From assembly GCA_025361705.1 (NCBI GenBank), contig JANYJW010000039.1, forward strand, positions 16,231-80,230: a stretch of DNA of 64,000 nt. The letters are read 5' to 3'. Shown one piece after another: positions 1-64,000 of this stretch. How positions within the stretch are numbered: the first letter of the stretch is position 1; the number at the start of each line of letters is the position of its first letter. Position numbers and translations under genes: made by a program. A model generated the notes under the pieces. It saw only the letters and a list, made by a program, of their open reading frames with translations, had not been told where the DNA came from and searched no databases. The DNA is from Gemmatimonas sp. Its GTDB lineage: Bacteria > Gemmatimonadota > Gemmatimonadetes > Gemmatimonadales > Gemmatimonadaceae.

Positions 1-755
1 TCCAGCCCGACGTGTTTCGCGCAGGACTGGGTGGGTTGTACTGCCGCGCGCTCGCGGCGCTGCACGTGAAGACCGCGGCCGCGGCGACCATTCCGCAGGA
101 CACCGTGAAGAAGCCGGCGACGACGGCCGCCGCCACGCCGCCCCAGGACACCGTAAAGAAGCCGGCGGGGCCGCCATTGCAGGTATTGTCACCGGCCGGA
201 CAACAGGCAGCGCAACAGGCAGCGGCGCAGGCAGCACATCCCGCCGAGCAGGCCGATCCCCAGCGCCACGGTCCCGGCGTGCCGCCGCCGTCGGCCGGCC
301 TCGTCCCCGAGGACCAGGCGCTCACGGCCAGCACGCGCTCGCTGATCGTCGAGGGCACCAAGATCCAGTTCATGAACGCCGCCAACGTGGTCGACGGCCA
401 TTCGGTGGAGATCGAAAAGAAGTTCGCCATCGCCGCCGCCTGCTTCATCTTCGTGCTCCTCGGCGCGCCCATCGCCTTGCGCTTTCCGCGCGGCGGCGTG
501 GGGATGACCATTGGCGTCTCGCTGGCCGTCTTCGGCCTGTACTATGTGGGGCTCATCGTCGGCGAGACGATGGCCGACCGCGACTACGTGACGCCCTTCT
601 GGGGGATGTGGTCGGCCAACTTCATCCTCGGCGCCATCGGGCTGGTGCTGACCATCCGGCTTGGGCGTGAGGGCACGACGAACCGCGGCAGTGAGACCAC
701 GGAACTGCTCGACCGCGCGCGGCGGCGCGTGCTGCGCCTCGTACGGCGGCGCTGA
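1..755 (+). CDS. lptF: LptF/LptG-family (YjgP/YjgQ) LPS-export permease, 5' end outside window
   Basis: Frame is open to nt 1. The C-terminal ~140 aa (EIEKKFAIAAACFIFVLLGAPIALRFPRGG..., three predicted TM helices) fit YjgP/YjgQ permeases. TGATG junction with the downstream paralog. The F versus G call is by gene order only. Confidence 0.7.
   Translation, partial: QPDVFRAGLGGLYCRALAALHVKTAAAATIPQDTVKKPATTAAATPPQDTVKKPAGPPLQVLSPAGQQAAQQAAAQAAHPAEQADPQRHGPGVPPPSAGLVPEDQALTASTRSLIVEGTKIQFMNAANVVDGHSVEIEKKFAIAAACFIFVLLGAPIALRFPRGGVGMTIGVSLAVFGLYYVGLIVGETMADRDYVTPFWGMWSANFILGAIGLVLTIRLGREGTTNRGSETTELLDRARRRVLRLVRRR
96..167 (+). repeat. Two 24-bp direct repeats (caggacaccgtRaagaagccggcg), 48-bp period, inside the lptF-like CDS
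   Basis: Copies at 96-119 and 144-167 differ at one base. They encode the duplicated peptide PQDTVKKPA within a low-complexity Ala/Gln/Pro insert. Confidence 0.85.
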
Positions 756-1840
756 TGCGCATCCTCAAGCCGCTCGACCGCTACGTCCTCGCCGAGTGGG
801 TGAAGATCTTCATCGGCACGGCGATGGGCTTTCCGCTGCTGGTGATCGTCATTGACCTCACGGAGAAGCTCGACAAGTACCTGAACCGCAGCCTCGCGCC
901 GCGCGACATCGCACTGGCGTACCTGTACGGCATCCCCGACACGATGTTCCTCGTGCTGCCGGCGGCCGTGCTCTTTGCCACCGTCTTCTCTGTCGGCGCG
1001 TTCACGCGGCACAGCGAGATCACGGCGGCCAAGGCGAGCGGCATCAGCTTCTACCGCTTCATCATGCCGATGGCGCTGGGCGCGCTGATGGCCACCGGCA
1101 TGGGCCTGGCCATTGGCGCCGTGTCGCCGTACACCAACTCGCGGCGCGTGGAGCTCCTCAAGGAGCGCCAGTTCACCAACCGGTCGACGCGCTTCAACTT
1201 CACGTACGCCGCCGACGGCGGACGCGTCTACACCATCTCGGGCGCCGACGTCGAAAAGAAGGCACTCGACGGCGTGGTGGTGGAACGCAAGGGAAAGGAC
1301 GCGAGCTATCCGACGTACTTCGTGGCCGCGCGCTCGGGCAAGTACGATGCGCGCCGCCAGCGCTGGACCCTGCAGGGCGGCGTGATGCACATCCTGCCCA
1401 CCGACAGCATGAACATCACCATCGCCTTTGATTCGCTGCGCGACCGGCTGATGACGGAAGAGCCGAGGGCCCTGATGGCCAGCTCCAAGGTGCCCGACGA
1501 GATGACGTTCGCCGAGCTCGGCATGTTCATCCGCAACCTTGAGCGGTCGGGAAGCGACGTGGGTGCGCTGAAGGTGGGCCGCATGCTCAAGATCGCCATT
1601 CCCGTCACGTGCCTCATCATCATGCTCTTTGGCGCGCCCCTCGCCACCAGCACGCAGCGCGGCGGCACCGCCTTTGGCGTGGGCATCAGTCTCGGCACGA
1701 CGGTCGTCTTCCTGATGCTCGTGCAGCTCACGCAGGCCATTGGCAGCAAGGGGCTGGTGCCGCCCAACCTCGCCGCGTGGCTGCCGGGCATGGTGTTCGG
1801 CTTTGTGGGGATCGTGCTCTTGTCGAGAGTGCGAACGTAA
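755..1840 (+). CDS. lptG: LptG/LptF-family LPS-export permease
   Basis: 361 aa. N-terminus MRILKPLDRYVLAEWVKIFIGTAMGFPLLVIVIDL and six predicted TM segments around a central periplasmic domain are typical of YjgP/YjgQ proteins. Overlaps the upstream paralog stop. Confidence 0.8.
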   Translation: MRILKPLDRYVLAEWVKIFIGTAMGFPLLVIVIDLTEKLDKYLNRSLAPRDIALAYLYGIPDTMFLVLPAAVLFATVFSVGAFTRHSEITAAKASGISFYRFIMPMALGALMATGMGLAIGAVSPYTNSRRVELLKERQFTNRSTRFNFTYAADGGRVYTISGADVEKKALDGVVVERKGKDASYPTYFVAARSGKYDARRQRWTLQGGVMHILPTDSMNITIAFDSLRDRLMTEEPRALMASSKVPDEMTFAELGMFIRNLERSGSDVGALKVGRMLKIAIPVTCLIIMLFGAPLATSTQRGGTAFGVGISLGTTVVFLMLVQLTQAIGSKGLVPPNLAAWLPGMVFGFVGIVLLSRVRT

Positions 1841-1844
1841 CGGC

Positions 1845-1853
1845 GATTGAGGA
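1845..1853 (+). repeat. GATTGAGGA motif copy (intergenic repeat family 1)
   Basis: Exact 9-mer, 5 nt after the lptG stop. The same 9-mer occurs at 14722, 19604 and 49502, always intergenic. Confidence 0.7.
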
Positions 1854-1875
1854 TCTGGCATCGCCCCGACATGCA

Positions 1876-1912
1876 CGAACCCCCCGGCGCCACTTCGGCG
1901 CCGGGGGGTTCG
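1876..1912. terminator. Bidirectional intrinsic-terminator-like hairpin
   Basis: Perfect 16-bp stem cgaaccccccggcgcc / ggcgccggggggttcg with a 5-nt loop, between convergent lptG and the TonB-dependent receptor, followed by tcttgt. Confidence 0.75.
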
Positions 1913-1926
1913 TCTTGTGCGTCACA

Positions 1927-4900
1927 TCAGAACGTGTACTTCAGGCTCATCTGCATCTGGTAGATCGAGCTGAAGTTCTGCCGGCTCGCATAGAAGTACG
2001 TCGGGTTGAACGTGAACTTCGCCCGCGCCCCCGTGGCTCCGAGCATCGACCCGGTTTCCTTGCTGTTGTACACCAGCGGCGCATCCATCGTGCCGGACCC
2101 GACGAAGTCCTGGGCGCCCCAGTTCTTGTTGAGCAGGTTGGCCAGGTTGAAGATGTCCAGCTGCAGCGTGAGGTTGTTGATCGCCGGCGCATTGAGCGCA
2201 CTGGCCAGCCCGAGCGTGCCAAGGTTCTGGCGGATCGAGACGTTGATCATGTGGTGGAACGGCTCCAGGCAGGAGTTGCGCTCCATGATCTTGCCCTTCT
2301 GGTCGCGCAGGCACTTGTGGTTGTTGACGAACGCCTCGAACGCATCCTGCTGCTCGGCGATCGTCGCGGTCGACGTGGCCACGAAGATCACTTCGTTCGA
2401 GTCGCGGACGTTCGACGGGATGTACATCAGGTCGTTCACCTGCCCGTCGGCGTTCAGGTCGCCACTGCCGCCCGAGACGGCGTAGTGGAAGCGCTGGCCG
2501 CTCTCGCCGCGATACGTGCCCGAGAACGTCGTGCCCGTCTTCGGGAACGTGTACGACCCGGCGGCGACGATGCGGTGCGGCTGCTCGAACACCGAGTGGC
2601 CGAGCTTCTGGGCGTTGATGTCGCCCTGCACCACGGCGCCAAGCGGCTGGCCAAACTTGTACTGCGACAGCGCCGTCGACGACGTCAGGTTCATCACGTC
2701 GAAGGCCTGCGAGTAGGTGTAGAACAGCGAGCCCTCGAAGTTGCCGCGGTACTTGCGCGTCAGGCCGGCCGTGTACTGGTAGGAGTAATCCTTGGAGTAG
2801 TTGGAGACCGTGATCACCGCGCTGCGCGTGCCCTTGTAGACCGGCGAGCCGATCTGCGTGCCGTACATCGCGCGGCCGTGGCGGTCGTAGCCCTGCAGGC
2901 CCGTGAGCGCCTCGTTCTTGTAGTACCAGGCGTTCAGGCCCTTGGTGTACATGCCTTCGACCGTCGCCACCCAGCCATCACCGATCGCCCGGTCATAGCC
3001 GAACGAGGCGCGCGAGCTGGTCGGGAACTTGACGTCCTTGCCGATATAGTCGATCTCGCCCGTCGTCGACAGCGGCGCGGGCGTGGTGCCCGAGGCGCAG
3101 GCGAGCGGCGGCGAGGCGATGGTGCCCAGCGAGAAGGTCGGCGCCGGATTCGCCGTCGTGTTGCAGGTGAGCTGCGAGAACCCGGTCACGCCGGAGTTCT
3201 GGAACGAGTTCGACATCCAGACGAAGGCCGGACGGCCCGTGAAGTAGCCCCAGCCGCCGCGCAGCTGGTTCTTGCCGTCGCCCGTCAGGTCCCAGTTGAA
3301 GCCGACACGCGGCGAGATGACGGTGTTGCCGCTCGGGATCTCCGAGGTGTTGATGCCGTACGCCGACTCCACCAGCGGGTTCAGCGGCGGCTTCTTGTCA
3401 AAGACCGACACGTCGGAGCGGACGCCGTACGTGATCGCCAGGCGGTTGGTGGCCTGCCACACGTCCTGGATGAAGAACGCGTTCATGTGCTGGCGGAAGT
3501 GCACCTGCCCGTCCTTGCCGTCGCCCGGAGCCGAGACGAGGTAGGAACTGGCCTTGCCGGCCTGGAACTCGTCGAGCGAGTTGAACGTCCAGTTGCCGAA
3601 GATGTTCTGGCCGAATGCGTTGCGCACGAGGTAGAACGAGTTCTGCGTGCCGATGGACACCACGTGCTTCAGGCCGATCGGCATCGACAGCTGGTCGTTG
3701 ACCTCGACGATGTCCTGGTCGAGCTCGTTGAGCTGCGACGAGTTCTCGGAGCCGCCCAGCATCGTGATGCCCGACGATCCCTTGACCGCGTACTGCGGCG
3801 TGCCCGGCACGAACAGGGCGCGCTTGTCGCGGATCTTCGTGTAGCCGACCGAGAGTTCATTGTAGCCGCGGGCGCCGAACGCCGAACGCAGCTGGGCCAC
3901 CCACGCGCTCTTGTCGCTCTTCATCGTGTAGCCGTTGTCCAGCATCTTGAAGCTGGTCGACGTCAGGCTGCGGCTGAAGTTGTCCTGCTGTGAGTGCGCG
4001 TAGTTGTTGCGCAAGGTCAGCGTGGAGTTGAACGGCAGCTTCTGGATGTCGAGACGGATGAACGAGTTGGTCAGCGGGTTGGTGTTCTGGCGCGGACCGC
4101 CGTCCGTGGGCGGCAGGTTGTAGCTGGCCGCGATCGACGCAAGCCGCGCGGCATCGGCAGCCGACGGAATGTTCGAGAAGGGGCCACCGAGGTACGGGCC
4201 GCTGGCCGGCTGGGCCTGACCCTGCACTTCGAAGTTCGTGAAGAAGTGGATGCGGTCCTTGATGATCGGGCCGCCCAGCGAGAAGCCGGTCTGCGTCTGG
4301 CGGAACTTGGTCACGTACGGGAGCTGGCGCTCCATCTGCTGGTCGCGGAAGTACCAGTACGCGCTGCCGAACGTCTTGTTGGTGCCGCTCTTCGTGACGG
4401 CGTTCACCAGCAGGCCGGCGAAGTTGCCGTAGCTCACGTCGTAGGGCGAAAGCAGCACTTGGTACTGCTTCACCGACTCGACGCCGATCGACTTGCCGCC
4501 AGCCTGTCCGCCCGGCTGGCCCGACGAGCCGAGGCCGAACAGGTCGGTCTCGTTGGAGCCGTCGATCTGGATGTTGTTGTACCGGTTGTTCGCGCCGCCG
4601 CCCGACATGCCCGGGCCGCCCATCGACACCTGCGGCGTGAGCGCCACAAAATCGGTGAAGTTGCGGTTCAGCGTCGGCAGGCGCCGCATCGCCGAGTCGC
4701 CGAGCGTCGTGCCCACGCCGGTCTTGGACGACGTGATCACCGGGTCAATCTCGGCGCTCACCGTCACCTGGCTGAGCGTCGTCGCCTGCTGCGTCAGCTG
4801 CACGTCGACGCGCGTGGCCTGGCCCAGCGTGACCGCCTGGTCGGGCTTGGTCACCGGCGCAAAGCCGATGCGACGCACCGTCACGGCATAACCGCTGCCC

Positions 4901-5130
4901 GGCTGGAGGCCGAGGACGTTGAAGCGACCATCGCTGCTGGTCTGGACGCCACGGCTGCCACCCGTGCCACGATTGAGCACCTGCACCTGCGCGCCTTCGA
5001 TCGGGCTGCCGCCACCATCGGTCACACGGCCGCCAATCGATCCGGTGGTCTGCGCCGAGGCGCCGGTCGCGATTGCAAGCAACATCGCGGCAGCGGCACC
5101 CAAACGAGCCTTCAGACGAAGAAGGTTCAT
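1927..5130 (-). CDS. TonB-dependent outer-membrane receptor with N-terminal CarboxypepD_reg-like domain
   Basis: Signal peptide MNLLRLKARLGAAAAMLLAIATGASAQ. TGSIGGRVTDGGGSPIEGAQVQV...GFAPV is a carboxypeptidase-regulatory fold, followed by a plug and long beta-barrel. C-terminal ...MSLKYTF ends in an aromatic residue. Start taken at the internal ATG (5130), not the ORF-track start. Confidence 0.9.
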   Translation of the reverse strand: MNLLRLKARLGAAAAMLLAIATGASAQTTGSIGGRVTDGGGSPIEGAQVQVLNRGTGGSRGVQTSSDGRFNVLGLQPGSGYAVTVRRIGFAPVTKPDQAVTLGQATRVDVQLTQQATTLSQVTVSAEIDPVITSSKTGVGTTLGDSAMRRLPTLNRNFTDFVALTPQVSMGGPGMSGGGANNRYNNIQIDGSNETDLFGLGSSGQPGGQAGGKSIGVESVKQYQVLLSPYDVSYGNFAGLLVNAVTKSGTNKTFGSAYWYFRDQQMERQLPYVTKFRQTQTGFSLGGPIIKDRIHFFTNFEVQGQAQPASGPYLGGPFSNIPSAADAARLASIAASYNLPPTDGGPRQNTNPLTNSFIRLDIQKLPFNSTLTLRNNYAHSQQDNFSRSLTSTSFKMLDNGYTMKSDKSAWVAQLRSAFGARGYNELSVGYTKIRDKRALFVPGTPQYAVKGSSGITMLGGSENSSQLNELDQDIVEVNDQLSMPIGLKHVVSIGTQNSFYLVRNAFGQNIFGNWTFNSLDEFQAGKASSYLVSAPGDGKDGQVHFRQHMNAFFIQDVWQATNRLAITYGVRSDVSVFDKKPPLNPLVESAYGINTSEIPSGNTVISPRVGFNWDLTGDGKNQLRGGWGYFTGRPAFVWMSNSFQNSGVTGFSQLTCNTTANPAPTFSLGTIASPPLACASGTTPAPLSTTGEIDYIGKDVKFPTSSRASFGYDRAIGDGWVATVEGMYTKGLNAWYYKNEALTGLQGYDRHGRAMYGTQIGSPVYKGTRSAVITVSNYSKDYSYQYTAGLTRKYRGNFEGSLFYTYSQAFDVMNLTSSTALSQYKFGQPLGAVVQGDINAQKLGHSVFEQPHRIVAAGSYTFPKTGTTFSGTYRGESGQRFHYAVSGGSGDLNADGQVNDLMYIPSNVRDSNEVIFVATSTATIAEQQDAFEAFVNNHKCLRDQKGKIMERNSCLEPFHHMINVSIRQNLGTLGLASALNAPAINNLTLQLDIFNLANLLNKNWGAQDFVGSGTMDAPLVYNSKETGSMLGATGARAKFTFNPTYFYASRQNFSSIYQMQMSLKYTF

Positions 5131-5309
5131 ATGCTGTAAGGGTCCTATTGAAATGGGGTGGGAAAGCACCCAGCGCCCCATCGGGGCGGGAGGTGGAACA
5201 TCTATGAAAGATGGCGAAATCAGGGACGCGGGTCAACGCGCACATCATGGTCAAATGGTGTGTGACGCGGGCGACGATTCGCGGGTAATTCCGTCCTGCG
5301 TGACCTCTG

Positions 5310-6665
5310 CTACCGAACCCGGCGCCCCACGGTGAGGTAGTAGACGGGCACGCCCGTCAGCAGGATCCCGAAGACGCCCACGGTCATCCAGCGGCTCGCG
5401 GGATTGAGGAACCCGTTGGCCAGCAAGTAGATAACCGACCCCACGAAGAGAAGCGGCACCACGGGATATCCGGGCACGCGGAACGACGGGTTGTACCCGG
5501 GACGCTTGCGCAGGCGGAATATCGCCGCCACCGCCATGGCGTAGAACGGCAGGAACGCCGTCACGAAGGCATCGGCCAACTGCTCGAAACTGCGCAGCAG
5601 CACGAAGATCGCGCCCAGCGAGGCGGTGAGCGCAATCGCCACCCACGGGGTCTCGAACCGGGGATGCACCTTGGCCACCGCCGGGAAGAACAGCTTGTCG
5701 TCCGCCATCGCAAAGAAGATGCGCGGCGTCGTGAACAACGAGGCATTGAGCGTGCCGAACGTCGAGAGCATCACCGTCACGGCCACGAGCACCACGCCCG
5801 AGGGACCAATGAGCCGCTGGGCCACGTCGGCCGCCACCAGCTTGGAATGGCGGATCTCCTCGATGGGCATCACGGCGAGGTAGGCGACATTGGCCAGCAG
5901 GTAGATGGCGATCACCGCCAGCGTCCCGCCGATGAGCGCCCGCGGCAGGATGCGCTGCGGATCCTTGACCTCGCCCGCCGCGTAGCTGAGGTCGGCCCAG
6001 CCGTCGAACGCCCACAGCGTCGACACGAGCGCAAGGCCGAACGCGGTGGTCGAAAAGGCACCCGCGGGCACAGCCGGCGTGAAGTGCCCGCCGGTCTGCG
6101 GCCACCCGATGGCAAAGGCGATGAAGACGATGAACAGCAGACCGCCGTACTTGGCCAGCACCGTGATGTTGGTGACGGCGGCGCCGAGCCGCACGCCCAG
6201 AATGTTGAATGTCCCTGTCGCGAGGATGGCCAGCGCCGCCCCGACGCGCACCTGCATCACGTGCTCCGGCGCGATCGGATCGACACCGATGACCCGGTGG
6301 AAGTACTCGCTGAACGTGATGGCGATGGCACCCAGCGACGCGGCGCGGATCATCACCAGTTGGCCCCAGCCGAGCAGGAACGCCGGCAGCCGCCCCCAGC
6401 CGTCGCGCACAAACACATAGATCCCGCCCGTCTGTGGCAGCGCGCTCGCCACCTCGGCGAGCGTCAGCGCACCGCACAGCGCGAAGATGCCGCCCACCAC
6501 CCAGACGGAGAGCATTGCGACTGGACCCGGCAGCTTGTCGGCGATGCCGGCCGGCGACCGGAAGATGCCGGAGCCGATGGTCGAGCCGATAACGACGGAC
6601 ACAGCGGCCCACAGGCCGATTTGCCGCTGCAGCGTTGGAGCGGCGGGTGTGGAGGGTGATGGCAT
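5310..6665 (-). CDS. APC-superfamily amino-acid permease
   Basis: LWAAVSVVIGSTIGSGIFRSPAGIA signature and about 12 TM segments. Start placed at ATG 6665 (MPSPSTP...). Confidence 0.9.
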   Translation of the reverse strand: MPSPSTPAAPTLQRQIGLWAAVSVVIGSTIGSGIFRSPAGIADKLPGPVAMLSVWVVGGIFALCGALTLAEVASALPQTGGIYVFVRDGWGRLPAFLLGWGQLVMIRAASLGAIAITFSEYFHRVIGVDPIAPEHVMQVRVGAALAILATGTFNILGVRLGAAVTNITVLAKYGGLLFIVFIAFAIGWPQTGGHFTPAVPAGAFSTTAFGLALVSTLWAFDGWADLSYAAGEVKDPQRILPRALIGGTLAVIAIYLLANVAYLAVMPIEEIRHSKLVAADVAQRLIGPSGVVLVAVTVMLSTFGTLNASLFTTPRIFFAMADDKLFFPAVAKVHPRFETPWVAIALTASLGAIFVLLRSFEQLADAFVTAFLPFYAMAVAAIFRLRKRPGYNPSFRVPGYPVVPLLFVGSVIYLLANGFLNPASRWMTVGVFGILLTGVPVYYLTVGRRVR

Positions 6666-6770
6666 CGCGCTAGTGTAGCGGGCGCCACGCACCGGCGCGA
6701 GTGGGTGGGGCACCGGGCCGGGCACCGCAACGTTGAATTGGGAGGAGCGGACAGCGATTCTTCCCCTGGC

Positions 6771-6784
6771 CCCCTGCACCACAC
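6771..6784 (+). repeat. CCCCTGCACCACAC motif (intergenic repeat family 2)
   Basis: Exact 14-mer shared with 56171-56184. A related cccctgcaccctgcacccc lies at 39495-39513. All three sit just upstream of plus-strand starts. Confidence 0.7.
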
Positions 6785-6827
6785 CCTGCCCCTTCCTTTG
6801 CACCACACCGTGCCTGTGCCTGTGCCC

Positions 6828-7073
6828 GTGCCCCTGTTGTTCTGGATCTGCATCACCCTAGTGGTGGTCGCCCAGCTGCTGATCCTGCGCTCCACCGTAC
6901 GGGCCATGCGCGCATCGTCCTCGGCGAGCGCCCGACGCACCATCGAATGGGCGTACGCCGTGGTGCCGATGGTCGTCCTCGCCGTGGTGCTCGTGGCCAC
7001 ATGGCAGGCGTCGCGAGACCATGGGACGCGCCAGGACATGGAAGCGCGCGCCAACCAGACGAGCGCCTCGTGA
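6828..7073 (+). CDS. Small two-TM membrane protein translationally coupled to ctaB
   Basis: High GC3 frame. Two hydrophobic helices (LLFWICITLVVVAQLLIL and IEWAYAVVPMVVLAVVLVATW). Stop TGA 7071-7073 overlaps the ctaB GTG (7070) as GTGA. Start is ambiguous among the GTGs at 6810/6816/6822/6828. Confidence 0.45.
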   Translation: MPLLFWICITLVVVAQLLILRSTVRAMRASSSASARRTIEWAYAVVPMVVLAVVLVATWQASRDHGTRQDMEARANQTSAS

Positions 7074-7975
7074 CGGCCGACACCGCCGCCACCATGGCCG
7101 TGCGCGAGCCATCGCTCGCCCGCGACCTCATTGCCCTGACCAAGCCGCGCATCATCTCGCTGCTGCTGCTCACCACGCTCGCGCCGATGTTCGTGGCGGG
7201 GACGCCCTCGTGGGCGGTCATTTTGTGGACGGGCATCGGCGGGTACCTGATGGCCGGCGGGGCGAACGCGGTGAACATGTACCTCGACCGCGACATCGAC
7301 CATGTGATGGCGCGCACCAGGCTGCGCCCCATTCCGAGCGGCCGCATGGCGGCGCGCGCGGTGCTCGCGTTCGGCGTCGCCATTGCGACGGCGGCCACAT
7401 GGCTGCTTGGGCACTACGTGAACGTGCTCACGGCGGCGCTCGCGCTGTCCGGCTTCTATTTCTACGTCTTCGTCTACACGCAGTGGCTCAAGCGCACCAC
7501 GCCGCAGAACATCGTGCTGGGCGGGGCGGCCGGCGCCTTTCCACCGCTCGTCGGCTGGGCCGCGGTGAACGGGCGCGTGGACCTGGCGTCCATCTACCTG
7601 TTCCTCATCATCTTCTACTGGACGCCACCGCACTTCTGGGCGCTCGCGCTCATCAAGCAGCACGACTACGGCCGCGCCGGCGTGCCGATGGCACCCAACA
7701 TCTGGGGCGAGCACGAAACCATCGACCAGATGCTCTGGTACACGGTGCTGCTCATCGGGCTCACCGTGCTGCCGGTCACGTTCGGGGTGTTCGGCACCTT
7801 CTATCTCGCGTCGGCTCTCGTGCTGGGCGGCATCCTGCTGCAGGGCGTGTGGCGCATTCGGGCGCTCGCCGCACGAGGCGAACTGTGGACCGCCGCCGCG
7901 TGGAAGGTCTACAAATTCTCGCTGCTGTATCTGGCGTTGCTGTTCGTGGCGATGGCGGTGGATCGGCACATCTAA
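7070..7975 (+). CDS. ctaB: Protoheme IX farnesyltransferase (heme O synthase)
   Basis: UbiA-family motifs GGANAVNMYLDRDIDHVMARTRLRPIPSG and YWTPPHFWALAL. Alternative ATG start at 7094. Confidence 0.9.
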   Translation: MTADTAATMAVREPSLARDLIALTKPRIISLLLLTTLAPMFVAGTPSWAVILWTGIGGYLMAGGANAVNMYLDRDIDHVMARTRLRPIPSGRMAARAVLAFGVAIATAATWLLGHYVNVLTAALALSGFYFYVFVYTQWLKRTTPQNIVLGGAAGAFPPLVGWAAVNGRVDLASIYLFLIIFYWTPPHFWALALIKQHDYGRAGVPMAPNIWGEHETIDQMLWYTVLLIGLTVLPVTFGVFGTFYLASALVLGGILLQGVWRIRALAARGELWTAAAWKVYKFSLLYLALLFVAMAVDRHI

Positions 7976-8039
7976 CCAACGGCGTCTGGCTGGTGATGCC
8001 ACACAGCGTACAGCCACCGTGGGACATGCGCGGTACGCT

Positions 8040-9356
8040 CTACGCCGTACGCCGTGCGGCGGTCCACCAGACGAGGGCGCCGAGTGCGAGAAGCGCGGTG
8101 CCGAAGAGTGACATCTTGAGCTCGCTGACGTAGGCGCTGAAGATTCCCACCACGCCGGCGGCGACGAAGAAGGCGGGGAGCCACGGGTAGCCGAACGCGC
8201 GGTAGGGGCGCGCGAGACCGGGCCGCTTGGCGCGCAGGGTGAACACCGACGCGGCGCCGAGCACGAAGAAGATCCAGTCGGCAAAGACGACGCCGCCCAG
8301 CAGTGTGCCAATGCTGCCGCGCGTGGCGAGCAGGAGCACCAGCGACCAGCCGCCGAGCATCACGAGCGCCACCCAGGGCGAGCCAAAGCGCGCGTGCACG
8401 CGCCCGGCGGCACGCAGCATGGGCACGTCGGCGCCGAGCGCAAAGACGACGCGTGCGTTGGAGAGCAGCGCGACGTTGACGAAGCCGAGAATGGAGAGCA
8501 TGGCCGCCACCGTGATGGCGGTGGCTGCGGCGGCGCCGCCAAAGCGCGCGGCGGTGTCGGCGGCCGGCGCCACGCTCACGGCGAGTCCATCGCGACCGAG
8601 GGCCCCAAGGTACGTCCCCGTGACACCGAGATAGACGACGATCACCATGGCAATGCCGATGCCAAGCGCGCGCGGAATGTTGCGCCCGGGGTCGCGGATT
8701 TCGCCGGCAATCATGTTCATTTGCTGCCAGCCACCGATGGTGAAGAGCACGGCGACGAAAGCGGCGGAGAATCCTCTGCCGAGCGGCATAGGCGGTGGCA
8801 CCACCGTGGGCACGGGCGCCGGGCCAGCGCCGCCGAACGCGAGCACGAGTCCGCCGACGATGAGTCCGGCGAGCGCCGCAATCTTGGCGATGGTCAGCAC
8901 GTTCTGCACCGCGACGCCGGGCTTGATGCCCAGGATGTTGGTGGCCGTGAGCAGCACGATGGTGAGTGACGCCACGCCGATGGGGCCGCCCACGGCGCCG
9001 AGCGGGACGAACTTGGCGAGATAGCCGGCAAATCCCATCGCAACGGCCGCGATGGCGCCACTCGAGATGAGCCCGGCATTCATCCAGGCCGAGAGGAACG
9101 CGGGGAGCGGTCCGTAGGCCTCACGGATATAAACGTACGCGCCGCCCGCCTCGGGGAGCATGGCGCCAAGCTCGGCGTAGGTGAGCGCGCCGGCGAGCGC
9201 GACAACGCCGCCCAGCGACCAGACGAAGACCACCCATCCGGCTGACGGCAACGCGGCAGCAGTGGCGGCTGGGGTGAAGAAGATGCCCGAGCCGATGATG
9301 CCACCGACCACGAGGAGGGCGGCGGAAAAGAGGCCGAGTTCGCGTTTCAGCGCCAT
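8040..9356 (-). CDS. APC-superfamily amino-acid permease
   Basis: LFSAALLVVGGIIGSGIFFTP signature and a multi-TM profile. Starts 1 nt after the upstream M24 peptidase stop. Confidence 0.9.
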   Translation of the reverse strand: MALKRELGLFSAALLVVGGIIGSGIFFTPAATAAALPSAGWVVFVWSLGGVVALAGALTYAELGAMLPEAGGAYVYIREAYGPLPAFLSAWMNAGLISSGAIAAVAMGFAGYLAKFVPLGAVGGPIGVASLTIVLLTATNILGIKPGVAVQNVLTIAKIAALAGLIVGGLVLAFGGAGPAPVPTVVPPPMPLGRGFSAAFVAVLFTIGGWQQMNMIAGEIRDPGRNIPRALGIGIAMVIVVYLGVTGTYLGALGRDGLAVSVAPAADTAARFGGAAAATAITVAAMLSILGFVNVALLSNARVVFALGADVPMLRAAGRVHARFGSPWVALVMLGGWSLVLLLATRGSIGTLLGGVVFADWIFFVLGAASVFTLRAKRPGLARPYRAFGYPWLPAFFVAAGVVGIFSAYVSELKMSLFGTALLALGALVWWTAARRTA

Positions 9357-9357
9357 G

Positions 9358-10536
9358 TCAGACGACGAACAGCTCCACCTGCAGTTCCGCCGGCGTCACG
9401 ACGAGCGTCTTGCCGTCGACGTACGCGTTGACCTCGGTGCGCATCCCGATCTCGCCCGCGACGTAGATGCCGGGCTCAATGGAGAAGCCGCTGCCGTTGA
9501 GCAGCACGCGCTCCTCGCGCGTCTCGAGGTTGTCGAGGTGGGCGCCGGACCCGTGCAGGCCGCTGGCGTCGATGCTGTGCCCCGTGCGGTGGGTGAAGTA
9601 CTGGCCGAAGCCGCGCGCCACGATAACGGCGCGCGCGGCATCGTCGGCCGCGCCGCCGCGCACGGGCGCGCCAGCCGCGAGCTGCGTGCGCAGCAGCGTG
9701 ATGGCTGCGTCGCGTGCGTCGCGCACGGCGTTCCACACCTCGATGGCGCGCGCGCTGGGCGTGCCGATGCTTGCCATGTAGGTCTGGTCGGCCCACATCC
9801 CGTCGGGCGCCTTGGCCCACAGGTCGATGAGCACGATGTCACCGATCTTGAGGTACCGCGGCTGGTCGGGCGACGGATCGTAATGCGGGTTGGCCGCGTT
9901 CTCGGTGGCCGACACGTTGGGGCCGTGGTCGGTCCAGAGGCCGAGGCGCGCAAACTCGCCCTTGATCCACTCGGTGAGCGCGTATTCGGTGATCGGCGCA
10001 CCGGCGCGCGCCGCCGCGCCCGCGCGGCGGAACGCGGCGTACGCGATGTCCTTGAGCTGCTCGGCGGCGATGCAATGCGTGCGGCGCTGCTCGTCGGTCC
10101 AGACGGCGAGGAAGCGCGTGACCAGGTCGCCCGACGTCTCGACGGTGGCGCCCGACGCACGCACCATCTCGAGCACACCCGCCGGCACATAGTCGACGTA
10201 GGGCACGGCATCGCCCGGCGAATATTCCATGACGATGCGCTTGCCCTTCACGCAGCGCGCGACTTCCGCCTCGAGCACCGGCCATGCGCTGTACTGCCGG
10301 TTTTCCCACGCGGCCGGCCAGTCGAGCCACGGGTGCTGCTCGATGACATGCGTGATGGCCACCGGTGTGCCCTGCGCCGGCACCCAGACGAACCAGCGGC
10401 GCGAGACGAAGCCCTTGATGCCGACGAGGCCGCTGGCGATGGCGTTGATGCCGCGAAAGTCGTACAGCAGCCAGCCGTCGACCCCTGCATCGCGAAGGGC
10501 GGACTGGAGGGAAGCAACGGAGGTCGGCGTCAGCAT
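9358..10536 (-). CDS. M24-family Xaa-Pro aminopeptidase/dipeptidase
   Basis: Creatinase-like N domain plus pita-bread catalytic domain (IDLWA..., HRTGHSID, GFSIEPGIY, RTEV). Start at ATG 10536 (MLTPTSVASL). Confidence 0.85.
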   Translation of the reverse strand: MLTPTSVASLQSALRDAGVDGWLLYDFRGINAIASGLVGIKGFVSRRWFVWVPAQGTPVAITHVIEQHPWLDWPAAWENRQYSAWPVLEAEVARCVKGKRIVMEYSPGDAVPYVDYVPAGVLEMVRASGATVETSGDLVTRFLAVWTDEQRRTHCIAAEQLKDIAYAAFRRAGAAARAGAPITEYALTEWIKGEFARLGLWTDHGPNVSATENAANPHYDPSPDQPRYLKIGDIVLIDLWAKAPDGMWADQTYMASIGTPSARAIEVWNAVRDARDAAITLLRTQLAAGAPVRGGAADDAARAVIVARGFGQYFTHRTGHSIDASGLHGSGAHLDNLETREERVLLNGSGFSIEPGIYVAGEIGMRTEVNAYVDGKTLVVTPAELQVELFVV

Positions 10537-10540
10537 GTGA

Positions 10541-11182
10541 TTATCCCTTGCCACGGACCGGGCGCCACTCGGCGCGCCACTCGCAGCTGCCTTCGCTGCG
10601 CGTGGCGCAGCGTACATGGTCGACGGCGCCCACTCCGCCGACCATCAGTTGGATGAGCTCGCGGAGCGCGGATTCATAGAACGCGCAGCCTCCGAGCTTG
10701 GGCGCGGCATCACGGGTCACCGATTCCTGCACATCGAGCATGATGGTCCCGCCCATGCGCCGCGCCGTCCCATGCAGGTAGCGCTTGGCCACGCGGCGCA
10801 CATGACGCAGGGCCATGGGGCGCGTGAGCAGCGCGGGAAACGAGCGCATCATCCGGCGCGTGACCGGCGAAATGGTCCCATAGACCTGGCGCGCAAAGTG
10901 CCGGCCCGCTTCGCGGAAGACCGCCTCGGCGTCGGGGCGGCGGCCGATGAGGCGCGCGATGCCCGTCGCCTCGGCAAAGTCGGTGCGCTGCTTGCGGCGC
11001 ACGGCCTCGGTGAAGCGCTTGATCTGCGCGAACACCGTTTCGGACAGCCCGAGCCGCTTGTTGCGCAGTTCGTGCACGAACTCCGCCTCGACATCTTCGT
11101 CAGGAAGATCGACCGTGCGAACGGCCTCGAGAAGGCTCAGCGGAATGAGGGGATCGACGGGTCCGGGCATCAGTGACGGCAA
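10541..11182 (-). CDS. V4R-domain (BchJ-like) protein of unknown function
   Basis: C-terminal GGCAFYESALRELIQL...VDHVRCATRSEGSCEWRAEW matches the Cys pattern of 4-vinyl-reductase (V4R) domains. Its ~210 aa length is similar to BchJ. First gene of an apparent three-gene operon. Confidence 0.55.
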   Translation of the reverse strand: MPSLMPGPVDPLIPLSLLEAVRTVDLPDEDVEAEFVHELRNKRLGLSETVFAQIKRFTEAVRRKQRTDFAEATGIARLIGRRPDAEAVFREAGRHFARQVYGTISPVTRRMMRSFPALLTRPMALRHVRRVAKRYLHGTARRMGGTIMLDVQESVTRDAAPKLGGCAFYESALRELIQLMVGGVGAVDHVRCATRSEGSCEWRAEWRPVRGKG

Positions 11183-11340
11183 GCTAACCCGCCGACCGGT
11201 CCTGGAACAGTGAATACGCGTGCGTCAACGGCGCCTGGAACGGGCGTGCACGCTTGCGCAAACGCTCGGGCGAACGCTTGCGTGCGCACGACGCACCGGA
11301 GAATATCCCTCGGGTATCACCTCGCAGCCCCGGACTCATT

Positions 11341-12147
11341 GTGCTCATTGACATCATCCCGCGCATGCTGGTCGGCGGCACCCTCGCGGGGCTGGCGGCC
11401 GGGCATGCCGCGCGCCGCGGGCAATTGACGATGGGTGGCGAGTACGCGGCGTTCGCCGTGGGGACGGCGTCGGCCATCGGCGGCATCGGCTGGGCCGGGT
11501 CGCTGGCCTGCTTCTTCTACGGGTCGGCGGTGCTCGGCGAGTGGCGAGCCGCCGACAAGCGGCGCCGATCGCACTCCGTGCTGCCCGACGCGCGGGCGCG
11601 CGACGCGTGGCAAGTGCTGGCCAACGGCGGCCTCTTTGCAGCGGCTGCGCTCTCGTGGGGGGTGGTAGGCTCGTGGCATGCCGGGCTGTTCGGGTTCGGC
11701 GCGCTGGCCACGGCAACCGCCGACACCTGGGCCACGGAAGCCGGCATGGTCCTCGGCACGTCGCCGCGCTCCATCCTCACGTGGCGCCCCGTGGTACCGG
11801 GAACGTCTGGCGGTGTGACGGCATTCGGCTGGGGTGCATCTGTCATTGGCGCGTTCCTGATGGCGCTGCTTGCCGTCGCCTCGTTCACCACGCCGTTCGA
11901 CGTCCCGCGCCTCGAAGCCGTCTTCGTGGGCGGCATGGCGGGCGCGCTCACCGACTCCGTGCTTGGCGCCTCGGTGCAGTCGCGCCGATGGTGCGAGCCG
12001 TGCAACGCCTGGACCGAGCGCCGCGTGCACACGTGCGGCTTCCGCAGCCGCCACCGCCGCGGATTCCGCTGGGTGACCAACGATGTCGTAAACCTGATCG
12101 CCACGGCCGTGGGCGGGCTCGTGGCGGTGGGCATGTGGCAAGCGTGA
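11341..12147 (+). CDS. DUF92 (TMEM19/VTE6-like) integral membrane protein
   Basis: ATADTWATEAGM...PGTSGGVT core typical of DUF92. Multi-TM with a C-terminal Cys-rich tail (RRWCEPCNAWTERRVHTCG). Start is GTG 11341 or ATG 11365. Confidence 0.8.
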   Translation: MLIDIIPRMLVGGTLAGLAAGHAARRGQLTMGGEYAAFAVGTASAIGGIGWAGSLACFFYGSAVLGEWRAADKRRRSHSVLPDARARDAWQVLANGGLFAAAALSWGVVGSWHAGLFGFGALATATADTWATEAGMVLGTSPRSILTWRPVVPGTSGGVTAFGWGASVIGAFLMALLAVASFTTPFDVPRLEAVFVGGMAGALTDSVLGASVQSRRWCEPCNAWTERRVHTCGFRSRHRRGFRWVTNDVVNLIATAVGGLVAVGMWQA

Positions 12148-12644
12148 GCACGGTGGATCTCGCGGCGTTTCGTGAGGCGCTGGCACGGTTCGCCTCGGGC
12201 GTAACGGTGGTGACGGCGCGCGGCGCGGACGGGGCCGACCACGGCATGACGGTCAGCGCATTCGCGTCGCTGTCGCTGGCGCCGCCGCTCGTGATGGCGT
12301 GCATCGAAGCGACGGCCACGCTGCTGCCGCATGTGCGGACCAGCGGAATGTTCGGGGTGAGCATTCTCGCGGCGGATCAGCAGGCGCTCGCGGCGCAATT
12401 CGCGCAGCACGGCGGCGACACGTTTGACGGAGTCGCGGTGACGCGCACGCCCGGTGGGCCCAGCGGCCCCGCGCTCCTGGACGGCGCCGTCGCGCACCTC
12501 ACGTGCCGGTGCGTGGCCGAGCATGCCGGCGGCGACCATGTCATCGTGGTGGGCGAGGTCCTCGCGGCGCGCACGGTTGGCGATCGCCCGCTGGTGTATG
12601 TGCTGCGCGGGTACGCGCAGGCGGCGCCTGCTTCAGGCGACTGA
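12144..12644 (+). CDS. Flavin reductase (HpaC/NTA-B-like, FMN-binding split barrel)
   Basis: FREALARFASGVTVVTAR...GMTVSAFASLSLAPPLVMACI...GDHVIVVGEV are hallmark segments. GTG start overlaps the DUF92 stop (GTGA). Alternative GTG at 12135. Confidence 0.85.
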   Translation: MSTVDLAAFREALARFASGVTVVTARGADGADHGMTVSAFASLSLAPPLVMACIEATATLLPHVRTSGMFGVSILAADQQALAAQFAQHGGDTFDGVAVTRTPGGPSGPALLDGAVAHLTCRCVAEHAGGDHVIVVGEVLAARTVGDRPLVYVLRGYAQAAPASGD

Positions 12645-12764
12645 TTCGGCAGACGAGATGCGAAAGACCGCGCCGTCGCGGCCGCGGGGTGGCTTGGCCG
12701 GGATCCGCGGCCTAGTTTCGCTGCAGGCCCGCCCGTTCCCGTTGCCCTCCAACCCCGCCCCGCC

Positions 12765-13469
12765 ATGCGCGATTCGCTCCGGCATTTCCTCTCCGAGTTC
12801 ATCGGCACGTTCGCGCTGACGTTTGTCGGCAGCGCGGCCATCATGCAGACGGCGCAGGGCGGCGGCAACCTTGTGGCGGTCGCCCTCGCGCACGGACTCG
12901 TGCTGTCGATCTTCGTGACGGCGTTCATGCACACCGGGGCGCACTTCAATCCCGCGGTCACCATCGGGATGCTCGTGGTGCGGCGCATCGAGCCGGTGAT
13001 GGCCGGCCTCTACATCGTGGCGCAGGTGGCGGGCGCAACGGCCGCGGCGTTCACGCTCAAGTTCGCCTTCCCAGCGGCCGTCTTCGCGGCGACCCGCGGC
13101 GGCGGCCAGTCGGTGTCACTCGACGTCAGCTCCGGCCAGGCGTTTGTGCTCGAGATGATCGGCACGATGTTCCTCGTGTGGGCCATCTTCGGCACGGCAG
13201 TCGACCACCGCGCGCCGAAGATCGGCGGATTCGGCATCGGGCTGGCGCTCGCCATCGACATCCTGGCCTTCGGAACCCTCACCGGCGCCTCCGTGAACCC
13301 CGCGCGCTCCTTCGGGCCGGCCTTCGCGAGCGGCATCTTCGAGGCGCAGGGCATCTACTGGCTGGCGCCGATCACGGGCGCCATCATCGCCGCGCTGATC
13401 TACGAGAAGTTCCTGCTCACCGACGAACCGGAGCCGGTGGATCACGGAGCGATCGGGTCGCAGCCGTAG
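12765..13469 (+). CDS. aqpZ: MIP-family channel (aquaporin Z-like)
   Basis: Two NPA boxes (HFNPAVT and VNPARSFGPA) and six TM segments. Confidence 0.9.
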   Translation: MRDSLRHFLSEFIGTFALTFVGSAAIMQTAQGGGNLVAVALAHGLVLSIFVTAFMHTGAHFNPAVTIGMLVVRRIEPVMAGLYIVAQVAGATAAAFTLKFAFPAAVFAATRGGGQSVSLDVSSGQAFVLEMIGTMFLVWAIFGTAVDHRAPKIGGFGIGLALAIDILAFGTLTGASVNPARSFGPAFASGIFEAQGIYWLAPITGAIIAALIYEKFLLTDEPEPVDHGAIGSQP

Positions 13470-13475
13470 CGGGCC

Positions 13476-14129
13476 GTGGGGCTGACTGAGTCCTTACCCT
13501 CAATCGTCCGTTCCGTGTCTCTTGAACTCGAACGCGAGCGCACCATCCAGGCCCTCTGCTCGCACTTTGCGCAGGACCACCTGACGACGCAGGAACTCGA
13601 ACTGCGGTTCGAGGAGGTGTACCGTGCGTCGTCGGTGGACGAGCTGCGCGCGCTGATGCGCGGGCTCCCCGTGCTGGCGCCGGTCCTCCTGTCGGACACG
13701 CCGTTGCCGATGTACACCGTGAGCGCCCCCGCAGCAGCCGGTAAGGAAAAGCGCTTTCTCGCCATCATGGGAGAAGTGCGCCGACAGGGACTCTGGAACG
13801 TACCGGCGCAGGTGACAGCGCAGGCCTACATGGCCGCCATCCGGCTCGACCTGCGCGAGGCGCAGATTCCCGAGGGGGGCGTGGACATCGACGCACGCGC
13901 CGTGATGGGCGAAGTGCTCATCATCCTCCCGCCCGGGCTGCATGCCGATGTGGACGGATTTGCCTTCATGGGAGAATTCTCCGACCGCACCGCGGGCACC
14001 GCCACCACACTTGCCGCGCCTGCGGTGCGGGTGCGCGGCGACGCCATCATGGGCTCGGTGCGCGTCGAGACGCGGTTGCCCAACGAGGGGGCAATGCAGG
14101 CGTGGAAGCGCAGGCTCCTCGGCAAATAA
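13476..14129 (+). CDS. DUF1707 (SHOCT-like) N-terminal domain protein with LiaF-like C-terminal domain
   Basis: N-terminus RERTIQALCSHFAQDHLTTQELELRFEEVYRASSVDELRALMRGLP fits DUF1707. The C-terminal repeated IMGEV/IMGSV beta segments resemble LiaF C-terminal domains. Confidence 0.65.
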   Translation: MGLTESLPSIVRSVSLELERERTIQALCSHFAQDHLTTQELELRFEEVYRASSVDELRALMRGLPVLAPVLLSDTPLPMYTVSAPAAAGKEKRFLAIMGEVRRQGLWNVPAQVTAQAYMAAIRLDLREAQIPEGGVDIDARAVMGEVLIILPPGLHADVDGFAFMGEFSDRTAGTATTLAAPAVRVRGDAIMGSVRVETRLPNEGAMQAWKRRLLGK

Positions 14130-14159
14130 CCGCCGATCGCCCTCCGTGCACGATGTCCG

Positions 14160-14711
14160 CTATCGCAATCCGGAGGCCGGATCCTTGATGTTGTCATCGT
14201 AGCGTTTCATCGACTCCACGATCACCTGCATCGCGTCCTCGGACTTGCCCCACCCGACGATCTCGCAGCGCTTCCCTTCCAGGTCCTTGTAGATGTGGAA
14301 GAAGTGCTCGATCTCCAGCAGGTAGTGCTGCGGCATGTCGGCGATGTCGAAATGCTCCTCGTGATGCGGCGAGTTCACCGGCACGGCGAGAATCTTGTCA
14401 TCCGGCTCGCCGCGGTCGCGCATGCGCAGCACGCCGATGGGGCGCACGTCGATGAGGCAGCCGACGAACGTGGGCTCGTTGATGCGCACCAGCACGTCGA
14501 GCGGATCGCCGTCCTCGTGCAGCGTGCGCGGGATCAGCCCGTAGTCGCCCGGATAATGCACCGCGCTGTAGAGCACGCGGTCGAGCTTGAACAGCCCCGA
14601 CGTCTTGTCGAGCTCGTACTTGTTGCGGCTGCCGCGCGGAATCTCGATGACCGCCGTGACGGTGTCGGGGGGCGCGATGCCGACGGGGAGGTCATGCCAG
14701 GGGTGAAGCAT
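14160..14711 (-). CDS. ppa: Inorganic pyrophosphatase (family I)
   Basis: IEIPRGSRNKYELD, YPGDYGLIPRT and DGDPLDVLV active-site segments. Confidence 0.95.
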   Translation of the reverse strand: MLHPWHDLPVGIAPPDTVTAVIEIPRGSRNKYELDKTSGLFKLDRVLYSAVHYPGDYGLIPRTLHEDGDPLDVLVRINEPTFVGCLIDVRPIGVLRMRDRGEPDDKILAVPVNSPHHEEHFDIADMPQHYLLEIEHFFHIYKDLEGKRCEIVGWGKSEDAMQVIVESMKRYDDNIKDPASGLR

Positions 14712-14721
14712 GGGAACGACC

Positions 14722-14839
14722 GATTGAGGATTGGGGAATTCGGACTCTGATACAGGATAGCGATTCAGGACACCGATTGGCGATGCCGCCGATCGCGATC
14801 CGCCAGCGATGTCCTGGACGCAATCCGAATTCCGTGTCC
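14722..14839 (+). repeat. Composite palindromic intergenic element (repeat family 1)
   Basis: GATTGAGGA at 14722. Outer 10-bp inverted repeat ggaattcgga (14735-14744) / tccgaattcc (14824-14833). Inner arms caggaca (14766-14772) / tgtcctg (14810-14816). 14819-14839 is a 20/21 reverse-complement match to 19610-19630. Confidence 0.75.
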
Positions 14840-14855
14840 GCAGTCGGCCCTTGGG

Positions 14856-16634
14856 TCAGGGCGCAACCGCCGCGCCATCCCTCCGTGGATCGGCCACGCC
14901 AATCAGCGTGCCTTTCACCACGGCAATCGCATGGACGCCGCCGAACATGATGTCGCCGACGCGCGAGAGCGGGTAATAGCCCTTGGCGCGCAACGCGGCG
15001 TAGACCTCGGGCGCGAAGCCGGATTCAACCTCGACCGAACGCCCCTGCGCGGGTTGGAGCCGCGGCGCCGCGATGGCGGTCCACGGGTCTTCACCAAGGG
15101 CGAGGTGGCGCCAGGCCACCTGCGTGGTGGACGTCGGGATGTACTGCGAGCCGGCGGCACCCACCACCATGCGCACGTCATTGCCGCGCAGGATGATGGT
15201 CGGGTTGATGGTCGAGCTGGCGTAGCGGTTGGGGCCGCGCGTCGATGCATCGAGGTTGGCCGCGCCCGAATTCAGGAAGAACCCGTTCACGTACACCCCC
15301 GACCCAAACAGCACGCCCACGGTGAACGTCATCGACACCGCGTTGCGGTCGCGGTCGACCACGCTGAAGTGCGTGGTGTTCGATCCGCCCCATGCGGCGT
15401 CATCATCGCCACCCGGACGCGGCGCGCGCGGCGCGGCCACCTTGTCCGGGCCAAGGGCGCTTGCCCCCCAGCCGTCGAGTGCGGCGCAGGCGCCCGTGGG
15501 CGCCACCGCATCGTCGGGCCACGGATCACCCGCCACCGGGGCGACGCCGCCCTCGGCCGCGGCCACCGCACTCGCGCGCTTGGCAGCGAACGCCGGGCTG
15601 ATGAGCCCGCGCGCCGGGACGGCGTAGTAGGCCGGATCGCCGCGGAAGCGGCCAGCGTCTCCCTCGGCGACGCGAAGCGCGCCGAGGATCTGCACCGCTG
15701 CGGCGCCCTGCGTCGTGGGTGAACCCAGCGGCACGCTGTTGGTCACGGCCAGCAGGTTGAGCGCGGCGAGCGGCACCGCGCCGCCGAGCGGCGGCGGCGC
15801 GGACAGCAGCGTGTGACCCATCCAAGTGGTGCAGAGCGGACGCTGGAACGCCACCGGATAGCCCTTGAAGTCGGCGGCGGTTGCGGCGCTGCCATACTTG
15901 CGCATCCTGGCCACGGTGCGCTCGGCCATCGCGCCTTCATAGAACGCGGCACGGCCGTCGCGCGCGATCGCCTCGAGCGTCTGCGCGAGCTGCGCCTGCA
16001 CCAGGCGCTCGCCCGGACGCAGCGCCTGGCCGCCCGGCAGGAAGAGCGCAGCCGCGGCGCTGTCGGCGGTGAGCTTGGCCCGCGACGCTTCCGCCGTGCG
16101 CGCCAGAAGCGGCGAGACGATGAAGCCGTCGCGCGCCAGCGCGATGGCGGGCGCCATCACCTGGGCGCGCGGCAGCTTGCCCCACTTGGCGTGCGCCTCG
16201 AGCAGGCCCGCCACGGCGCCGGGGATGCCAGCGGCACGACCATTGATCGGCGCCCGAGCGGCCGCGGAGTCCATGCGGGCCCAGTCGGCATCGGCGCCCG
16301 TGCGGGAGTAGAACTCCAGGGCGTCCGCGTGCGCGGTGCCGTGATTCCAGACGACCATTCCGCCACCGGCACCCAGCCCCGTCTGCGAGGGGTCGACGAC
16401 GGCGAGCGCAAAGGCCGTGGCGACGGCGGCATCGACGGCATTGCCCCCTTCCCGCAGAATCGTTGCGCCGGCTGCCGCCGCATCGGCGTGCGATGCCGTT
16501 ACCATGCCTTGTGTCGATTCGGCGCGCTTGGCGTACATCGGCGGCGATGCGACCGGCTGCGGAATCCCGCACGCGGTGAGCAGGGCGGCGCCCAGCATCA
16601 GGGCGCGCGCGCGGGTGGCGAGGGAAGGGGTCAT
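14856..16634 (-). CDS. ggt: Gamma-glutamyltransferase
   Basis: Autoprocessing/catalytic segment NTTHFSVVDRDRNAVSMT and the GSG...GFFLNS motif. Lipoprotein-like signal MTPSLATRARALMLGAALLTAC. Start at ATG 16634. Confidence 0.9.
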   Translation of the reverse strand: MTPSLATRARALMLGAALLTACGIPQPVASPPMYAKRAESTQGMVTASHADAAAAGATILREGGNAVDAAVATAFALAVVDPSQTGLGAGGGMVVWNHGTAHADALEFYSRTGADADWARMDSAAARAPINGRAAGIPGAVAGLLEAHAKWGKLPRAQVMAPAIALARDGFIVSPLLARTAEASRAKLTADSAAAALFLPGGQALRPGERLVQAQLAQTLEAIARDGRAAFYEGAMAERTVARMRKYGSAATAADFKGYPVAFQRPLCTTWMGHTLLSAPPPLGGAVPLAALNLLAVTNSVPLGSPTTQGAAAVQILGALRVAEGDAGRFRGDPAYYAVPARGLISPAFAAKRASAVAAAEGGVAPVAGDPWPDDAVAPTGACAALDGWGASALGPDKVAAPRAPRPGGDDDAAWGGSNTTHFSVVDRDRNAVSMTFTVGVLFGSGVYVNGFFLNSGAANLDASTRGPNRYASSTINPTIILRGNDVRMVVGAAGSQYIPTSTTQVAWRHLALGEDPWTAIAAPRLQPAQGRSVEVESGFAPEVYAALRAKGYYPLSRVGDIMFGGVHAIAVVKGTLIGVADPRRDGAAVAP

Positions 16635-16767
16635 GGCAGGATGGGGGTGAAAAGCAGCACCGGGTGCGGCACGCATGCCGCACCCGGTACTCTAACGTCC
16701 TCGACGCGCCACACGCTGACCGTTCGTCAGGAGACGCCCCCCGCCGCGCCCGTGCCCGGTGGCGGGA

Positions 16768-17082
16768 TCAGTCCTCGAACTCGAACAGCGCCTCGAGCTG
16801 CGTGAGCCGCAGCATCTGGCGCACGGTGGGCGGCGTGCGCGTGAGACAGGTGGTCAGCGTACTCTCCCGAGCCCGCTTCTGCAGCAGCACCAGCACGCCC
16901 AGCCCACTCGCGTCGACTTCGCGGGTGTTCCCCAAGTCGATGGTGATCCGGCGCGCGCCATCGGCGGCGGCCTTCAACAAGCGTTCCAGCGCGTCGCGCC
17001 GGAAGTCGAGCCGGTGCTCAGACACCAGGCGCTCCGGTGCGTGGAGGACGATGCGATCGGGTTGGACCAGCGGATGATACAT
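16768..17082 (-). CDS. STAS-domain protein (anti-sigma-factor antagonist-like)
   Basis: RITIDLGNTREVDASGLGVLVLLQKRA fits the SpoIIAA/STAS core. Start at ATG 17082. Confidence 0.7.
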   Translation of the reverse strand: MYHPLVQPDRIVLHAPERLVSEHRLDFRRDALERLLKAAADGARRITIDLGNTREVDASGLGVLVLLQKRARESTLTTCLTRTPPTVRQMLRLTQLEALFEFED

Positions 17083-17542
17083 GGCGCACTCCCCCGCTGC
17101 GCCCGACCGTCGCGCTCCGCGATGCCCTACCGGTTGCCTCGCGCGGTCCACTCGGACCCCTCGCTCACCTTCGGCAGCCGGACAATCTCGATGCCCTGAG
17201 ATTCCTGGCTTTGCGGCCCCGCCTCACGACGGGTGTGCTATTGTCGGGTGTTGCAGCGTTCAGTTGTTGCCCGATAGCAATGCGAGAAACGTGCCATATC
17301 TCACGAAGTGATAACTCCATGATGCAGAGTGACTTACACGACTATCACAACGTGACGGCGATCCGCAGGCCTGCGTGCTGCGAGGCAGAACGCACAGCGC
17401 GCGACACCGTCTGATTCGGTGATAGTCACGACGCGCGGGCGAAGCGTCACAACGCGGGCGCGGGCCCGGGAGATGCACCCACGGGCGCAGGTGGCGCGCG
17501 GCAGCGGACGTGGTCAAGCGCGAGGCCCATCTGGATCGTACG

Positions 17543-17571
17543 TTGATGCCGGTGTTCGCAGAGGCTAGAAT
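17543..17571 (+). promoter_or_regulatory. Sigma70-type promoter candidate for acs
   Basis: TTGATG (17543-17548), 17-nt spacer, TAGAAT (17566-17571), about 70 nt upstream of the acs ATG. Confidence 0.5.
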
Positions 17572-17640
17572 CGCCAGTCCCCATCCGTGCATCGGACTCC
17601 ACCATCGGCATCCGGATTTCCACTCCTTAATCGTCCCCCC

Positions 17641-19605
17641 ATGTCCGATCTCGACACGCTGCTCACTGAGAACCGGTCGTTCCCGCCGTCCGACCACTTC
17701 CGTCACACGGCACTCGTCAAGGACACCGCGCTCCACGCCGAAGCGGAGCACGACTACGAGGCCTTCTGGGCGCGGCATGCGCTGGACCTCGAGTGGATGG
17801 TGCCGTTCACGGAAACGCTCGAGTGGACGCCACCGCACGCCAAGTGGTTCCACGGCGGCCGGCTGAACGTCTCGGTGAACTGCATAGACCGCCACGTGCG
17901 CGGGGCGCATCGCAACAAGGCGGCCATCATCTGGGAGGGGGAACCGGGGGACTCGCGGGTCCTCACGTACTGGGACCTGTATCGCGAGGTGCAGAAGTTT
18001 GCGAACGTGCTCAAGTCGCTGGGCGTCGAACGCGGCGACCGCGTGGGCATCTACCTGCCGCTCGTGCCGGAGGCGGCCATCGCGATGCTGGCCTGCGCGC
18101 GCATCGGCGCCGTTCACAGCGTCGTCTTCGGCGGATTCTCGCCCGAGTCGCTGCGCGATCGGATGAACGACGCGCAGGCCAAGGTGCTGATCACGTCCGA
18201 TGGCGGCTATCGTCGCGGTCAGGTGACGGCGCTCAAGCGCAACACCGACAAGGCGCTCGAAGGCGCTCCGTGCGTGCAGCACGTGGTCGTCGTGCAGCGC
18301 CGCCCGGGGGGCATGGGCGATGAGTCGTTCGCTCAAATGAAAGAGGGGCGCGACCATTGGTGGCACCGCCTCATGCAGACGGCCAAGGCCGACTGCCCGC
18401 CCGAAGCGATGGACGCCGAAGACGTGCTGTTCATCCTGTACACGTCGGGCACCACCGGCAAGCCGAAGGGGATCGTGCACACCACCGGCGGCTACCTCAC
18501 CGGCGTGGCGGCCACCACCAAGTACGTCTTCGACCTCAAGGAGGATGACGTCTTCTGGTGCACGGCCGACGTGGGTTGGGTGACGGGGCACTCGTACCTG
18601 GTCTACGGCCCGCTCGCCAACGGCGCCACGTGCGTGATGTACGAGGGCGCGCCCGACTGGCCGGAGCGCAATCGCTTCTGGGAGATCTGCGAGAAGTACG
18701 GTGTATCGGTGTTCTACACAGCGCCGACGGCCATTCGCGCCTTCATGAAATGGGGCGAGCAGCACCCGGCGCGGCATGATCTGTCGCGCTTGCGCCTGCT
18801 CGGCACCGTGGGCGAGCCGATCAATCCCGAAGCCTGGATGTGGTACCAGAAGGTGATTGGCGGTCTGCGGTGCCCCATCGTGGACACGTGGTGGCAGACA
18901 GAAACCGGCGCCATCGTGATTTCACCGCTACCGGGTCTTACGGCAACGAAGCCGGGAAGCTGCACCCAACCGCTGCCCGGATATCACGCGGCGCTTCTGG
19001 ATTCCCACGCGGACGAAATCGCCGTGGGCGGCGGCCTGCTTGCGCTCACCAAGCCGTGGCCGTCGATGCTGCGCACCATCTGGGGCGACGATCAGCGCTA
19101 CGTCGACACCTACTTCAGCAAGTGGCCCGGCCGACCCGACCTGTACTTTGCGGGCGATGGCGCCAAGCGCGACGACGACGGCTTCTACTGGATCATGGGT
19201 CGCGTGGACGACGTGCTGAACGTCGCGGGCCACCGCATTGGCACGATGGAAGTGGAGAGCGCGCTCGTCGAGCACCCCGCCGTCGCCGAGGCGGCCGTGG
19301 TGGGCAAGGCGCACGAGATGAAGGGGCAGTCCATTGCCGCCTTCGTGACCCTGCGCGACGGTTTTCACCAGAGCCCGGCGCTGCGCGACGAGCTGCGCGA
19401 GTTCGTCGCCGAGAAGATTGGCGCCATCGCGCGCCCCGACGACATCCTGTTCAGCGCCGACCTGCCGAAGACGCGCTCGGGGAAGATCATGCGGCGGCTG
19501 CTGCGCGACATCGCCGAAGGCCGCACGTTGGGCGACACGACGACACTGGCGGATCCGTCGGTGGTGGCGTCGCTCAAGGAGCAGTATGAGTCCGAGGAAA
19601 GCTGA
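17641..19605 (+). CDS. acs: Acetyl-CoA synthetase
   Basis: Full-length AMP-forming Acs: [48 protein letters not shown]. Confidence 0.95.
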
Positions 19606-19665
19606 TTGAGGACACGGAATCCGGATTGCGATCGGTGATCGCGATTCCGCATTGCGATTGGCGGT
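19604..19665 (+). repeat. Intergenic repeat family 1 copy (GATTGAGGA + GGACACGGAATCCGGATTGCG + GATCGCGATTC modules)
   Basis: The 9-mer overlaps the acs stop codon. Nested palindromes gcgatc-ggt-gatcgc flanked by cggaatc/gattccg. Confidence 0.75.
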
Positions 19666-19716
19666 TGTCACCGGCGATGCGGCCGGCGGGGGCATTCCCG
19701 CACCACGAGGTGGGCG

Positions 19717-20721
19717 ATGGCTGGTGACTTGCGCGCCGAACTGCAACAGACGCTTGCGGCGGACTACGTCCTCGAAGAGGAGTTGCCGCGCGGCGGCATG
19801 TCGCGGGTCTTCCTCGCCACCGAGCGTTCGCTCGACCGGCGCGTGGTGCTCAAGGTCCTCGACCCGGAACTGGCCGCGACGCTCAGCGCCGAGCGTTTCA
19901 AGCGGGAGATTGCGCTGGCGGCCCGGCTGCAGCACCCGCACATCGTGCCGTTGCTGCACGCGGGCGCGGTGGCGGGCAAGCTGTTCTACTCGATGCCGTT
20001 CGTAGAAGGCGAGTCGCTGCGCGAGCTGATGGCCCGCGAGCGTCCGATGCCCATTGACCGCATCACGCAGATCCTCACCGAGGTGGCCGGGGCGCTGGAC
20101 TTCGCGCACCGCGAAGGCGTGGTGCACCGCGACATCAAGCCAGAGAACGTGATGCTCTTTCACGGGCAGGCGGTGGTGCTCGACTTCGGCATCGCCAAGG
20201 CGCTGAGCAACGCGACCAACCCCGCGGAGTCCAATGCACCGCGCATCACGCTGCAGGGGACGAGCCTCGGCACCCCGACGTACATCGCGCCGGAGCAGGC
20301 GGCCGGCGATCCGTCGCTCGACCATCGCGCCGACATCTACAGCGTGGGGTGCGTGGCGTACGAGATGCTGACCGGACATCCGCCATTCCGTGGCCGGACG
20401 CCGCAGGCGGTCATGATTGCCCACGCGCAGGAAGCGCCGGAGCCGGTGGCGAAGCGCCGCGCCGACACGCCGCCCGCGCTCGCCCGCCTGGTGATGGCGT
20501 GCCTGGCGAAGGAACCGGATCGCCGCCCGCGGCGGGCGCAGGACATCGTCACGGCCCTGCGGCCGGCGCGCGCGTCGGGGGGCGCCAGCGGAGTGCGGGC
20601 GGTGCTCGAACAGGCGCCGTGGTGGCTGCCGTGGCTGGTGGCGGCCGTGGCCACCGCCGTGGCCCTCGCGCTGGCCCTCACCAAGGGCCTGTCTGTAACT
20701 CTTCCCGCCATCCGGTCGTAA
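19717..20721 (+). CDS. Ser/Thr protein kinase (Hanks type) with C-terminal TM anchor
   Basis: VVLKVL, HRDIKPENV, DFGIAK and GTPTYIAPE subdomains. C-terminal hydrophobic WWLPWLVAAVATAVALALAL. Confidence 0.9.
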   Translation: MAGDLRAELQQTLAADYVLEEELPRGGMSRVFLATERSLDRRVVLKVLDPELAATLSAERFKREIALAARLQHPHIVPLLHAGAVAGKLFYSMPFVEGESLRELMARERPMPIDRITQILTEVAGALDFAHREGVVHRDIKPENVMLFHGQAVVLDFGIAKALSNATNPAESNAPRITLQGTSLGTPTYIAPEQAAGDPSLDHRADIYSVGCVAYEMLTGHPPFRGRTPQAVMIAHAQEAPEPVAKRRADTPPALARLVMACLAKEPDRRPRRAQDIVTALRPARASGGASGVRAVLEQAPWWLPWLVAAVATAVALALALTKGLSVTLPAIRS

Positions 20722-20728
20722 TTAGGTC

Positions 20729-21091
20729 ATGCTCGAACGCCTTCTGCCCGAATCGCTGTTCCCCCGCAAGCTGCCGCCGGCCGCTGAGCGGCGGATGCGG
20801 CTTGCCCAGGCGCGCGCCGAGGAAGCGCTGGTGCGCACCCACGTGGAGAACGCGCTGACGTTCGTGGACGCGCTGGCCGAAGAGTTGGCGTTTGATCGCG
20901 CCATCGATACGTACATCCGTGAAATGGCGGTGGCCGAGCCGCTGGCGTCGGTCGTGGTGACCCGCGTGCTCGTGGTGCTGGGCCGGGACCTGCTGCCGGC
21001 GCGCCGCGAGGAGACGGGCGACGAACTGCGGCCGCGGCTGCGGCTTACCGAAGCATCGGATGCGAAGCGAGGGACGATTCGGCGGGCATAG
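20729..21091 (+). CDS. Hypothetical protein
   Basis: Starts 8 nt after the kinase stop and has high GC3 codon usage. No recognisable domain. Confidence 0.45.
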   Translation: MLERLLPESLFPRKLPPAAERRMRLAQARAEEALVRTHVENALTFVDALAEELAFDRAIDTYIREMAVAEPLASVVVTRVLVVLGRDLLPARREETGDELRPRLRLTEASDAKRGTIRRA

Positions 21092-21113
21092 GTGGGTGAG
21101 ATGGCAGATGGCA

Positions 21114-21145
21114 GAGGCCCGCGCATCGTGGTGATGGCGGGCCTC
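21114..21145. terminator. Hairpin between convergent genes
   Basis: 9-bp stem gaggcccgc / gcgggcctc, extendable by ggcaga/tctgcc. Confidence 0.5.
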
Positions 21146-21191
21146 GTTCATTGTCTGCCGTGTCTTCCGTTGCTGCGCGTTGGGCCCAAGC

Positions 21192-21623
21192 TCACCCTGC
21201 GGTCGTTCGCGTGACGCGCAGTTCAAGCACCGACAGCGCAAACATGATGACCACCAGGATGGCGCTGATGACGCAGTACATGCAGACCGCGTGGATGATC
21301 GCAAGTTCGAGATAGGTGAGCCAGCCGCTGAACAGCACGCCCCATCCTGTGGTCACCACCAGCAGCAGCGCCGCACGCCGGTCGGCGGCGAAGCGCTCGA
21401 GCGTGCAGAGGCATGCCGAGGAGAAGAGCGCGATGTAGTACAGCACACCCCAGAAGGCGACCGGGACGCCGAAGAGCACCGCCCAGGGGCTGGTGTTCAC
21501 CTTCTCGCAGCTGCCGATCTTGCAGCTCAGCGAGCCGACGATGCCGATCTTGTAGAGCCACAGGTACATCGCCACGTAGAGCCCGACGAGGGCCAGCGTG
21601 GCGATGATCATGCGTCGCGTCAC
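21192..21623 (-). CDS. Vitamin K epoxide reductase (VKOR) family protein
   Basis: Four TM helices, loop Cys pair (SCKIGSC) and CMYC redox motif in the last helix. Confidence 0.85.
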   Translation of the reverse strand: MTRRMIIATLALVGLYVAMYLWLYKIGIVGSLSCKIGSCEKVNTSPWAVLFGVPVAFWGVLYYIALFSSACLCTLERFAADRRAALLLVVTTGWGVLFSGWLTYLELAIIHAVCMYCVISAILVVIMFALSVLELRVTRTTAG

Positions 21624-22333
21624 TTGGCGCCCTTCTTGGCGGGGTCCGCCTTGCCGAGCTTGGCCAGTTCTTCGTCGACGAGCTGCTTGATCTTGTCGTA
21701 CGGCTGGCTGCCCGAGTACTTCTTGCCCCCGATGATGAACGACGGGGTCTCGTCGATGCCGCGCTGTTCCGCCTCGGCTCCGCTGGCCTTGATGTTCGGG
21801 TAGTTCCGCTTGCTGTCATAGCACGCGTCGAACTTGCCCATGTCGAGCGCGAGGTCGGCCGCATAGCCCTTCATCTTCTTGTCGGGGCTCGACGTCGCGA
21901 GGGTGTTCCAGAGGTCCTGCGTGTAGAACAGGCGGTCGTGCATCTCCCAGAACTTCCCCTGTTCGCCAGCGCAGTAGGCCGCGTTGGATGCCGGCCAGGT
22001 GTTCTTGTGCATCGGCAGCGGGAAGACATAGAACGTGTACTGGACCTGGCCCGTCTTGATCAGACGCGCCCGCACATCGGGCTCGGTGAGCGTGGCAAAC
22101 TGGCCGCACGCCGGGCACTCGAAGTCGGCGAATTCGACAATCTTCACGGGGGCATCGGGCGAGCCCATGACGAATCCCTGCGCGGTGCCGAGCGGCATGT
22201 TGGGATCGATGGCCTCGCCGCCGCCCTTGGGCCGAGTGGCGACATACCCCAGCGCGGCTGCGCCGACGATGCCGATGGCCACAAGGAGAAACGTGAACTG
22301 CTTCCTGGATGCGTTCTTATTGGCGGTGGCCAC
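21620..22333 (-). CDS. DsbA-family thiol:disulfide oxidoreductase, membrane anchored
   Basis: FADFECPACGQF thioredoxin-fold CPxC motif and an N-terminal TM anchor. Its stop overlaps the VKOR start (GTGA). Confidence 0.85.
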   Translation of the reverse strand: MATANKNASRKQFTFLLVAIGIVGAAALGYVATRPKGGGEAIDPNMPLGTAQGFVMGSPDAPVKIVEFADFECPACGQFATLTEPDVRARLIKTGQVQYTFYVFPLPMHKNTWPASNAAYCAGEQGKFWEMHDRLFYTQDLWNTLATSSPDKKMKGYAADLALDMGKFDACYDSKRNYPNIKASGAEAEQRGIDETPSFIIGGKKYSGSQPYDKIKQLVDEELAKLGKADPAKKGAK

Positions 22334-22408
22334 GGAGAGACCGTTCGGTTGAGAGGTGGGAGAAAGCTACAGGCGGATGGTGCGTTTGCTCAAGGAGACC
22401 GCAGACTG

Positions 22409-22434
22409 TAGACGGTCGACGGCAGACGGTGGAT
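22409..22434 (-). repeat. CCACCGTCT/CCGTC motif cluster, inverted copy (repeat family 3)
   Basis: The reverse complement tccaccgtctgccgtcgaccgtctac matches tccaccgtctaccgtctac at 22508-22526. Confidence 0.7.
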
Positions 22435-22481
22435 GACGCATCGCCTGCGGTCGATGCGATTCTACCCCGCTCGGCATAGGT

Positions 22482-23405
22482 TTGATCGTTGCCCCGACCC
22501 CCTACCGTCCACCGTCTACCGTCTACCCACTGCCCCGCTTCGACCACATCCGCATCCCTGTCGGTCCGGGTGAGCTGCACGCAGAGCGCTTCGGTTTTGG
22601 CGACCATCCGCTGGTGCTGCTGCACGGCTTCGGGACGTCGACGTTCCTGTGGCGGCACGTGGCACCGGCGCTGCCGCTGGGGCAGGTGACGGCGTGGGCC
22701 ATCGACCTGTTGGGGCACGGCGAGTCGGACCGGCCCCGCGAGGGAGATTTCGGCATCGCGGCGCAGGCGTTGTGCGTGGAACAGGCCATGACTTCGCTGC
22801 GCATTGGGCGGGCCACGATCGTTGGAGTCGATCTGGGGGCTTCGGTTGCCCTGCGGCTGGCCGCCACTCGGCCGGCGCGCGTGCATGGCGCCGTGCTCAT
22901 CGGCCCGCCGCCGCCGGGGCGCGGACGCGGCGCTGACTTGGCCGAACTGGGCCGCCTGACGGCAACCCACCTGCTCGAGGCCTCGCGCGGCATGCTCGGC
23001 ACGGCCGCCTGGCTGGGCCCCCTCCTCACGCGCAGCGTGGCAACGGCCGCGGCGATGCCGGCCAAACTGGTGGCGCGCTACGCCGCGCCGTTCGTCGGGG
23101 CCGATGGCGTCCAGCACCTGCAACTGTTGGCGAACGCTGTCACCGACGATGATGTGGAGGAGCTGGATCTTGGGCGCATCGCGGCGCGCACCCTGGTGGT
23201 GCGGGGCGAGCAGGACGCGTGGTGCACCAGTGCCGACGCCACGCGGCTGGCGACCGCCATCCCGGGCGCCGAGTTGCGTGCGGTGCCGGGGACCGGGCGG
23301 CTGGTGCCCGAGGAGGCTCCCGAGGCGCTCGCGGCGCTGCTCGCCGAGTGGGCACCGCCCCTTCATAGCTCGGGCGCGCGGACGCTCCCCCCGCGCGACG
23401 GCTGA
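22482..23405 (+). CDS. Alpha/beta-fold hydrolase (Asp-nucleophile, epoxide hydrolase/dehalogenase-like)
   Basis: HPLVLLHGFGTSTFLWRH oxyanion region. The nucleophile elbow reads GVDLGA (Asp, not Ser). The TTG start at 22482 is uncertain because codons 8-16 are the family 3 repeat. Confidence 0.75.
   Translation: MIVAPTPYRPPSTVYPLPRFDHIRIPVGPGELHAERFGFGDHPLVLLHGFGTSTFLWRHVAPALPLGQVTAWAIDLLGHGESDRPREGDFGIAAQALCVEQAMTSLRIGRATIVGVDLGASVALRLAATRPARVHGAVLIGPPPPGRGRGADLAELGRLTATHLLEASRGMLGTAAWLGPLLTRSVATAAAMPAKLVARYAAPFVGADGVQHLQLLANAVTDDDVEELDLGRIAARTLVVRGEQDAWCTSADATRLATAIPGAELRAVPGTGRLVPEEAPEALAALLAEWAPPLHSSGARTLPPRDG
22503..22527 (+). repeat. TACCGTCCACCGTCT + ACCGTCTACC (repeat family 3)
   Basis: The 15-mer taccgtccaccgtct (22503-22517) is identical to 55502-55516. 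Confidence 0.8.
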
Positions 23406-23497
23406 ACGGCGGCGGGAAAGCACGCGTACAGGCTTTGAATCGAGGCCTGTCCCGTTTAGCTTTCCTGAACGCAGTTCTCACTATTTTTTCGGACGAG

Positions 23498-23785
23498 ATG
23501 ATCAAGGCGCGAAACAGAAACCGCAAGCCTGGAAACGAATCGTCGCTCAAGGATCAGGCACGCGACGAACTGTTCCAGCACATCATGGGTTGCGATGTGG
23601 TTGGGTGTGACCCCGAGCACCAGCGGGAGTGGTTCGACGAGACGATGCAGTACCTGACCGGGCGGTATCACGAGCTGTCGGCGGTGGAGATGGCCGAGCT
23701 TCGTACCCTTGGTGAGCGTTTCGCCCAGCCGCCCCGGTCTGCCGCTTCGGCGCAGGCGAACGAGAACATCGTCGTCACCGCATAG
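23498..23785 (+). CDS. Small hypothetical protein (95 aa), lower GC than its surroundings
   Basis: ATG preceded by an AT-richer leader (tattttttcggacgag). Coherent charged helical sequence, followed by its own terminator. No domain recognised. Confidence 0.5.
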   Translation: MIKARNRNRKPGNESSLKDQARDELFQHIMGCDVVGCDPEHQREWFDETMQYLTGRYHELSAVEMAELRTLGERFAQPPRSAASAQANENIVVTA

Positions 23786-23813
23786 AGGTCACGCCGGACG
23801 CACCACGAAGGCC

Positions 23814-23846
23814 AACGCCCCGTCGCGAATTGCGGCGGGGCGTTTT
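23814..23846 (+). terminator. Rho-independent terminator
   Basis: Stem aacgccccg / cggggcgtt followed by a TTTT run. Confidence 0.65.
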
Positions 23847-23877
23847 GCGTGGCTGGTGAGGCCGTAGACGGAGGAAG

Positions 23878-24417
23878 TTACCGGCCGTTCGTGCGCGCTT
23901 TGCGGAGCACAAACGCGAGTCGCGCGCCTTCGCCGAGGGCGACTTCAACCGCCGGTGTCCACCGGCGGAGCCGGCGGAGCCGGCGGCCCTCGACGCCGAG
24001 GACGACGAGCAGTCCGGCGCGCGGTGAGTCAGTGCCTTCGCGCCGCACGGTGAGCCCGCCGCCGGCGTAGGGCCCCCATCGCGCCTGGGCAAAGGGGTCG
24101 AGCAGGAATCGGAACTCCACATCGGCACGCGTGGCCAGCACGCGGTCGCCGTGCACATCGGCCAGGCCCGCCCCGACGCCTATGCCTGCGCGCACATAGT
24201 AGCCGAGCGGAACGTTGGCGCCCGCCATCACCAGCGCCGAGGGGTAGTGCGCCGCCGCGAGCTCGGCGCGAAGCTCTGGCTGCACGCGCGGCGTGAAGGC
24301 GAAGTCCTGTGCCGCAAGCGGGACTGCGACGGCCAGCGCCACGAGCGTCGCCACGCGCGTCGCCACGCGCTTCGCCACGCGCGTCGCCACGCTGGCGAGG
24401 CCGCTACGTCCGCGCAC
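23878..24417 (-). CDS. Hypothetical secreted protein, possibly a small beta-barrel
   Basis: Signal-like ...VATLVALAVAVPLAAQ, then alternating beta-strand-like segments. Start is GTG 24417 or 24390. The N-region is built from a 12-bp tandem repeat. Confidence 0.5.
   Translation of the reverse strand: MRGRSGLASVATRVAKRVATRVATLVALAVAVPLAAQDFAFTPRVQPELRAELAAAHYPSALVMAGANVPLGYYVRAGIGVGAGLADVHGDRVLATRADVEFRFLLDPFAQARWGPYAGGGLTVRREGTDSPRAGLLVVLGVEGRRLRRLRRWTPAVEVALGEGARLAFVLRKARTNGR
24338..24397 (-). repeat. Five imperfect 12-bp tandem repeats (gccacgcgcgtc), in frame
   Basis: Encodes (V)ATRV-AKRV-ATRV-ATLV in the signal-peptide N-region. Confidence 0.8.
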
Positions 24418-24943
24418 GCATGCGCCAGAGCGCCACGGTGTAGTCAACCACCGACACCAGCGACGCCACGCCGACGACCGCCACCGCCCAGGGCGTGGCC
24501 CGCGCGTCGATGACGATGGCGGGCAGGGCGCAGAGTTGCAGCACCGTGGCCAGCTTGCCCGAGAATCGCGCCTTGAAGGTGGCCGCGCGCAGCGAAGCCG
24601 TGGCCTTGGCGACGACGAACGCAGCGGCCGTGGCAAAGTCGCGAAGGAGGAAGACGAAATACTGTCCGGTGCTCAGCTCTCCTTCGAGGAGCAGCGTGCA
24701 GACGGCCACCAGCACGAAGATGCGGTCGGCCACGGGGTCGATGAGCGCGCCCATGCGGCTGAACTGGTGGCGGCGCCGGGCGAGCCACCCGTCGAGGAAG
24801 TCGGTGAGGCCGGCGGCAGCGAGGATGAGCAACCGCAGGTCGTGCTGCTGAACGACCGGAAAGAGCACCGCCAGGAACAGGCGGGACATCGAGATGGCGT
24901 TCGGTAGCGTCGCCAGGCTGTCGCGCTCCATGCGGGGCAACAT
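24404..24943 (-). CDS. CDP-alcohol phosphatidyltransferase (PgsA-like)
   Basis: D-x2-DG-x2-AR...G-x3-D-x3-D motif, seen as TDFLDGWLARRRHQFSRMGALIDPVADR. Multi-TM. Confidence 0.85.
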   Translation of the reverse strand: MLPRMERDSLATLPNAISMSRLFLAVLFPVVQQHDLRLLILAAAGLTDFLDGWLARRRHQFSRMGALIDPVADRIFVLVAVCTLLLEGELSTGQYFVFLLRDFATAAAFVVAKATASLRAATFKARFSGKLATVLQLCALPAIVIDARATPWAVAVVGVASLVSVVDYTVALWRMRART

Positions 24944-25026
24944 AGGCGTCGCGGCGAATGCTTGCCAGCGCCGGGGGCGACCGGTAGCTTCGCCATTGAC
25001 CTCCGTTTCACCCCGAAGAGGGCGCG

Positions 25027-25491
25027 ATGGCAGATATCACCGAACTGTTGAAGGGCGTCGCCATCTTCCAGGATCTCGAGGACGGCGAGCTGGCGCGCGT
25101 CTCCGAAGTCTGCCGGATGCAGGAGTTGGTGTCGGGCGAATACGTGTTCAAGGAGGGCGAGCCGGGCAACCGGCTGTACCTGGTGGTCGAAGGGGAGGTG
25201 CGCATCAGCCGGATGATCCCAGGGAGTGGCGAGGAAGCGCTTGCCATCCTCAAGAAGGGATCGCTGTTCGGCGAGATGGCCGTGTTCGACCGCAGCGAGC
25301 GCTCCACCGACGCCATCTCGAACGGCGGCTGCAAGCTGCTCACCATTTCGCGCAGCGACTTCGAACTGCTGCTCGACTTCAACCGCGAGCTCGCGTACAA
25401 GGTGCTCTGGTCGTGCACCCGGCTGCTCTCGGCGCGTCTGCGCTCGACCAACGACAGCCTGCGCAGCTTCCTCGCCATGTCGATGTTCTAG
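25027..25491 (+). CDS. Stand-alone cyclic-nucleotide-binding domain protein
   Basis: cNMP-binding beta-barrel: GEYVFKEGEPGNRLYLVVEGEVRI...LFGEMAVFD...RSTDA. Confidence 0.85.
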   Translation: MADITELLKGVAIFQDLEDGELARVSEVCRMQELVSGEYVFKEGEPGNRLYLVVEGEVRISRMIPGSGEEALAILKKGSLFGEMAVFDRSERSTDAISNGGCKLLTISRSDFELLLDFNRELAYKVLWSCTRLLSARLRSTNDSLRSFLAMSMF

Positions 25492-25615
25492 GGGCAGGCG
25501 GCATTCAGCCGACGAGCACCCTCAGAGGGCGGGCCAGCGCGGCCCGCCCTTTCGTCGTACTCTGTGGTAGTCTGTTGTACTCCATTTCATTCCGTGATAC
25601 TCCGTGAAGACTCCC

Positions 25616-27052
25616 ATGCGCCTCCTTCGCCTGCTCCCCGCCCTGCTGGTTGCCGCCGTCGCGGCCACGGCCGCCGCCCAGTCGCCCAAGGCTGCACCCC
25701 AGGCTGCACCCAAGGCTGCGCCCAAGGCTGCACCCAAGAGTGTGCCCAAGACGCCGGCGCCGGTGCGCCCTGACGTCACCATTGGACTCGCGCGCGATGC
25801 GCACATTGCCGCCGCGGCTGCAGATGTGTCGGCGCCGCGCATCCGGGCGACCGACTCGACGCTCGTCTCGTTCGGCACGCGGCACACGATGAGCGACACG
25901 CTGTCGGAGACGCGCGGCATCGGCGCCGCGCGCCGCTTTCTCTACAACGAACTGCGCGCCTACAGCCGCGACTGCGGCGGCTGCCTGCGCGTGGAGTACG
26001 ATGGCCGCGACACGCAGCTCACGCGCTTTCGCGACCGTCCGACAGCGCGTGTCGTCAACGTGCTGGCCTGGCTGCCAGGGCGCGACACGACCCGCGTGAT
26101 CGTCGTCAGCGGGCACTACGACACGTGCACCTGCAGCACCGACCCGGCCGACGCCGTGAGCGATGCGCCGGGTGCCGACGATGACGGCTCAGGAGCATCC
26201 GCCGTGGTGGAACTGGCGCGCGTCGTCTCGAAGCGGTACCCGAAGGGGCTCGACGCAACGGTGGTGTTTGCCATCGTCGCCGCCGAGGAGCAGGGCCTGC
26301 TGGGTGCCACCGCGCTCGCCAGGCGGCTGCACGACGAAAAGAAGACGGTGGTGGCCGCCTTCACCGACGACATCATCGGCAACGTGGTGGCCGATGACGG
26401 CCGCGTCGACTCGACGAGCGTGCGCATTTATGCCGTCGATTCGGTGCCGTCGCGCAGTGGCGAGCTGGCGCGGTACGTGTGGGGTGTTGGTGCGGTGTAC
26501 ACGCCGGGGCTCGAGGTGCGCCCGACGTTCCGTCTGGACCGCGTGGGGCGCGGCGGCGATCATGCGCCGTTCCACCGCCTTGGCGACCCGGCGCTGCGCT
26601 ACACCGAGAGGCTGGAGGACACCAAGCGGCAACACCTGGCCACCGACGACCTCACCGGCGTGAACTTCGGCTACGTCGCCGCCATCGCACGGCTGAATGT
26701 CGCCACGGTTGTCTCACTGGCCTCGGCGCCTGCGCCAGTGGACAGCGTCTTCGCGCGCCGCGACCGGGCGTCGGGCGGGCAGAAGTGGAACATCACGTGG
26801 AAGACGGCGCCGGGGGCTGCGCGCTACGAAGTGCTCTGGCGCTCCACCGCGTCGCCGACGTGGACGGCGGTGTACGACGCGGGGACGGCAGCGAGCTACC
26901 TGCTGGACGAACAGCTCGATGACGGGTGGGCGGCGGTGCGGGCCGTCAGCGGCGACGGGCATCGTTCGCTCACCACGGTCGCGTCGACGAGCGGGCCGCC
27001 GCGCGCAGCAGGCGCAGGCGCCCCGGCACCACCGCCGCCACCAACGCCGTGA
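25616..27052 (+). CDS. Secreted M28-family metallopeptidase with C-terminal FN3-like domain
   Basis: Signal peptide MRLLRLLPALLVAAVAATAAAQ. M28 metal ligands (SGHYD, GADDDGSG, AAEEQGLLG, GGDHAPF). C-terminal WNITWKTAPGAARYEVLWR. Alternative GTG start at 25604. Confidence 0.85.
   Translation: MRLLRLLPALLVAAVAATAAAQSPKAAPQAAPKAAPKAAPKSVPKTPAPVRPDVTIGLARDAHIAAAAADVSAPRIRATDSTLVSFGTRHTMSDTLSETRGIGAARRFLYNELRAYSRDCGGCLRVEYDGRDTQLTRFRDRPTARVVNVLAWLPGRDTTRVIVVSGHYDTCTCSTDPADAVSDAPGADDDGSGASAVVELARVVSKRYPKGLDATVVFAIVAAEEQGLLGATALARRLHDEKKTVVAAFTDDIIGNVVADDGRVDSTSVRIYAVDSVPSRSGELARYVWGVGAVYTPGLEVRPTFRLDRVGRGGDHAPFHRLGDPALRYTERLEDTKRQHLATDDLTGVNFGYVAAIARLNVATVVSLASAPAPVDSVFARRDRASGGQKWNITWKTAPGAARYEVLWRSTASPTWTAVYDAGTAASYLLDEQLDDGWAAVRAVSGDGHRSLTTVASTSGPPRAAGAGAPAPPPPPTP
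25685..25738 (+). repeat. 12-bp in-frame tandem repeat encoding (PKAA)n
   Basis: PKAAPQAAPKAAPKAAPK lies directly after the signal-peptide cleavage region. Confidence 0.8.
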
Positions 27053-27078
27053 CCTTGCGCAACCAGGTGCCGTCGCTG

Positions 27079-27408
27079 ATGACGCACGATGCCGCCGATT
27101 TTCGCGGCATCGCGGCGTCGTTGTTGCGGGACCAGGCGTCGCTGTCGGGGCTGCTGATTGCGGCCGCCGGAGCGGCGGGCCTCACGGCCGTCGAGCCGCC
27201 CGTCATTCGCCTGCTGCCGCGCGGTGGCCTGGTGATCATGCTCCTGCTCGACCTTGGCCACGTGGCATTGCACTCAATGCCCGACGATGGCGTGCTGGTG
27301 CTCGACCTGCTCGTGAGCGCCCAGAAGGATGCGCGCACGGCGATAGACGTCGTGACGCGGCGGCTGAACGTGCGCGCCGCACGCGCCACGCACAGCGACC
27401 GCGGCTGA
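27079..27408 (+). CDS. S-adenosylmethionine decarboxylase (SpeH/PF02675)-like protein lacking the pyruvoyl-forming Ser
   Basis: LPRGGLVIMLLLDLGHVALHSMPDDGVLVLDLLVS aligns with [35 protein letters not shown] of class 1 AdoMetDC (recalled sequence), with ES replaced by LG. High GC3. Alternative GTG start at 27049 overlaps the M28 stop. Confidence 0.6.
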   Translation: MTHDAADFRGIAASLLRDQASLSGLLIAAAGAAGLTAVEPPVIRLLPRGGLVIMLLLDLGHVALHSMPDDGVLVLDLLVSAQKDARTAIDVVTRRLNVRAARATHSDRG

Positions 27409-27425
27409 CGCCCGCGTTCGCCACC

Positions 27426-28988
27426 GTGGCCGTCCCCGCCTGGAGCGTTCCCGCGGCGCTCGCCACGATCACCGCGTGCGTCGTCGGCTGGAACCTCGCG
27501 CACGGCGCGCGACTGGCGGCGCTCCCGGGGGGGCGCACCGCGTTTCGCACACTGTCGGGCCTGTGCGCGTTCCTGCTGCTCCCGGCGATGGTCATCGGCC
27601 TGCTCTCTCCCATGGCACCGGGCGCGCGGCTGCTCGGCCCGCTTGCGTGGTTGGCACCGGTGGTCGCAGTCGGCGTGGCGGTGCAGGCGCTGTGGGTCCT
27701 CGTGGGCAGGCGGGCCAGCGTGGTCATCGTGCTGCCCATCGCTTGCCTCGATGTCCTGGTGGCCTGGATGATCGCCACGCGCTGGATCGAGGGACTTGGC
27801 GCAGAACTCCCTGCGTGGGCGCTCACCCCCGGCATGGCCGTTTCGACGCTTGCCGCGGCAACGCTCGGCGGCGGCGCATTCCTGTGGGGCGCGGCGGCGA
27901 TCGTCCCCGCGCTGGCGCCGGGCGCGTTGCCGCGCACGAGGCTGGGGCGCGGACTTCGTGCCCTGCTCGCGACGGGATGCGCGACCGGAGTTGCCGTGAC
28001 GGCGGTGACGAGCCCCGCGGCGTACGGCGCCATTGAGACGGCGCGCACGCTCGACGCTGCATTTGTGCCGGCACGCAGCGATCTGGCCATCGGCCTGCGG
28101 CTGTTCGGCGTCCTCACGAGCGCCCCGTCGGCAGGCACGGCGCGGCATGACATGGCGGTGGCAGACTCGCTGGGCGTCACCGCGGTGCACATCGAGTTTT
28201 CCGTTGAGGGAGCCACGGCGGCGGCGCTCGACTCGGTGGCGCGCAGCATCGAGCCGCGCCGCGATTCGATGTCCCTCGTCGTCACGCTTGATCTCGCGGA
28301 GCGTGCGCAAGACGGACGCATGGATGATGCCGCCATGCGCACGCGCCTCGCTGTCATCGAGCGCATCGTACGGCACCTGCGACCCGAGGTGCTGGTGCCC
28401 GCCGAGCGCGTGCCGGACGACGCCGACATCGCCTGGTGGCAGTCGTACTACACGCGCGCCGCGGCGGCCGCGCGCCGCCTCGACCGCAACGTCACCGTGG
28501 CCTTGGGTACCGATGCGTCCACGCGAGTCGACAGCGCGCTGGTGCACTGGGCGCTGCAGGGCGATACCCCAGTCGACGCCGTGGCGCTCGTCGTGCGCGC
28601 ACCCGACAGGCAGCCCGCGCGTTATCTCGCCGCGCTCGCTGCGATGGATCGCTGGGCGTCGGCCAACCAGGGCACACCCGCGGTGTGGCTGCTCGGCGTC
28701 CCCACCGCGCCGGCCGTGGCCGGCGAGGTGGCACAGCAGCATCTCGTGCGGCACGCCATGGCATGGGCCGCCTCGCGCGCCTGGGTGCGCGGCATCATTG
28801 CCGGCGATGCGTCCGACGAGATGACAGCGACGGGACTGCGCACCGCGACGGGCAGGTCGCGCCGCGCGCTCACTGAAGTCAGTGCCGCGCTGCGTGCACT
28901 GCGCGACCTGCCGGCGCCGACCGCCGACCCGCCGACCGCCGACTCGCTGCGCCGATCCCCCGATTCCCTCCCGCCCTCCCCGCCATGA
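27426..28988 (+). CDS. Polytopic membrane protein (5-6 TM) with C-terminal alternating beta/alpha (TIM-barrel-like) domain, function unknown
   Basis: The hydrophobic N-terminal ~230 aa has 5-6 TM helices. The C-terminal ~290 aa shows repeating strand-helix periodicity (VTAVHIEF, SLVVTLDL, EVLVPAE, VTVALGT, AVALVV, AVWLLGV, VRGIIAG). Start is uncertain (GTG 27426 or CTG 27405). Confidence 0.55.
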   Translation: MAVPAWSVPAALATITACVVGWNLAHGARLAALPGGRTAFRTLSGLCAFLLLPAMVIGLLSPMAPGARLLGPLAWLAPVVAVGVAVQALWVLVGRRASVVIVLPIACLDVLVAWMIATRWIEGLGAELPAWALTPGMAVSTLAAATLGGGAFLWGAAAIVPALAPGALPRTRLGRGLRALLATGCATGVAVTAVTSPAAYGAIETARTLDAAFVPARSDLAIGLRLFGVLTSAPSAGTARHDMAVADSLGVTAVHIEFSVEGATAAALDSVARSIEPRRDSMSLVVTLDLAERAQDGRMDDAAMRTRLAVIERIVRHLRPEVLVPAERVPDDADIAWWQSYYTRAAAAARRLDRNVTVALGTDASTRVDSALVHWALQGDTPVDAVALVVRAPDRQPARYLAALAAMDRWASANQGTPAVWLLGVPTAPAVAGEVAQQHLVRHAMAWAASRAWVRGIIAGDASDEMTATGLRTATGRSRRALTEVSAALRALRDLPAPTADPPTADSLRRSPDSLPPSPP

Positions 28989-29728
28989 CGCTCGCTCCCT
29001 TTGCCGGATTCCGGCCCGCAGCGCTCACCTTCCTGCGTGCGCTCAGGAAGAACAACCGCCGCGAGTGGTTCGAGGCGAATCGGACGACGTACGAACGCGA
29101 GGTCAAGGCGCCGCTGCAGGCGTTCATCGAGGAGCTCGATGTGCGATGTGCCACGGTGGCCCCGGAGTTCGTGGGCGATCCCAATGCGTCGCTGTTCCGC
29201 ATCCATCGCGACATCCGGTTTTCGAGGGACAAGTCGCCGTACAAGACGCACGCGGCATTCTGGATCTTCCATCGCGCGCCAGGGCGCGGCGTGGGGCAGA
29301 CCGTCGACGGCGGCGCGGGTTTCTACTTTCACCTCGAGCCCGGGGCGTGCCTGGTGGCGGCCGGCCTCTGGATGCCGCCGCGCCCCAAGCTGCAACGCGT
29401 GCGCGACGCCATCGCCGACGATCCCGCCGCATGGGAGGCGGTGGTGCTGGCCAGGCCGTTCGTCAGGCGATTCGGCGGACTCAACGAGGACGACCCCGGC
29501 GTGTTGCTCAAGCGCCTGCCGCGCGGGTACGCCGCCGGCCATCCGGCGGAACGTTGGCTGCGCTTCAACTCGTTCACCGTGTCACGCGCGCTGTCCGACA
29601 CTGACGTGCTGTCGCCCAAGGTCGCGGCGCTCGTGATGAAGGACTACGCGGCAATGCTGCCGTTCGCGCGCTGGCTCAACCGCGCGCTGGGGTTCCTGCC
29701 GAGCGCGCGCCGGTCGGGGGATCGCTGA
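28985..29728 (+). CDS. DUF2461 (TIGR02453) family protein
   Basis: FLRALRKNNRREWFEANRTTYE...FRIHRDIRFSRDKSPYKTH...GFYFHLEPG is the family signature. The ATG overlaps the upstream stop (ATGA). Confidence 0.85.
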   Translation: MTLAPFAGFRPAALTFLRALRKNNRREWFEANRTTYEREVKAPLQAFIEELDVRCATVAPEFVGDPNASLFRIHRDIRFSRDKSPYKTHAAFWIFHRAPGRGVGQTVDGGAGFYFHLEPGACLVAAGLWMPPRPKLQRVRDAIADDPAAWEAVVLARPFVRRFGGLNEDDPGVLLKRLPRGYAAGHPAERWLRFNSFTVSRALSDTDVLSPKVAALVMKDYAAMLPFARWLNRALGFLPSARRSGDR

Positions 29729-29765
29729 TGCGGCGCGCCCGTCCAGCTCCCGCGCGGCGCCGCGA

Positions 29766-32357
29766 CTAGACGGCGCGCCCCACGACGCCGCGCACGGCCC
29801 CTTCGACGTGCCGCGCGGGATCGAGAAATTCGCGTGCGACGCCCTGCAGGTCGGCCACCGTGACGGCGCGCAAGCGCGCCTCGAACTCGGCGAGCTCGTG
29901 CAGCCAGCCAAAGAGCCAGGCGTCGGCGATGTCGCCCATCACGGCGCTGCCGCTCTCCTGCCGGATGGCATGCGTGCCAAGCGCGTAGGTGCGCGCCCGG
30001 TGCAGTTCCTCGTCGGTCACTGGTGCCGCACGCAGCTTGTCGATTTCCTCGAGGAGGCCGCGCCGCGCCGCCTCCTCCTTTTCGGGTGACGTCGCGATGT
30101 AGGCCACGAACAACCCCGCAAGCGGCCGCACCACCGGCGTCGCAAGCACGGTGTACGCCAGTGACTGCCGATCGCGCAGCGCCTCGAAGAATCGACCGCC
30201 GAGTCCGCTGGCGACGCCGCCGAGCAGCGCGGCGGCGTAGCGGCGCGGGTCGTCGCGTGCCGGGCCCGGGTACGCAAGCACCATCGCGGTCTGCGCCTTG
30301 TCGCGCTGCTCGGCGAGCACGGTGCCCGGCGCCTCCCATCGAGGCGGTGCGATGGGCTGGTGCAGTGCGGGGGTCAGGGCGTCGAACGCGCCGACCACCA
30401 TGGCGGCGAGCACATCGGGATCCTGGTCGCCGACAATCACGATGGCCTGTTCGCCCGTGCAGACCGCGACGTGATGCCAGCGTCGCAGGTCAGCGCCTTG
30501 CAGCGCGGCCAGCGTGTCCTCGGTGCCGAGCGATGTGCGCGCGTACGGATGCGCGCCCCAGGCGGCGCGCGCGGCGAGGTGCATCGGGTACCGGTACATG
30601 TCGTCGCGCAACTGCGAAAGCTGCGCGAGCGCCACGCTGCGCTCGCTGGCGACCGCGTCGTCGGGCATCATCGGGTGTTGCACGACATCGGCGAGCAGGG
30701 CGAGCGCGCCTTCGAGCCGGGTCACCGGCACCGACAGCGTCCAATGCATCGTCTCGGCGCCGGCGCCGGCGGCCAGTGTCGCCCCCAGCCGCTCTCCCTC
30801 TTCGGCGATGCGCGTGGCGTCGCGCAGGCGCGTGCCCTTGAGCGACATGCGCGCTGCCAGCGTGGCGATGCCCCGCTGCGCATCGGGCTCCGTGTCCGAT
30901 CCCGCACGCACGAAGACGCCGACGCTCGCAATCGGCGTGCGCGGCGTCCGCTTGACGAGGATGGGCACGCCGGCCGCCGTGCGATAGACGTGCACGCCGG
31001 CCACCTCGGCCTCCGCCACGGCCCGCACCGGCATGATCGTCGCCGTGGGCACGGCGGCGCTTGCCGCGAGCGGCGCGGGCGTCGACGCATCGAGCGACGC
31101 GCGCAACGCATCGGCGCCCGCGCTGATGGGCGCCGATTCCCTGGGGCGATAGATGACGATGGCCGCCGCATCGGGATCGAGCAGCCGGCGCGCGGCGTCG
31201 GCCACGTCGTCCGCTGTCGCGCGCTGCATCGCGTCGAAATACGCGCCCGCCATTTGCCAGCCGCCAAGCGACTCCCACGATGCCAGATGGTTGGCGCGGC
31301 CTTCCATGGTCTCGAGTCGACGCAGCCACTGCGCCTCGTGCACGCTGCGCACGCGGGCGAGTTCCGCCTCGGTGACATCGCCGGCGCGCACGTGGGCGAG
31401 CTGGTCCCACGCGGCGGCGGCCGCGTCGAGCGCGCGATCCGGCCGTGCGGTCGCGTGGACGACGAAGACGCCGGGGTCGACGGGCGTGTATTGGTACGCC
31501 GAGATGCCCGACGCGAGCTGCCGGTCGCGCACGGCGCGAAAGAGTCGCGATGAGCGCCCCGTGGAGAGGACACTGGCGACGACGTCGAGCCGCGGCGCAT
31601 CAGGGCTCGTGAGCGGCGGCGTGCGCCAGCCGATGGCCACCTCGGCCTGCGCGATGTCGCCGGCCCATTCGCGCACGCGGAAGTCGCGGCGCGGCAGTTC
31701 CTGCGGCCCGCGGTCGCGCGTGACCGGCGCGTCGGGAAAGCCACCGTAGAGCTGCTCGGCGCGCGCAATTGCATCGTCCGCATCGACGTCGCCGGCAATG
31801 GCCAGCACGGTATTGGCCGGCCGGTAGTACGCCCGGTAGAAGCCGTGCACATGGTCGCGCGTGAGCGCGCGCAGGCCCGGCTCGCGTCCAATGCGCCAGC
31901 GGCGCATGCGATGCCGGTCGTGCAGCAACTCGAACAGCGTCTCGGTGGCCACGGCGTGCGGGCTGTCGGCCTTGCGCTTGGCCTCCTCGACGATCACCTC
32001 GATTTCGCGCGCCAATTCGCCGGCGTCAATGCACGAGTTGGCATAGGCGTCGGCCTGAATGGCGAGTCCCGCCGCGAAGCCCGATGCGGGAAGCACCGTG
32101 TAATAGCTGGTGTGGTCGTAGATGGTGCCCGCGTTGAGATAGCCGCCCTGTTCCTTGGTCTGCCGCGCGATGTCACCCACGCCGCGCGTCGGCGTCCCCT
32201 TGAAATACATGTGCTCGAGCACGTGCGACACGCCCACCTGGTCGTCCGGCTCGTCGAAGTAGCCCGCGGTCACCCAGGTGACGATGGCTACCACCGGGAC
32301 GCGGTCGTCGGGCGCCACGAGCACCGTGAGGCCGTTGGCCAGCCGGTGGCGCCGCAC
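29766..32357 (-). CDS. M16 (pitrilysin/insulinase) family zinc peptidase, duplicated M16 modules
   Basis: HxxEH zinc motif (GVSHVLEHMYFKGT) in the first module and a second inactive-type module. Start is uncertain: GTG 32357, or CTG 32402 overlapping the TPR gene stop. Confidence 0.85.
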   Translation of the reverse strand: MRRHRLANGLTVLVAPDDRVPVVAIVTWVTAGYFDEPDDQVGVSHVLEHMYFKGTPTRGVGDIARQTKEQGGYLNAGTIYDHTSYYTVLPASGFAAGLAIQADAYANSCIDAGELAREIEVIVEEAKRKADSPHAVATETLFELLHDRHRMRRWRIGREPGLRALTRDHVHGFYRAYYRPANTVLAIAGDVDADDAIARAEQLYGGFPDAPVTRDRGPQELPRRDFRVREWAGDIAQAEVAIGWRTPPLTSPDAPRLDVVASVLSTGRSSRLFRAVRDRQLASGISAYQYTPVDPGVFVVHATARPDRALDAAAAAWDQLAHVRAGDVTEAELARVRSVHEAQWLRRLETMEGRANHLASWESLGGWQMAGAYFDAMQRATADDVADAARRLLDPDAAAIVIYRPRESAPISAGADALRASLDASTPAPLAASAAVPTATIMPVRAVAEAEVAGVHVYRTAAGVPILVKRTPRTPIASVGVFVRAGSDTEPDAQRGIATLAARMSLKGTRLRDATRIAEEGERLGATLAAGAGAETMHWTLSVPVTRLEGALALLADVVQHPMMPDDAVASERSVALAQLSQLRDDMYRYPMHLAARAAWGAHPYARTSLGTEDTLAALQGADLRRWHHVAVCTGEQAIVIVGDQDPDVLAAMVVGAFDALTPALHQPIAPPRWEAPGTVLAEQRDKAQTAMVLAYPGPARDDPRRYAAALLGGVASGLGGRFFEALRDRQSLAYTVLATPVVRPLAGLFVAYIATSPEKEEAARRGLLEEIDKLRAAPVTDEELHRARTYALGTHAIRQESGSAVMGDIADAWLFGWLHELAEFEARLRAVTVADLQGVAREFLDPARHVEGAVRGVVGRAV

Positions 32358-32398
32358 GCGCGCCGGCGAGAGTACCGCGTCGAACGGGGTCGGCGGGG

Positions 32399-33511
32399 TC
32401 AGTGGACGATGCGCAGAAGACCCGCGTCGGCGCAGCCGCGCACGAAGCGCTCGGCGTCGTCGGCCGCGATGACGACGCCGGTGAGCACGAAGCCGCGGCG
32501 CGCCTCGGAGCGCATGAACTCCCCGATCGTCATCCCCGACGCGGTCGCACTCGCGGCACGCAGCTGCTCCACGATGCCATCCCACGTGCCGTCATGCTGG
32601 CGCCCATCGTTCGCGACCACCTGGTGCACGACGGCGGCCGCCTGTTCGCCCGTGAGCTGCTCCAGCAGCGTGCCGAATAGCTCCAGTTGGTCGCGCGCCT
32701 CGCGTTCATCCTGCTCGTTGAACCGCGTCTCGAGTTCCGTCAGCAGGTCCTCGGTGGCATCGACCGACGGGGCGAGCTCGGCCAGCCGCGCCTCCCATGG
32801 CTCGAATGACGGATCGCCCTCTGCCACGTGGAGGTGCGACTTGCGCAATTCAATGAGGCGCCAGATGCCGAGGTCGTCCCAGTGATCCTCGGGCTGCGAC
32901 TGGTCCAGCTGGTAGAGCGCGGCCTCAAATTCGCCGCGATCATACAGCAGGTTGCCCAGGTAGATGCGCGCCTCCACGAAGCCCGCATCGATCTTCAGCG
33001 CGCGGCGCAGCGCCTCCACCGCCTCATCGTCGCGCCCCAGCCGATGCTGGGCGTACCCGACGAGGGCCACCGACTCGGCATTGTCGGGTGCCTGGCGGAT
33101 GGCGACCTCGAAGAACTCGATGGCCTCCTCGAACTCGTCCTCGCGAAAGAGGGCGCGGCCAATCTGGTGCATCAGCTCGATGTCGTCGTCGTAGCCGAGG
33201 GCGCGCACATGCGCGAACATCCGCTTGGCGGCGTCCACCTGGCCGAACCGCAGGAGCGTCTCGCCCAGGCCGGCCAGGCCGTCCTCGTGCTCGGGATCGA
33301 GCACCAGCGCTTCTTCGAAGCTGCGGCGCGCCCACGCGAACTCGTCGCGCGCGAGGCGCGCATACCCGATGCCAATGTGGAGCTCGACAGCGTTGGGGTA
33401 AAGCGCCAGGCCCTCGCGCAGCGTCGCGAGCGCGCCGTCGTAGTTGCCCTCATTGTAGAGCTGGTGGGCCCGTTCGTCGTACTCTTCGGAACTCAGGAAC
33501 GAAGATGCCAT
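32399..33511 (-). CDS. TPR-repeat protein
   Basis: About six tandem 34-aa TPR units (YNEGNYDGALATLREGLALYPNAVE...), followed by an acidic linker and an unknown C-terminal domain. Confidence 0.85.
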   Translation of the reverse strand: MASSFLSSEEYDERAHQLYNEGNYDGALATLREGLALYPNAVELHIGIGYARLARDEFAWARRSFEEALVLDPEHEDGLAGLGETLLRFGQVDAAKRMFAHVRALGYDDDIELMHQIGRALFREDEFEEAIEFFEVAIRQAPDNAESVALVGYAQHRLGRDDEAVEALRRALKIDAGFVEARIYLGNLLYDRGEFEAALYQLDQSQPEDHWDDLGIWRLIELRKSHLHVAEGDPSFEPWEARLAELAPSVDATEDLLTELETRFNEQDEREARDQLELFGTLLEQLTGEQAAAVVHQVVANDGRQHDGTWDGIVEQLRAASATASGMTIGEFMRSEARRGFVLTGVVIAADDAERFVRGCADAGLLRIVH

Positions 33512-33620
33512 CGTTCGACTGACCTCCCGCGACGTGTGAGGGTAAGCCGCAAGCTAATTGAGCGTGCACTCTGGAAACAACGGGGGGCCGCGGCGTCCCG
33601 GCGCCCATCGTGCTGCGGGG

Positions 33621-34535
33621 TCATGCGTCGCCCCGGCACGCAACGGCAATGCGCGCGGCCAGCGCGGCATTGGCCTCGAGGAGCGCCAGGTTGGCGTGCA
33701 GCGACGCCCCAGCGGTTTCACGCTCCACGGCGGCGAGCAGGAATGGCGTGACTGCGGCGCCCGTGACCCCGGCGGTCCGCGCGGCAGCGAGCGCCTGTTG
33801 CACGGCCGCTTCCACCAGCGATGCGTCGAGCGCCGCGTCCGCCGGCGGCGGCTGCACCACAAGCAGGGCGCCAGGCCGGCCCAGTGCGCGGTGCACGTGA
33901 AAGGCACGCACCACGTCGGCGGGATCATCGGTGGCGGCGCTCAGTCGCAGTCCCGTGTGGCGCGTGAAGAAGCCCGGAAACTCGTCCGTTCCAAACCCGA
34001 TGACCGCCACGCCGTAGCTCTCGAGCCGCTCCAGCGTGGCCGGAAGGTCGAGAATCGACTTGGCACCGGCGCACACGGTGATCACGGGCGACCGCGCAAG
34101 CTCGAGCAGGTCCGCCGATTCATCAAACGCGGGCTCGCGGTGTACGCCGCCAATTCCGCCCGTCGCAAAGACGTCGAGGCCAGCGGCCGTGCAGAGCGCC
34201 AGCGACGCGGCCACCGTGGTGGCGCCATCGAGTCCTCGCGCCGCGGCCCAGCCGAGGTCGCGCGCCGACACCTTGGTCACGCCATCACGACCGAGGAAAC
34301 GCTCGAGATCGTCGCCCTCGAGCCCCACGGTGGGCACGCCACGCACCACGGCGAGCACTGCAGGCGTTGCCCCATGACCTTCGACCGCCGCGCGCATCCG
34401 TCGCTCGGCGTCGCGGTTGACCGGCGCCGGCAGCCCCTGAGCCAGCACGGAACTTTCGAGGGCCACAATGGCGCGGTCGCGGCGAAGGGCCGCGACGGCA
34501 GGGGACCAACGGACGGCGCGCGTGAGGGCGTGCAC
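33621..34535 (-). CDS. psuG: Pseudouridine-5'-phosphate glycosidase
   Basis: IVALESSVLAQGLP, ATGGIGGVHR and CAGAKSILD segments of the indigoidine-synthase-A-like family. Confidence 0.9.
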   Translation of the reverse strand: MHALTRAVRWSPAVAALRRDRAIVALESSVLAQGLPAPVNRDAERRMRAAVEGHGATPAVLAVVRGVPTVGLEGDDLERFLGRDGVTKVSARDLGWAAARGLDGATTVAASLALCTAAGLDVFATGGIGGVHREPAFDESADLLELARSPVITVCAGAKSILDLPATLERLESYGVAVIGFGTDEFPGFFTRHTGLRLSAATDDPADVVRAFHVHRALGRPGALLVVQPPPADAALDASLVEAAVQQALAAARTAGVTGAAVTPFLLAAVERETAGASLHANLALLEANAALAARIAVACRGDA

Positions 34536-34627
34536 ACCGCAAGCATACCACGCGACGCAATTGCTGACAATTGCCGCTTCGCGCCAATCGTGCGCGGGCT
34601 AGTTGCCGAGGCTATCTTCTACGCTGC

Positions 34628-36556
34628 ATGCAGCCGCCTCCGGACACCGCGCCGCCGGGCCACGACGACCAGTTCTTCCGGACACTCGTCGAGGCTTCAC
34701 AGGACCTCATCGTGGTCCTCGACCCCGAGGGACGCGTCGCGTACGTCTCCCCGTCGCTGCAGCGGATGCTGGGGTTCGATCCCCCGCACCAGCTCGGCCA
34801 CTCCGCGTTCGAGTTCATCCACCCCGAGGATCACGACGCCGCGCGTCGCGCGCTCAATGACGCACTGACCGGCGTGGCGCTTGGCTGGTACCTCGACGTG
34901 CGGCTGCTCGCCACTGGTGGCGATTGGGTGCCCGTTGAGGTACAGGGCACCATCGACCGCACCACCGCGCCGCCACGCGTGATTCTCCACGCACGCGACC
35001 TGCGCTGGCGCAAGCGAATGGAGCGCCTGATCAGCGAGCAGGACGCGTGGATGCGCGCGTTGGTGGCGGCCTCGCCGCTCGCCATCATCACCGTCGACAC
35101 CGCCCTGATGGTGCGCAGCTGGAACACGGCTGCCGAGCGCATGTTCGACTGGAAGGCCGAGGAGGTGCTGGGCCTGGCCCTGCCGATCCTCCCCGAGGGA
35201 CTGCCTGAAGAGCGCGACCTCCTCTGGAACGCGATCAACGCGGGCAAGCGATTTGACGCGTATCCGACGCGCCGCGCGCGGCGTGACGGCCGGCTGATTG
35301 ACGTGAACGTTTCGGTCGCGCCCATTCGCGGCGTGGACGGACGCATCACGGGAGCCATCAAGTTGGTGGCCGACACGAGCCAGCAGCGGGCGCTCGACCG
35401 GCAGGTCCAGCAGTCGCAGACGCTCGACACGGCGTGGCGCCTGGCTGGCGGCATCGCGCACGACTTCAACAATCTGCTCGCGACGATCCTCAGCTCGGCC
35501 GAGTTCCTGCTCGATGAGGCGCCCGAAGGTTCGCAGACGCGCACCGACGTGGAGGCAATCGTCGGCGCGACGGTGAAGGCGCGCACCCTGACACACCAGC
35601 TCCTGGGACTCGGACGGCGCCCGCAGCACAAGGTGCAGCGGGTCGAGGTGGGGGCGGCGCTGCAGGGGCAGATTCCCGAGATCCGCGATCGCGTCGACCC
35701 GTCGATCGGCGTGGAAAGCGCCATTCAAGGCGAAGACTTGTTCGTGGCGGTGGACCCTGACCAGCTGCGCCACCTGGTCGACCACCTCGCGCAGAATGCG
35801 TGCGACGCGATGGGGCACGGGGGAACGCTGACCATCGAATCGATGCCGGTGGAGCTCGACCGCGACACGGCGGTGGGCGACGCGCGCATCCGGCCCGGCG
35901 AATACGTGCTGCTCGCCATCTCGGACACCGGCGAAGGGATGAGCGCGGAGACCGCGTCGCGCGCCATCGAGCCGTTCTTCACCACGCACGAGGACGGTCG
36001 GCACCAGGGCTTGGGCCTCGCCACGGCATATGCCATCGCGCGGCAGGTGGGCGGCGGCATGGCGATTGCCAGTGTGGCCGGCGTCGGTACGACCGTGCGG
36101 GTCTACCTGCCGCGCGTGGCCACCGAACCGGCGCGCCGCGTGAGTGGAGAGCAGCACGCCGTGCTGGGTGACGTGACCCCAACCGACAAGCCCACCATTC
36201 TGCTGGTGGAGGATGACGGGACGCTGCGCGCGACGATTCGCCGCGGCCTGCTCCAGGCGGACTTCGAGGTGCTCGATGCCGCAGGAGGCGCCGAGGCGCT
36301 CGTCGTGAATGAAGTGCATCACGGACACATTGCGCTGCTCGTCACGGACGTCGTGATGCCCGACGTCTCGGGGCGCGAACTGGCGAGCCGGCTGCGGGCG
36401 CTGCGCCCGGGACTCAAGGTGCTCTACATGTCAGGCTACAGCGCCGACTCGTTCCGCTCGGCCGGCGCGCTCGGGGCCAGCGAAGCGTACCTGCAGAAAC
36501 CATTCACCACCTCGGCGCTGGTGGGCGCGGTGCGGAGCCTGCTGGAGTTCCTGTAG
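34628..36556 (+). CDS. Hybrid sensor histidine kinase (two PAS, HisKA, HATPase, receiver)
   Basis: PAS segments (FFRTLVEASQDLIVVLDPEG; ITVDTALMVRSWN). H-box GGIAHDFNNLL, G-boxes DTGEGM and GLGLA. Receiver LLVEDD...DVVMPD...K. Confidence 0.9.
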   Translation: MQPPPDTAPPGHDDQFFRTLVEASQDLIVVLDPEGRVAYVSPSLQRMLGFDPPHQLGHSAFEFIHPEDHDAARRALNDALTGVALGWYLDVRLLATGGDWVPVEVQGTIDRTTAPPRVILHARDLRWRKRMERLISEQDAWMRALVAASPLAIITVDTALMVRSWNTAAERMFDWKAEEVLGLALPILPEGLPEERDLLWNAINAGKRFDAYPTRRARRDGRLIDVNVSVAPIRGVDGRITGAIKLVADTSQQRALDRQVQQSQTLDTAWRLAGGIAHDFNNLLATILSSAEFLLDEAPEGSQTRTDVEAIVGATVKARTLTHQLLGLGRRPQHKVQRVEVGAALQGQIPEIRDRVDPSIGVESAIQGEDLFVAVDPDQLRHLVDHLAQNACDAMGHGGTLTIESMPVELDRDTAVGDARIRPGEYVLLAISDTGEGMSAETASRAIEPFFTTHEDGRHQGLGLATAYAIARQVGGGMAIASVAGVGTTVRVYLPRVATEPARRVSGEQHAVLGDVTPTDKPTILLVEDDGTLRATIRRGLLQADFEVLDAAGGAEALVVNEVHHGHIALLVTDVVMPDVSGRELASRLRALRPGLKVLYMSGYSADSFRSAGALGASEAYLQKPFTTSALVGAVRSLLEFL

Positions 36557-36590
36557 GACGCAGACGACGACCGCGAAGCACCGAAACGTT

Positions 36591-36620
36591 CGAGGGGCCG
36601 GCAACTGTGCCGGCCCCTCG
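36591..36620. terminator. Bidirectional terminator hairpin
   Basis: Perfect 12-bp stem cgaggggccggc / gccggcccctcg with a 6-nt loop, between convergent genes. Confidence 0.7.
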
Positions 36621-36633
36621 CTGTCGTGCCGAC

Positions 36634-36861
36634 TCAGGCGTCGTCGAACTCGTCGGCCTTCTTGGTCCCGACCAGCGTCCGCTCGCGTTCTTCGGGATCG
36701 ATGATCGCCAGCAGCTTGATGGTCTCGCCGGCCCAGCAATCAAAGGTCTTGCCCGTGCCCTTCACGATCCGGATCTCGTGTCCGTCCTCAAACTTCAGCG
36801 CGAGCTTGGGATACTCGGAGTTCACGTACTGCTTGCGGAGCTTCTGTGGGGGAGTTGGCAT
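36634..36861 (-). CDS. Small conserved-looking hypothetical protein (75 aa)
   Basis: High GC3 and a balanced composition (MPTPPQKLRKQYVNSEYPKLALKFEDGHEIRIVKG...). No domain recognised. Confidence 0.55.
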   Translation of the reverse strand: MPTPPQKLRKQYVNSEYPKLALKFEDGHEIRIVKGTGKTFDCWAGETIKLLAIIDPEERERTLVGTKKADEFDDA

Positions 36862-36913
36862 GAGGCGAAGCTACCGGCGCCCGGGAGTGGACGCAACACC
36901 CGCCGCACGCACC

Positions 36914-38101
36914 CTACGTGACGGTGGTCCGCACTCCCTCGAACGCGCGCCACGCCTCGTCACGCAGGATCGCGTCGATCTCGCCGACCACGCGCTCCAC
37001 CTCGGCGTCACTGGTATAGAAGTGGGGCGCCACGCGAATGCCCGCCCCGGGCCGGTAATCGATCACGACTTCGCGCGCGAGCAATGCCCGCGCGACCTCG
37101 GCTGCATGCGGCACGTCAAACGCCACCGTGCCGCCGCGCCACGTCTCGTCCCGTGGCGCCGACACGCGGTAGCCGCGCGCGTCCGCAAGGGCAATGAGCT
37201 GCGTGGTCTGGCGCACCGACTTCTCGCGCACCGCGTCCATGCCGGCGCGCCGCAGCACCCGTGGGCCCTCGATGTTGGCGTAGAGCGCCGGCACCACCGG
37301 CGTGCCACCCAGCCAGCGCCGGGCGCCGGCGGCGTGGTCCATGCCATCGGCAAAGGCAAACGGGTGCGCGTGCGCCTGCCACCCGGTGAGTGCGGGCGCC
37401 ACGCGTTCATTCATCGCCGGCGACGCCCACACAAAACTCCCGCCCGGCCCGCCGCACAACCACTTGAGCACGCCGCCGGCGTAGAAGTCGCAGCCGATGT
37501 CCCGCACGTCCACGGGAATGACGCCGACGGCGTGATAGCCATCGAGCGAGACCAGCGCGCCCACGGCATGCGCGTGCGCACAGATGCGTCGCACGTCCTG
37601 GATGGACGCCGAGCGGAACAGCACGTGCGAAATGGCCACCAGACGTGTGCGTTCATCGATGGCAGCGCACAGCCGGTCGATGTCGATGGTAAGACCATCG
37701 TCGCTCGGCACCACCACCACGCGCGCACCGAGACGCGGCGCCATGGCATCGATGGCGTAGCGCACCGACGGAAAGTCGAGTGCCGTCATCACCACGGCGT
37801 CGCGGGCCGCTGGATAGTCGAGCGCCGACAGCACCGCGACCTGCGACAGCGTGACCGTGGGAACCATTGCAACTTCCCCGGCACCCGCCCCCAGCAGCGG
37901 AGCGACTTCGTTCCCCACTGCCAGCGGCATGTCCCACCACCCGTCGGCCCACGCGCGCACGCCGCGCTCCGCCCACGCATCCACGTACGCCGCCAGCTGG
38001 TCGGGCACGCCGCGCGGCATCGCTCCCAGTGAATTGCTCACCAGGTAGCAGCAGCGTTCGAGGATGGGAAACTCGGCGCGAAAGGCGAGCAGCGCGTCCA
38101 T
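36914..38101 (-). CDS. kynU: Kynureninase (PLP-dependent, class V aminotransferase fold)
   Basis: FPILERCCYLVSNSLGAMP, the LDGYHAVG region, and the kynureninase-type VLKWLCGGPGG (PLP-Lys region). Start at ATG 38101, 5 nt after the permease stop. Confidence 0.8.
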   Translation of the reverse strand: MDALLAFRAEFPILERCCYLVSNSLGAMPRGVPDQLAAYVDAWAERGVRAWADGWWDMPLAVGNEVAPLLGAGAGEVAMVPTVTLSQVAVLSALDYPAARDAVVMTALDFPSVRYAIDAMAPRLGARVVVVPSDDGLTIDIDRLCAAIDERTRLVAISHVLFRSASIQDVRRICAHAHAVGALVSLDGYHAVGVIPVDVRDIGCDFYAGGVLKWLCGGPGGSFVWASPAMNERVAPALTGWQAHAHPFAFADGMDHAAGARRWLGGTPVVPALYANIEGPRVLRRAGMDAVREKSVRQTTQLIALADARGYRVSAPRDETWRGGTVAFDVPHAAEVARALLAREVVIDYRPGAGIRVAPHFYTSDAEVERVVGEIDAILRDEAWRAFEGVRTTVT

Positions 38102-38106
38102 GCGGC

Positions 38107-39426
38107 TTACTTGCGGCGGAAGAAGAAGAGCCCCGTGGCGGCCACCAGCACATACGCCACCGAGCGCCACTCGGCGGCAGTGATGCTCGTCAGCAGCCAG
38201 CCGATGACGACGCAGGTGAGGATGTGGATGGTCGGGCCGAGCGGCAGGTTGAAGGGCGTCGTGCCCTCGTTCTGCACGCCGCGCCGGCGCAGCTCCCACG
38301 CCGCCACGGCGCACATCGCGTAGAGCAGCAGCGCCGAGAGGTTGGCGAGCACGGCCAGCGCCTCGAACTCGTTGACGACGGCGAGCGCGCACACCACCAC
38401 CGACTGCAGCACGATGGCCAGCCACGGCGTGTGGAATGCCGGATGAATGGCGGCCATCTGCTTGGGCAAGAAGCCGTCGCGCGCAAAGGCGAAGAGCGCC
38501 CGCGGCACGGCGAGCGTCATGCCCGACATGTAGCCGAACGTTGAGATGGCAGCGCCGACGAGGAGCAGCAGCCGCCCCGGCGAACCCATCAGGCGTTCAG
38601 CGACCGCCGCCAGTGGAGCCGCCTTGGCGGCGGCCAGCGCATCGGCGCCCAGCACGCCTTGTGCGACGAGCTGAATGGCGAGGTACAGCACCGTGACGCC
38701 GATCATCGCGATGGCCAGTGCCCTGGGCACCGTGCGCGACGGGTCCTTCATTTCACCCGACGGCACCAGCGCGCTCTCCACGCCCGTAAAGGCGAAGATG
38801 AGGACGATGGCCGTGCGCGAGAACGACGCCGCAGCCGGCATGCTCGCCACCACCAGGTTGGCGGGGGCGATGGCCACGGCGCCCACGGCGACGAGCACGA
38901 GCAGCGGGAGCAGCTTCGCCACCGTCACCACGGAGATGAGCCGCGTGCCCTGCTTGACCCCGCGCACGTTGACGCCGGCGAGAAAGGCGAACGTGGCCGC
39001 GAGCACGAGGGCGCGCGGCACCGGCGCTGCGAGCGCGGGAATCAGCGTGCCGATGAAGCCCGCGTACGCGCTCGATACGGACGCCATGGCGGTGGTGCCG
39101 AGCAGCCAGAGCAGCACGCCGCTCATGAAGCCCGCGTAAGGGCCGAAGACGAGCTCGACATAGGCGTACGGCCCACCCGTCATCGAAACGCGACTCCCCG
39201 CCTCGGCGAACGTGAGCACGATGAGCCCCATGGCGACCGCGCAGATGACGTACACCAGCGGCGCGGACGGGCCGATGAGCCCGGTCACCGCGCCGGGAAG
39301 CCGGAAGATTCCTCCGCCCACGGTGGTGTTGAAGATCGCGGCGGCGAGGCCCCAGACGCCGATGGCGCGGGTAAGTCCGCGCTCTGCATCCAGGGGGGTC
39401 GAGGTCCGTGCGGCAGCGCTCATCAT
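38107..39426 (-). CDS. APC-superfamily amino-acid permease
   Basis: GVWGLAAAIFNTTVGGGIFRLPG signature and about 12 TM segments. Confidence 0.9.
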   Translation of the reverse strand: MMSAAARTSTPLDAERGLTRAIGVWGLAAAIFNTTVGGGIFRLPGAVTGLIGPSAPLVYVICAVAMGLIVLTFAEAGSRVSMTGGPYAYVELVFGPYAGFMSGVLLWLLGTTAMASVSSAYAGFIGTLIPALAAPVPRALVLAATFAFLAGVNVRGVKQGTRLISVVTVAKLLPLLVLVAVGAVAIAPANLVVASMPAAASFSRTAIVLIFAFTGVESALVPSGEMKDPSRTVPRALAIAMIGVTVLYLAIQLVAQGVLGADALAAAKAAPLAAVAERLMGSPGRLLLLVGAAISTFGYMSGMTLAVPRALFAFARDGFLPKQMAAIHPAFHTPWLAIVLQSVVVCALAVVNEFEALAVLANLSALLLYAMCAVAAWELRRRGVQNEGTTPFNLPLGPTIHILTCVVIGWLLTSITAAEWRSVAYVLVAATGLFFFRRK

Positions 39427-39494
39427 GGGGTCTGGTGGGGTGACGGAGGGAACGACGATTGGCTATCGTCGGTAAAGGTACCGAACGACTGATA

Positions 39495-39513
39495 CCCCTG
39501 CACCCTGCACCCC
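39495..39513 (+). repeat. cccctgcaccctgcacccc (repeat family 2 variant)
   Basis: Tandem cctgcac units, 11 nt upstream of the GTG at 39524. Confidence 0.6.
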
Positions 39514-39523
39514 GGAGCCTTTC

Positions 39524-39865
39524 GTGCGCCTCGTCCGCTTCGCTCTCGCCGCCGCACTCGCCGCCGCGCTCGCCGCGTCCACCCTCGCCACGCCGACCTT
39601 GGCACAGGGCGGCCATGCCCCATCGGTTTCCGGCGCTCCCGTGGTATCGCATGCTGCGGTCGGTGTGCATCGTGCCGTGAACGCGCCCGTACCCGCCGGC
39701 GCGCCCGCACCGTTCCGCCAGGATACCCGACAGAATCGCGCCATGATGTATGTGGGCGGCGCCGCGCTGCTCACTGGTGCCATCATCGGCGGCAGCGCCG
39801 GCGCGCTCATCAGCGTCGGTGGCGCCGTGGTGGGACTCTGGGGCCTGTACCAGTTCTTCCAGTAA
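39524..39865 (+). CDS. Small secreted/membrane protein with glycine-zipper C-terminus
   Basis: Signal peptide VRLVRFALAAALAAALAASTLATPTLAQ. C-terminal GGAALLTGAIIGGSAGALISVGGAVVGLWG. Confidence 0.6.
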   Translation: MRLVRFALAAALAAALAASTLATPTLAQGGHAPSVSGAPVVSHAAVGVHRAVNAPVPAGAPAPFRQDTRQNRAMMYVGGAALLTGAIIGGSAGALISVGGAVVGLWGLYQFFQ

Positions 39866-39902
39866 GGCCCGAGCCACCAGCGACGCGTCTCGAGACGGCG
39901 GC

Positions 39903-41018
39903 GTGACCTCCCCGTTCCGCACCGGCGTCCCGCCGCGCGTCGCACTCGCGCTCGGCGGCGGCGGACTGAAGGGCCTTGCGCACATCGGGGTGCTGCGCGC
40001 GCTTGAAGAGCGCGGCATCCGTCCGGTGGTCGTTGCCGGCACGAGCATCGGCGCGCTCATTGGGGCCTCGTATCTGCGCGGCACAACGATCGCAGCCATG
40101 GAGGAGCACGCGCTCGCCCTGCGCAAGCCCGATCTCTTCCGCGTGAATCATCTGGGCATGGTGATGAAGCGCATGCTGTCGCCGGCGCTGTATCTCGAGC
40201 AGCCGCTGCAGGACATCGTCGACGCGCTCGCGCCCGAGGGGACGTTTCGCGATCTCGCCATTCCGCTGCTCGTCAACACCGTGGACCTCGAGCGGGGCGC
40301 CCAGGTGACGTGGGGACTGCCCGGACTGCAGGATGTGCGCGTCACCGACGCCGTCTACGCGTCGTGTGCCCTGCCGGGGTTCTTCCCGCCCCGCGTCATC
40401 AAGGGACGCACCTGCGTGGACGGCGGCGTGATGGACAACGTCCCGGCGCTCATCGCCTCGCGCAACGTCGATGCCGTGATTGCCGTCGACGTCGGCAGCA
40501 CCAGCCTGACGGCGTCCCGCCGCATCAAAGACAAGGGCTTTGCTGCCATCTACATGCGGTCGGCGCAGGTGATGATGAAGTCGCTGCAGCAGCTCCAGCT
40601 CGCTTCGTGGAACGGCCCGCCGCTGCTGCTCGTGCGCCCCGCCGTCTGGAAGTACAACTGGTTCAGCTTCGTGCATACGCGCACGCTGATCGAGGCCGGC
40701 TACGTTGCGGCCTGCGAAGCACTCGACAGCGTTGGCGCGTCGCTGTATTCGTCCGGAGGCGTCTATCCGCGCCGACGGGTCGAGGTGAAGGTGGACCGCG
40801 CCGTGTGTACCGGCTGCGGCGTCTGCAGCACGCTCGCGCCTGCCATTATGCGGCTCGACGACGAGGGCAAGGCGGTCGTCCAGGGCGGCCCGTTCGAGTG
40901 GTCGCGCGCCGATGGCGCATTCGTCACCGAGTGCCCGGTGCAGGCCCTCGCCGTGGAGACCATTGGCGACGACGGCACGCGGCACCCGACCATGGAGTAC
41001 CGCGTCGTCAGCGAGTAG
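39903..41018 (+). CDS. Patatin-like phospholipase fused to a C-terminal 4Fe-4S ferredoxin-like domain
   Basis: Patatin motifs GGGGLKG, GTSIG (Ser nucleophile) and VDGGV (Asp). The C-terminal ~65 aa reads VDRAVCTGCGVCSTLAPAIMRLDDEGKAVV...ECPVQAL (CxxCxxC...CP). GTG start. Confidence 0.85.
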   Translation: MTSPFRTGVPPRVALALGGGGLKGLAHIGVLRALEERGIRPVVVAGTSIGALIGASYLRGTTIAAMEEHALALRKPDLFRVNHLGMVMKRMLSPALYLEQPLQDIVDALAPEGTFRDLAIPLLVNTVDLERGAQVTWGLPGLQDVRVTDAVYASCALPGFFPPRVIKGRTCVDGGVMDNVPALIASRNVDAVIAVDVGSTSLTASRRIKDKGFAAIYMRSAQVMMKSLQQLQLASWNGPPLLLVRPAVWKYNWFSFVHTRTLIEAGYVAACEALDSVGASLYSSGGVYPRRRVEVKVDRAVCTGCGVCSTLAPAIMRLDDEGKAVVQGGPFEWSRADGAFVTECPVQALAVETIGDDGTRHPTMEYRVVSE

Positions 41019-41080
41019 CGCGGCGCCCGCATGGCGGCCGGCCGGCCGGCCGCCGCCTCTCGCGCCGCTGATGCCCGCGC

Positions 41081-41086
41081 TATAAT
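41081..41086 (+). promoter_or_regulatory. Consensus TATAAT -10 hexamer upstream of acnA
   Basis: Exact TATAAT about 100 nt upstream of the acnA ATG in a GC-rich context. No convincing -35. Confidence 0.3.
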
Positions 41087-41182
41087 TGATGCAGCCTGGG
41101 CACCGTGCCGATACCTGTGCCCAGTGGCTCCGGCCATCACCCCGCCCATTCCAACCACCTCGGGCGACCAGACCCCACGGCC

Positions 41183-43894
41183 ATGGCATCCTCAAACAGC
41201 TTCGGAAGCCGCGCGACGCTCACTGTCGACGGCAAGACCTACACCTACTACCGGCTCGATGCCGTCGCCGGCCTTGCCGGCAGCACGGCCGCGACGCTGC
41301 CCTTCTCGCTCAAGGTGCTCCTCGAGAACCTGCTGCGCAACGAAGACGGCGCGTTCGTCAAGAAGCGCGACGTCGAGGCGCTGGCCACCTGGAACGTGAA
41401 GGCGCCAGTGGACCAGGAGATCGCGTTCCGCACCAGCCGCGTGCTGCTGCAGGACTTTACCGGCGTACCATGCGTGGTCGACCTTGCCGCGATGCGCGAT
41501 GCGCTCGCACACCTGGGCGGCGACGCCCGCAAGATCAACCCGCTGCAGCCGGTGGACCTCGTCATCGACCACTCGGTGCAGATCGACGAATACGGCACGG
41601 CCGATGCGTTCACCATCAACGTGGACCTCGAGTACCAGCGCAACTTTGAACGCTACCAGTTCCTGCGCTGGGGCCAGACGGCACTGAAGAATTTCCGCGC
41701 CGTCCCGCCGGGCACGGGCATCTGCCATCAGGTGAACCTGGAATACCTCGGGCAGGTGGTGTTCGTGAACGCAGAGACGGGCGAGGCCTACTGCGACTCG
41801 CTCGTCGGCACCGACTCGCACACGACGATGATCAACGGTCTCGGCGTGCTGGGCTGGGGCGTAGGCGGCATTGAAGCCGAGGCGGCCATGCTGGGCCAGC
41901 CCGTGTCGATGCTCATTCCCGAAGTGATCGGCTTCAAGCTCACCGGCACGCTTCCTGCCGGCGCCACGGCAACGGACCTCGTGCTCACGTGCACCGAGAT
42001 GCTCCGCAAGAAGAAGGTGGTCGGCAAGTTCGTCGAGTACTTCGGCGACGGCCTCGCCTGCCTGTCGCTGGCCGATCGCGCGACGATTGCCAACATGGCG
42101 CCCGAATATGGCGCGACCATGGGCTTCTTCCCCGTCGACGTCGAGACGCTCAAGTACCTGCGCCTCTCCGGCCGCGACGAGCATCACGTGCAGCTGGTCG
42201 AGGCGTACTGCAAGGCGCAGGGGCTCTTCCGCGAGGTCGGGGCGCCGGACCCGGTGTACACCGACACGCTGACGCTCGATCTCTCCACCGTCGTGCCGTC
42301 ACTCGCGGGCCCCAAGCGTCCGCAGGACCGCATTCCACTGACGCAGATGAAGGCCAGCTACGGCACGGCGCTCGCCGCGCACCTCGAGCAGCAGGCGCAG
42401 GCCGCCGCATCCAAGAACCTGCCGGCGCCCGTGTCGGTGCCGCAGCACCTCGCGCATCGCGGCCGCGAGTTCGACCTCATCGATGGCGCGGTGGTGATTG
42501 CCGCCATCACGAGCTGCACCAATACGTCCAATCCGAGCGTCATGCTCGCCGCCGGCCTCGTGGCGCAGAAGGCCGTCGCCCGCGGACTCGCCAGCAAGCC
42601 GTGGGTCAAGACGTCGCTCGCCCCGGGTTCCAAGGTGGCCAAGGACTACTTCGACAAGGCCGGCGTACAGCCCGCGCTCGATGCACTCGGCTTCCAGATT
42701 GCCGGCTACGGCTGCACGACGTGCATCGGCAACTCCGGGCCGCTGCCCGAGGCGATCAGCAAGGGCATCGACGACGGCAAGCTGACGGTGGCTGCGGTGC
42801 TCAGTGGCAACCGCAACTTCGAGGGGCGTGTGAACCCGCAGACGCGCTTCAACTACCTCGCGTCGCCCCCGCTGGTGGTCGCCTATGCGCTGGCCGGACG
42901 CGTCGACATCGATTTCGACGCCGAGCCGATCGGGACGGCGACGGACGGCACGCCCGTCTTCTTGCGCGACCTCTGGCCGTCGGCCAAGGAAGTCGAGGAC
43001 GTGGTGCTCTCGAGCGTCAAGCGCGAGTACTTCGTCAACCAGTACGCCGACGCCTTTGGCGGCGACGAACACTGGAAGGCCATCAAGGCACCGACGGGCG
43101 ATCGCTACGCGTGGGACGACAAGTCCACCTACGTCAAGCACCCGCCGTACTTCGAGGGCATGACGATGACGCCGCCGGGTGTGCAGCCGATCGGTGGCGC
43201 GCGCGTGCTCGGCATGTTCGCCGACTCCATCACCACCGATCACATCTCACCGGCGGGGTCGATCGCCGAGAAGTCGCCGGCGGGCGTCTGGCTCAAGTCG
43301 CTGGGCGTGGCAAAGGCCGACTTCAACTCGTACGGCGCGCGGCGCGGCAACCACGAAGTGATGATGCGCGGCACCTTTGCCAACATCCGCCTCAAGAACG
43401 AACTGACCCCCGGCATGGAAGGGTGGTGGACGCGCACTGCACCGGGCGCCGAGCCGACGTCGTTCTTTGATGCGAGCGAGACGTACCGCACCGCGGGCAC
43501 GCCGCTGGTGATCATCGCCGGCAAGGAGTATGGCACCGGGTCGTCGCGCGACTGGGCGGCCAAGGGCACCATGCTGCTTGGCGTGCGCGCGGTCATCGCC
43601 GAGTCGTTCGAGCGCATCCATCGGTCCAACCTGGTGGGCATGGGTGTGTTGCCGTGCGAGTTCACCAACGGCGAAACACGCCAGACGCTGGGCCTCACCG
43701 GCTTCGAGGTCATCACCCTCGTCGGCATGAGCGACACCATGTCGCCGCGCGCGGCGCTGACGGTACAGGCCGTGGGCGCGGACGGCAGTGCGAAGACGTT
43801 CCAGGTGCGCAGCCGCATTGACACGCCCGAAGAGCTCAACTACTTCAGGCACGGCGGCATCCTGCCGTACGTGTTGCGCAATCTGGCGAAGTAG
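41183..43894 (+). CDS. acnA: Aconitate hydratase A
   Basis: 903 aa. VLLQDFTGVP, GTDSHTTM, ITSCTNTSNP, GCTTCIGNSG and SSRDWAAKG are signature segments. Confidence 0.95.
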   Translation: MASSNSFGSRATLTVDGKTYTYYRLDAVAGLAGSTAATLPFSLKVLLENLLRNEDGAFVKKRDVEALATWNVKAPVDQEIAFRTSRVLLQDFTGVPCVVDLAAMRDALAHLGGDARKINPLQPVDLVIDHSVQIDEYGTADAFTINVDLEYQRNFERYQFLRWGQTALKNFRAVPPGTGICHQVNLEYLGQVVFVNAETGEAYCDSLVGTDSHTTMINGLGVLGWGVGGIEAEAAMLGQPVSMLIPEVIGFKLTGTLPAGATATDLVLTCTEMLRKKKVVGKFVEYFGDGLACLSLADRATIANMAPEYGATMGFFPVDVETLKYLRLSGRDEHHVQLVEAYCKAQGLFREVGAPDPVYTDTLTLDLSTVVPSLAGPKRPQDRIPLTQMKASYGTALAAHLEQQAQAAASKNLPAPVSVPQHLAHRGREFDLIDGAVVIAAITSCTNTSNPSVMLAAGLVAQKAVARGLASKPWVKTSLAPGSKVAKDYFDKAGVQPALDALGFQIAGYGCTTCIGNSGPLPEAISKGIDDGKLTVAAVLSGNRNFEGRVNPQTRFNYLASPPLVVAYALAGRVDIDFDAEPIGTATDGTPVFLRDLWPSAKEVEDVVLSSVKREYFVNQYADAFGGDEHWKAIKAPTGDRYAWDDKSTYVKHPPYFEGMTMTPPGVQPIGGARVLGMFADSITTDHISPAGSIAEKSPAGVWLKSLGVAKADFNSYGARRGNHEVMMRGTFANIRLKNELTPGMEGWWTRTAPGAEPTSFFDASETYRTAGTPLVIIAGKEYGTGSSRDWAAKGTMLLGVRAVIAESFERIHRSNLVGMGVLPCEFTNGETRQTLGLTGFEVITLVGMSDTMSPRAALTVQAVGADGSAKTFQVRSRIDTPEELNYFRHGGILPYVLRNLAK

Positions 43895-43901
43895 GGCACG
43901 A

Positions 43902-44789
43902 CTGCAGACAACCGTCATCGTCAATCCGGCCTCGGGCCGCGGCGCGGGAGCGCGGATGTTGCCGCGCCTCACCGCGCTGTTTGCCGCGCACGGCATCACC
44001 GACGTGCGCACGACGTCGGCGCCAGGCGATGAGGCGCGCGTGGTTGGCGAGGCCGTACGCGACGGGGCGACCACCATCGCCGTCGCGGGCGGCGATGGCA
44101 CGTGGGGCAAGTGCGCCGTGGCGCTCGCACGCCTCGGCGCGCCGGCGCGCATGGCGTTCCTGGCGAACGGCACCGGCAACGACTTCGCCAAGAACCTGCC
44201 CATGCCGGCCACCGACCACGCCGCGATGGCCGCGCTCATTGCGCACGGCACGCGCGAGCAGCGCGTGGACCTTGGCCGCATCGACGACCAGTGGTTCCTC
44301 AACGTGGCCGGGTTCGGATTCGACGTCGAGGTGAACGTCGATGCGCTGCGATCAAGGGGCCGGCTGCGCGGCAATGTGATCTACATTGCGTCGGCGCTCA
44401 AATTGCTGCTGCGCTACCGGGGCTTTGTCGCCTCAGCGGATATCTTCGCCGACGCAACGCCCCGCCTGCGGATGATGTTCATCATCTCGAACGGCAAGAA
44501 CTTCGGCGGCGCGTTTCTCATCGCGCCCAGTGCCCGCGTCGACGATGGGCTGCTCGATTTCATCAGCATTGGCGACGTGCGCGGCCTCGCACGCCTCCCG
44601 CTTTTTGCGCGGGCATTTCGCGGCGCCCACCTGTCGCACCCCAAGGTCGAGGCGATGCGCGCCGCGGCCGCGACCCTCACGTTCGATGCGCCGCCAACCA
44701 TCCAACTGGATGGCGACCTCGTGCAGGCGACCAGCGCGACGGTGCATATTGGCGTCGTGCCCGGCGCACTCCGCGTACTTGTCGGCTAG
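43902..44789 (+). CDS. Diacylglycerol-kinase-catalytic-domain lipid kinase (YegS/BmrU-like)
   Basis: IVNPASGRG and AVAGGDGTWG motifs. There is no ATG/GTG/TTG near the expected N-terminus, so CTG 43902 is provisional. Confidence 0.75.
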   Translation: MQTTVIVNPASGRGAGARMLPRLTALFAAHGITDVRTTSAPGDEARVVGEAVRDGATTIAVAGGDGTWGKCAVALARLGAPARMAFLANGTGNDFAKNLPMPATDHAAMAALIAHGTREQRVDLGRIDDQWFLNVAGFGFDVEVNVDALRSRGRLRGNVIYIASALKLLLRYRGFVASADIFADATPRLRMMFIISNGKNFGGAFLIAPSARVDDGLLDFISIGDVRGLARLPLFARAFRGAHLSHPKVEAMRAAAATLTFDAPPTIQLDGDLVQATSATVHIGVVPGALRVLVG

Positions 44790-44798
44790 GCCTGCGGC

Positions 44799-46748
<1,950 letters not shown>

Positions 46749-46797
46749 CGGGGATGCAAGAGGTTCTGTCTGTTCGACGCCGGCCGAAGCGTTGTCG

Positions 46798-47220
46798 TTA
46801 GGCCGAGGTCAATTTGCGCAGGGCGGCGCGCGCCGTCTCGCGCTGTCCCCACGTCGGCGTCATTTCGCGGCCTGCAGCAATGCACTTGGACTCCGGCATG
46901 GCGGTGGACGGGGCACCCATTGGCAGCCATGCCGTGACGCATCGCATGACGGCCTCTCCCTCGTCGCGCGTCCAGCCGACCGTGGCCCCCGGGGCCAATG
47001 GGGCGGCCGACGACGTCCGTGGCGCACTGGCCGGCGGCGGCGATGCCGCGCCGCCGCCGGCCACCACCTGCGCGCGAATCAGCTCGGCGGCTTCCCGCAC
47101 GAAGATGCCAGAGCGCGATTTCGCCGTCTCCGACCGCACCTCGCCGCGATACAACGCGTGCACCGACGCCTCAACCTGCGTGGCCAGTCTGCCCAGTACG
47201 TCGATGATCTCGTCCGCCAT
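46798..47220 (-). CDS. Hypothetical protein
   Basis: ATG with a plausible helical N-terminal half, lying upstream of the kinase on the same strand. No domain recognised. Confidence 0.45.
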   Translation of the reverse strand: MADEIIDVLGRLATQVEASVHALYRGEVRSETAKSRSGIFVREAAELIRAQVVAGGGAASPPPASAPRTSSAAPLAPGATVGWTRDEGEAVMRCVTAWLPMGAPSTAMPESKCIAAGREMTPTWGQRETARAALRKLTSA

Positions 47221-47329
47221 GCGTCCTCCAGCCGACCGGTCGCCGGCAACCTTATTGCCATGCGGGGTGTTTACCCCTTACATAGGAACTTCGTCACACG
47301 CAGCGTCCTTTACCAGAGGAGCAGCATTG

Positions 47330-47914
47330 ATGCCACTTCGCGCCGTTTCGCTTGCCGTGCTCGTCGTCGCCCTCACCGGGCTGGCGGCATCGCACGCGTG
47401 GGCCCAGAGCGGCGACGGTCCCCAGGTGGGTGACATGGCCCCGGACTTCTCCCTCCCCGGCGCATCCAAGGCCGGCGTGCGCGAGAAAGCCCTGCGCCTG
47501 TCCGATTTCCGCGGGCAAGTCGTCGTCATCTCGTTCTTCCCCAAGGCACGGACCAAGGGCTGAACAGTCCAACATGAGGCGTACCGGGATCAGTACGCCA
47601 CGATCTTCAACGGCGGCAACGGCGTAGTCGCCATTTCCATCAGTTCCGATGGCGTGGACGAACTCGCGTCGTGGGCCAAGGACGCCAACTTCCCTGTCCT
47701 CTTCGCCAGCGACACATCCGGCGAGGTGGCGGCAAAGTACGCCACCACGGGCATGGGCATCGGGCCGATGAAGAAGTTCTACAAGCGGGTGGTCTTCGTG
47801 GTGGGACCCGATGGGCGGGTGGCGCACGTCATGCGCCCGTTCTCGGCCCTTTCACAGGAAGCGTACGTGCAGCTCGACTCGGTTGTCGACCGGGTGGCGC
47901 GCACGGGCCGGTAG
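47330..47914 (+). CDS. Secreted BCP/PrxQ-type peroxiredoxin with in-frame TGA (47561-47563) at the peroxidatic position; candidate selenoprotein (alternative: nonsense pseudogene)
   Basis: ORFs 46814-47563 and 47654-47914 share one frame with only this single stop between them. GAGGAG lies 8 nt before ATG 47330, and the signal peptide is MPLRAVSLAVLVVALTGLAASHAWA. FFPKARTKG-TGA-TVQHEAYRD fits the PxxxTxxC motif and E. coli Bcp YFYPKAMTPGCTVQACGLRD. Confidence 0.6.
47578..47599 (+). promoter_or_regulatory. SECIS-like hairpin downstream of the in-frame TGA
   Basis: 7-bp stem ggcgtac / gtacgcc with an 8-nt loop cgggatca. The stem starts 14 nt and the loop 21 nt after the TGA. Confidence 0.45.
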
Positions 47915-47967
47915 GCGGCAACCCAGGGGCCCGCAGGGCCGGGGGAAGCGTCAATTCAGCGTCATAG

Positions 47968-48007
47968 GAGGGGGGCGGCGGGCGCGCGAGCGCCGACCGC
48001 CCCCCTC
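47968..48007 (+). terminator. GC-rich hairpin downstream of the peroxiredoxin
   Basis: 11-bp stem gaggggggcgg / ccgcccccctc with an inner ggcgc/gcgcc stem. No T tract. Confidence 0.45.
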
Positions 48008-48142
48008 GTCTCGCCAAGTGACAGCCTTCTGACGGTGCCCTTCCATCCTCCATCCGTCGAATTGCCCCCGCCGACGAAGGTGCGGGCACGCCGGTGCGGG
48101 CGGAGCTCCTGCCGGACCGGCATGCACTCTTCGGGACCCGTC

Positions 48143-49486
48143 ATGTACCCTGTGTCAACCGTTCGTTCGTCGATTCCGTCCATTCGCACGGGTGCGGTGA
48201 CGGTGCGCGACCTCTTCGCCGCATCGCTCATCGCCGCCGACCCAACGGCCTTCACGGCGCGCGCGGTGCGCCTGCGCATCCCGGCTGACCGCAGCGCGGC
48301 TCGGCCCACGTGGATCGTGGCCCTGGGCAATGCGGCGATGACGATGGCGCGGGCGGCTGTGCACGAACTGGGGGAGCGCAACACTCCCATCGCCGGCGGC
48401 ATCATCGTGACACCGACGGTGAGCGATGTGCCGCATAAGGCGTTGGTGTCGGTGGCGGGCGACCATCCGCTGCCCGGGCTGCAGTCGTTTGCCGCAGCCG
48501 ACGCGCTGTCCGATTTGTGCGGGCGGGTGACCGGCGACGACCGCGTGTTCGTGCTGCTTTCGGGTGGCGCGTCGAGCCTTGTGGGCGCCCCGGTGGATGG
48601 TGTGGCTGAGGGCGACCTCGTCGCGCTGTGCAACACCCTCATGCGGTCGGGCCTCGACATCGGCCGGGTCAATGCGATTCGCAAGCGCTTCCTGCGCTGG
48701 GGGGCGGGACGCCTCGCCACGCAGCTTGCGCCGGCGCGTCTTGAGCTCATCGTGCTGTCGGACGTCATCGGCGACAACCTGGCGAACATCGCATCGGGGC
48801 CGTGCGTTCCCGACTCGTCCACGGCGGTCGACGTCCGCCGCCTGCTGGACGAAACCTCGCTTGTGGAGCAGGTGCCTCCGCGCATGATGCGCTACCTCGA
48901 CGAGGTGATGCACGGCGCACGTCCGGAGACTCCCAAGTTCGACGCACCCGCCTTCCTGTTCGCCGGCGTCCCGGCCGTGCAGGGCAACAGCGGGGTGCTC
49001 GATGCCGGTGCGCTCCGCGCGCGCGTGCTCGGCTTCGACCCGGTGGTGATCGTCAACGAACCGCTGCACGGCGAGGCCGCGCAGACGGGCGGACGCATCG
49101 CCGCCGCCGCGATGGCACTTCCCCGCGGCAGCGTCGCCTTCTGGGGCGGCGAGACCACGGTGACCATGGGCACGGTCGCCTCGCTCGGCGGCCGGTGCCA
49201 GGAGATGATGCTCGCCGCGGCCATTGCCCTCAATGACGCGGGTTCCGACGCCAGCGGCGTCACCATCCTCGCGGCCGGCACCGACGGCCGCGACGGCCCC
49301 ACCGATGCGGCGGGTGCGATCATCGATGCCGGCACCGCCGCACGCATGATGGAAGCAGGCATGGATCCGAGGAGCGCCCTGCATCGGCACGATAGCTACG
49401 AGGCGCTGCACCTCGCGGGCGGGCTGCTCAAGACGGGTCTCACGGGGACCAACGTGGGTGATGTGGTGATTGCGGTGAGGCACTGA
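48143..49486 (+). CDS. Glycerate 2-kinase / hydroxypyruvate-reductase-like (DUF4147 + MOFRL)
   Basis: VFVLLSGGASSL, NAIRKRFLRWGAGRL, GGETTVT and AAGTDGRDGPTDAAGA segments. Alternative ATG start at 48122. Confidence 0.85.
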   Translation: MYPVSTVRSSIPSIRTGAVTVRDLFAASLIAADPTAFTARAVRLRIPADRSAARPTWIVALGNAAMTMARAAVHELGERNTPIAGGIIVTPTVSDVPHKALVSVAGDHPLPGLQSFAAADALSDLCGRVTGDDRVFVLLSGGASSLVGAPVDGVAEGDLVALCNTLMRSGLDIGRVNAIRKRFLRWGAGRLATQLAPARLELIVLSDVIGDNLANIASGPCVPDSSTAVDVRRLLDETSLVEQVPPRMMRYLDEVMHGARPETPKFDAPAFLFAGVPAVQGNSGVLDAGALRARVLGFDPVVIVNEPLHGEAAQTGGRIAAAAMALPRGSVAFWGGETTVTMGTVASLGGRCQEMMLAAAIALNDAGSDASGVTILAAGTDGRDGPTDAAGAIIDAGTAARMMEAGMDPRSALHRHDSYEALHLAGGLLKTGLTGTNVGDVVIAVRH

Positions 49487-49501
49487 GCGGAGCGGAAGAA
49501 C

Positions 49502-49602
49502 GATTGAGGATATCGACTCAGGACGTCGATCGAGGACCCCGATTTCGGACACAGATCGCGATTCGCTGTCCGAGCTCGAAATCCTCGACCGAGGTCCTGA
49601 GT
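49502..49602 (+). repeat. Repeat family 1 copy forming a ~90-nt imperfect hairpin
   Basis: GATTGAGGA at 49502. Arms actcaggac (49516-49524) / gtcctgagt (49594-49602), cgagga/tcctcg and cggaca/tgtccg. The apex contains GATCGCGATTC. Confidence 0.7.
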
Positions 49603-49666
49603 CCGTATCGGTGATGGGCATGCACCGCCCATGGCGCGCCCACCCTCGCGGCGCGAAATTGGCTCC

Positions 49667-50611
49667 ATGATCCCCGCCCCATTCACCGTCGCCCTCATTC
49701 AGGACGGCGTCGCTCCGACCCGGGGTGAGACGCTCGAGCGCACCGTCACCGCCATTCGCTCCGCCCACGCGCTTGGGGCGCAGGTGATCTGCCTCAAGGA
49801 ACTCTTCGACGCGCCGTATTTCTGCAAGACGCTCGACCTCGAGCGCTTCAACCTCGCGGAGCCGGTGCCAGGACCCACCGTTCAGCGGCTCAGTGCAGTG
49901 GCCGCCGAGCTGGCCGTCGTGCTCATCGTGCCGCTCTACGAACGGCAGGCCGCGGGCGTCTACCGCAACTCGGCCGTCATCATCGACGCCGACGGCACGG
50001 TGCAGGGCGCCTACCGCAAGATGCACATTCCGCACGACCCGCTCTTCGAGGAGAAGTACTACTTCGCGCCAGGCGAGTCGCACGACGCCGTACAGCCGAC
50101 CGGCTCGCGCGGCCCCGCGGGCGAAGCCGGCGGCTTCATGGTGTGGAAGACGCGCTATGCGACCATCGGCGTGTTGATCTGCTGGGACCAGTGGTATCCC
50201 GAAGCGGCGCGCATCACGGCATTGCTCGGCGCCGACATCCTGTTCTACCCGACCGCCATCGGCTGGCACCCGGCCGAAAAAGCAGAGTGGGGGCAGGCGC
50301 AGGTCGACGCGTGGCGCACGGCACAGCGCGCGCACGCCATCGCCAACGGGGTTTTCGTTGCGGCGGTCAACCGGGCAGGGTTCGAGGCCGAAGCCGGCAC
50401 GGACGGCATCGAGTTCTTCGGGCACTCATTTGTGTACGATCCGTTTGGCCGACCCCTGGCCGAGGCGGGCACGGATGAGACAGTGCTCATGGCCACGTGC
50501 GATCCAGCCCGCATTGAGGAAACGCGCCGCAACTGGCCGTTCCTGCGCGACCGGCGCGTGGATGCCTACGAAGGCATTCTCAAACGGTGGATAGGACTTC
50601 GGAACGACTGA
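49667..50611 (+). CDS. aguB: N-carbamoylputrescine amidase (CN-hydrolase family)
   Basis: Catalytic triad context: CLKELF (Glu), YRKMHIP (Lys), ICWDQWYPE (Cys). Adjacent to agmatine deiminase. Confidence 0.88.
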   Translation: MIPAPFTVALIQDGVAPTRGETLERTVTAIRSAHALGAQVICLKELFDAPYFCKTLDLERFNLAEPVPGPTVQRLSAVAAELAVVLIVPLYERQAAGVYRNSAVIIDADGTVQGAYRKMHIPHDPLFEEKYYFAPGESHDAVQPTGSRGPAGEAGGFMVWKTRYATIGVLICWDQWYPEAARITALLGADILFYPTAIGWHPAEKAEWGQAQVDAWRTAQRAHAIANGVFVAAVNRAGFEAEAGTDGIEFFGHSFVYDPFGRPLAEAGTDETVLMATCDPARIEETRRNWPFLRDRRVDAYEGILKRWIGLRND

Positions 50612-50684
50612 ATATTCCGTGGCCTGCAGGCCGTACGCTGTACGCCGTCTGCTCTGAACGTCGCCCGTCTTTCGTCAATCGCCG

Positions 50685-50725
50685 CCCGTCTCCCGTCTCC
50701 CGTCTCCCGTCTCCCGTCTCCCGTC
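50685..50725 (+). repeat. Tandem heptanucleotide repeat (CCCGTCT) x 5.9
   Basis: Perfect copies end 3 nt before the aguA ATG. A further degenerate copy lies at 50664-50670. Confidence 0.9.
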
Positions 50726-50728
50726 CAA

Positions 50729-51769
50729 ATGCCCCGCTTCCCCGCCGAGTGGGAACCCCACGCTGCTACCTGGATTGCGTGGCCGCACCACGAACCCGAT
50801 TGGCCCGGCAAGTTTGAGCCGATCCCGTGGGTCTTCGCGGAGATCGCGCGCGTGCTGGCGGTGTCGGAACAGGTGGAGATCCTCTGCCACGACGAGTCGG
50901 TGCGCGAGGACGCCGAGGCGTGCCTGGCGGCCCATCATGTGACGGCGCGTGTGCGGCTGCACCTCAAGCCCACCGACCGCGTCTGGATGCGCGACAGCGC
51001 GCCCACCGGCGTGCTGGAGAAGGACGGCCAGCTCACCTGGTGCGATTGGGGATTCAACGCGTGGGCCAAGTACGACAACTACGCGCTCGACGCGACGATC
51101 GGCGAGTTCGTCGCCGCCACGACAACGCGGCCGCGGCGTGCGCCCGAACGCGCGGACGCCCTGGGCCGCGTGGTGCTCGAAGGCGGCGGCCTCGAGACTG
51201 ATGGGCTGGGCACGATCATGGTCACCGAGGAATGGCTCCTCTCCGGCGTGCAGGATCGGAATCCCGGGCTCCGGCGCGCCGACTATGAGCGGATCTTCGC
51301 CGCCGAGCTCGGCTGCCCCACCACCATCTGGCTGGGCGAGGGCTGCGTGGGCGACGACACGCACGGGCACGTGGACGACATCGCGCGCTGGGTCGCGCCC
51401 GGAATGGTGGTGCTCGCGCACGAAGAGGACCCGGACGACGAGAACCACCGGCGGTCGGTCGACAACCTGCAGCGCCTGCGCGCGGCGCGTGATGCCCGCG
51501 GCCAGCCCATCGAGGTGGTGACGCTCCCCTTTCCACGCGCCGTCATGATGGAAGGACAGCGCCTGCCGGCGAGCTACGCCAATTTCTACATCGCCAACGG
51601 CGCGGTGCTGATGCCCACGTTCAACGACGCCAACGACCGCGTGGCACTCAACGTCCTCGCCGCCCTGATGTCTGACCGCGCGGTGATCGGCATCCACGCC
51701 CGCGATCTCGTCTGGGGGCTTGGCACGCTGCACTGCCTCACCCAGCAACAGCCGGCCGGGCGGCGCTAG
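50729..51769 (+). CDS. aguA: Agmatine deiminase
   Basis: MPRFPAEWEPHAATWIAWPH N-terminus and C-terminal catalytic GTLHCLTQQQP (Cys), PAD_porph family. Confidence 0.9.
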   Translation: MPRFPAEWEPHAATWIAWPHHEPDWPGKFEPIPWVFAEIARVLAVSEQVEILCHDESVREDAEACLAAHHVTARVRLHLKPTDRVWMRDSAPTGVLEKDGQLTWCDWGFNAWAKYDNYALDATIGEFVAATTTRPRRAPERADALGRVVLEGGGLETDGLGTIMVTEEWLLSGVQDRNPGLRRADYERIFAAELGCPTTIWLGEGCVGDDTHGHVDDIARWVAPGMVVLAHEEDPDDENHRRSVDNLQRLRAARDARGQPIEVVTLPFPRAVMMEGQRLPASYANFYIANGAVLMPTFNDANDRVALNVLAALMSDRAVIGIHARDLVWGLGTLHCLTQQQPAGRR

Positions 51770-51886
51770 CGCGGCGGCCCAACCGACACGCGCTGGAGGT
51801 TCCGCCGAGACCCGCCGGGCGTGCATTATATATGGTTCGGGTCGGCATCGGCCCACCATCCATACTGTCCGCCCCTGGAGACCGAC

Positions 51887-52972
51887 GTGCGGCACCTCTT
51901 CGCGCTCTGTTGCCTGGCCGCACTCGGCTGCGGTGCAGGCAACACCGGCCAGACCATCGTGTTGGGTTCTGCCGGACCGTGGACGGAAGGGTACGGCCAG
52001 ATGTGCCGACGTGGCATCGAACTGGCGCGTGACGAGATCAACGCGGCCGGCGGCATTCGCGGCAGCAAGATCGAAATCCGCTTTGAGGACGACAGCGCCA
52101 GCGGCCCGGTGGCCGCGCGCATCGCCCAGCGGTTTGTGGACGCGCCCGAGGTGCTCGGCGTCATCGGCCACATGAGTTCTGGCGCCATGCTCGCTGCGGC
52201 GGGCCTGTACGACGGCAAGGTGCCGGCCATCGCCACCACGGTCACATCGCCCGCGCTCTCGGGCATTTCGCCGTGGATCTTCCGCGTCATCTCCAGCGAC
52301 TCCACCAACGGCGTGCAATTGGCCGCCGCGGCCAACGCGATGCGCTCGCGGCGCGCCGCCATCATCTATGAGAACGACGGCTACGGCCGCGGACTCTCGG
52401 CGAGTTTTCAGGCCGCGTACAAGGGCACCGTCATCGCCGACGATCCCATTGCCGGCAACATCGCGAACGCCGAGCCGTACGTCGCCTTCATCAAGCGCGA
52501 GCATCCCGATGTGGTGCTGGTGGCTGGCAATGACGCCTCGGCGCTCGTGATCCTGCGCGAGGCCCGGCGGCAGCAGGTGCGCACGCAGTTCATCGGGGGC
52601 GACGGCTGGACGCCGATCGTTACCGATACGGCGGCGGCGGAGGGCGCATTGATCGGCGCGCCGTTCACGGCCGACGACCAGCGCCCCGATGCCAGGAAGT
52701 TCGTCGCTGCCTTCCAGAAGGCATACAAGGTGGAGCCCGACGGCAACGCGGCGCTGGGCTACGACGCCACCATCACGATGGTGCGCGCCATCGACGGCGC
52801 GGGCTCCAATCGCGGCGCCATCCGGGCGTGGCTGCACGCACTCACCGCGCGCACGGCGGTGCCCGGAGCCACCGGCCCCATCCATTTCCTCCCGAGCGGC
52901 GATCCCGTGGGCAAGGGCATCGTGCTTACGCGCGTCCGCAGCGGCCGCCTCGTCCCGGAGACGGTGCGATGA
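51887..52972 (+). CDS. Periplasmic substrate-binding lipoprotein, LivJ/Peripla_BP_6 family
   Basis: Lipobox [28 protein letters not shown]...GVIGHMSSG...PAIATT fits the type I SBP pattern. GTG start. Confidence 0.85.
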
Positions 52973-54687
52973 GCCAGCGCGACATTTCCTTCAAGTTCGG
53001 CTCCATTCGTACCCGTCTGCTGTTTGGCTTCATCTTCATGGTCCTGCTCCTCAATGCTGCTGGCGCGGTGGGGCGGTACTCGCTGGTTTCGCTTGGCGCT
53101 GCGGTCAACAACCAGTTGATGTCGCACCAGCAGGAGGCCGAGTATGCGGCCACCCTCACCAGCAGCATCGCCCAAGAGCTGAGCAACGGCCGCCGCTATG
53201 CCGAGGGCAGCGACAGCACGGCACATGCCGAATTCCATGCGTTCGGCCTCGCCGCGCATCAGGCACAGACGCGCCTCACCACGAGCGCCGAGCTCAGCAC
53301 CGATGAAGTGGGCCTGCTGGCGGCCGCCGACAGCCGCCTGTCCACGATCGAGGTGGAACTGTCGCTGGCGGCGCGGTTGCGCGACCTTGGCCGCACCGCC
53401 GAATCGGTGCGCATCGCGGAGGCCACGCACGACATCGAATCGGCGCTGCTGGGCGACATCCGCCGCCTCAGCCACATGCGCGCGCGGCAAATGAACCAGA
53501 CCGCCGCCAAGATCAGCGACGACGCCAAGCGACGCGCCAATATCCTCGTGGCGGTCATTCTTGGCGCCATCGCCATCGGCATCGTCGTGGTGGCGAGCAC
53601 AGTGCGCGGCATCACGACGCCGCTGCAGTACCTCGTGTCGCACGCGCAGGCGCTCAGCCGCGGGCGGCTCGACGTGCGGACCGACGCGGAACTGCCGGGC
53701 GAATTCCGGGATCTCGCGATGGCGATGAACATCACCGCCGACTCGCTCAACCGCCTCGCGACCGGTGCGCACGCCACCGCCGAGGAAGTCTCGACGTCGG
53801 CGCACCAGCTCGCCTCGGCCGCCGAACAGGTGTCGCTGGCCGCCAGCCAGACGGCCACGGCCATGGGCGAGGTCACCGAAGGCGCCGAACTGCAGGTGAC
53901 GGAACTGCGCCGCGTGGATGACGCACTCACGCACATCCGCGAGCGCGCCAGCGCCGTGCGCGAGGGCGCGGCCGAAGTGCGGGGACTCGCCAGCGAGATC
54001 GATCAGGCCGCACGCGAGAAACGCGCCGAAGTGGAGCGGTCGGTGGGCATCCTGCTTGAAGTGCGGCACTCCGTGGAGCGCGCCGCGCGCGAGGTCGTCG
54101 AGCTGAACACCACGGCCGAGACGATCAACCGGTTTGTCAGCGTCGTGAGCCGCATCGCCGAACAGACCAACCTGCTCGCGCTCAACGCGGCCATCGAAGC
54201 AGCGCGTGCCGGCGCGTCAGGCCGCGGGTTTGCCGTGGTCGCCGACGAAGTGCGCAAGCTGGCCGAGCAGGCGCAGCAGGCCGCCGACGACATCGTGCAG
54301 CTCACGGCGGTCGTGCAGTTGCGCGTCGGCAGCACCACCAAGGCAATGCAGGCCGGTGCGACGCTGGTGGGCGAAATCGAAAACCTCTCGCGCGACCTCG
54401 ACAACTCGCTGGCCACCATCGTCTTCTCGGCGGGGCGCGCGCTGCAGGCCTCGATCACCGTGTCGGAGGCCGCGGAGGGCAACCTCGCGGCTGTTCAGGA
54501 GGCCGCGACCGGCATCACGCACGCGGCCCGCACGGCCGAGGGACACGCGGCGGCCGCCCAGCAAGTGAGCGCGTCGACGCAGGAGCAGAGCGCGTCGAGC
54601 GAGGAAATGCAGTCCGCGGCGACGACGCTGCTTGAGAGCGCCCTGCACCTCAAGGCAATTGTCGCGGGTCTGCGGTCGAACACCTGA
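52969..54687 (+). CDS. Methyl-accepting chemotaxis protein (4-helix-bundle sensor, HAMP, MCP signalling domain)
   Basis: Two TM helices flank a ~160-aa helical periplasmic domain. HAMP region ([18 protein letters not shown]...). Highly conserved hairpin [39 protein letters not shown]. The ATG overlaps the SBP stop (ATGA). Confidence 0.9.
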
Positions 54688-54706
54688 CCAGCGTCCGGCG
54701 ACAGCG

Positions 54707-54740
54707 CGGCGGGGCATCCGACGTTCCGGGTGCCCCGCCG
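54707..54740 (+). terminator. Hairpin after the MCP gene
   Basis: 10-bp stem cggcggggca / tgccccgccg with a 14-nt loop. The T tract is weak (ttgcctt). Confidence 0.45.
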
Positions 54741-54759
54741 TTGCCTTAGGTTGAACGAC

Positions 54760-55485
54760 GTGACGGAACTCACTGCCCCAGCGGTGCCCGCAGGCACCAA
54801 GGCCGTGCTGCTGCTCAGCGGCGGGCTCGACTCGGCCACGGTGCTCGCATGGGCCACGCGCGCCGGGTATGCCGTGCATGCGCTGTCGTTTCGCTACGGC
54901 CAGCGCCACGAGGCCGAGCTCGCCCGCGCGCGCGCGCTGGCGGCCGAGTGGCGCGCGATGCAGCACATCACCTGCGACATCGACCTCCGGCAGTTCGGCG
55001 GATCGGCGCTGACGAGCAACGCCGCAGTGCCAAAAGACCGCGACGAAGGCGCCATGGCGCACGGCATTCCCGTGACGTACGTGCCTGCCCGCAACACCAT
55101 CTTCCTGTCGTTCGCGATGGCGTGGGCTGAGGTGCTTGGCGCCGCGGACCTGTTCATCGGGGTCAACGCGCTCGACTACAGTGGCTATCCTGACTGCCGC
55201 CCGGAGTTCATCGCGGCGTTCCAGCAGATGGCGAACCTCGCCACGCGGGCCGGCGTCGAGGGGGCCACGAGACTGCAGATTCACGCGCCGCTGCTGCAGA
55301 TGAGCAAGCGCGACATCATCACGCTGGGCACGTCGCTGGGCGTCGACTACGCCAAGACGACCAGCTGCTACGATCCCGCACCCGACGATGCCGCGTGCGG
55401 TCACTGCGACGCGTGCCAACTGCGGCTGCGCGGCTTTGCGCAGGCAGGACTCGTCGACCCCGTGCGCTATCAGGCATCGCCGTAG
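54760..55485 (+). CDS. queC: 7-cyano-7-deazaguanine (preQ0) synthase
   Basis: [13 protein letters not shown]-loop, and a C-terminal zinc cluster CYDP...[10 protein letters not shown]. Start is GTG 54760 or TTG 54751. Confidence 0.9.
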
Positions 55486-55492
55486 CCCCGCA

Positions 55493-55516
55493 TCTACCGT
55501 TTACCGTCCACCGTCT
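55493..55516 (+). repeat. ctaccgtttaccgtccaccgtct (repeat family 3)
   Basis: Lies between queC and queE and ends 3 nt before the queE GTG. It contains the 15-mer shared with 22503-22517. Confidence 0.8.
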
Positions 55517-55519
55517 CGC

Positions 55520-56158
55520 GTGTACTACACCGTCAAGGAAATCTTCTACACACTGCAGGGCGAGGGCGTCCACGCCGGACGTCCGGCCGTGTTTTGCCGG
55601 TTCGCGGGGTGCAATCTCTGGTCCGGCCGTGAGGTCGACCGCGCCGACGCCGTCTGCACGTTCTGCGACACCGACTTCGTGGGTGTCGGCCCCGACGGCG
55701 GACGGTTTGTCACCCCGGGTGACCTCGCCGACGCGGTGACCGCGGCGTGGCCGGCCAACGACGAGAGCGGACGCGCGCGGTACGTCGTCTGCACCGGCGG
55801 CGAGCCGTTGCTGCAGCTTGACGAAGCGGCGATTGACGCGCTGCATCAGCGCGGATTCACCGTGGCGGTGGAGACCAACGGCACACTCCCGCTGTCGCGC
55901 GGCCTCGACTGGGTATGCGTAAGTCCCAAGGCAGGGGCCGAACTCGTCGTGCGCGGCGGCGACGAGCTGAAGCTCGTGTATCCACAGACGGGCGCCGAGC
56001 CCGAGCGGTACCGGCATCTCGAATTCCGCGCCTTCTCCCTGCAGCCGATGGACGGCGCTGACCGGGACGCCAACACGAGCGCCGCCATCGCCTACTGCCT
56101 CGCGCATCCGCAGTGGCGCCTGAGTCTCCAGACCCACAAGGACCTCGGCCTGCGCTAG
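55520..56158 (+). CDS. queE: 7-carboxy-7-deazaguanine synthase (radical SAM)
   Basis: EIFYTLQGEG and the CRFAGCNLWSG...CTFCDT cluster motifs. C-terminal LSLQTHK. Confidence 0.9.
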   Translation: MYYTVKEIFYTLQGEGVHAGRPAVFCRFAGCNLWSGREVDRADAVCTFCDTDFVGVGPDGGRFVTPGDLADAVTAAWPANDESGRARYVVCTGGEPLLQLDEAAIDALHQRGFTVAVETNGTLPLSRGLDWVCVSPKAGAELVVRGGDELKLVYPQTGAEPERYRHLEFRAFSLQPMDGADRDANTSAAIAYCLAHPQWRLSLQTHKDLGLR

Positions 56159-56170
56159 GCAGTTCCGTAT

Positions 56171-56184
56171 CCCCTGCACCACAC
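56171..56184 (+). repeat. CCCCTGCACCACAC motif (repeat family 2)
   Basis: Identical 14-mer to 6771-6784, followed in both loci by a gtgcct(t/g)tgcc-like segment. It lies 32 nt upstream of the queD ATG. Confidence 0.7.
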
Positions 56185-56215
56185 GGTGTCCGTGCCTTTG
56201 CCCCCGGGGTGACTG

Positions 56216-56569
56216 ATGGATGTGTATTGCGAGTTCAGCATCGCCGCCGGTCGCCGACTCACCGGCGTTCCCGACGATCATCCGTGCGCACGAATCCACG
56301 GGCACACCTTCCTCGTGCGGCTGACCGTCACCGGCCCCGTTGACCCGCACACTGGTTTTGTCGCCGACTTCGGTGATGTGCAGGCCGCGTTCGCCCCGGT
56401 GTACGAGGCACTCGACCACCGCTTCCTTAATGAAGTGCCTGGCCTCGAGAACCCGACGAGCGAGCACCTGGCCGCGTGGATCTGGCGCCGGCTCGCAGAC
56501 GGGTTGCCGGGCCTGAGTGCCGTCGAAATCACCGAGACCGGGGCGTCCGGCGTGATTTTCCGGGGGTGA
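56216..56569 (+). CDS. queD: 6-carboxy-5,6,7,8-tetrahydropterin synthase
   Basis: CARIHGHTF zinc-ligand motif and the DHRFLNE segment. 117 aa. Confidence 0.9.
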   Translation: MDVYCEFSIAAGRRLTGVPDDHPCARIHGHTFLVRLTVTGPVDPHTGFVADFGDVQAAFAPVYEALDHRFLNEVPGLENPTSEHLAAWIWRRLADGLPGLSAVEITETGASGVIFRG

Positions 56570-56685
56570 CCGCGGGCTGACGGCAGGCCGGGCGGCAGCC
56601 GCGACACGCCATGCCGGGTGATCGCTGAGTTGCTGACGGTCCGAGGTTCCTTCAGGAGGCGATTCCGAGTAGATTTCTGGCTTCC

Positions 56686-57243
56686 ATGACTCGCCCCTTC
56701 CGCCTCTTCGCCATCCTCGCGCTCCTCGCGACCGCCGCCCGTCCGGCGTCGTCTCAGGGAACCGGGCCGCTGGCCGCGCTGCTCAGCCGAGGAGCCAATC
56801 CCGACGGGCCGTTTGCCAAGCGGAGCATGGCCACCACGGACTCGTTGGTCGAGCGTGCCAGGGAGCAGTTGGGCCGGCGCTACCGCTTTGCCGCTGCGTC
56901 GCCCGACCGCGGCTTCGACTGCAGTGGCCTGGTGAAGTACGTACTCGACGCGTTCGGCGTCGACCTGCCGCACAACGCCGCGCGCATTGCGCGCCTCGGC
57001 CAGCCCGTCGCATCCGACACGGCCGCCCTGCGACCGGGCGATTTGCTCATGTTCGGACGAGGGCGCAGCAACCGCATTTCGCACGTGGGCATTTATGTCG
57101 GCGACGGCAAGATGATTCACGCGAGTACGAGCCAGCACCGGGTGGTCGAGACCAAGATCCCGACGCCCGGGTCGTCGCTGAAGCTGCGCACGGTGCGTCG
57201 AGTGCTCAGGGATTCCACCACAGCGAAACACGGTTCTGAGTAA
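56686..57243 (+). CDS. NlpC/P60 (C40) family cell-wall peptidase
   Basis: Signal peptide, catalytic FDCSGLVKYV (Cys) and SHVGIYVGDGKMIHAS (His). Confidence 0.85.
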   Translation: MTRPFRLFAILALLATAARPASSQGTGPLAALLSRGANPDGPFAKRSMATTDSLVERAREQLGRRYRFAAASPDRGFDCSGLVKYVLDAFGVDLPHNAARIARLGQPVASDTAALRPGDLLMFGRGRSNRISHVGIYVGDGKMIHASTSQHRVVETKIPTPGSSLKLRTVRRVLRDSTTAKHGSE

Positions 57244-57462
57244 CACGCGACACGTTGGATCGTCTCTCGCTCGGCTTCGGCTGGGCGCTTTTCTTTGCCG
57301 GTGTGCGCGTTAGACCAGAAAAATCAGTTGGTTGGGCTTATTGACGTTTTCGGTCGCGCGGCCAAAGTTTTAGCGGACTCGGATGTACAGCTTTCCCTCC
57401 AGCCGGGAGTTCGGCGGGTGGGTTTGGTCTTATTTGCAACACTTTCCTCACGAGGTGCCATT

Positions 57463-60261
57463 ATGGTGGGACGAATCGTCGGCAGGCTGCTCGCGGCAAT
57501 CGGGTTTGTTGCCGCAGCGGGAACCGCGGCGGCGCAGACGGGACGCATTGTCGGCAAGGTGACTGACGCTGGGGGCACTGCGATTGCGGCTGCCACCGTA
57601 CAGGCCATCGAGGGCCTGCGCACCGTGTCCGTGGTGACGACCGGCGATGACGGCACCTATCGCATCACGCCTTCCAAGGCCGGCACCTTTGGCATCAAGG
57701 TGACGCGCATCGGCTTCAAGCCGCGCGCGGTGTACGGCATTGCCGTGGCCAGCGCCTCGGTGACGGTCAACATCACGCTCGACGAGATGCCCACGCAGCT
57801 GAACACCGTGGCCATCACCGGCATCGCCGAAGAAGAGAAGATCAACAAGGCGCCCGCCGCGATCAGCGTGCTCAGCCAGCAGACGATCAACGAGACGGTG
57901 ACCGCCACGGCCACGGATCAGCTCCGCAGCGTGCCGGGCATCGACATCACGTCGGGCGGTGTCGTGCAGTCGAACGTGGTGGCCCGCGGCTTCAACAACA
58001 TCTTCTCCGGATCGTTGCTGATGCTGACCGACAACCGCTTCAACTTCGTGCCGTCGCTGAAGGTGAACGTCTCGTACATGTCGACGAACACGAACGAGGA
58101 CATCGAGCGGATGGAAGTCGTCCTCGGACCCGCGGCGGCGCTCTACGGACCCAACGCATCGCAGGGCGTCCTGCACGTCATCACCAAGTCGCCGTTCGAC
58201 TCGAAGGGCGGCACGGCCACGGTGGACGTCGGCGAGCAGAGCCTGCTGCGCGTCTCCGGCCGGTACGCCAACACCATCGGCACGAAGTTTGGTTTCAAGC
58301 TGTCCGCCGAGCGCCTGACGGCGACTGACTTCACGAGCTTTGACGCCGTGGAAGCGGCCGCGGGCCGCCAGCGCTCGTTTGACATTGCGCGCACGGCGGT
58401 GGACCTGCGCACCGACTATCGCCCGGATGCCAAGACGGAAATCGTCATGAACATCGGGCACACGGCGATCGGAAGCGCGGTGGAGCCCACCGGCCTCGGC
58501 GCCGCACAGATCAAGGACTGGGCGTTCTCCTCGTACCAGCTGCGCGCCAAGCGCGGCAAGCTGTTCGCCCAGTTCTTCATGAATGCCAGCAATGCGGGCG
58601 AGACGTTCCTGCTGCGCACCGGCCAGAAGATGGTGGACCAGTCGAACCAGAAAGTCGCGCAGGTGCAGCACAGCATGTCGTTCGCGGGTGGCAAGCAGAC
58701 GTTCGTGTACGGCGCCGACTATCTGGCGACGGAGCCGAAGACGGGCGGCACGATCAACGGGCGCAACGAAAGCAACGACAACTTCACGGAAGTCGGTGGG
58801 TACGTGCATTCGATCACCCACCTGAACAAGTACTGGGACGCCGTCGGCGCCATCCGGTATGACAAGCACAGCCGCCTCAGCAAGGGCAACTGGTCGCCCC
58901 GCGTGGCGATCGTGTACAACCCGTCGGAGACGCAGAGCTTCCGCGTGTCGTACAACGAGGCGTTTTCGAACCCGTCCAGCAACAACATGTTCCTCGACCT
59001 CGCGGCCGGGTACGTGGGCGGCACGAACGCGTCGAACTCGCTGTTCACGGTGCGCGCGCTCGGCACGCCGTCGTCGGGCCTGCAGTTCCGTCGGGATTGC
59101 ACGGGCGGCACCGGCGGCCTCTGCATGAAGGTGCCCACCGCGTTCGGTGGCTCCACGGGCACGTTCTTCCCGGCCAATGCGTCGCTGTTCTACCGCGCCG
59201 CCGTCGGTGCGGCGGCGGCGGGTGGCATGGGCAACTCGGTCGCGGCCGGCCTCGCGGCCGCCGGACTCCCGGCGAGCCTCGTGCCAATGCTGGCGAGCGC
59301 CGTCATGACCAAGCTGGGCGGCATCCAGCCGACGTCGGCGCAGGTGGGCACGGTGCTCCGCGTCCTCAACCCGACGACGGCGCGCTTCAACGACGTCGCG
59401 GCCGCTGACGTGCGTGACATCGAGCAGATACGCCCGACGCTGACCACGGGATGGGAAGCGGGCTGGAAGGGCCAGGTCGGCAAGAAGTTCTACGGCACGG
59501 TGGACTGGTGGTATTCGGAGCGCACCGACTTCGTTGGCCCGCTCATCGTCGAGACTCCGAACGTCTTCCTCGACGCCGCCACGCTCGCCGGCTTCCTTGG
59601 TCCGCAGGTGGCCGACACGCTGGCGAAGGCGCTGACCCCGTTCATGGGACCGGCCGTCGCGGCTGGCACCGCGGCCGCCATCGCGAACGGCCTCACGCCG
59701 CAACTCGCCGGCGGCCTGGGTGGCGTCAGCGGCTCGGCCACCACGGGCGTTCCGCTCGGCGTGGTGAACCCCAACTACGCACTGTCGAACAGCACGGACA
59801 TCGTGTTGGCCTATCGCAACTTCGGCCGCGTGCGCGTCAGCGGCCTCGACTTCAGCGGCACCTACATGTTGGATGACGCGTGGTCGCTGTATGGGACGTA
59901 CAGCTGGGTGAGCCGCGATTTCTTCCCGCGCGCGCAGGTGGGCGGCGTGTCGGACATCGCGCTCAATGCGCCGCGCAACAAGGGCACGGCCGCGGTGCGC
60001 TACCGCGACGATGCCAGCGGCCTCAACGGCGAGATGCGCTTCCGTCGCACGACGGCGTTCCCGGGCAACTCCGGCGTGTATGTTGGCCAGGTGGAGGGCT
60101 ACAACCTGCTCGACGCCTCGCTGACGTTCCGTCCGAACTTCCTCGGCGGTGCCATGCTGTCGATCATGGCGCAGAACATGCTCAACCTGAAGCACTCCGA
60201 GTTCATTGGCGGCGCGGCCCTCGGCCGTCTCATCATGACCCGCGTGCAGTACGCGTTCTAG
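57463..60261 (+). CDS. TonB-dependent outer-membrane receptor with CarboxypepD_reg-like N-domain
   Basis: Signal MVGRIVGRLLAAIGFVAAAGTAAAQ. GRIVGKVTDAGGTAIAAATVQA...GFKP. Plug (IERMEVVLGPAAALYGPNA). C-terminal ...RVQYAF. GAGGTG SD lies 6 nt before the ATG. Confidence 0.9.
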   Translation: MVGRIVGRLLAAIGFVAAAGTAAAQTGRIVGKVTDAGGTAIAAATVQAIEGLRTVSVVTTGDDGTYRITPSKAGTFGIKVTRIGFKPRAVYGIAVASASVTVNITLDEMPTQLNTVAITGIAEEEKINKAPAAISVLSQQTINETVTATATDQLRSVPGIDITSGGVVQSNVVARGFNNIFSGSLLMLTDNRFNFVPSLKVNVSYMSTNTNEDIERMEVVLGPAAALYGPNASQGVLHVITKSPFDSKGGTATVDVGEQSLLRVSGRYANTIGTKFGFKLSAERLTATDFTSFDAVEAAAGRQRSFDIARTAVDLRTDYRPDAKTEIVMNIGHTAIGSAVEPTGLGAAQIKDWAFSSYQLRAKRGKLFAQFFMNASNAGETFLLRTGQKMVDQSNQKVAQVQHSMSFAGGKQTFVYGADYLATEPKTGGTINGRNESNDNFTEVGGYVHSITHLNKYWDAVGAIRYDKHSRLSKGNWSPRVAIVYNPSETQSFRVSYNEAFSNPSSNNMFLDLAAGYVGGTNASNSLFTVRALGTPSSGLQFRRDCTGGTGGLCMKVPTAFGGSTGTFFPANASLFYRAAVGAAAAGGMGNSVAAGLAAAGLPASLVPMLASAVMTKLGGIQPTSAQVGTVLRVLNPTTARFNDVAAADVRDIEQIRPTLTTGWEAGWKGQVGKKFYGTVDWWYSERTDFVGPLIVETPNVFLDAATLAGFLGPQVADTLAKALTPFMGPAVAAGTAAAIANGLTPQLAGGLGGVSGSATTGVPLGVVNPNYALSNSTDIVLAYRNFGRVRVSGLDFSGTYMLDDAWSLYGTYSWVSRDFFPRAQVGGVSDIALNAPRNKGTAAVRYRDDASGLNGEMRFRRTTAFPGNSGVYVGQVEGYNLLDASLTFRPNFLGGAMLSIMAQNMLNLKHSEFIGGAALGRLIMTRVQYAF

Positions 60262-60294
60262 ACTTCGCAAGGCAAGTCCGAACGAACTACTGAA

Positions 60295-60322
60295 CGACCG
60301 TACGACCGTACGACCGTACGAC
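60295..60322 (+). repeat. Tandem octanucleotide repeat (CGACCGTA) x 3.5
   Basis: Perfect copies in the 3' region of the receptor gene, immediately before the terminator hairpin. Confidence 0.85.
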
Positions 60323-60325
60323 TGC

Positions 60326-60368
60326 ACGGCAGAACGGCGGGGCGCCCAGCGCTCCGCCGTTCTGTCGT
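60326..60368 (+). terminator. Terminator-like hairpin
   Basis: 15-bp stem (one G-U pair) acggcagaacggcgg / ccgccgttctgtcgt with a 13-nt loop. Confidence 0.6.
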
Positions 60369-60449
60369 GCACGCCCTTGCCGCTTGGCCCACCCTAGCCG
60401 CAACCATGCCCGGTCCCTGCCTCCGCGCCACGTCACTATCTTCTCAGTG

Positions 60450-61259
60450 ATGCTCAACCTCCTCGATCCCTCGGCGCGCCTTGTGATTGCCCATCGCGGC
60501 AACTCGATGCACGCGCCGGAGGACACGCTGGAGTCGCTCCGTCAGGGGCTGGCACTTGGCGCGGACGGCCTGGAGTTCGACGTGCGCCTGAGCGCCGATG
60601 GCGTGCCGGTGATCATCCACGATTCCACGCTGGAACGCACCACCAATGGCACCGGCGCGGTGGCCGAGCGCACGCTGGCCGACCTGCGCCTCCTCGACGC
60701 CGGCTATCACTTCACGACGGACGGCGGACGCACGTTTCCGTACCGGGGCCGCGACATCCGCATTCCGACCCTCGACGAGGCGCTAGCGACCTTTCCCGGC
60801 ACCCCGTGCATCATTGAGCTGAAGACCCCCACGGCAACGTCCGCGTTCGCAACCATCGCCGCGGCACACGACGTCAAGGGGCGCGTGCTGGTGGGGAGCT
60901 TTCACGACGAGGCGCTGGCGCCGTTGCGTGGGCGTGGGTTCCACCTGACGGCGTCTTCGACGGAAGTCAGACAGCTCTACCTGCGCGCGCTGACGCTGCG
61001 CGGCGCCGGCGCACCGACATTCGCGGCGTGCAGCATCCCGCCGCGCTTCCGTCGACTGCCGGTTCCGGTGCTCCGCTTTGCGCGCCTGCTGCGCGCGCGC
61101 GGCATTCCCACGCACGTCTGGACCATCAACGACCCGCGTGCCGCGCTCCGCCTTTGGGATGGGGGCGTCAACGCGGTACTTTCCGATGATCCGGGGACGA
61201 TGCTCGACCTTCTCGGACGCACCCCACGACGGGCAGTTTCCCCGCTGGAGCCCAGATGA
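60450..61259 (+). CDS. Glycerophosphodiester phosphodiesterase (GDPD family)
   Basis: VIAHRGNS...PEDTLESL...GADGLEFDVRLSADGVPVIIHD catalytic motifs. Confidence 0.85.
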   Translation: MLNLLDPSARLVIAHRGNSMHAPEDTLESLRQGLALGADGLEFDVRLSADGVPVIIHDSTLERTTNGTGAVAERTLADLRLLDAGYHFTTDGGRTFPYRGRDIRIPTLDEALATFPGTPCIIELKTPTATSAFATIAAAHDVKGRVLVGSFHDEALAPLRGRGFHLTASSTEVRQLYLRALTLRGAGAPTFAACSIPPRFRRLPVPVLRFARLLRARGIPTHVWTINDPRAALRLWDGGVNAVLSDDPGTMLDLLGRTPRRAVSPLEPR

Positions 61260-63073
61260 CGGCACCGACGCCGGCCACGGCCGACAAGAAGAAGACGGAC
61301 TACAAGCAGGGCTGGGCCGAAGCCAAGGTGCTGATGTGGCGGCATCGCCGGACGCTGGCCATCGGCTTTGCGCTGATGCTCCTGAGCCGCGCCGCCGGTT
61401 TCGTGGGCCCGACCAGCACCAAGTGGCTCCTTGACGAAGTCGTCGGCAAGAAGCGCTTTGATCTGCTCATGCCGATTGCGCTCGCCGTGGGCGTCGCGGC
61501 GCTGGTGCAGGCGGCGACGTCGTTCGCGCTCTCGCAGGTGATCAGCGTCGCCGGCCAGCGCGCCATTACCGAGCTGCGCCGCAAGGTGCACGCGCGTCTC
61601 ATGCGACTGCCGGTGGCGTTCTTCGACGGCACGCAGAGTGGTGTGCTGATTTCACGCGTCATGAACGACGCCGAGGGCATCCGCAACCTGATCGGCACGG
61701 GCATCGTGCAAATGGTCGGCGGCCTGCTCACGGCCGTCGTCGCGCTCGGCGGCCTCTTCTGGCTCAACTGGCAGATGACGGTCGCCATCGTCGTCCTGCT
61801 CGGCATCTTCGGCGGCGGCATGGCGTACGCCTTCACGACGCTGCGTCCGATCTTTCGCGACCGCGGGGCGATCACCGCAGAGGTGAGCGGGCGGCTGGGG
61901 CAAGCGCTGGGCGGCGCGCGGGTGGTGAAGATCTATACCGCGGAAAAGCGCGAGGAGAAGGTCTTCACCGTGGGCGCCAATCGGCTCTTCCGGAACATTG
62001 CCAGCACGATCACCGGAACGTCGGCCATTGGCGCCCTCAGCATCGTGATCATCGGGGCCATCTACGTGGTGCTCGTGCTGTTCGGCGGGCGGGCGATCAT
62101 CGAGGGACGGATGACCGTCGGCGACCTGTTCATGTACGTCACGTTCGTGCTCCTGGTGGCGTTTCCCGTGGTGCAAATGGCGAGCATCGGTACGCAGTTC
62201 ACCGAGGCGTTCGCCGGACTCGACCGCATCCGCGAGATCATGCAGACGCCCACCGAGGACGAGAATGACGCCGACCACGACCGGCTGCCGGACTTGCGCG
62301 GAGAGATCAGTTTTGACGACGTGACGTTCGAGTACCGCGAGGGGATTCCCGTGCTCAAGGGCGTCACCTTCACCGCGCCGGCCGGCACGACCACGGCGCT
62401 CGTGGGATCGTCAGGTTCGGGCAAGAGTACGCTGATTTCGCTGATCATGGCGTTCGCCCGTCCCGTGCACGGTCGCGTGCTGGTGGACGGTCGCGACCTC
62501 GCGGGACTACGCCTGCGCGACTACCGCGCCAACCTGGGCGTGGTGCTGCAGGACAACTTCCTGTTCGACGGCACGGTGCTCGACAACATCGCCTTCTCAA
62601 AGCCGGGGGCCACGCGCGATGAAGTGCTCGCGGCGGCGCGCGTGGCGCACTGTGACGAGTTCGTGTCGCAGTTTCCCGATGGCTACGCGACCATTGTCGG
62701 CGAACGTGGCGTAAAGTTGTCGGGCGGACAACGGCAGCGCGTGGCGATTGCCCGCGCCATCCTCAGCGACCCGAGGGTGCTGATGCTCGACGAGGCCACG
62801 TCGAGTCTCGACAGCGAGAGCGAGCAGCAGATCAAGGAAGGGCTCCGGGCGCTGCGCACCGGGCGGACGACATTTGTCATCGCGCACCGCCTGAGCACCA
62901 TTCAGAGCGCCGACCAGATTCTCGTGCTCGAACATGGCGAAATCGTCGAGCGCGGCACGCACGGCGAGCTGCTGCGGATGAACGGGCGCTACAAGCAGCT
63001 GTACGACACGCAATACCGGATGGAACTCGACCAGTTCATCAATCCGGGCGAAGAGATCGCGCGGCAGGTGTGA
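61256..63073 (+). CDS. ABC exporter, fused permease/ATPase (MsbA-like)
   Basis: Six-TM ABC_membrane domain. Walker A GSSGSGKST, signature LSGGQRQR, Walker B LMLDEATS. The ATG overlaps the upstream stop (ATGA). Confidence 0.9.
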   Translation: MTAPTPATADKKKTDYKQGWAEAKVLMWRHRRTLAIGFALMLLSRAAGFVGPTSTKWLLDEVVGKKRFDLLMPIALAVGVAALVQAATSFALSQVISVAGQRAITELRRKVHARLMRLPVAFFDGTQSGVLISRVMNDAEGIRNLIGTGIVQMVGGLLTAVVALGGLFWLNWQMTVAIVVLLGIFGGGMAYAFTTLRPIFRDRGAITAEVSGRLGQALGGARVVKIYTAEKREEKVFTVGANRLFRNIASTITGTSAIGALSIVIIGAIYVVLVLFGGRAIIEGRMTVGDLFMYVTFVLLVAFPVVQMASIGTQFTEAFAGLDRIREIMQTPTEDENDADHDRLPDLRGEISFDDVTFEYREGIPVLKGVTFTAPAGTTTALVGSSGSGKSTLISLIMAFARPVHGRVLVDGRDLAGLRLRDYRANLGVVLQDNFLFDGTVLDNIAFSKPGATRDEVLAAARVAHCDEFVSQFPDGYATIVGERGVKLSGGQRQRVAIARAILSDPRVLMLDEATSSLDSESEQQIKEGLRALRTGRTTFVIAHRLSTIQSADQILVLEHGEIVERGTHGELLRMNGRYKQLYDTQYRMELDQFINPGEEIARQV

Positions 63074-63092
63074 CCGACAAGACGACAGCGTG

Positions 63093-63134
63093 CGACAGAG
63101 GCCCGGGTGACATGACTGTCCCGGGCCTCTGTCG
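63093..63134. terminator. Bidirectional terminator hairpin
   Basis: Perfect 15-bp stem cgacagaggcccggg / cccgggcctctgtcg with a 12-nt loop, between convergent genes. Confidence 0.7.
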
Positions 63135-63183
63135 TACTCCGTGGTTCTCTGCCGTTCGCCGTCGCACGCTGGCACGAAGGCTT

Positions 63184-63576
63184 CTACGGAACCTTCTTGC
63201 CCGTCATCTTGCCGCCATCGCCCTGCATGGACCACGAGCCGTCGAGCGTGTTGTCCGCGGCCAGCGTGAGTTCGGCCACGGCCTCCACTCCCTGCGGCGT
63301 AGCGAGCACGATCTTGAGGGTGCGTCCCTCGATCTTGAGTGACGCGATGACCGACTGCCCGTAGTTGGGGTTCGTCAGCGTCCCGCCGTAGGTCCCGTCG
63401 TCCTTCTTCTCAATCACCAGGTCAAAGTCGGCGGCCTGCCCCTGCACGACAGCCTGAACGGCGTATTTTCCGACGGGATCAACGGCCGGCGCAGCGGGCT
63501 TGGCTTCACCCTGGGCGCGCAATGCGGCGGGCAGCACGAGGACGAGCGCGAGAGCGGCGAGCAGGCGGATTCTCAT
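63184..63576 (-). CDS. Small secreted hypothetical protein (130 aa)
   Basis: Signal peptide MRIRLLAALALVLVLPAALRAQ followed by a beta-rich domain. Start at the internal ATG 63576 of the long ORF. Confidence 0.6.
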   Translation of the reverse strand: MRIRLLAALALVLVLPAALRAQGEAKPAAPAVDPVGKYAVQAVVQGQAADFDLVIEKKDDGTYGGTLTNPNYGQSVIASLKIEGRTLKIVLATPQGVEAVAELTLAADNTLDGSWSMQGDGGKMTGKKVP

Positions 63577-63745
63577 CGTGAGTCGATTCCTCTTTGAGGT
63601 GGCGGGGCGGGGCGAACGCGACGTCCTAGAATACCCTACTCGACGGCGAAGTGCCACGACGACGCGCCGTGCCCGACGCGCCGTGCCCGTTGCCGCCGCC
63701 CTCGCGCATCGCCATGCTTGGGCCTTCTCCGACCCATCCCACCCC

Positions 63746-64000
63746 GTGCCCTGGCCGCAATCGTACAACCCGCTCGGCAGCGTCCTGTGGTCGACGCTCG
63801 CCGCGGCGCTTCCGGTGGTCCTCCTGCTCGGTGCGCTCGCCTCGCACCGAGTCCGCGCGCACTGGGCCGCGCTCCTTGGCCTCGGCTCCGCTCTCGCCAT
63901 TGCCGTGGCGGTCTCGGGAATGCCCGTGGCATCGGCGGGGGCCGCGGCCGCCCTCGGCGCGGCGTATGGCCTGTTCCCCATCGGGTGGATTCTCGTCAAC
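63746..64000 (+). CDS. lldP: L-lactate/glycolate permease (LctP family), 3' end outside window
   Basis: Not in the ORF track because it is truncated. The translation VPWPQSYNPLGSVLWSTLAAALPVVLLLGAL...MPVASAGAAAALGAAYGLFPIGWILVN follows the LldP N-terminal pattern (W.Q.Y.P.G...MP...G..YGL.PI.WI). Confidence 0.7.
   Translation, partial: MPWPQSYNPLGSVLWSTLAAALPVVLLLGALASHRVRAHWAALLGLGSALAIAVAVSGMPVASAGAAAALGAAYGLFPIGWILVN

Follow-up and report, generated by a model that had tools for sequence, protein, structure and literature searches.

A conserved in-frame UGA in Gemmatimonadota marks a probable selenocysteine peroxiredoxin with a predicted export signal

A single in-frame UGA divides a peroxiredoxin gene that is very probably intact. 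Judging from comparative sequence analysis of a 64-kb stretch of Gemmatimonas DNA (hereafter the window), positions 47330-47914 very probably form one functional gene for an exported peroxiredoxin, tentatively of BCP/PrxQ type, with a peroxidatic selenocysteine (Sec) at UGA 47561-47563 (Table 1). Translation of this interval contains no other internal in-frame stop, and the two listed ORFs on either side of the TGA (46814-47563 and 47654-47914) share one frame. The original prediction had read them as a single frame split by that TGA, with a GAGGAG Shine-Dalgarno sequence and a signal peptide, and all of these features were recovered. The signal peptide is predicted from the sequence, in which a hydrophobic core follows a basic n-region and precedes an A-x-A site; each full-length Sec-type orthologue begins with a similar leader. 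A scan of the window for TGA codons with coding-like GC3 on either side gave 47561-47563 as the sole credible case. A promoter and terminator scan of 47150-48150 returned no matches.

Table 1. Features of the predicted selenoprotein gene, its neighbours and the loci that share its TGA.
Feature	Position or loci	Strand	Basis or remark
Complete selenoprotein gene (predicted exported 1-Sec peroxiredoxin, BCP/PrxQ type)	47330..47914	+	194 codons including Sec78
Shine-Dalgarno-like GAGGAG	47316..47321	+	8 nt 5' of ATG; read from sequence
Predicted Sec-type signal peptide MPLRAVSLAVLVVALTGLAASHAWA	47330..47404	+	cleavage predicted before Q26
Active-site motif P71-K-A-R-T75-K-G-U78 (PxxxTxxU)	47540..47563	+	translation, structure alignment
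UGA probably read as selenocysteine, peroxidatic U78	47561..47563	+	TGA in 20 loci at this column
Synonymous sites nearly invariant in codons +3 to +15 past the UGA	47570..47608	+	comparative profile
Core SECIS-like hairpin, GGCGUAC/CGGGAUCA/GUACGCC	47578..47599	+	7-bp stem, 8-nt apical loop
Hairpin stem and apical loop CGGGAUCA	stem 47578-47584 paired with 47593-47599; loop 47585-47592	+	
Codon of conserved active-site Arg R153 (KRVVF)	47786..47788	+	aligns with KR of solved BCPs
Terminal stop TAG of peroxiredoxin gene	47912-47914	+	translation
Divergent 140-aa gene, syntenic neighbour	46798..47220	-	no Pfam match
DUF4147/MOFRL (glycerate-kinase-like) gene, downstream syntenic neighbour	48143..49486	+	marks locus as orthologous
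Gemmatimonadota loci with same TGA	L001-L005, L009, L010, L012, L013, L032		
Loci from other phyla with same TGA	L038, L043, L045, L047, L050, L051, L056, L068, L072		

The read-through product matches the Pfam AhpC-TSA family (PF00578; E 2.3e-24, 86.2 bits against a cut-off of 26) over residues 33-166, a stretch that includes the TGA on both its sides. In solved BCP/PrxQ structures the TGA column is occupied by the catalytic Cys (2ywn has FYPAAFTQVCT where the window product has FFPKARTKG[U]T). In an alignment of the window product with 37 homologues (38 sequences), P71, T75, R153 and the Cys at the U78 column are invariant, and R153 aligns with the KR of 2ywn, 2cx3 and 5epf. Both the placement of the TGA on the peroxidatic Cys and the retention of the conserved Arg, as first proposed for this gene, therefore agree with the alignments.

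Assignment within the peroxiredoxins leans towards the BCP/PrxQ type. The best PDB sequence matches are mostly BCP/PrxQ and the weakest are Tpx; the best NCBIfam match is Bcp, yet it scores 72.6 bits against an equivalog cut-off of 140. Fold evidence comes by proxy from a model of a Cys-type homologue (P0008) that is 54% identical to the window protein. This model (pLDDT 87.9) has a peroxiredoxin fold, and its best PDB fold matches are BCPs and Prx1 (probability 1.00, TM at most 0.84 normalised to target length), including Bcp4 and BcpB at TM 0.83-0.84 on the same normalisation; the fold search puts BCP and Prx1 about level. Many BCP/PrxQ members, not all, have a resolving Cys five residues after the peroxidatic Cys (Cp). 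In the window protein this Cys is absent and Glu takes its place (U78-TVQH-E83), and the read-through product contains no Cys at all. Exactly one Cys is likewise found in each of the 106 full-length Cys-type homologues, so the clade is of the 1-Cys type, which fits the suggestion in the original prediction that the lack of any other Cys implies a 1-Sec mechanism.

The same TGA is present at the U78 column in 20 loci, namely the window, 10 other Gemmatimonadota and 9 from other phyla. Most of the remaining homologues have TGC or TGT there, so that the comparison of orthologues at this column, one of the checks proposed at the outset, yields a Sec/Cys pair. In all complete Sec-type loci the frame is open, with a leader upstream of the TGA and 110-116 codons downstream of it; two Sec-type loci, L010 and L032, end at a contig edge. 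MAGs with the Sec-type gene include JAHFCU01, JBAZTM01, JACREJ01, JACPFW01, JAHFCT01, WYBP01 and CAIVZZ01, and CADEDA01 is an example of a Cys-only relative. The 11 Gemmatimonadota loci with the TGA span ~45-90% protein identity. The codon is fixed clade-wide and not specific to one strain, since each of the 14 protein clusters above 60% identity is a C-terminal fragment of 115 aa, with no close Cys form among them. Purifying selection acts on both sides of the TGA (dN/dS 0.128 upstream, 0.146 downstream). Three Logan contigs (L081-L083), which are independent assemblies 99.9% identical to the window, share the TGA and were called as 77-aa and 86-aa genes; its reproduction in all three rules out a base-call error. 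A reassigned code was also considered and rejected, as 18 of 38 genes in the window end in TGA, more than in any other true stop.

A SECIS-like hairpin follows the UGA within the coding sequence. Rules for bacterial SECIS elements (bSECIS) describe an apical loop of 3-9 nt on an upper stem of 4-16 bp (PMC13188914, Fig. 2 legend), a G at loop position 1 or 2 with G or U next to it on the 3' side, a UGA-to-loop distance of 16-37 nt and a minimum free energy (MFE) of -7.5 kcal/mol or lower (PMC13188914). The hairpin at 47578-47599 agrees with all four of these rules (i-iv), with a loop of 8 nt, a stem of 7 bp, 21 nt between the UGA and the loop and an MFE of -11.8 kcal/mol; its loop positions 2-3 are G-G, and G-U in the sister clade. 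Taken alone, the hairpin is weakly above chance (z -1.9; of 200 shuffled sequences, 9 are as stable), and its significance therefore comes from comparative data. The earlier view that it adds support to the Sec reading thus holds by comparison and is weak for the single hairpin.

All 11 Gemmatimonadota Sec-type genes share one hairpin sequence, save for G or U at loop position 3; an invariant stem leaves no covariation to be seen within the phylum. Sec-type genes fold more stably at this place than Cys-type genes, both in Gemmatimonadota (MFE -11.8 kcal/mol, compared with -7.2 kcal/mol for the 24 Cys-type genes; p 4e-5) and in other phyla (-10.5 against -5.6 kcal/mol; p 6e-5), and their stem sequences differ from phylum to phylum. 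Metagenomes were scanned with the hairpin as query and any base allowed at the third position of the TGN codon. All 120 contigs with the hairpin carry TGA at this position, and they encode 98 distinct downstream proteins of 107-120 aa, so that the co-occurrence of hairpin and TGA, which had been singled out for checking, is strict. No Rfam SECIS family matched the hairpin at gathering thresholds, and only a few weak chance matches appeared at E up to 10. RNAalifold gave no consensus structure for an ungapped cross-phyla alignment of 13 sequences; the hairpins lie in slightly different registers, and for this reason per-sequence folding of Sec-type and Cys-type genes was used instead. A small hairpin around the UGA itself (47557-47570) was dropped from consideration, as it is not conserved in relatives.

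The conserved TGA, the hairpin and the downstream constraint show read-through governed by an RNA structure 3' of the UGA, and not which amino acid is inserted. The UGA might be recoded to something other than Sec, either through hairpin-stimulated near-cognate read-through or through a tRNA(Sec)-like tRNA(Cys) that inserts Cys with the help of SelB, a system described in some bacteria. We consider this very improbable, since the hairpin fits the bSECIS rules, its G-G/U loop motif included, and the site is that of a redox-active Cys, the classic position of Sec/Cys exchange in a family with an experimentally proven Sec member (PMC13188914, citing Sohling et al. 2001). Moreover, a costly recoded UGA would bring no evident benefit if it encoded a mere Cys, and such systems are rare. 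As for the apparatus that the favored reading, insertion of Sec, would call upon, neither selA, selB, selD nor tRNA-Sec was found in the 64-kb window or in ~1 Mb of fetched loci. ARAGORN detected no tRNA in the window or in 43 loci, and no tRNA other than tRNA-Leu in the metagenome loci; Pfam scans of 40 window ORFs gave no SelA, SelB or SelD domains; and tblastn with approximate E. coli SelD and SelA sequences as queries gave no match in the window or the ~1 Mb of loci. The absence of Sec genes from such fragments says nothing about whole genomes.

The hairpin could alternatively be a by-product of coding for the peptide EAYRDQYA, with no role in decoding. Because GCG-TAC...TAC-GCC is self-complementary, a stretch of Ala-Tyr...Tyr-Ala tends toward a hairpin; the peptide A-Y-R-D-Q-Y-A indeed supplies part of the pairing potential, and some Cys-type genes with the same peptide fold nearly as well (-8.8 to about -10 kcal/mol; L021 -8.8, L015 -10.2). 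We find this explanation even harder to credit than recoding to another amino acid, as the freeze in synonymous sites is limited to Sec-type genes. Over codons +3 to +13 after the UGA, synonymous differences number 18 of 375 (4.8%) against 33-37% elsewhere; in the close clade they number 0 of 165 against 25-34% elsewhere. Where Cys-type genes have the same peptide, their codons vary freely (TAT/TAC, GAC/GAT, GCC/GCG). Codon choices within the frozen stretch also differ between the two types: of 18 Sec-type genes with Arg in the loop, 17 use CGG or CGT for it, and 39 of 46 Cys-type genes use CGC. Furthermore, Sec-type genes of other phyla, which encode other peptides, form stems of other sequence at this position, and the exact hairpin is never paired with TGC or TGT. 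Codons +14 and +15 are likewise invariant, and RNA-level constraint reaches past the 7-bp stem. With the hairpin taken as a SECIS element, it is plausible that this element arose inside the coding sequence, from Cys-type ancestors that already had the hairpin-prone AYRDQYA.

Least probable of all is a nonsense pseudogene or sequencing error, in which the TGA is a true stop that leaves a 77-aa fragment and perhaps an unrelated 86-aa product: gene callers do split the gene in this way, TGA is a normal stop in this genome and no Sec machinery was found in the window or the fetched loci, but the codon is conserved across the 11 divergent Gemmatimonadota loci and the 120 metagenome contigs, the 116 codons downstream of it stay in frame with no indels within the close clade (dN/dS 0.15), the same base recurs in independent assemblies, and a 77-aa product would miss most of the thioredoxin fold as well as the catalytic Arg.

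The genomic neighbourhood is shared by Sec-type and Cys-type genes. The order Ser/Thr kinase, peroxiredoxin, DUF4147/MOFRL gene is kept in L001-L005, and the divergent 140-aa gene is syntenic in L001, L005, L010, L012 and L013; in L001 and L005 it was detected between the kinase and the peroxiredoxin. The Cys-type genes of L006 and L008 occupy the same locus as the Sec-type genes.

By analogy with the established bacterial pathway, we infer SelB-dependent decoding, export, peroxidase chemistry and a reductant for this enzyme. During translation, SelB-GTP-Sec-tRNA(Sec) would bind the hairpin, whose apical loop starts 21 nt after the UGA and has G-G/U at loop positions 2-3. Competing with release factor 2 for the UGA, SelB would deliver Sec there. 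The precursor of 194 aa would then be exported through the Sec translocon and its 25-aa leader cleaved. In the cell envelope, the U78 selenolate, activated by the environment of T75 and R153, may attack peroxides and form a selenenic acid. As the protein has no other Cys, recycling would have to come from an external thiol reductant in a 1-Cys-type (here 1-Sec) cycle.

The chief value of these results is an annotation correction and a pointer to selenocysteine use in Gemmatimonadota, a mostly aerobic phylum of soil and groundwater. Annotation of the gene as fragments had been anticipated, and it is found as 77 and 86 aa here, while at least 14 protein clusters (ENA, JGI, NCBI, Logan) represent it by a fragment of 115 aa. 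Such systematic splitting by gene callers means that a functional antioxidant enzyme is probably missing from Gemmatimonadota annotations. The implication is that these Gemmatimonadota of soil and groundwater can decode selenocysteine and use selenium in a peroxidase that they export; if so, selenium availability would be linked to oxidative-stress defence of the cell envelope. A bolder proposal, which we regard as speculative and rather unlikely, is that these bacteria keep the whole Sec apparatus largely for an extracytoplasmic 1-Sec peroxidase, and that Sec in the active site relaxes constraints that are otherwise universal. The Pro of PxxxTxxC is kept in 106 of 106 Cys-type homologues and is replaced by Tyr, Phe, Ile or Val in 69 of the 120 metagenomic Sec-type relatives, with variants such as FFY/FFF/FFI-KARTxG-U, a loss that would represent relaxed constraint at this motif if the proposal were true.

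Knowledge of Sec-peroxiredoxins with a TxxU motif dates back to 2001 (Sohling et al. 2001, as cited in PMC13188914), and such proteins are common in metagenomes. Two parts of the original prediction have to be given up in this light. Sec-peroxiredoxins are not confined to a few bacteria, having been reported from 78 organisms (PMC5029168) and as 253 GOS sequences (PMC2398784), and an exported form is not unusual, since Sec forms with a signal peptide also occur in Acidobacteriota, Bryobacterales and Gammaproteobacteria. The literature searched contained no relevant paper on selenoproteins or selenocysteine in Gemmatimonadetes/Gemmatimonadota.

The closest known system is the 'Prx' selenoprotein family (PF00578, TxxU), which has been catalogued from bacterial genomes and the Sargasso/GOS metagenomes (PMC13188914, Table 1; PMC5029168, Table 3; PMC2398784, Table 2). 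The window gene shares with it the Pfam family, the Sec position (PxxxTxxU), a bSECIS just downstream and abundant Cys homologues, whereas the window clade differs in being predicted to be secreted, BCP/PrxQ-like, with a single redox residue, and in belonging to Gemmatimonadota. PrxU of Eubacterium acidaminophilum is described in PMC13188914, citing Sohling et al. 2001, as a Sec-containing peroxiredoxin shown experimentally, and it likewise has Sec at the peroxidatic position. The window protein is no equivalog of PrxU (NCBIfam NF040737; 39.7 bits against a cut-off of 270), and PrxU comes from a strict anaerobe, whereas the window protein has a predicted signal peptide. The BCP/PrxQ set, comprising E. 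coli Bcp (PRK09437), M. tuberculosis BcpB (5epf) and the Sulfolobus and Aeropyrum BCPs (2ywn, 3hjp, 3drn, 2cx3), provides the best sequence matches and is among the best fold matches. These proteins have in common with the window protein a compact domain of ~150 aa and a Pro/Thr/Cp/Arg active site; the window protein differs by its probable Sec in place of Cys, Glu at Cp+5 and a predicted N-terminal export signal. At the RNA level, the hairpin resembles the E. coli fdhF SECIS and the consensus bSECIS in lying within the coding sequence just after the UGA and in its small loop with G followed by G/U. Unlike that of fdhF, its stem has an unrelated sequence and no evident bulged U, and its 21-nt spacing between UGA and loop is a few nt longer. 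The window gene belongs to an already known selenoprotein family, and the framework of Sec decoding and peroxiredoxin chemistry is unchanged.

The peroxiredoxin gene of the window is very probably a genuine selenoprotein gene, and it is mis-split by ORF callers. Its translation runs for 194 codons to a final TAG with a single internal stop, the TGA at codon 78 (U78). The original prediction of a split gene with one in-frame TGA was correct, as both ORFs exist in one frame, GAGGAG lies 8 nt 5' of the ATG as the proposed SD, and the translated product contains no Cys. The 14 protein-database clusters more than 60% identical to the window protein all consist of C-terminal fragments of 115 aa starting just past the TGA, which implies that the entire close clade is TGA-type and split by gene callers everywhere. 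Full-length database matches are all at most 57% identical and all carry Cys. A miscalled base is contradicted by three Logan contigs from independent assemblies, which share 99.9% identity with the window, have the same TGA and are likewise called as 77-aa and 86-aa genes.

Features of the window and of homologous loci
Feature	Position	Strand	Remark
Gamma-glutamyltranspeptidase gene	14856-16691	-	
c-di-GMP-I-GGC riboswitch variant	17169-17248	-	RF03167
140-aa gene	46798-47220	-	Divergent from peroxiredoxin gene; without Pfam match
First ORF	46814-47563		
GAGGAG	47316-47321		
Peroxiredoxin gene	47330-47914	+	
In-frame TGA	47561-47563		
Frozen synonymous stretch	47570-47608		
Hairpin	47578-47599		GGCGUAC/CGGGAUCA/GUACGCC
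Second ORF	47654-47914		
Tandem Cys/Sec paralogues, L010	2074 and 2631		
Tandem Cys/Sec paralogues, L012	2657 and 3214		
Tandem Cys/Sec paralogues, L013	1996 and 2553		
Pro-replaced forms			FFYKARTKG-U, FFFKARTRG-U, FFIKARTRG-U (metagenome, same SECIS)

With the TGA entered as Cys, the product matched the Pfam family AhpC-TSA over residues 33-166 (E 2.3e-24, 86 bits, cut-off 26), so that the TGA lies inside the match, and it also matched Redoxin. Its closest solved relatives (phmmer, PDB) are BCP/PrxQ peroxiredoxins, namely 2ywn (E 3.6e-13), then 2cx3, 5epf, 3hjp and 3drn. Their peroxidatic Cys aligns to the TGA column (FYPAAFTQVCT versus FFPKARTKG-U-T), which supersedes an alignment to E. coli Bcp given in the original prediction and again places the TGA on the catalytic Cys. 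The conserved Arg is retained as proposed, with KRVVF aligned to the KR that bears the active-site Arg in the solved proteins; when the window protein is aligned with 37 Cys-type homologues (TGC or TGT at the peroxidatic codon), P71, T75, C78 (the TGA) and R153 do not vary. A confident structure model of a Cys-type homologue, P0008 (54% identical to the window protein; pLDDT 87.9, pTM 0.80), had Bcp4, BcpB and Prx1-type peroxiredoxins as top PDB matches (TM, normalised to target length, up to 0.84). The nearest NCBIfam family is Bcp, at 72.6 bits and under the equivalog cut-off of 140. The window protein is a peroxiredoxin of a divergent clade, most similar to BCP/PrxQ.

A nonsense mutation confined to one strain would leave a pseudogene, but this TGA is not strain-specific. 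Among 80 loci from genomes sampled at one per species, the TGA was present at the same codon in L001-L005 (groundwater Gemmatimonadota MAGs, 82-86% protein identity), in more distant Gemmatimonadota (L009, L010, L012, L013, L032) and in nine loci beyond that phylum (a deltaproteobacterium, Acidobacteriota, Bryobacterales, Neomarinimicrobiota and Gammaproteobacteria), with TGC or TGT in most other homologues. L010 and L032 are ended by the contig end; every complete Sec-type (TGA) locus has an open frame and a hydrophobic leader 5' of the TGA and 110-116 codons 3' of it. Within the close clade (the window and L001-L005), the 116 codons 3' of the TGA contain zero indels, and dN/dS is 0.128 upstream and 0.146 downstream, which is the signature of one protein and not of a dead 3' remnant. 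UGA is not generally reassigned, since the 38 confident genes of the window end most often in TGA (18, versus 15 in TAG and 5 in TAA). No other credible in-frame-TGA gene was found there.

Against this usage, TAG and not TGA ends eight of nine complete Sec-type Gemmatimonadota genes (window, L001-L005, L012, L013), a preference that may be chance with so few genes. Three Gemmatimonadota genomes (L010, L012, L013) carry Cys-type and Sec-type paralogues in tandem, about 560 nt apart, which suggests a duplication before or alongside the Cys-to-Sec switch.

The hairpin downstream of the TGA is a candidate bacterial selenocysteine insertion element (bSECIS). Published rules (PMC13188914) call for a loop of 3-9 nt with G within the first two positions followed by G or U, a stem of 4-16 bp, 16-37 nt from UGA to loop and an MFE of at most -7.5 kcal/mol; the window hairpin agrees with all of them (8-nt loop, C-G-G, 7-bp stem, 21 nt, -11.8 kcal/mol). 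It stands at constant distance in 11 of 11 Gemmatimonadota Sec-type genes, varying solely as G/U at the third loop position. Folding of nt 12-45 past the UGA gave means of -11.8 kcal/mol for Sec-type versus -7.2 for Cys-type genes (n=24) in Gemmatimonadota (Mann-Whitney p 4e-5), and -10.5 (n=9) versus -5.6 (n=33) in other phyla (p 6e-5), where Sec-type stems differ (e.g. GCGGGCUC/GAGCCCGU, GGCGCUG/CAGCGCC, GGCAUACCA/UGGUAUCGCC) and most loops are CGUGA.

Synonymous differences at codons +3 to +13 amount to 18/375 (4.8%) in Sec-type Gemmatimonadota, all at the CGG/CGT site, versus 33-37% in the rest of the gene, and to 0/165 in the close clade versus 25-34% elsewhere. At these sites Cys-type genes with the same peptide are free to vary, using CAG, TAT, CGC and GAC where Sec-type genes invariably have CAA, TAC, CGG/CGT and GAT; for the loop Arg, 17 of the 18 Sec-type genes with that residue use CGG/CGT, and 39 of 46 Cys-type genes use CGC. 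The frozen stretch extends past the 7-bp stem, which may reflect additional contacts or a weak lower stem. The hairpin alone is only marginally better than shuffled sequence (z -1.9), and the peptide A-Y-R-D-Q-Y-A accounts for part of the pairing, with some Cys-type genes folding to -9 to -10 kcal/mol; this tendency reads more as pre-adaptation than as an objection. Hairpin and TGA also co-occurred in metagenome contigs matching TGN-ACN-GNN-CAA-NNN and then the exact hairpin, the third base of TGN being unconstrained. All of at least 120 matches (at least 98 distinct downstream proteins, 107-120 residues) carry TGA, so that none of those listed pairs the hairpin with a codon for Cys or Trp.

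Of these at least 120 listed Sec-type relatives, 69 have Tyr, Phe, Ile or Val in place of the 'universal' Pro of PxxxTxxC; the Pro is kept in 106 of 106 Cys-type homologues and in the window gene (P71), to which this most interesting loose end does not apply.

By the established bacterial pathway, SelB-GTP-Sec-tRNA(Sec) would bind the apical loop as the ribosome nears, and Sec would be inserted at the UGA. The precursor begins with what appears from its sequence to be a typical leader of the Sec export type (MPLRAVSLAVLVVALTGLAASHAWA, then Q), with comparable leaders in all full-length orthologues, and is predicted to be exported. U78, with T75 and R153, would reduce peroxides via a selenenic acid intermediate, and an external reductant would have to recycle the enzyme, because no second Cys is present in the window protein or in the 106 Cys-type homologues. 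The window contains no tRNA, and 40 ORFs from it gave no SelA, SelB or SelD domain by Pfam, only ordinary housekeeping and transport genes; tblastn with approximate E. coli queries found no SelD or SelA in the window or about 1 Mb of loci, in which ARAGORN found no tRNA-Sec.

The order Ser/Thr kinase, peroxiredoxin, DUF4147/MOFRL is common to L001-L005, and its retention makes the locus orthologous across these genomes; DUF4147 is also downstream in Cys-type L006 and L008. The 140-aa gene lies between kinase and peroxiredoxin in L001 and L005, and its position is conserved in both Sec-type subclades (43-57% identity in L001, L005, L010, L012 and L013). Elsewhere in the window, the riboswitch variant (60 bits, gathering score 59, E 1.2e-11) is immediately 5' of the gamma-glutamyltranspeptidase gene.

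Peroxiredoxin (PF00578, TxxU; motif PxxxTxxU) is among the experimentally supported prokaryotic selenoproteins (PMC13188914, citing Sohling et al. 2001 for the support), with Sec forms in 78 of about 5,200 genomes (PMC5029168) and 253 sequences of the ocean metagenome set GOS (PMC2398784). Signal peptides also occur on Sec-type relatives in Acidobacteriota, Bryobacterales and Gammaproteobacteria, so the kind is already known and a periplasmic Sec-BCP is not exceptional, contrary to what had been expected. In Bryobacterales (L045, L047) the leader is twin-arginine-like (MTRRGALLGMAALGAGVSRAA, upstream of positions 3181), which would mean that Tat, not Sec, exports the selenoprotein, already folded. 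No mention of selenoproteins in Gemmatimonadota turned up in the literature searched, which is no proof of novelty; the gene helps with annotation and bears on how selenium is used ecologically in this phylum. The window protein scored far under the NCBIfam cut-off for PrxU, the Sec-peroxiredoxin characterised from E. acidaminophilum (39.7 versus 270 bits).

Follow-up and report, generated by a model that had tools for sequence, protein, structure and literature searches.

In the fdhF SECIS element of E. coli, G23 and U24 are the bases contacted by SelB. Bacterial SECIS (bSECIS) elements more generally are described by a consensus that summarises bSECISearch (Zhang & Gladyshev 2005; PMC13188914 Fig. 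2A): an apical loop of 3-9 nt on a stem of 4-16 bp, a G at loop position 1 or 2 (or at both) with G or U as the usual next base, a UGA-loop distance of 16-37 nt, and an MFE of -7.5 kcal/mol or lower. Most loops follow the sub-pattern N1(0-1)-G-[G/U]-N-N2(0-1)-N(0-2), in which N1 and N2 are paired (PMC13188914). According to the same 2026 review, the peroxiredoxins (PF00578, TxxU) are among the selenoprotein families established by experiment. A known system comparable to the gene studied here is PrxU of Eubacterium acidaminophilum, an AhpC/TSA-fold peroxidase with Sec in a T-x-x-U motif (Sohling et al. 2001).

The 64-kb stretch of Gemmatimonas DNA that we analysed (the window) carries a probable peroxiredoxin selenoprotein gene of 194 codons on the + strand (47330-47914), which starts with ATG at 47330, ends with TAG at 47912-47914, and has an in-frame UGA as codon 78 (47561-47563). 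This UGA is followed closely by an RNA hairpin within the coding sequence. Judging from the comparisons presented below, we consider it very likely that this hairpin is a functional bSECIS of a secreted, BCP/PrxQ-like Sec peroxiredoxin that is widespread in Gemmatimonadota.

Public gene callers report the gene as two pieces of 77 and 86 amino acids. When it is read through the UGA, the protein matches the Pfam family AhpC-TSA (PF00578) with E = 2.3e-24 and 86.2 bits, where the cut-off is 26, and the Pfam family Redoxin with E = 2.5e-17. Its top NCBIfam model is the BCP thiol peroxidase NF006960 (72.6 bits, under the cut-off of 140). The translation begins with a probable Sec-type signal peptide (47330-47404; MPLRAVSLAVLVVALTGLAASHAWA/Q), recognised by its hydrophobic core and A-x-A motif. 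The presumed Sec codon lies in the motif P-K-A-R-T-K-G-U, an active-site motif of the PxxxTxxU type in which U takes the peroxidatic position: in an alignment with PDB 2ywn the UGA falls on the peroxidatic Cys (F-F-P-K-A-R-T-K-G-U-T vs F-Y-P-A-A-F-T-Q-V-C-T), and dozens of homologues have TGC or TGT at the codon of the window TGA. A protein scan with one genome per species assigned the window to Gemmatimonadota; the closest relatives were 82-86% identical, and the homologues included both TGA and TGC genes. The gene thus very probably encodes a secreted BCP/PrxQ-like peroxiredoxin in which Sec replaces the peroxidatic Cys.

Although this protein shares with PrxU the AhpC/TSA fold and the position of Sec in T-x-x-U, the two are not orthologous. 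The PrxU model NF040737 gave 39.7 bits, far under its cut-off of 270, which places the window protein in another peroxiredoxin subfamily than the experimentally studied PrxU; it lies nearer to thiol peroxidases of the BCP/PrxQ type, has a signal peptide, and is encoded in a high-GC Gemmatimonadota genome. Elsewhere in the window TGA acts as an ordinary stop, ending 10 of the 23 long coding-like ORFs, so that recoding at the peroxiredoxin UGA must be site-specific. A scan of the window for further in-frame TGA candidates, based on GC3 to either side, was uninformative: it returned only off-frame-looking translations, and overlooked the peroxiredoxin itself.

The hairpin occupies positions 47578-47599 and had been singled out in an earlier note on this DNA, whose description is borne out by the letters of the sequence. 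The 5' arm GGCGUAC (47578-47584) pairs perfectly with the 3' arm GUACGCC (47593-47599), forming 7 bp around the 8-nt apical loop CGGGAUCA (47585-47592), which has GGG at its positions 2-4; a repeat search also reported it, with only one other short inverted repeat in the gene. The spacer between UGA and stem measures 14 nt (47564-47577) and is partly constrained, at the Gln +3 codon, and the loop begins 21 nt after the UGA (47564-47584). The encoded peptide is, as the note had it, E-A-Y-R-D-Q-Y-A; the loop spans Arg +8 and Asp +9 and extends into the Gln +10 codon, and in most relatives the loop reads CGUGAUCA. The bSECIS criteria given in the note agree with the published ones (PMC13188914), and the window hairpin conforms to the consensus on all four counts (8-nt loop and 7-bp stem; C-G-G at the loop start; 21 nt; -11.8 kcal/mol). 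It departs from the most common loop sub-pattern, because its loop is one nt too long and the first and last loop bases, C and A, cannot form the closing N1-N2 pair.

Compared with the SECIS elements of E. coli fdhF and fdnG, the hairpin is alike in lying directly 3' of the UGA, in its short upper stem, and in having a G-U dinucleotide in its apical loop, always equally far from the UGA. The equivalent G and K occur here at nt 26 and 27 counted from the U of the UGA, one codon downstream of G23/U24 in fdhF. It is unlike the E. coli elements in having no sequence similarity to them, no bulged U in the stem, and a loop of 8 nt rather than about 4-6 nt.

In the lone sequence, the hairpin is weak evidence, and its significance comes from the comparative data only. 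Folding of 47561-47620, which the earlier note had proposed as a check, returned the hairpin as the RNAfold centroid (-11.8 kcal/mol; MFE -12.1 kcal/mol), but dinucleotide-shuffled sequences folded just as stably (z = -0.03 for 47561-47620 and z = -0.75 for a 121-nt context), z-scores that are not informative in DNA of 69% GC. The + strand of the window (68.6% GC) contains 112 perfect 7-bp hairpins with loops of 3-9 nt, and a hairpin of like geometry with a G early in the loop lies downstream of 1.8% of the positions and of 1.9% of the TGA triplets. Rfam models searched against 47000-48200 gave chance-level matches only (E >= 0.9). A role as terminator or attenuator is unlikely: the hairpin lacks a U-tract on its 3' side, and 46700-48300 contains no terminator-like site.

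We collected 143 distinct Gemmatimonadota sequences with TGA at the peroxidatic codon and an open frame downstream (alignment A1); these are related to one another, and counts made on them are not counts of independent events. The inner 6 bp are paired in 143/143 and all seven pairs together are 97.7% paired, and the UGA-loop spacing is 21 nt in every one of these relatives. The outer pair, to which the first G of the 5' arm belongs, is the least conserved (G-C in 115, C-G in 4, A-U in 1, unpaired in 23), and most of the unpaired cases are A.A from a GAA/GCA clade. What is conserved is therefore a stem of 6 bp, to which a seventh pair may be added, as it is in the window. RNAalifold, run independently on A1, predicted exactly the 6-bp hairpin. 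Sliding the 3' partner by 1-3 columns lowered pairing to 12-43%.

Changes on both sides of the stem were seen at four pairs, and the observed covariation was reached by none of 500 shuffles. Three sequences carry compensatory double substitutions: GGCAUAC/GUAUGCC (L255), where two synonymous changes turn G-C into A-U; GACGUAC/GUACGUC (L209), where Ala>Thr is accompanied by Ala>Val; and GGAGUAC/GUACUCC (L210), where Ala>Glu is accompanied by Ala>Ser. Besides these there are two G-U wobbles. Compensatory changes are few, at three pairs and in one sequence each, because the stem is almost invariant. The pattern F-F-P-x-x-R-T-x-G-U-T, anchored upstream of the UGA, leaves the hairpin region free to vary; among the Gemmatimonadota-type genes retrieved with it, 51 had the common core and 3 had altered stems, all 3 of them compensated, and no Gemmatimonadota-type TGA gene with a disrupted stem was found. 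Conservation with compensation in TGA orthologues, one of the two checks on which the earlier note had staked its SECIS proposal, was thereby confirmed. A lower stem or extended structure was not found by RNAalifold in the 143 sequences, nor did hand pairing of the flanks CAAAUGGAG and ACGCUCUUC give a consistent helix. The flanks themselves are moderately conserved, with CAA at Gln +3 and CUC-UUC at +14/+15.

The third bases of the codons in this region are nearly frozen in the UGA-containing genes. Codon identity, calculated for residue-identical pairs of Sec orthologues, was 0.958 in codons +3 to +15 (47570-47608) as compared with 0.625 elsewhere, and 12/13 codons were fully identical inside this block compared with 13/125 outside. 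This identity was reached in 0/100,000 permutations, and among sliding windows the one beginning at exactly codon +3 scored best; we read the block as the footprint that the RNA element leaves in the coding sequence. The same codons in 27 Cys homologues showed no such freezing effect (0.66 vs 0.55 elsewhere). The first 11 TGA sequences did not differ at any synonymous site of GAG-GCG-TAC-CGK-GAT-CAG-TAC-GCC-ACG, and Cys homologues did. In a protein-level subset (n = 11) the Sec proteins are only 47-61% identical to each other, and an identity as low as 47% implies that there was time enough for synonymous divergence elsewhere in the gene.

The peptide can be held constant in this comparison. 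A DNA pattern for U/C-T-x-Q-x-E-A-Y-R-D-Q-Y-A, degenerate at synonymous positions, retrieved at least 120 distinct TGA sequences, and a complete scan of a 185,579-species collection showed that only 14 Cys genes encode T-x-Q-x-E-A-Y-R-D-Q-Y-A. Among the 120 Sec matches listed, the third base of Ala +6 is G in 120/120, compared with G8/C4/A1/T1 in the 14 matched Cys genes; that of Tyr +7 is C (UAC) in 120/120, compared with C7/T7. For Arg +8, whose third base is loop position 3, the listed Sec matches have CGU in 110, CGG in 10 and CGC in none, whereas the matched Cys genes have C in 13 and A in 1 at this base, and G or U in none. For Asp +9 the codon is GAU in 117/120 of the listed Sec matches (C7/T7 at the third base in the matched Cys genes), and Gln +3, in the spacer, is CAA in 107/120 while 12/14 matched Cys genes have CAG. 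Further into the 3' side, the third base of Gln +10 is G in 120/120 of the listed Sec matches and Tyr +11 ends in C in 118 of them and in U in the other 2, where pairing is kept as G-U. The matched Cys genes thus vary where the Sec genes are frozen, which assigns the perfect stem and the loop to the UGA genes and not to the protein. These comparisons show selection, specific to the genes with UGA, for maintaining both the pairing of the stem and the sequence of the loop.

Similar elements occur in more distant Sec-peroxiredoxins, which we retrieved from Marinimicrobia, Acidobacteriota, Gammaproteobacteria and one deltaproteobacterium, and whose protein identity to the window protein is about 28-40%. 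Like the Gemmatimonadota genes, they mostly have a CGKGA(U) loop 21 nt past the UGA, closed by a stem of 5-9 bp; in 50 of the 63 retrieved sequences analysed from these other phyla, CGKGA starts the loop exactly at this distance, on Arg-Asp/Glu codons. The stems themselves are different (GGGAUUC/GAAUUCC, GGGGUUC/GAACUCC, GGCGCUG/CAGCGCC and UGCGGGCUC/GAGCCCGUG) and so are the encoded peptides, G-F-R-D-E-[FL] taking the place of the A-Y-R-D-Q-Y of the window protein, and their loops of 5-7 nt are shorter than the 8 nt in the window. In the Marinimicrobia-type set (A2, 38 sequences) the 7-bp stem is 93% paired and its pairs alternate between G-C and A-U (22/14) and between U-A and C-G (36/2).

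When both strands of the window were searched with a covariance model built on A2 only, 47561-47607 ranked first (13.6 bits, E about 0.07 by a rough estimate), a marginal match that partly reflects homologous coding sequence. The model aligned there with UGA and stem in register, and accommodated the two extra loop bases as an insertion. A second match, at 25041-25068 (E 0.77), has no such stem, and we discounted it as a chance match. The three Sec members of the C-K-S-L-A-E subfamily read K-A-L-R-E/D and have the Arg codon CGU where Cys members have Ala, which gives the CGUGA loop. A few Sec-peroxiredoxins (Bryobacterales L045 and L047) have another hairpin, AUACCA-GGC-UGGUAU, 23 nt from the UGA.

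By analogy with the mechanism described in E. coli, we infer that the hairpin binds SelB, that Sec is inserted at the UGA, and that the organism possesses Sec machinery. The 21-nt spacing would put the SelB complex at the A site as the UGA arrives, and we propose that this placement would lead to insertion of Sec and not to termination by release factor 2; the G followed by G or U at loop positions 2-3 would be the likely SelB contact. The hairpin might alternatively be a recoding signal that works without SelB, slowing the ribosome or hindering release factor 2 while a near-cognate tRNA (Cys or Trp) reads the UGA. Conservation alone cannot show which factor reads the structure, and the loci analysed offered no Sec machinery genes, a result that holds for these loci only: there are no tRNA genes in the 64-kb window, tblastn with approximate E. 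coli SelA/SelB/SelD queries detected no homologue in the window and 292 related loci (~2 Mb), and Aragorn detected no tRNA(Sec) in the related loci. The lone tblastn match obtained with these queries was an unrelated GTPase. In the literature searched we likewise found no report of the Sec-decoding trait in Gemmatimonadota or Gemmatimonas.

We nevertheless regard such a SelB-independent signal as improbable. Selection acts on the loop sequence too (G followed by G/U, with U at the sixth loop position), beyond what stem stability demands, which suggests that the loop is recognised by its sequence, as has been described for SelB. In addition, the UGA stands exactly at the redox-active Cys position of a family known to use Sec (PMC13188914), the loop and its spacing recur in Sec-peroxiredoxins of other phyla, and the geometry conforms to the bSECIS model (PMC13188914).

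It is very improbable that the palindrome is a by-product of A-Y-R-D-Q-Y-A encoded with GC-rich codons, having no function as RNA, with the UGA tolerated or read through in some other way. The motif does predispose to pairing, as GCG-UAC ... G-UAC-GC is self-complementary. Counting contiguous pairs from the loop in the 27 other Gemmatimonadota Cys homologues, we found 7 in 1 (L016), 6 in 3, 5 in 8, and 4 or fewer in 15, and the 12/27 with at least 5 show that the x-Y-R-D-x-Y-A peptide does account for some of the stem. The assertion of the earlier note that the protein does not require the palindrome must accordingly be narrowed: the motif, written in GC-rich codons, brings about at least five pairs in these 12/27, but the full seven in just 1/27. 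With G-U pairs counted, 8/14 matched Cys genes also reach 6 pairs, and the fold of the single sequence is, as described above, unexceptional.

The same matched genes nonetheless speak against a by-product. In 6/14 of them only 3 contiguous pairs can form, and 7 pairs in none; and although the peptide is constant, Sec genes fix synonymous sites at which these Cys genes vary (CGK at Arg +8 in 120/120 of the Sec matches listed vs 0/14). This was the second comparison the earlier note had pointed to, that with Cys orthologues, and like the first it came out in favour of the SECIS reading. Moreover, CGU and GAU oppose the codon choice of the Cys homologues from the same phylum, nearly all of which have CGC at Arg +8 (loop CGC-GAY in 26/27). 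The non-synonymous compensatory pairs of L209 and L210 preserve the stem while the protein changes, and the structure is kept in other phyla with different peptides. As far as sequence comparison can tell, the by-product explanation is largely refuted by the 14 matched Cys genes. The chance that the TGA reflects a pseudogene or an assembly error, with the hairpin irrelevant, is negligible: automatic callers do see two short ORFs here, but the TGA is shared by 143 distinct sequences that come from independent assemblies, which refutes this explanation. Beyond the TGA the frame is unbroken and its protein sequence conserved, and an identical N-terminal ORF is present in three independent sequencing runs.

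Read as the bSECIS of a Sec peroxiredoxin, the hairpin leaves the already known mechanism of Sec insertion unchanged, and two seemingly meaningless annotated fragments would become one intact gene for a secreted selenoenzyme. Gene and signal occur in well over 100 species-level genomes of Gemmatimonadota, a phylum that is not discussed as a Sec user in the literature searched. More tentatively, and with rather less than even confidence, we suggest that peroxiredoxins might share a family-specific, cross-phylum bSECIS with a CGK-GAN loop, formed by the Arg-Asp/Glu codons, exactly 21 nt past the active-site codon, of which Cys-type ancestors would already hold a 5-bp proto-stem owing to their x-Y-R-D-x-Y-A peptide. 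If this is true, the switch from Cys to Sec would need few synonymous changes (CGC>CGU, GAC>GAU, GCN>GCG), and subfamilies without the Arg would need Ala>Arg, as in the C-K-S-L-A-E / U-K-A-L-R-E pair. Five Cys-to-Sec conversions and 0 reversals have been inferred in the peroxiredoxin family (PMC1794560), and such pre-adaptation would explain these repeated switches and make peroxiredoxins a tractable system for studying the origin of a SECIS element within coding sequence. Tandem Cys/Sec paralogues, which we found in three loci (L010, L012 and L013), provide natural before-and-after pairs for the switch. For annotation, the invariant GCGUACCGKGAUCAGUACGC downstream of UGAAC may serve as a marker of these genes. 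These genes also offer a clean natural experiment on how an RNA signal is kept within coding sequence: Sec genes freeze 12/13 codons and even pair amino-acid replacements so that the stem survives, while Cys genes encoding the same peptide drift.

The public gene calls cut the selenoprotein gene, which encodes a probably secreted BCP/PrxQ-like peroxiredoxin (47330-47914, + strand), into a 77-aa N-terminal ORF ending on the in-frame UGA (47330-47563), with a weak AhpC-TSA match, and an 86-aa C-terminal ORF (47654-47914), which carries no annotation. An identical 77-aa N-terminal ORF is carried by short Logan contigs (L293-L295); the three matches listed are from the runs SRR23617163, SRR22198308 and SRR23617162. 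The gene is flanked upstream by a divergent gene (44799-46748, - strand) whose 649-aa product has a Cys-rich N-terminal segment in addition to Hanks-type Ser/Thr kinase motifs (HRDIKPANILL), and downstream by a gene (48035-49486, + strand) whose equivalent in L293 (447 aa as called there) contains DUF4147 and MOFRL domains and is glycerate-kinase-like. Neither neighbour is obviously connected with selenium metabolism.

The flanks of the candidate SECIS hairpin (47570-47577 and 47600-47608) are likewise constrained in the Sec-type genes, those with UGA at the active site. Counting from that codon, Gln +3 is encoded by CAA in 107 of the 120 Sec genes listed, with CAG dominating in Cys genes; the Leu/Ile +14 codon is CUC/AUC in the Sec genes listed, and Phe +15 is UUC in 103/120 of them. 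No pairing was found between the two flanks. The same gene contains a second short inverted repeat (47722-47749; CGAGGTGGCG / CGCCACCACG, 10 nt, 90% complementary, 8-nt loop), at which synonymous-site conservation is not unusual among Sec orthologues. Elsewhere in the window, the second-best match to the Marinimicrobia-derived SECIS covariance model (25041-25068, + strand; 9.7 bits) covers only the single-stranded 5' part of the model (GAAC-UGUUGAAGG); the stem is absent, E is about 0.8, and chance is the most likely explanation of this match.

Tandem Cys/Sec peroxiredoxin pairs occur in three Gemmatimonadaceae genomes (L010:2073-2690, L012:2656-3273 and L013:1995-2612), in which a Cys-type paralogue lies on the same strand as the Sec-type gene and ~560 nt upstream of it. 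These Cys copies, with the motif C-T-A-Q-M-T-x-Y-R-D-[QK]-W-A, lack the hairpin because the Trp codon UGG breaks its 3' arm. Among the pattern matches listed, the UGA-peroxiredoxin segment is present twice in some genomes, and the hairpin core is the same in both copies: L083 and L120 lie together on contig CBDBJW010000006.1, and L104 and L129 belong to one MAG, JBPCPS01.

In the Bryobacterales Sec-peroxiredoxins (L045:3180-3245 and L047:3180-3245), the motif U-T-R-E-M-K-A-Y-Q-A-G-I-A lacks the Arg-Asp loop, and a hairpin AUACCA-GGC-UGGUAU is present instead, its loop starting 23 nt after the UGA; the peroxiredoxin family thus seems to contain another kind of SECIS element. Within the C-x-x-E-C-K-S-L-A-E subfamily, we compared three Sec members (L043, L056 and L072) with eight Cys members (L042, L054, L055, L061, L066, L071, L073 and L076). 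Codons +5 to +9 read K-A-L-R-E/D in the Sec members and K-S-L-A-E in the Cys members; in the former, the CGUGA loop comes from the Arg codon CGU, and part of the stem from the Ala codon GCG. From the sequences compared, the amino-acid replacements in these Sec members appear to be forced by the RNA signal.
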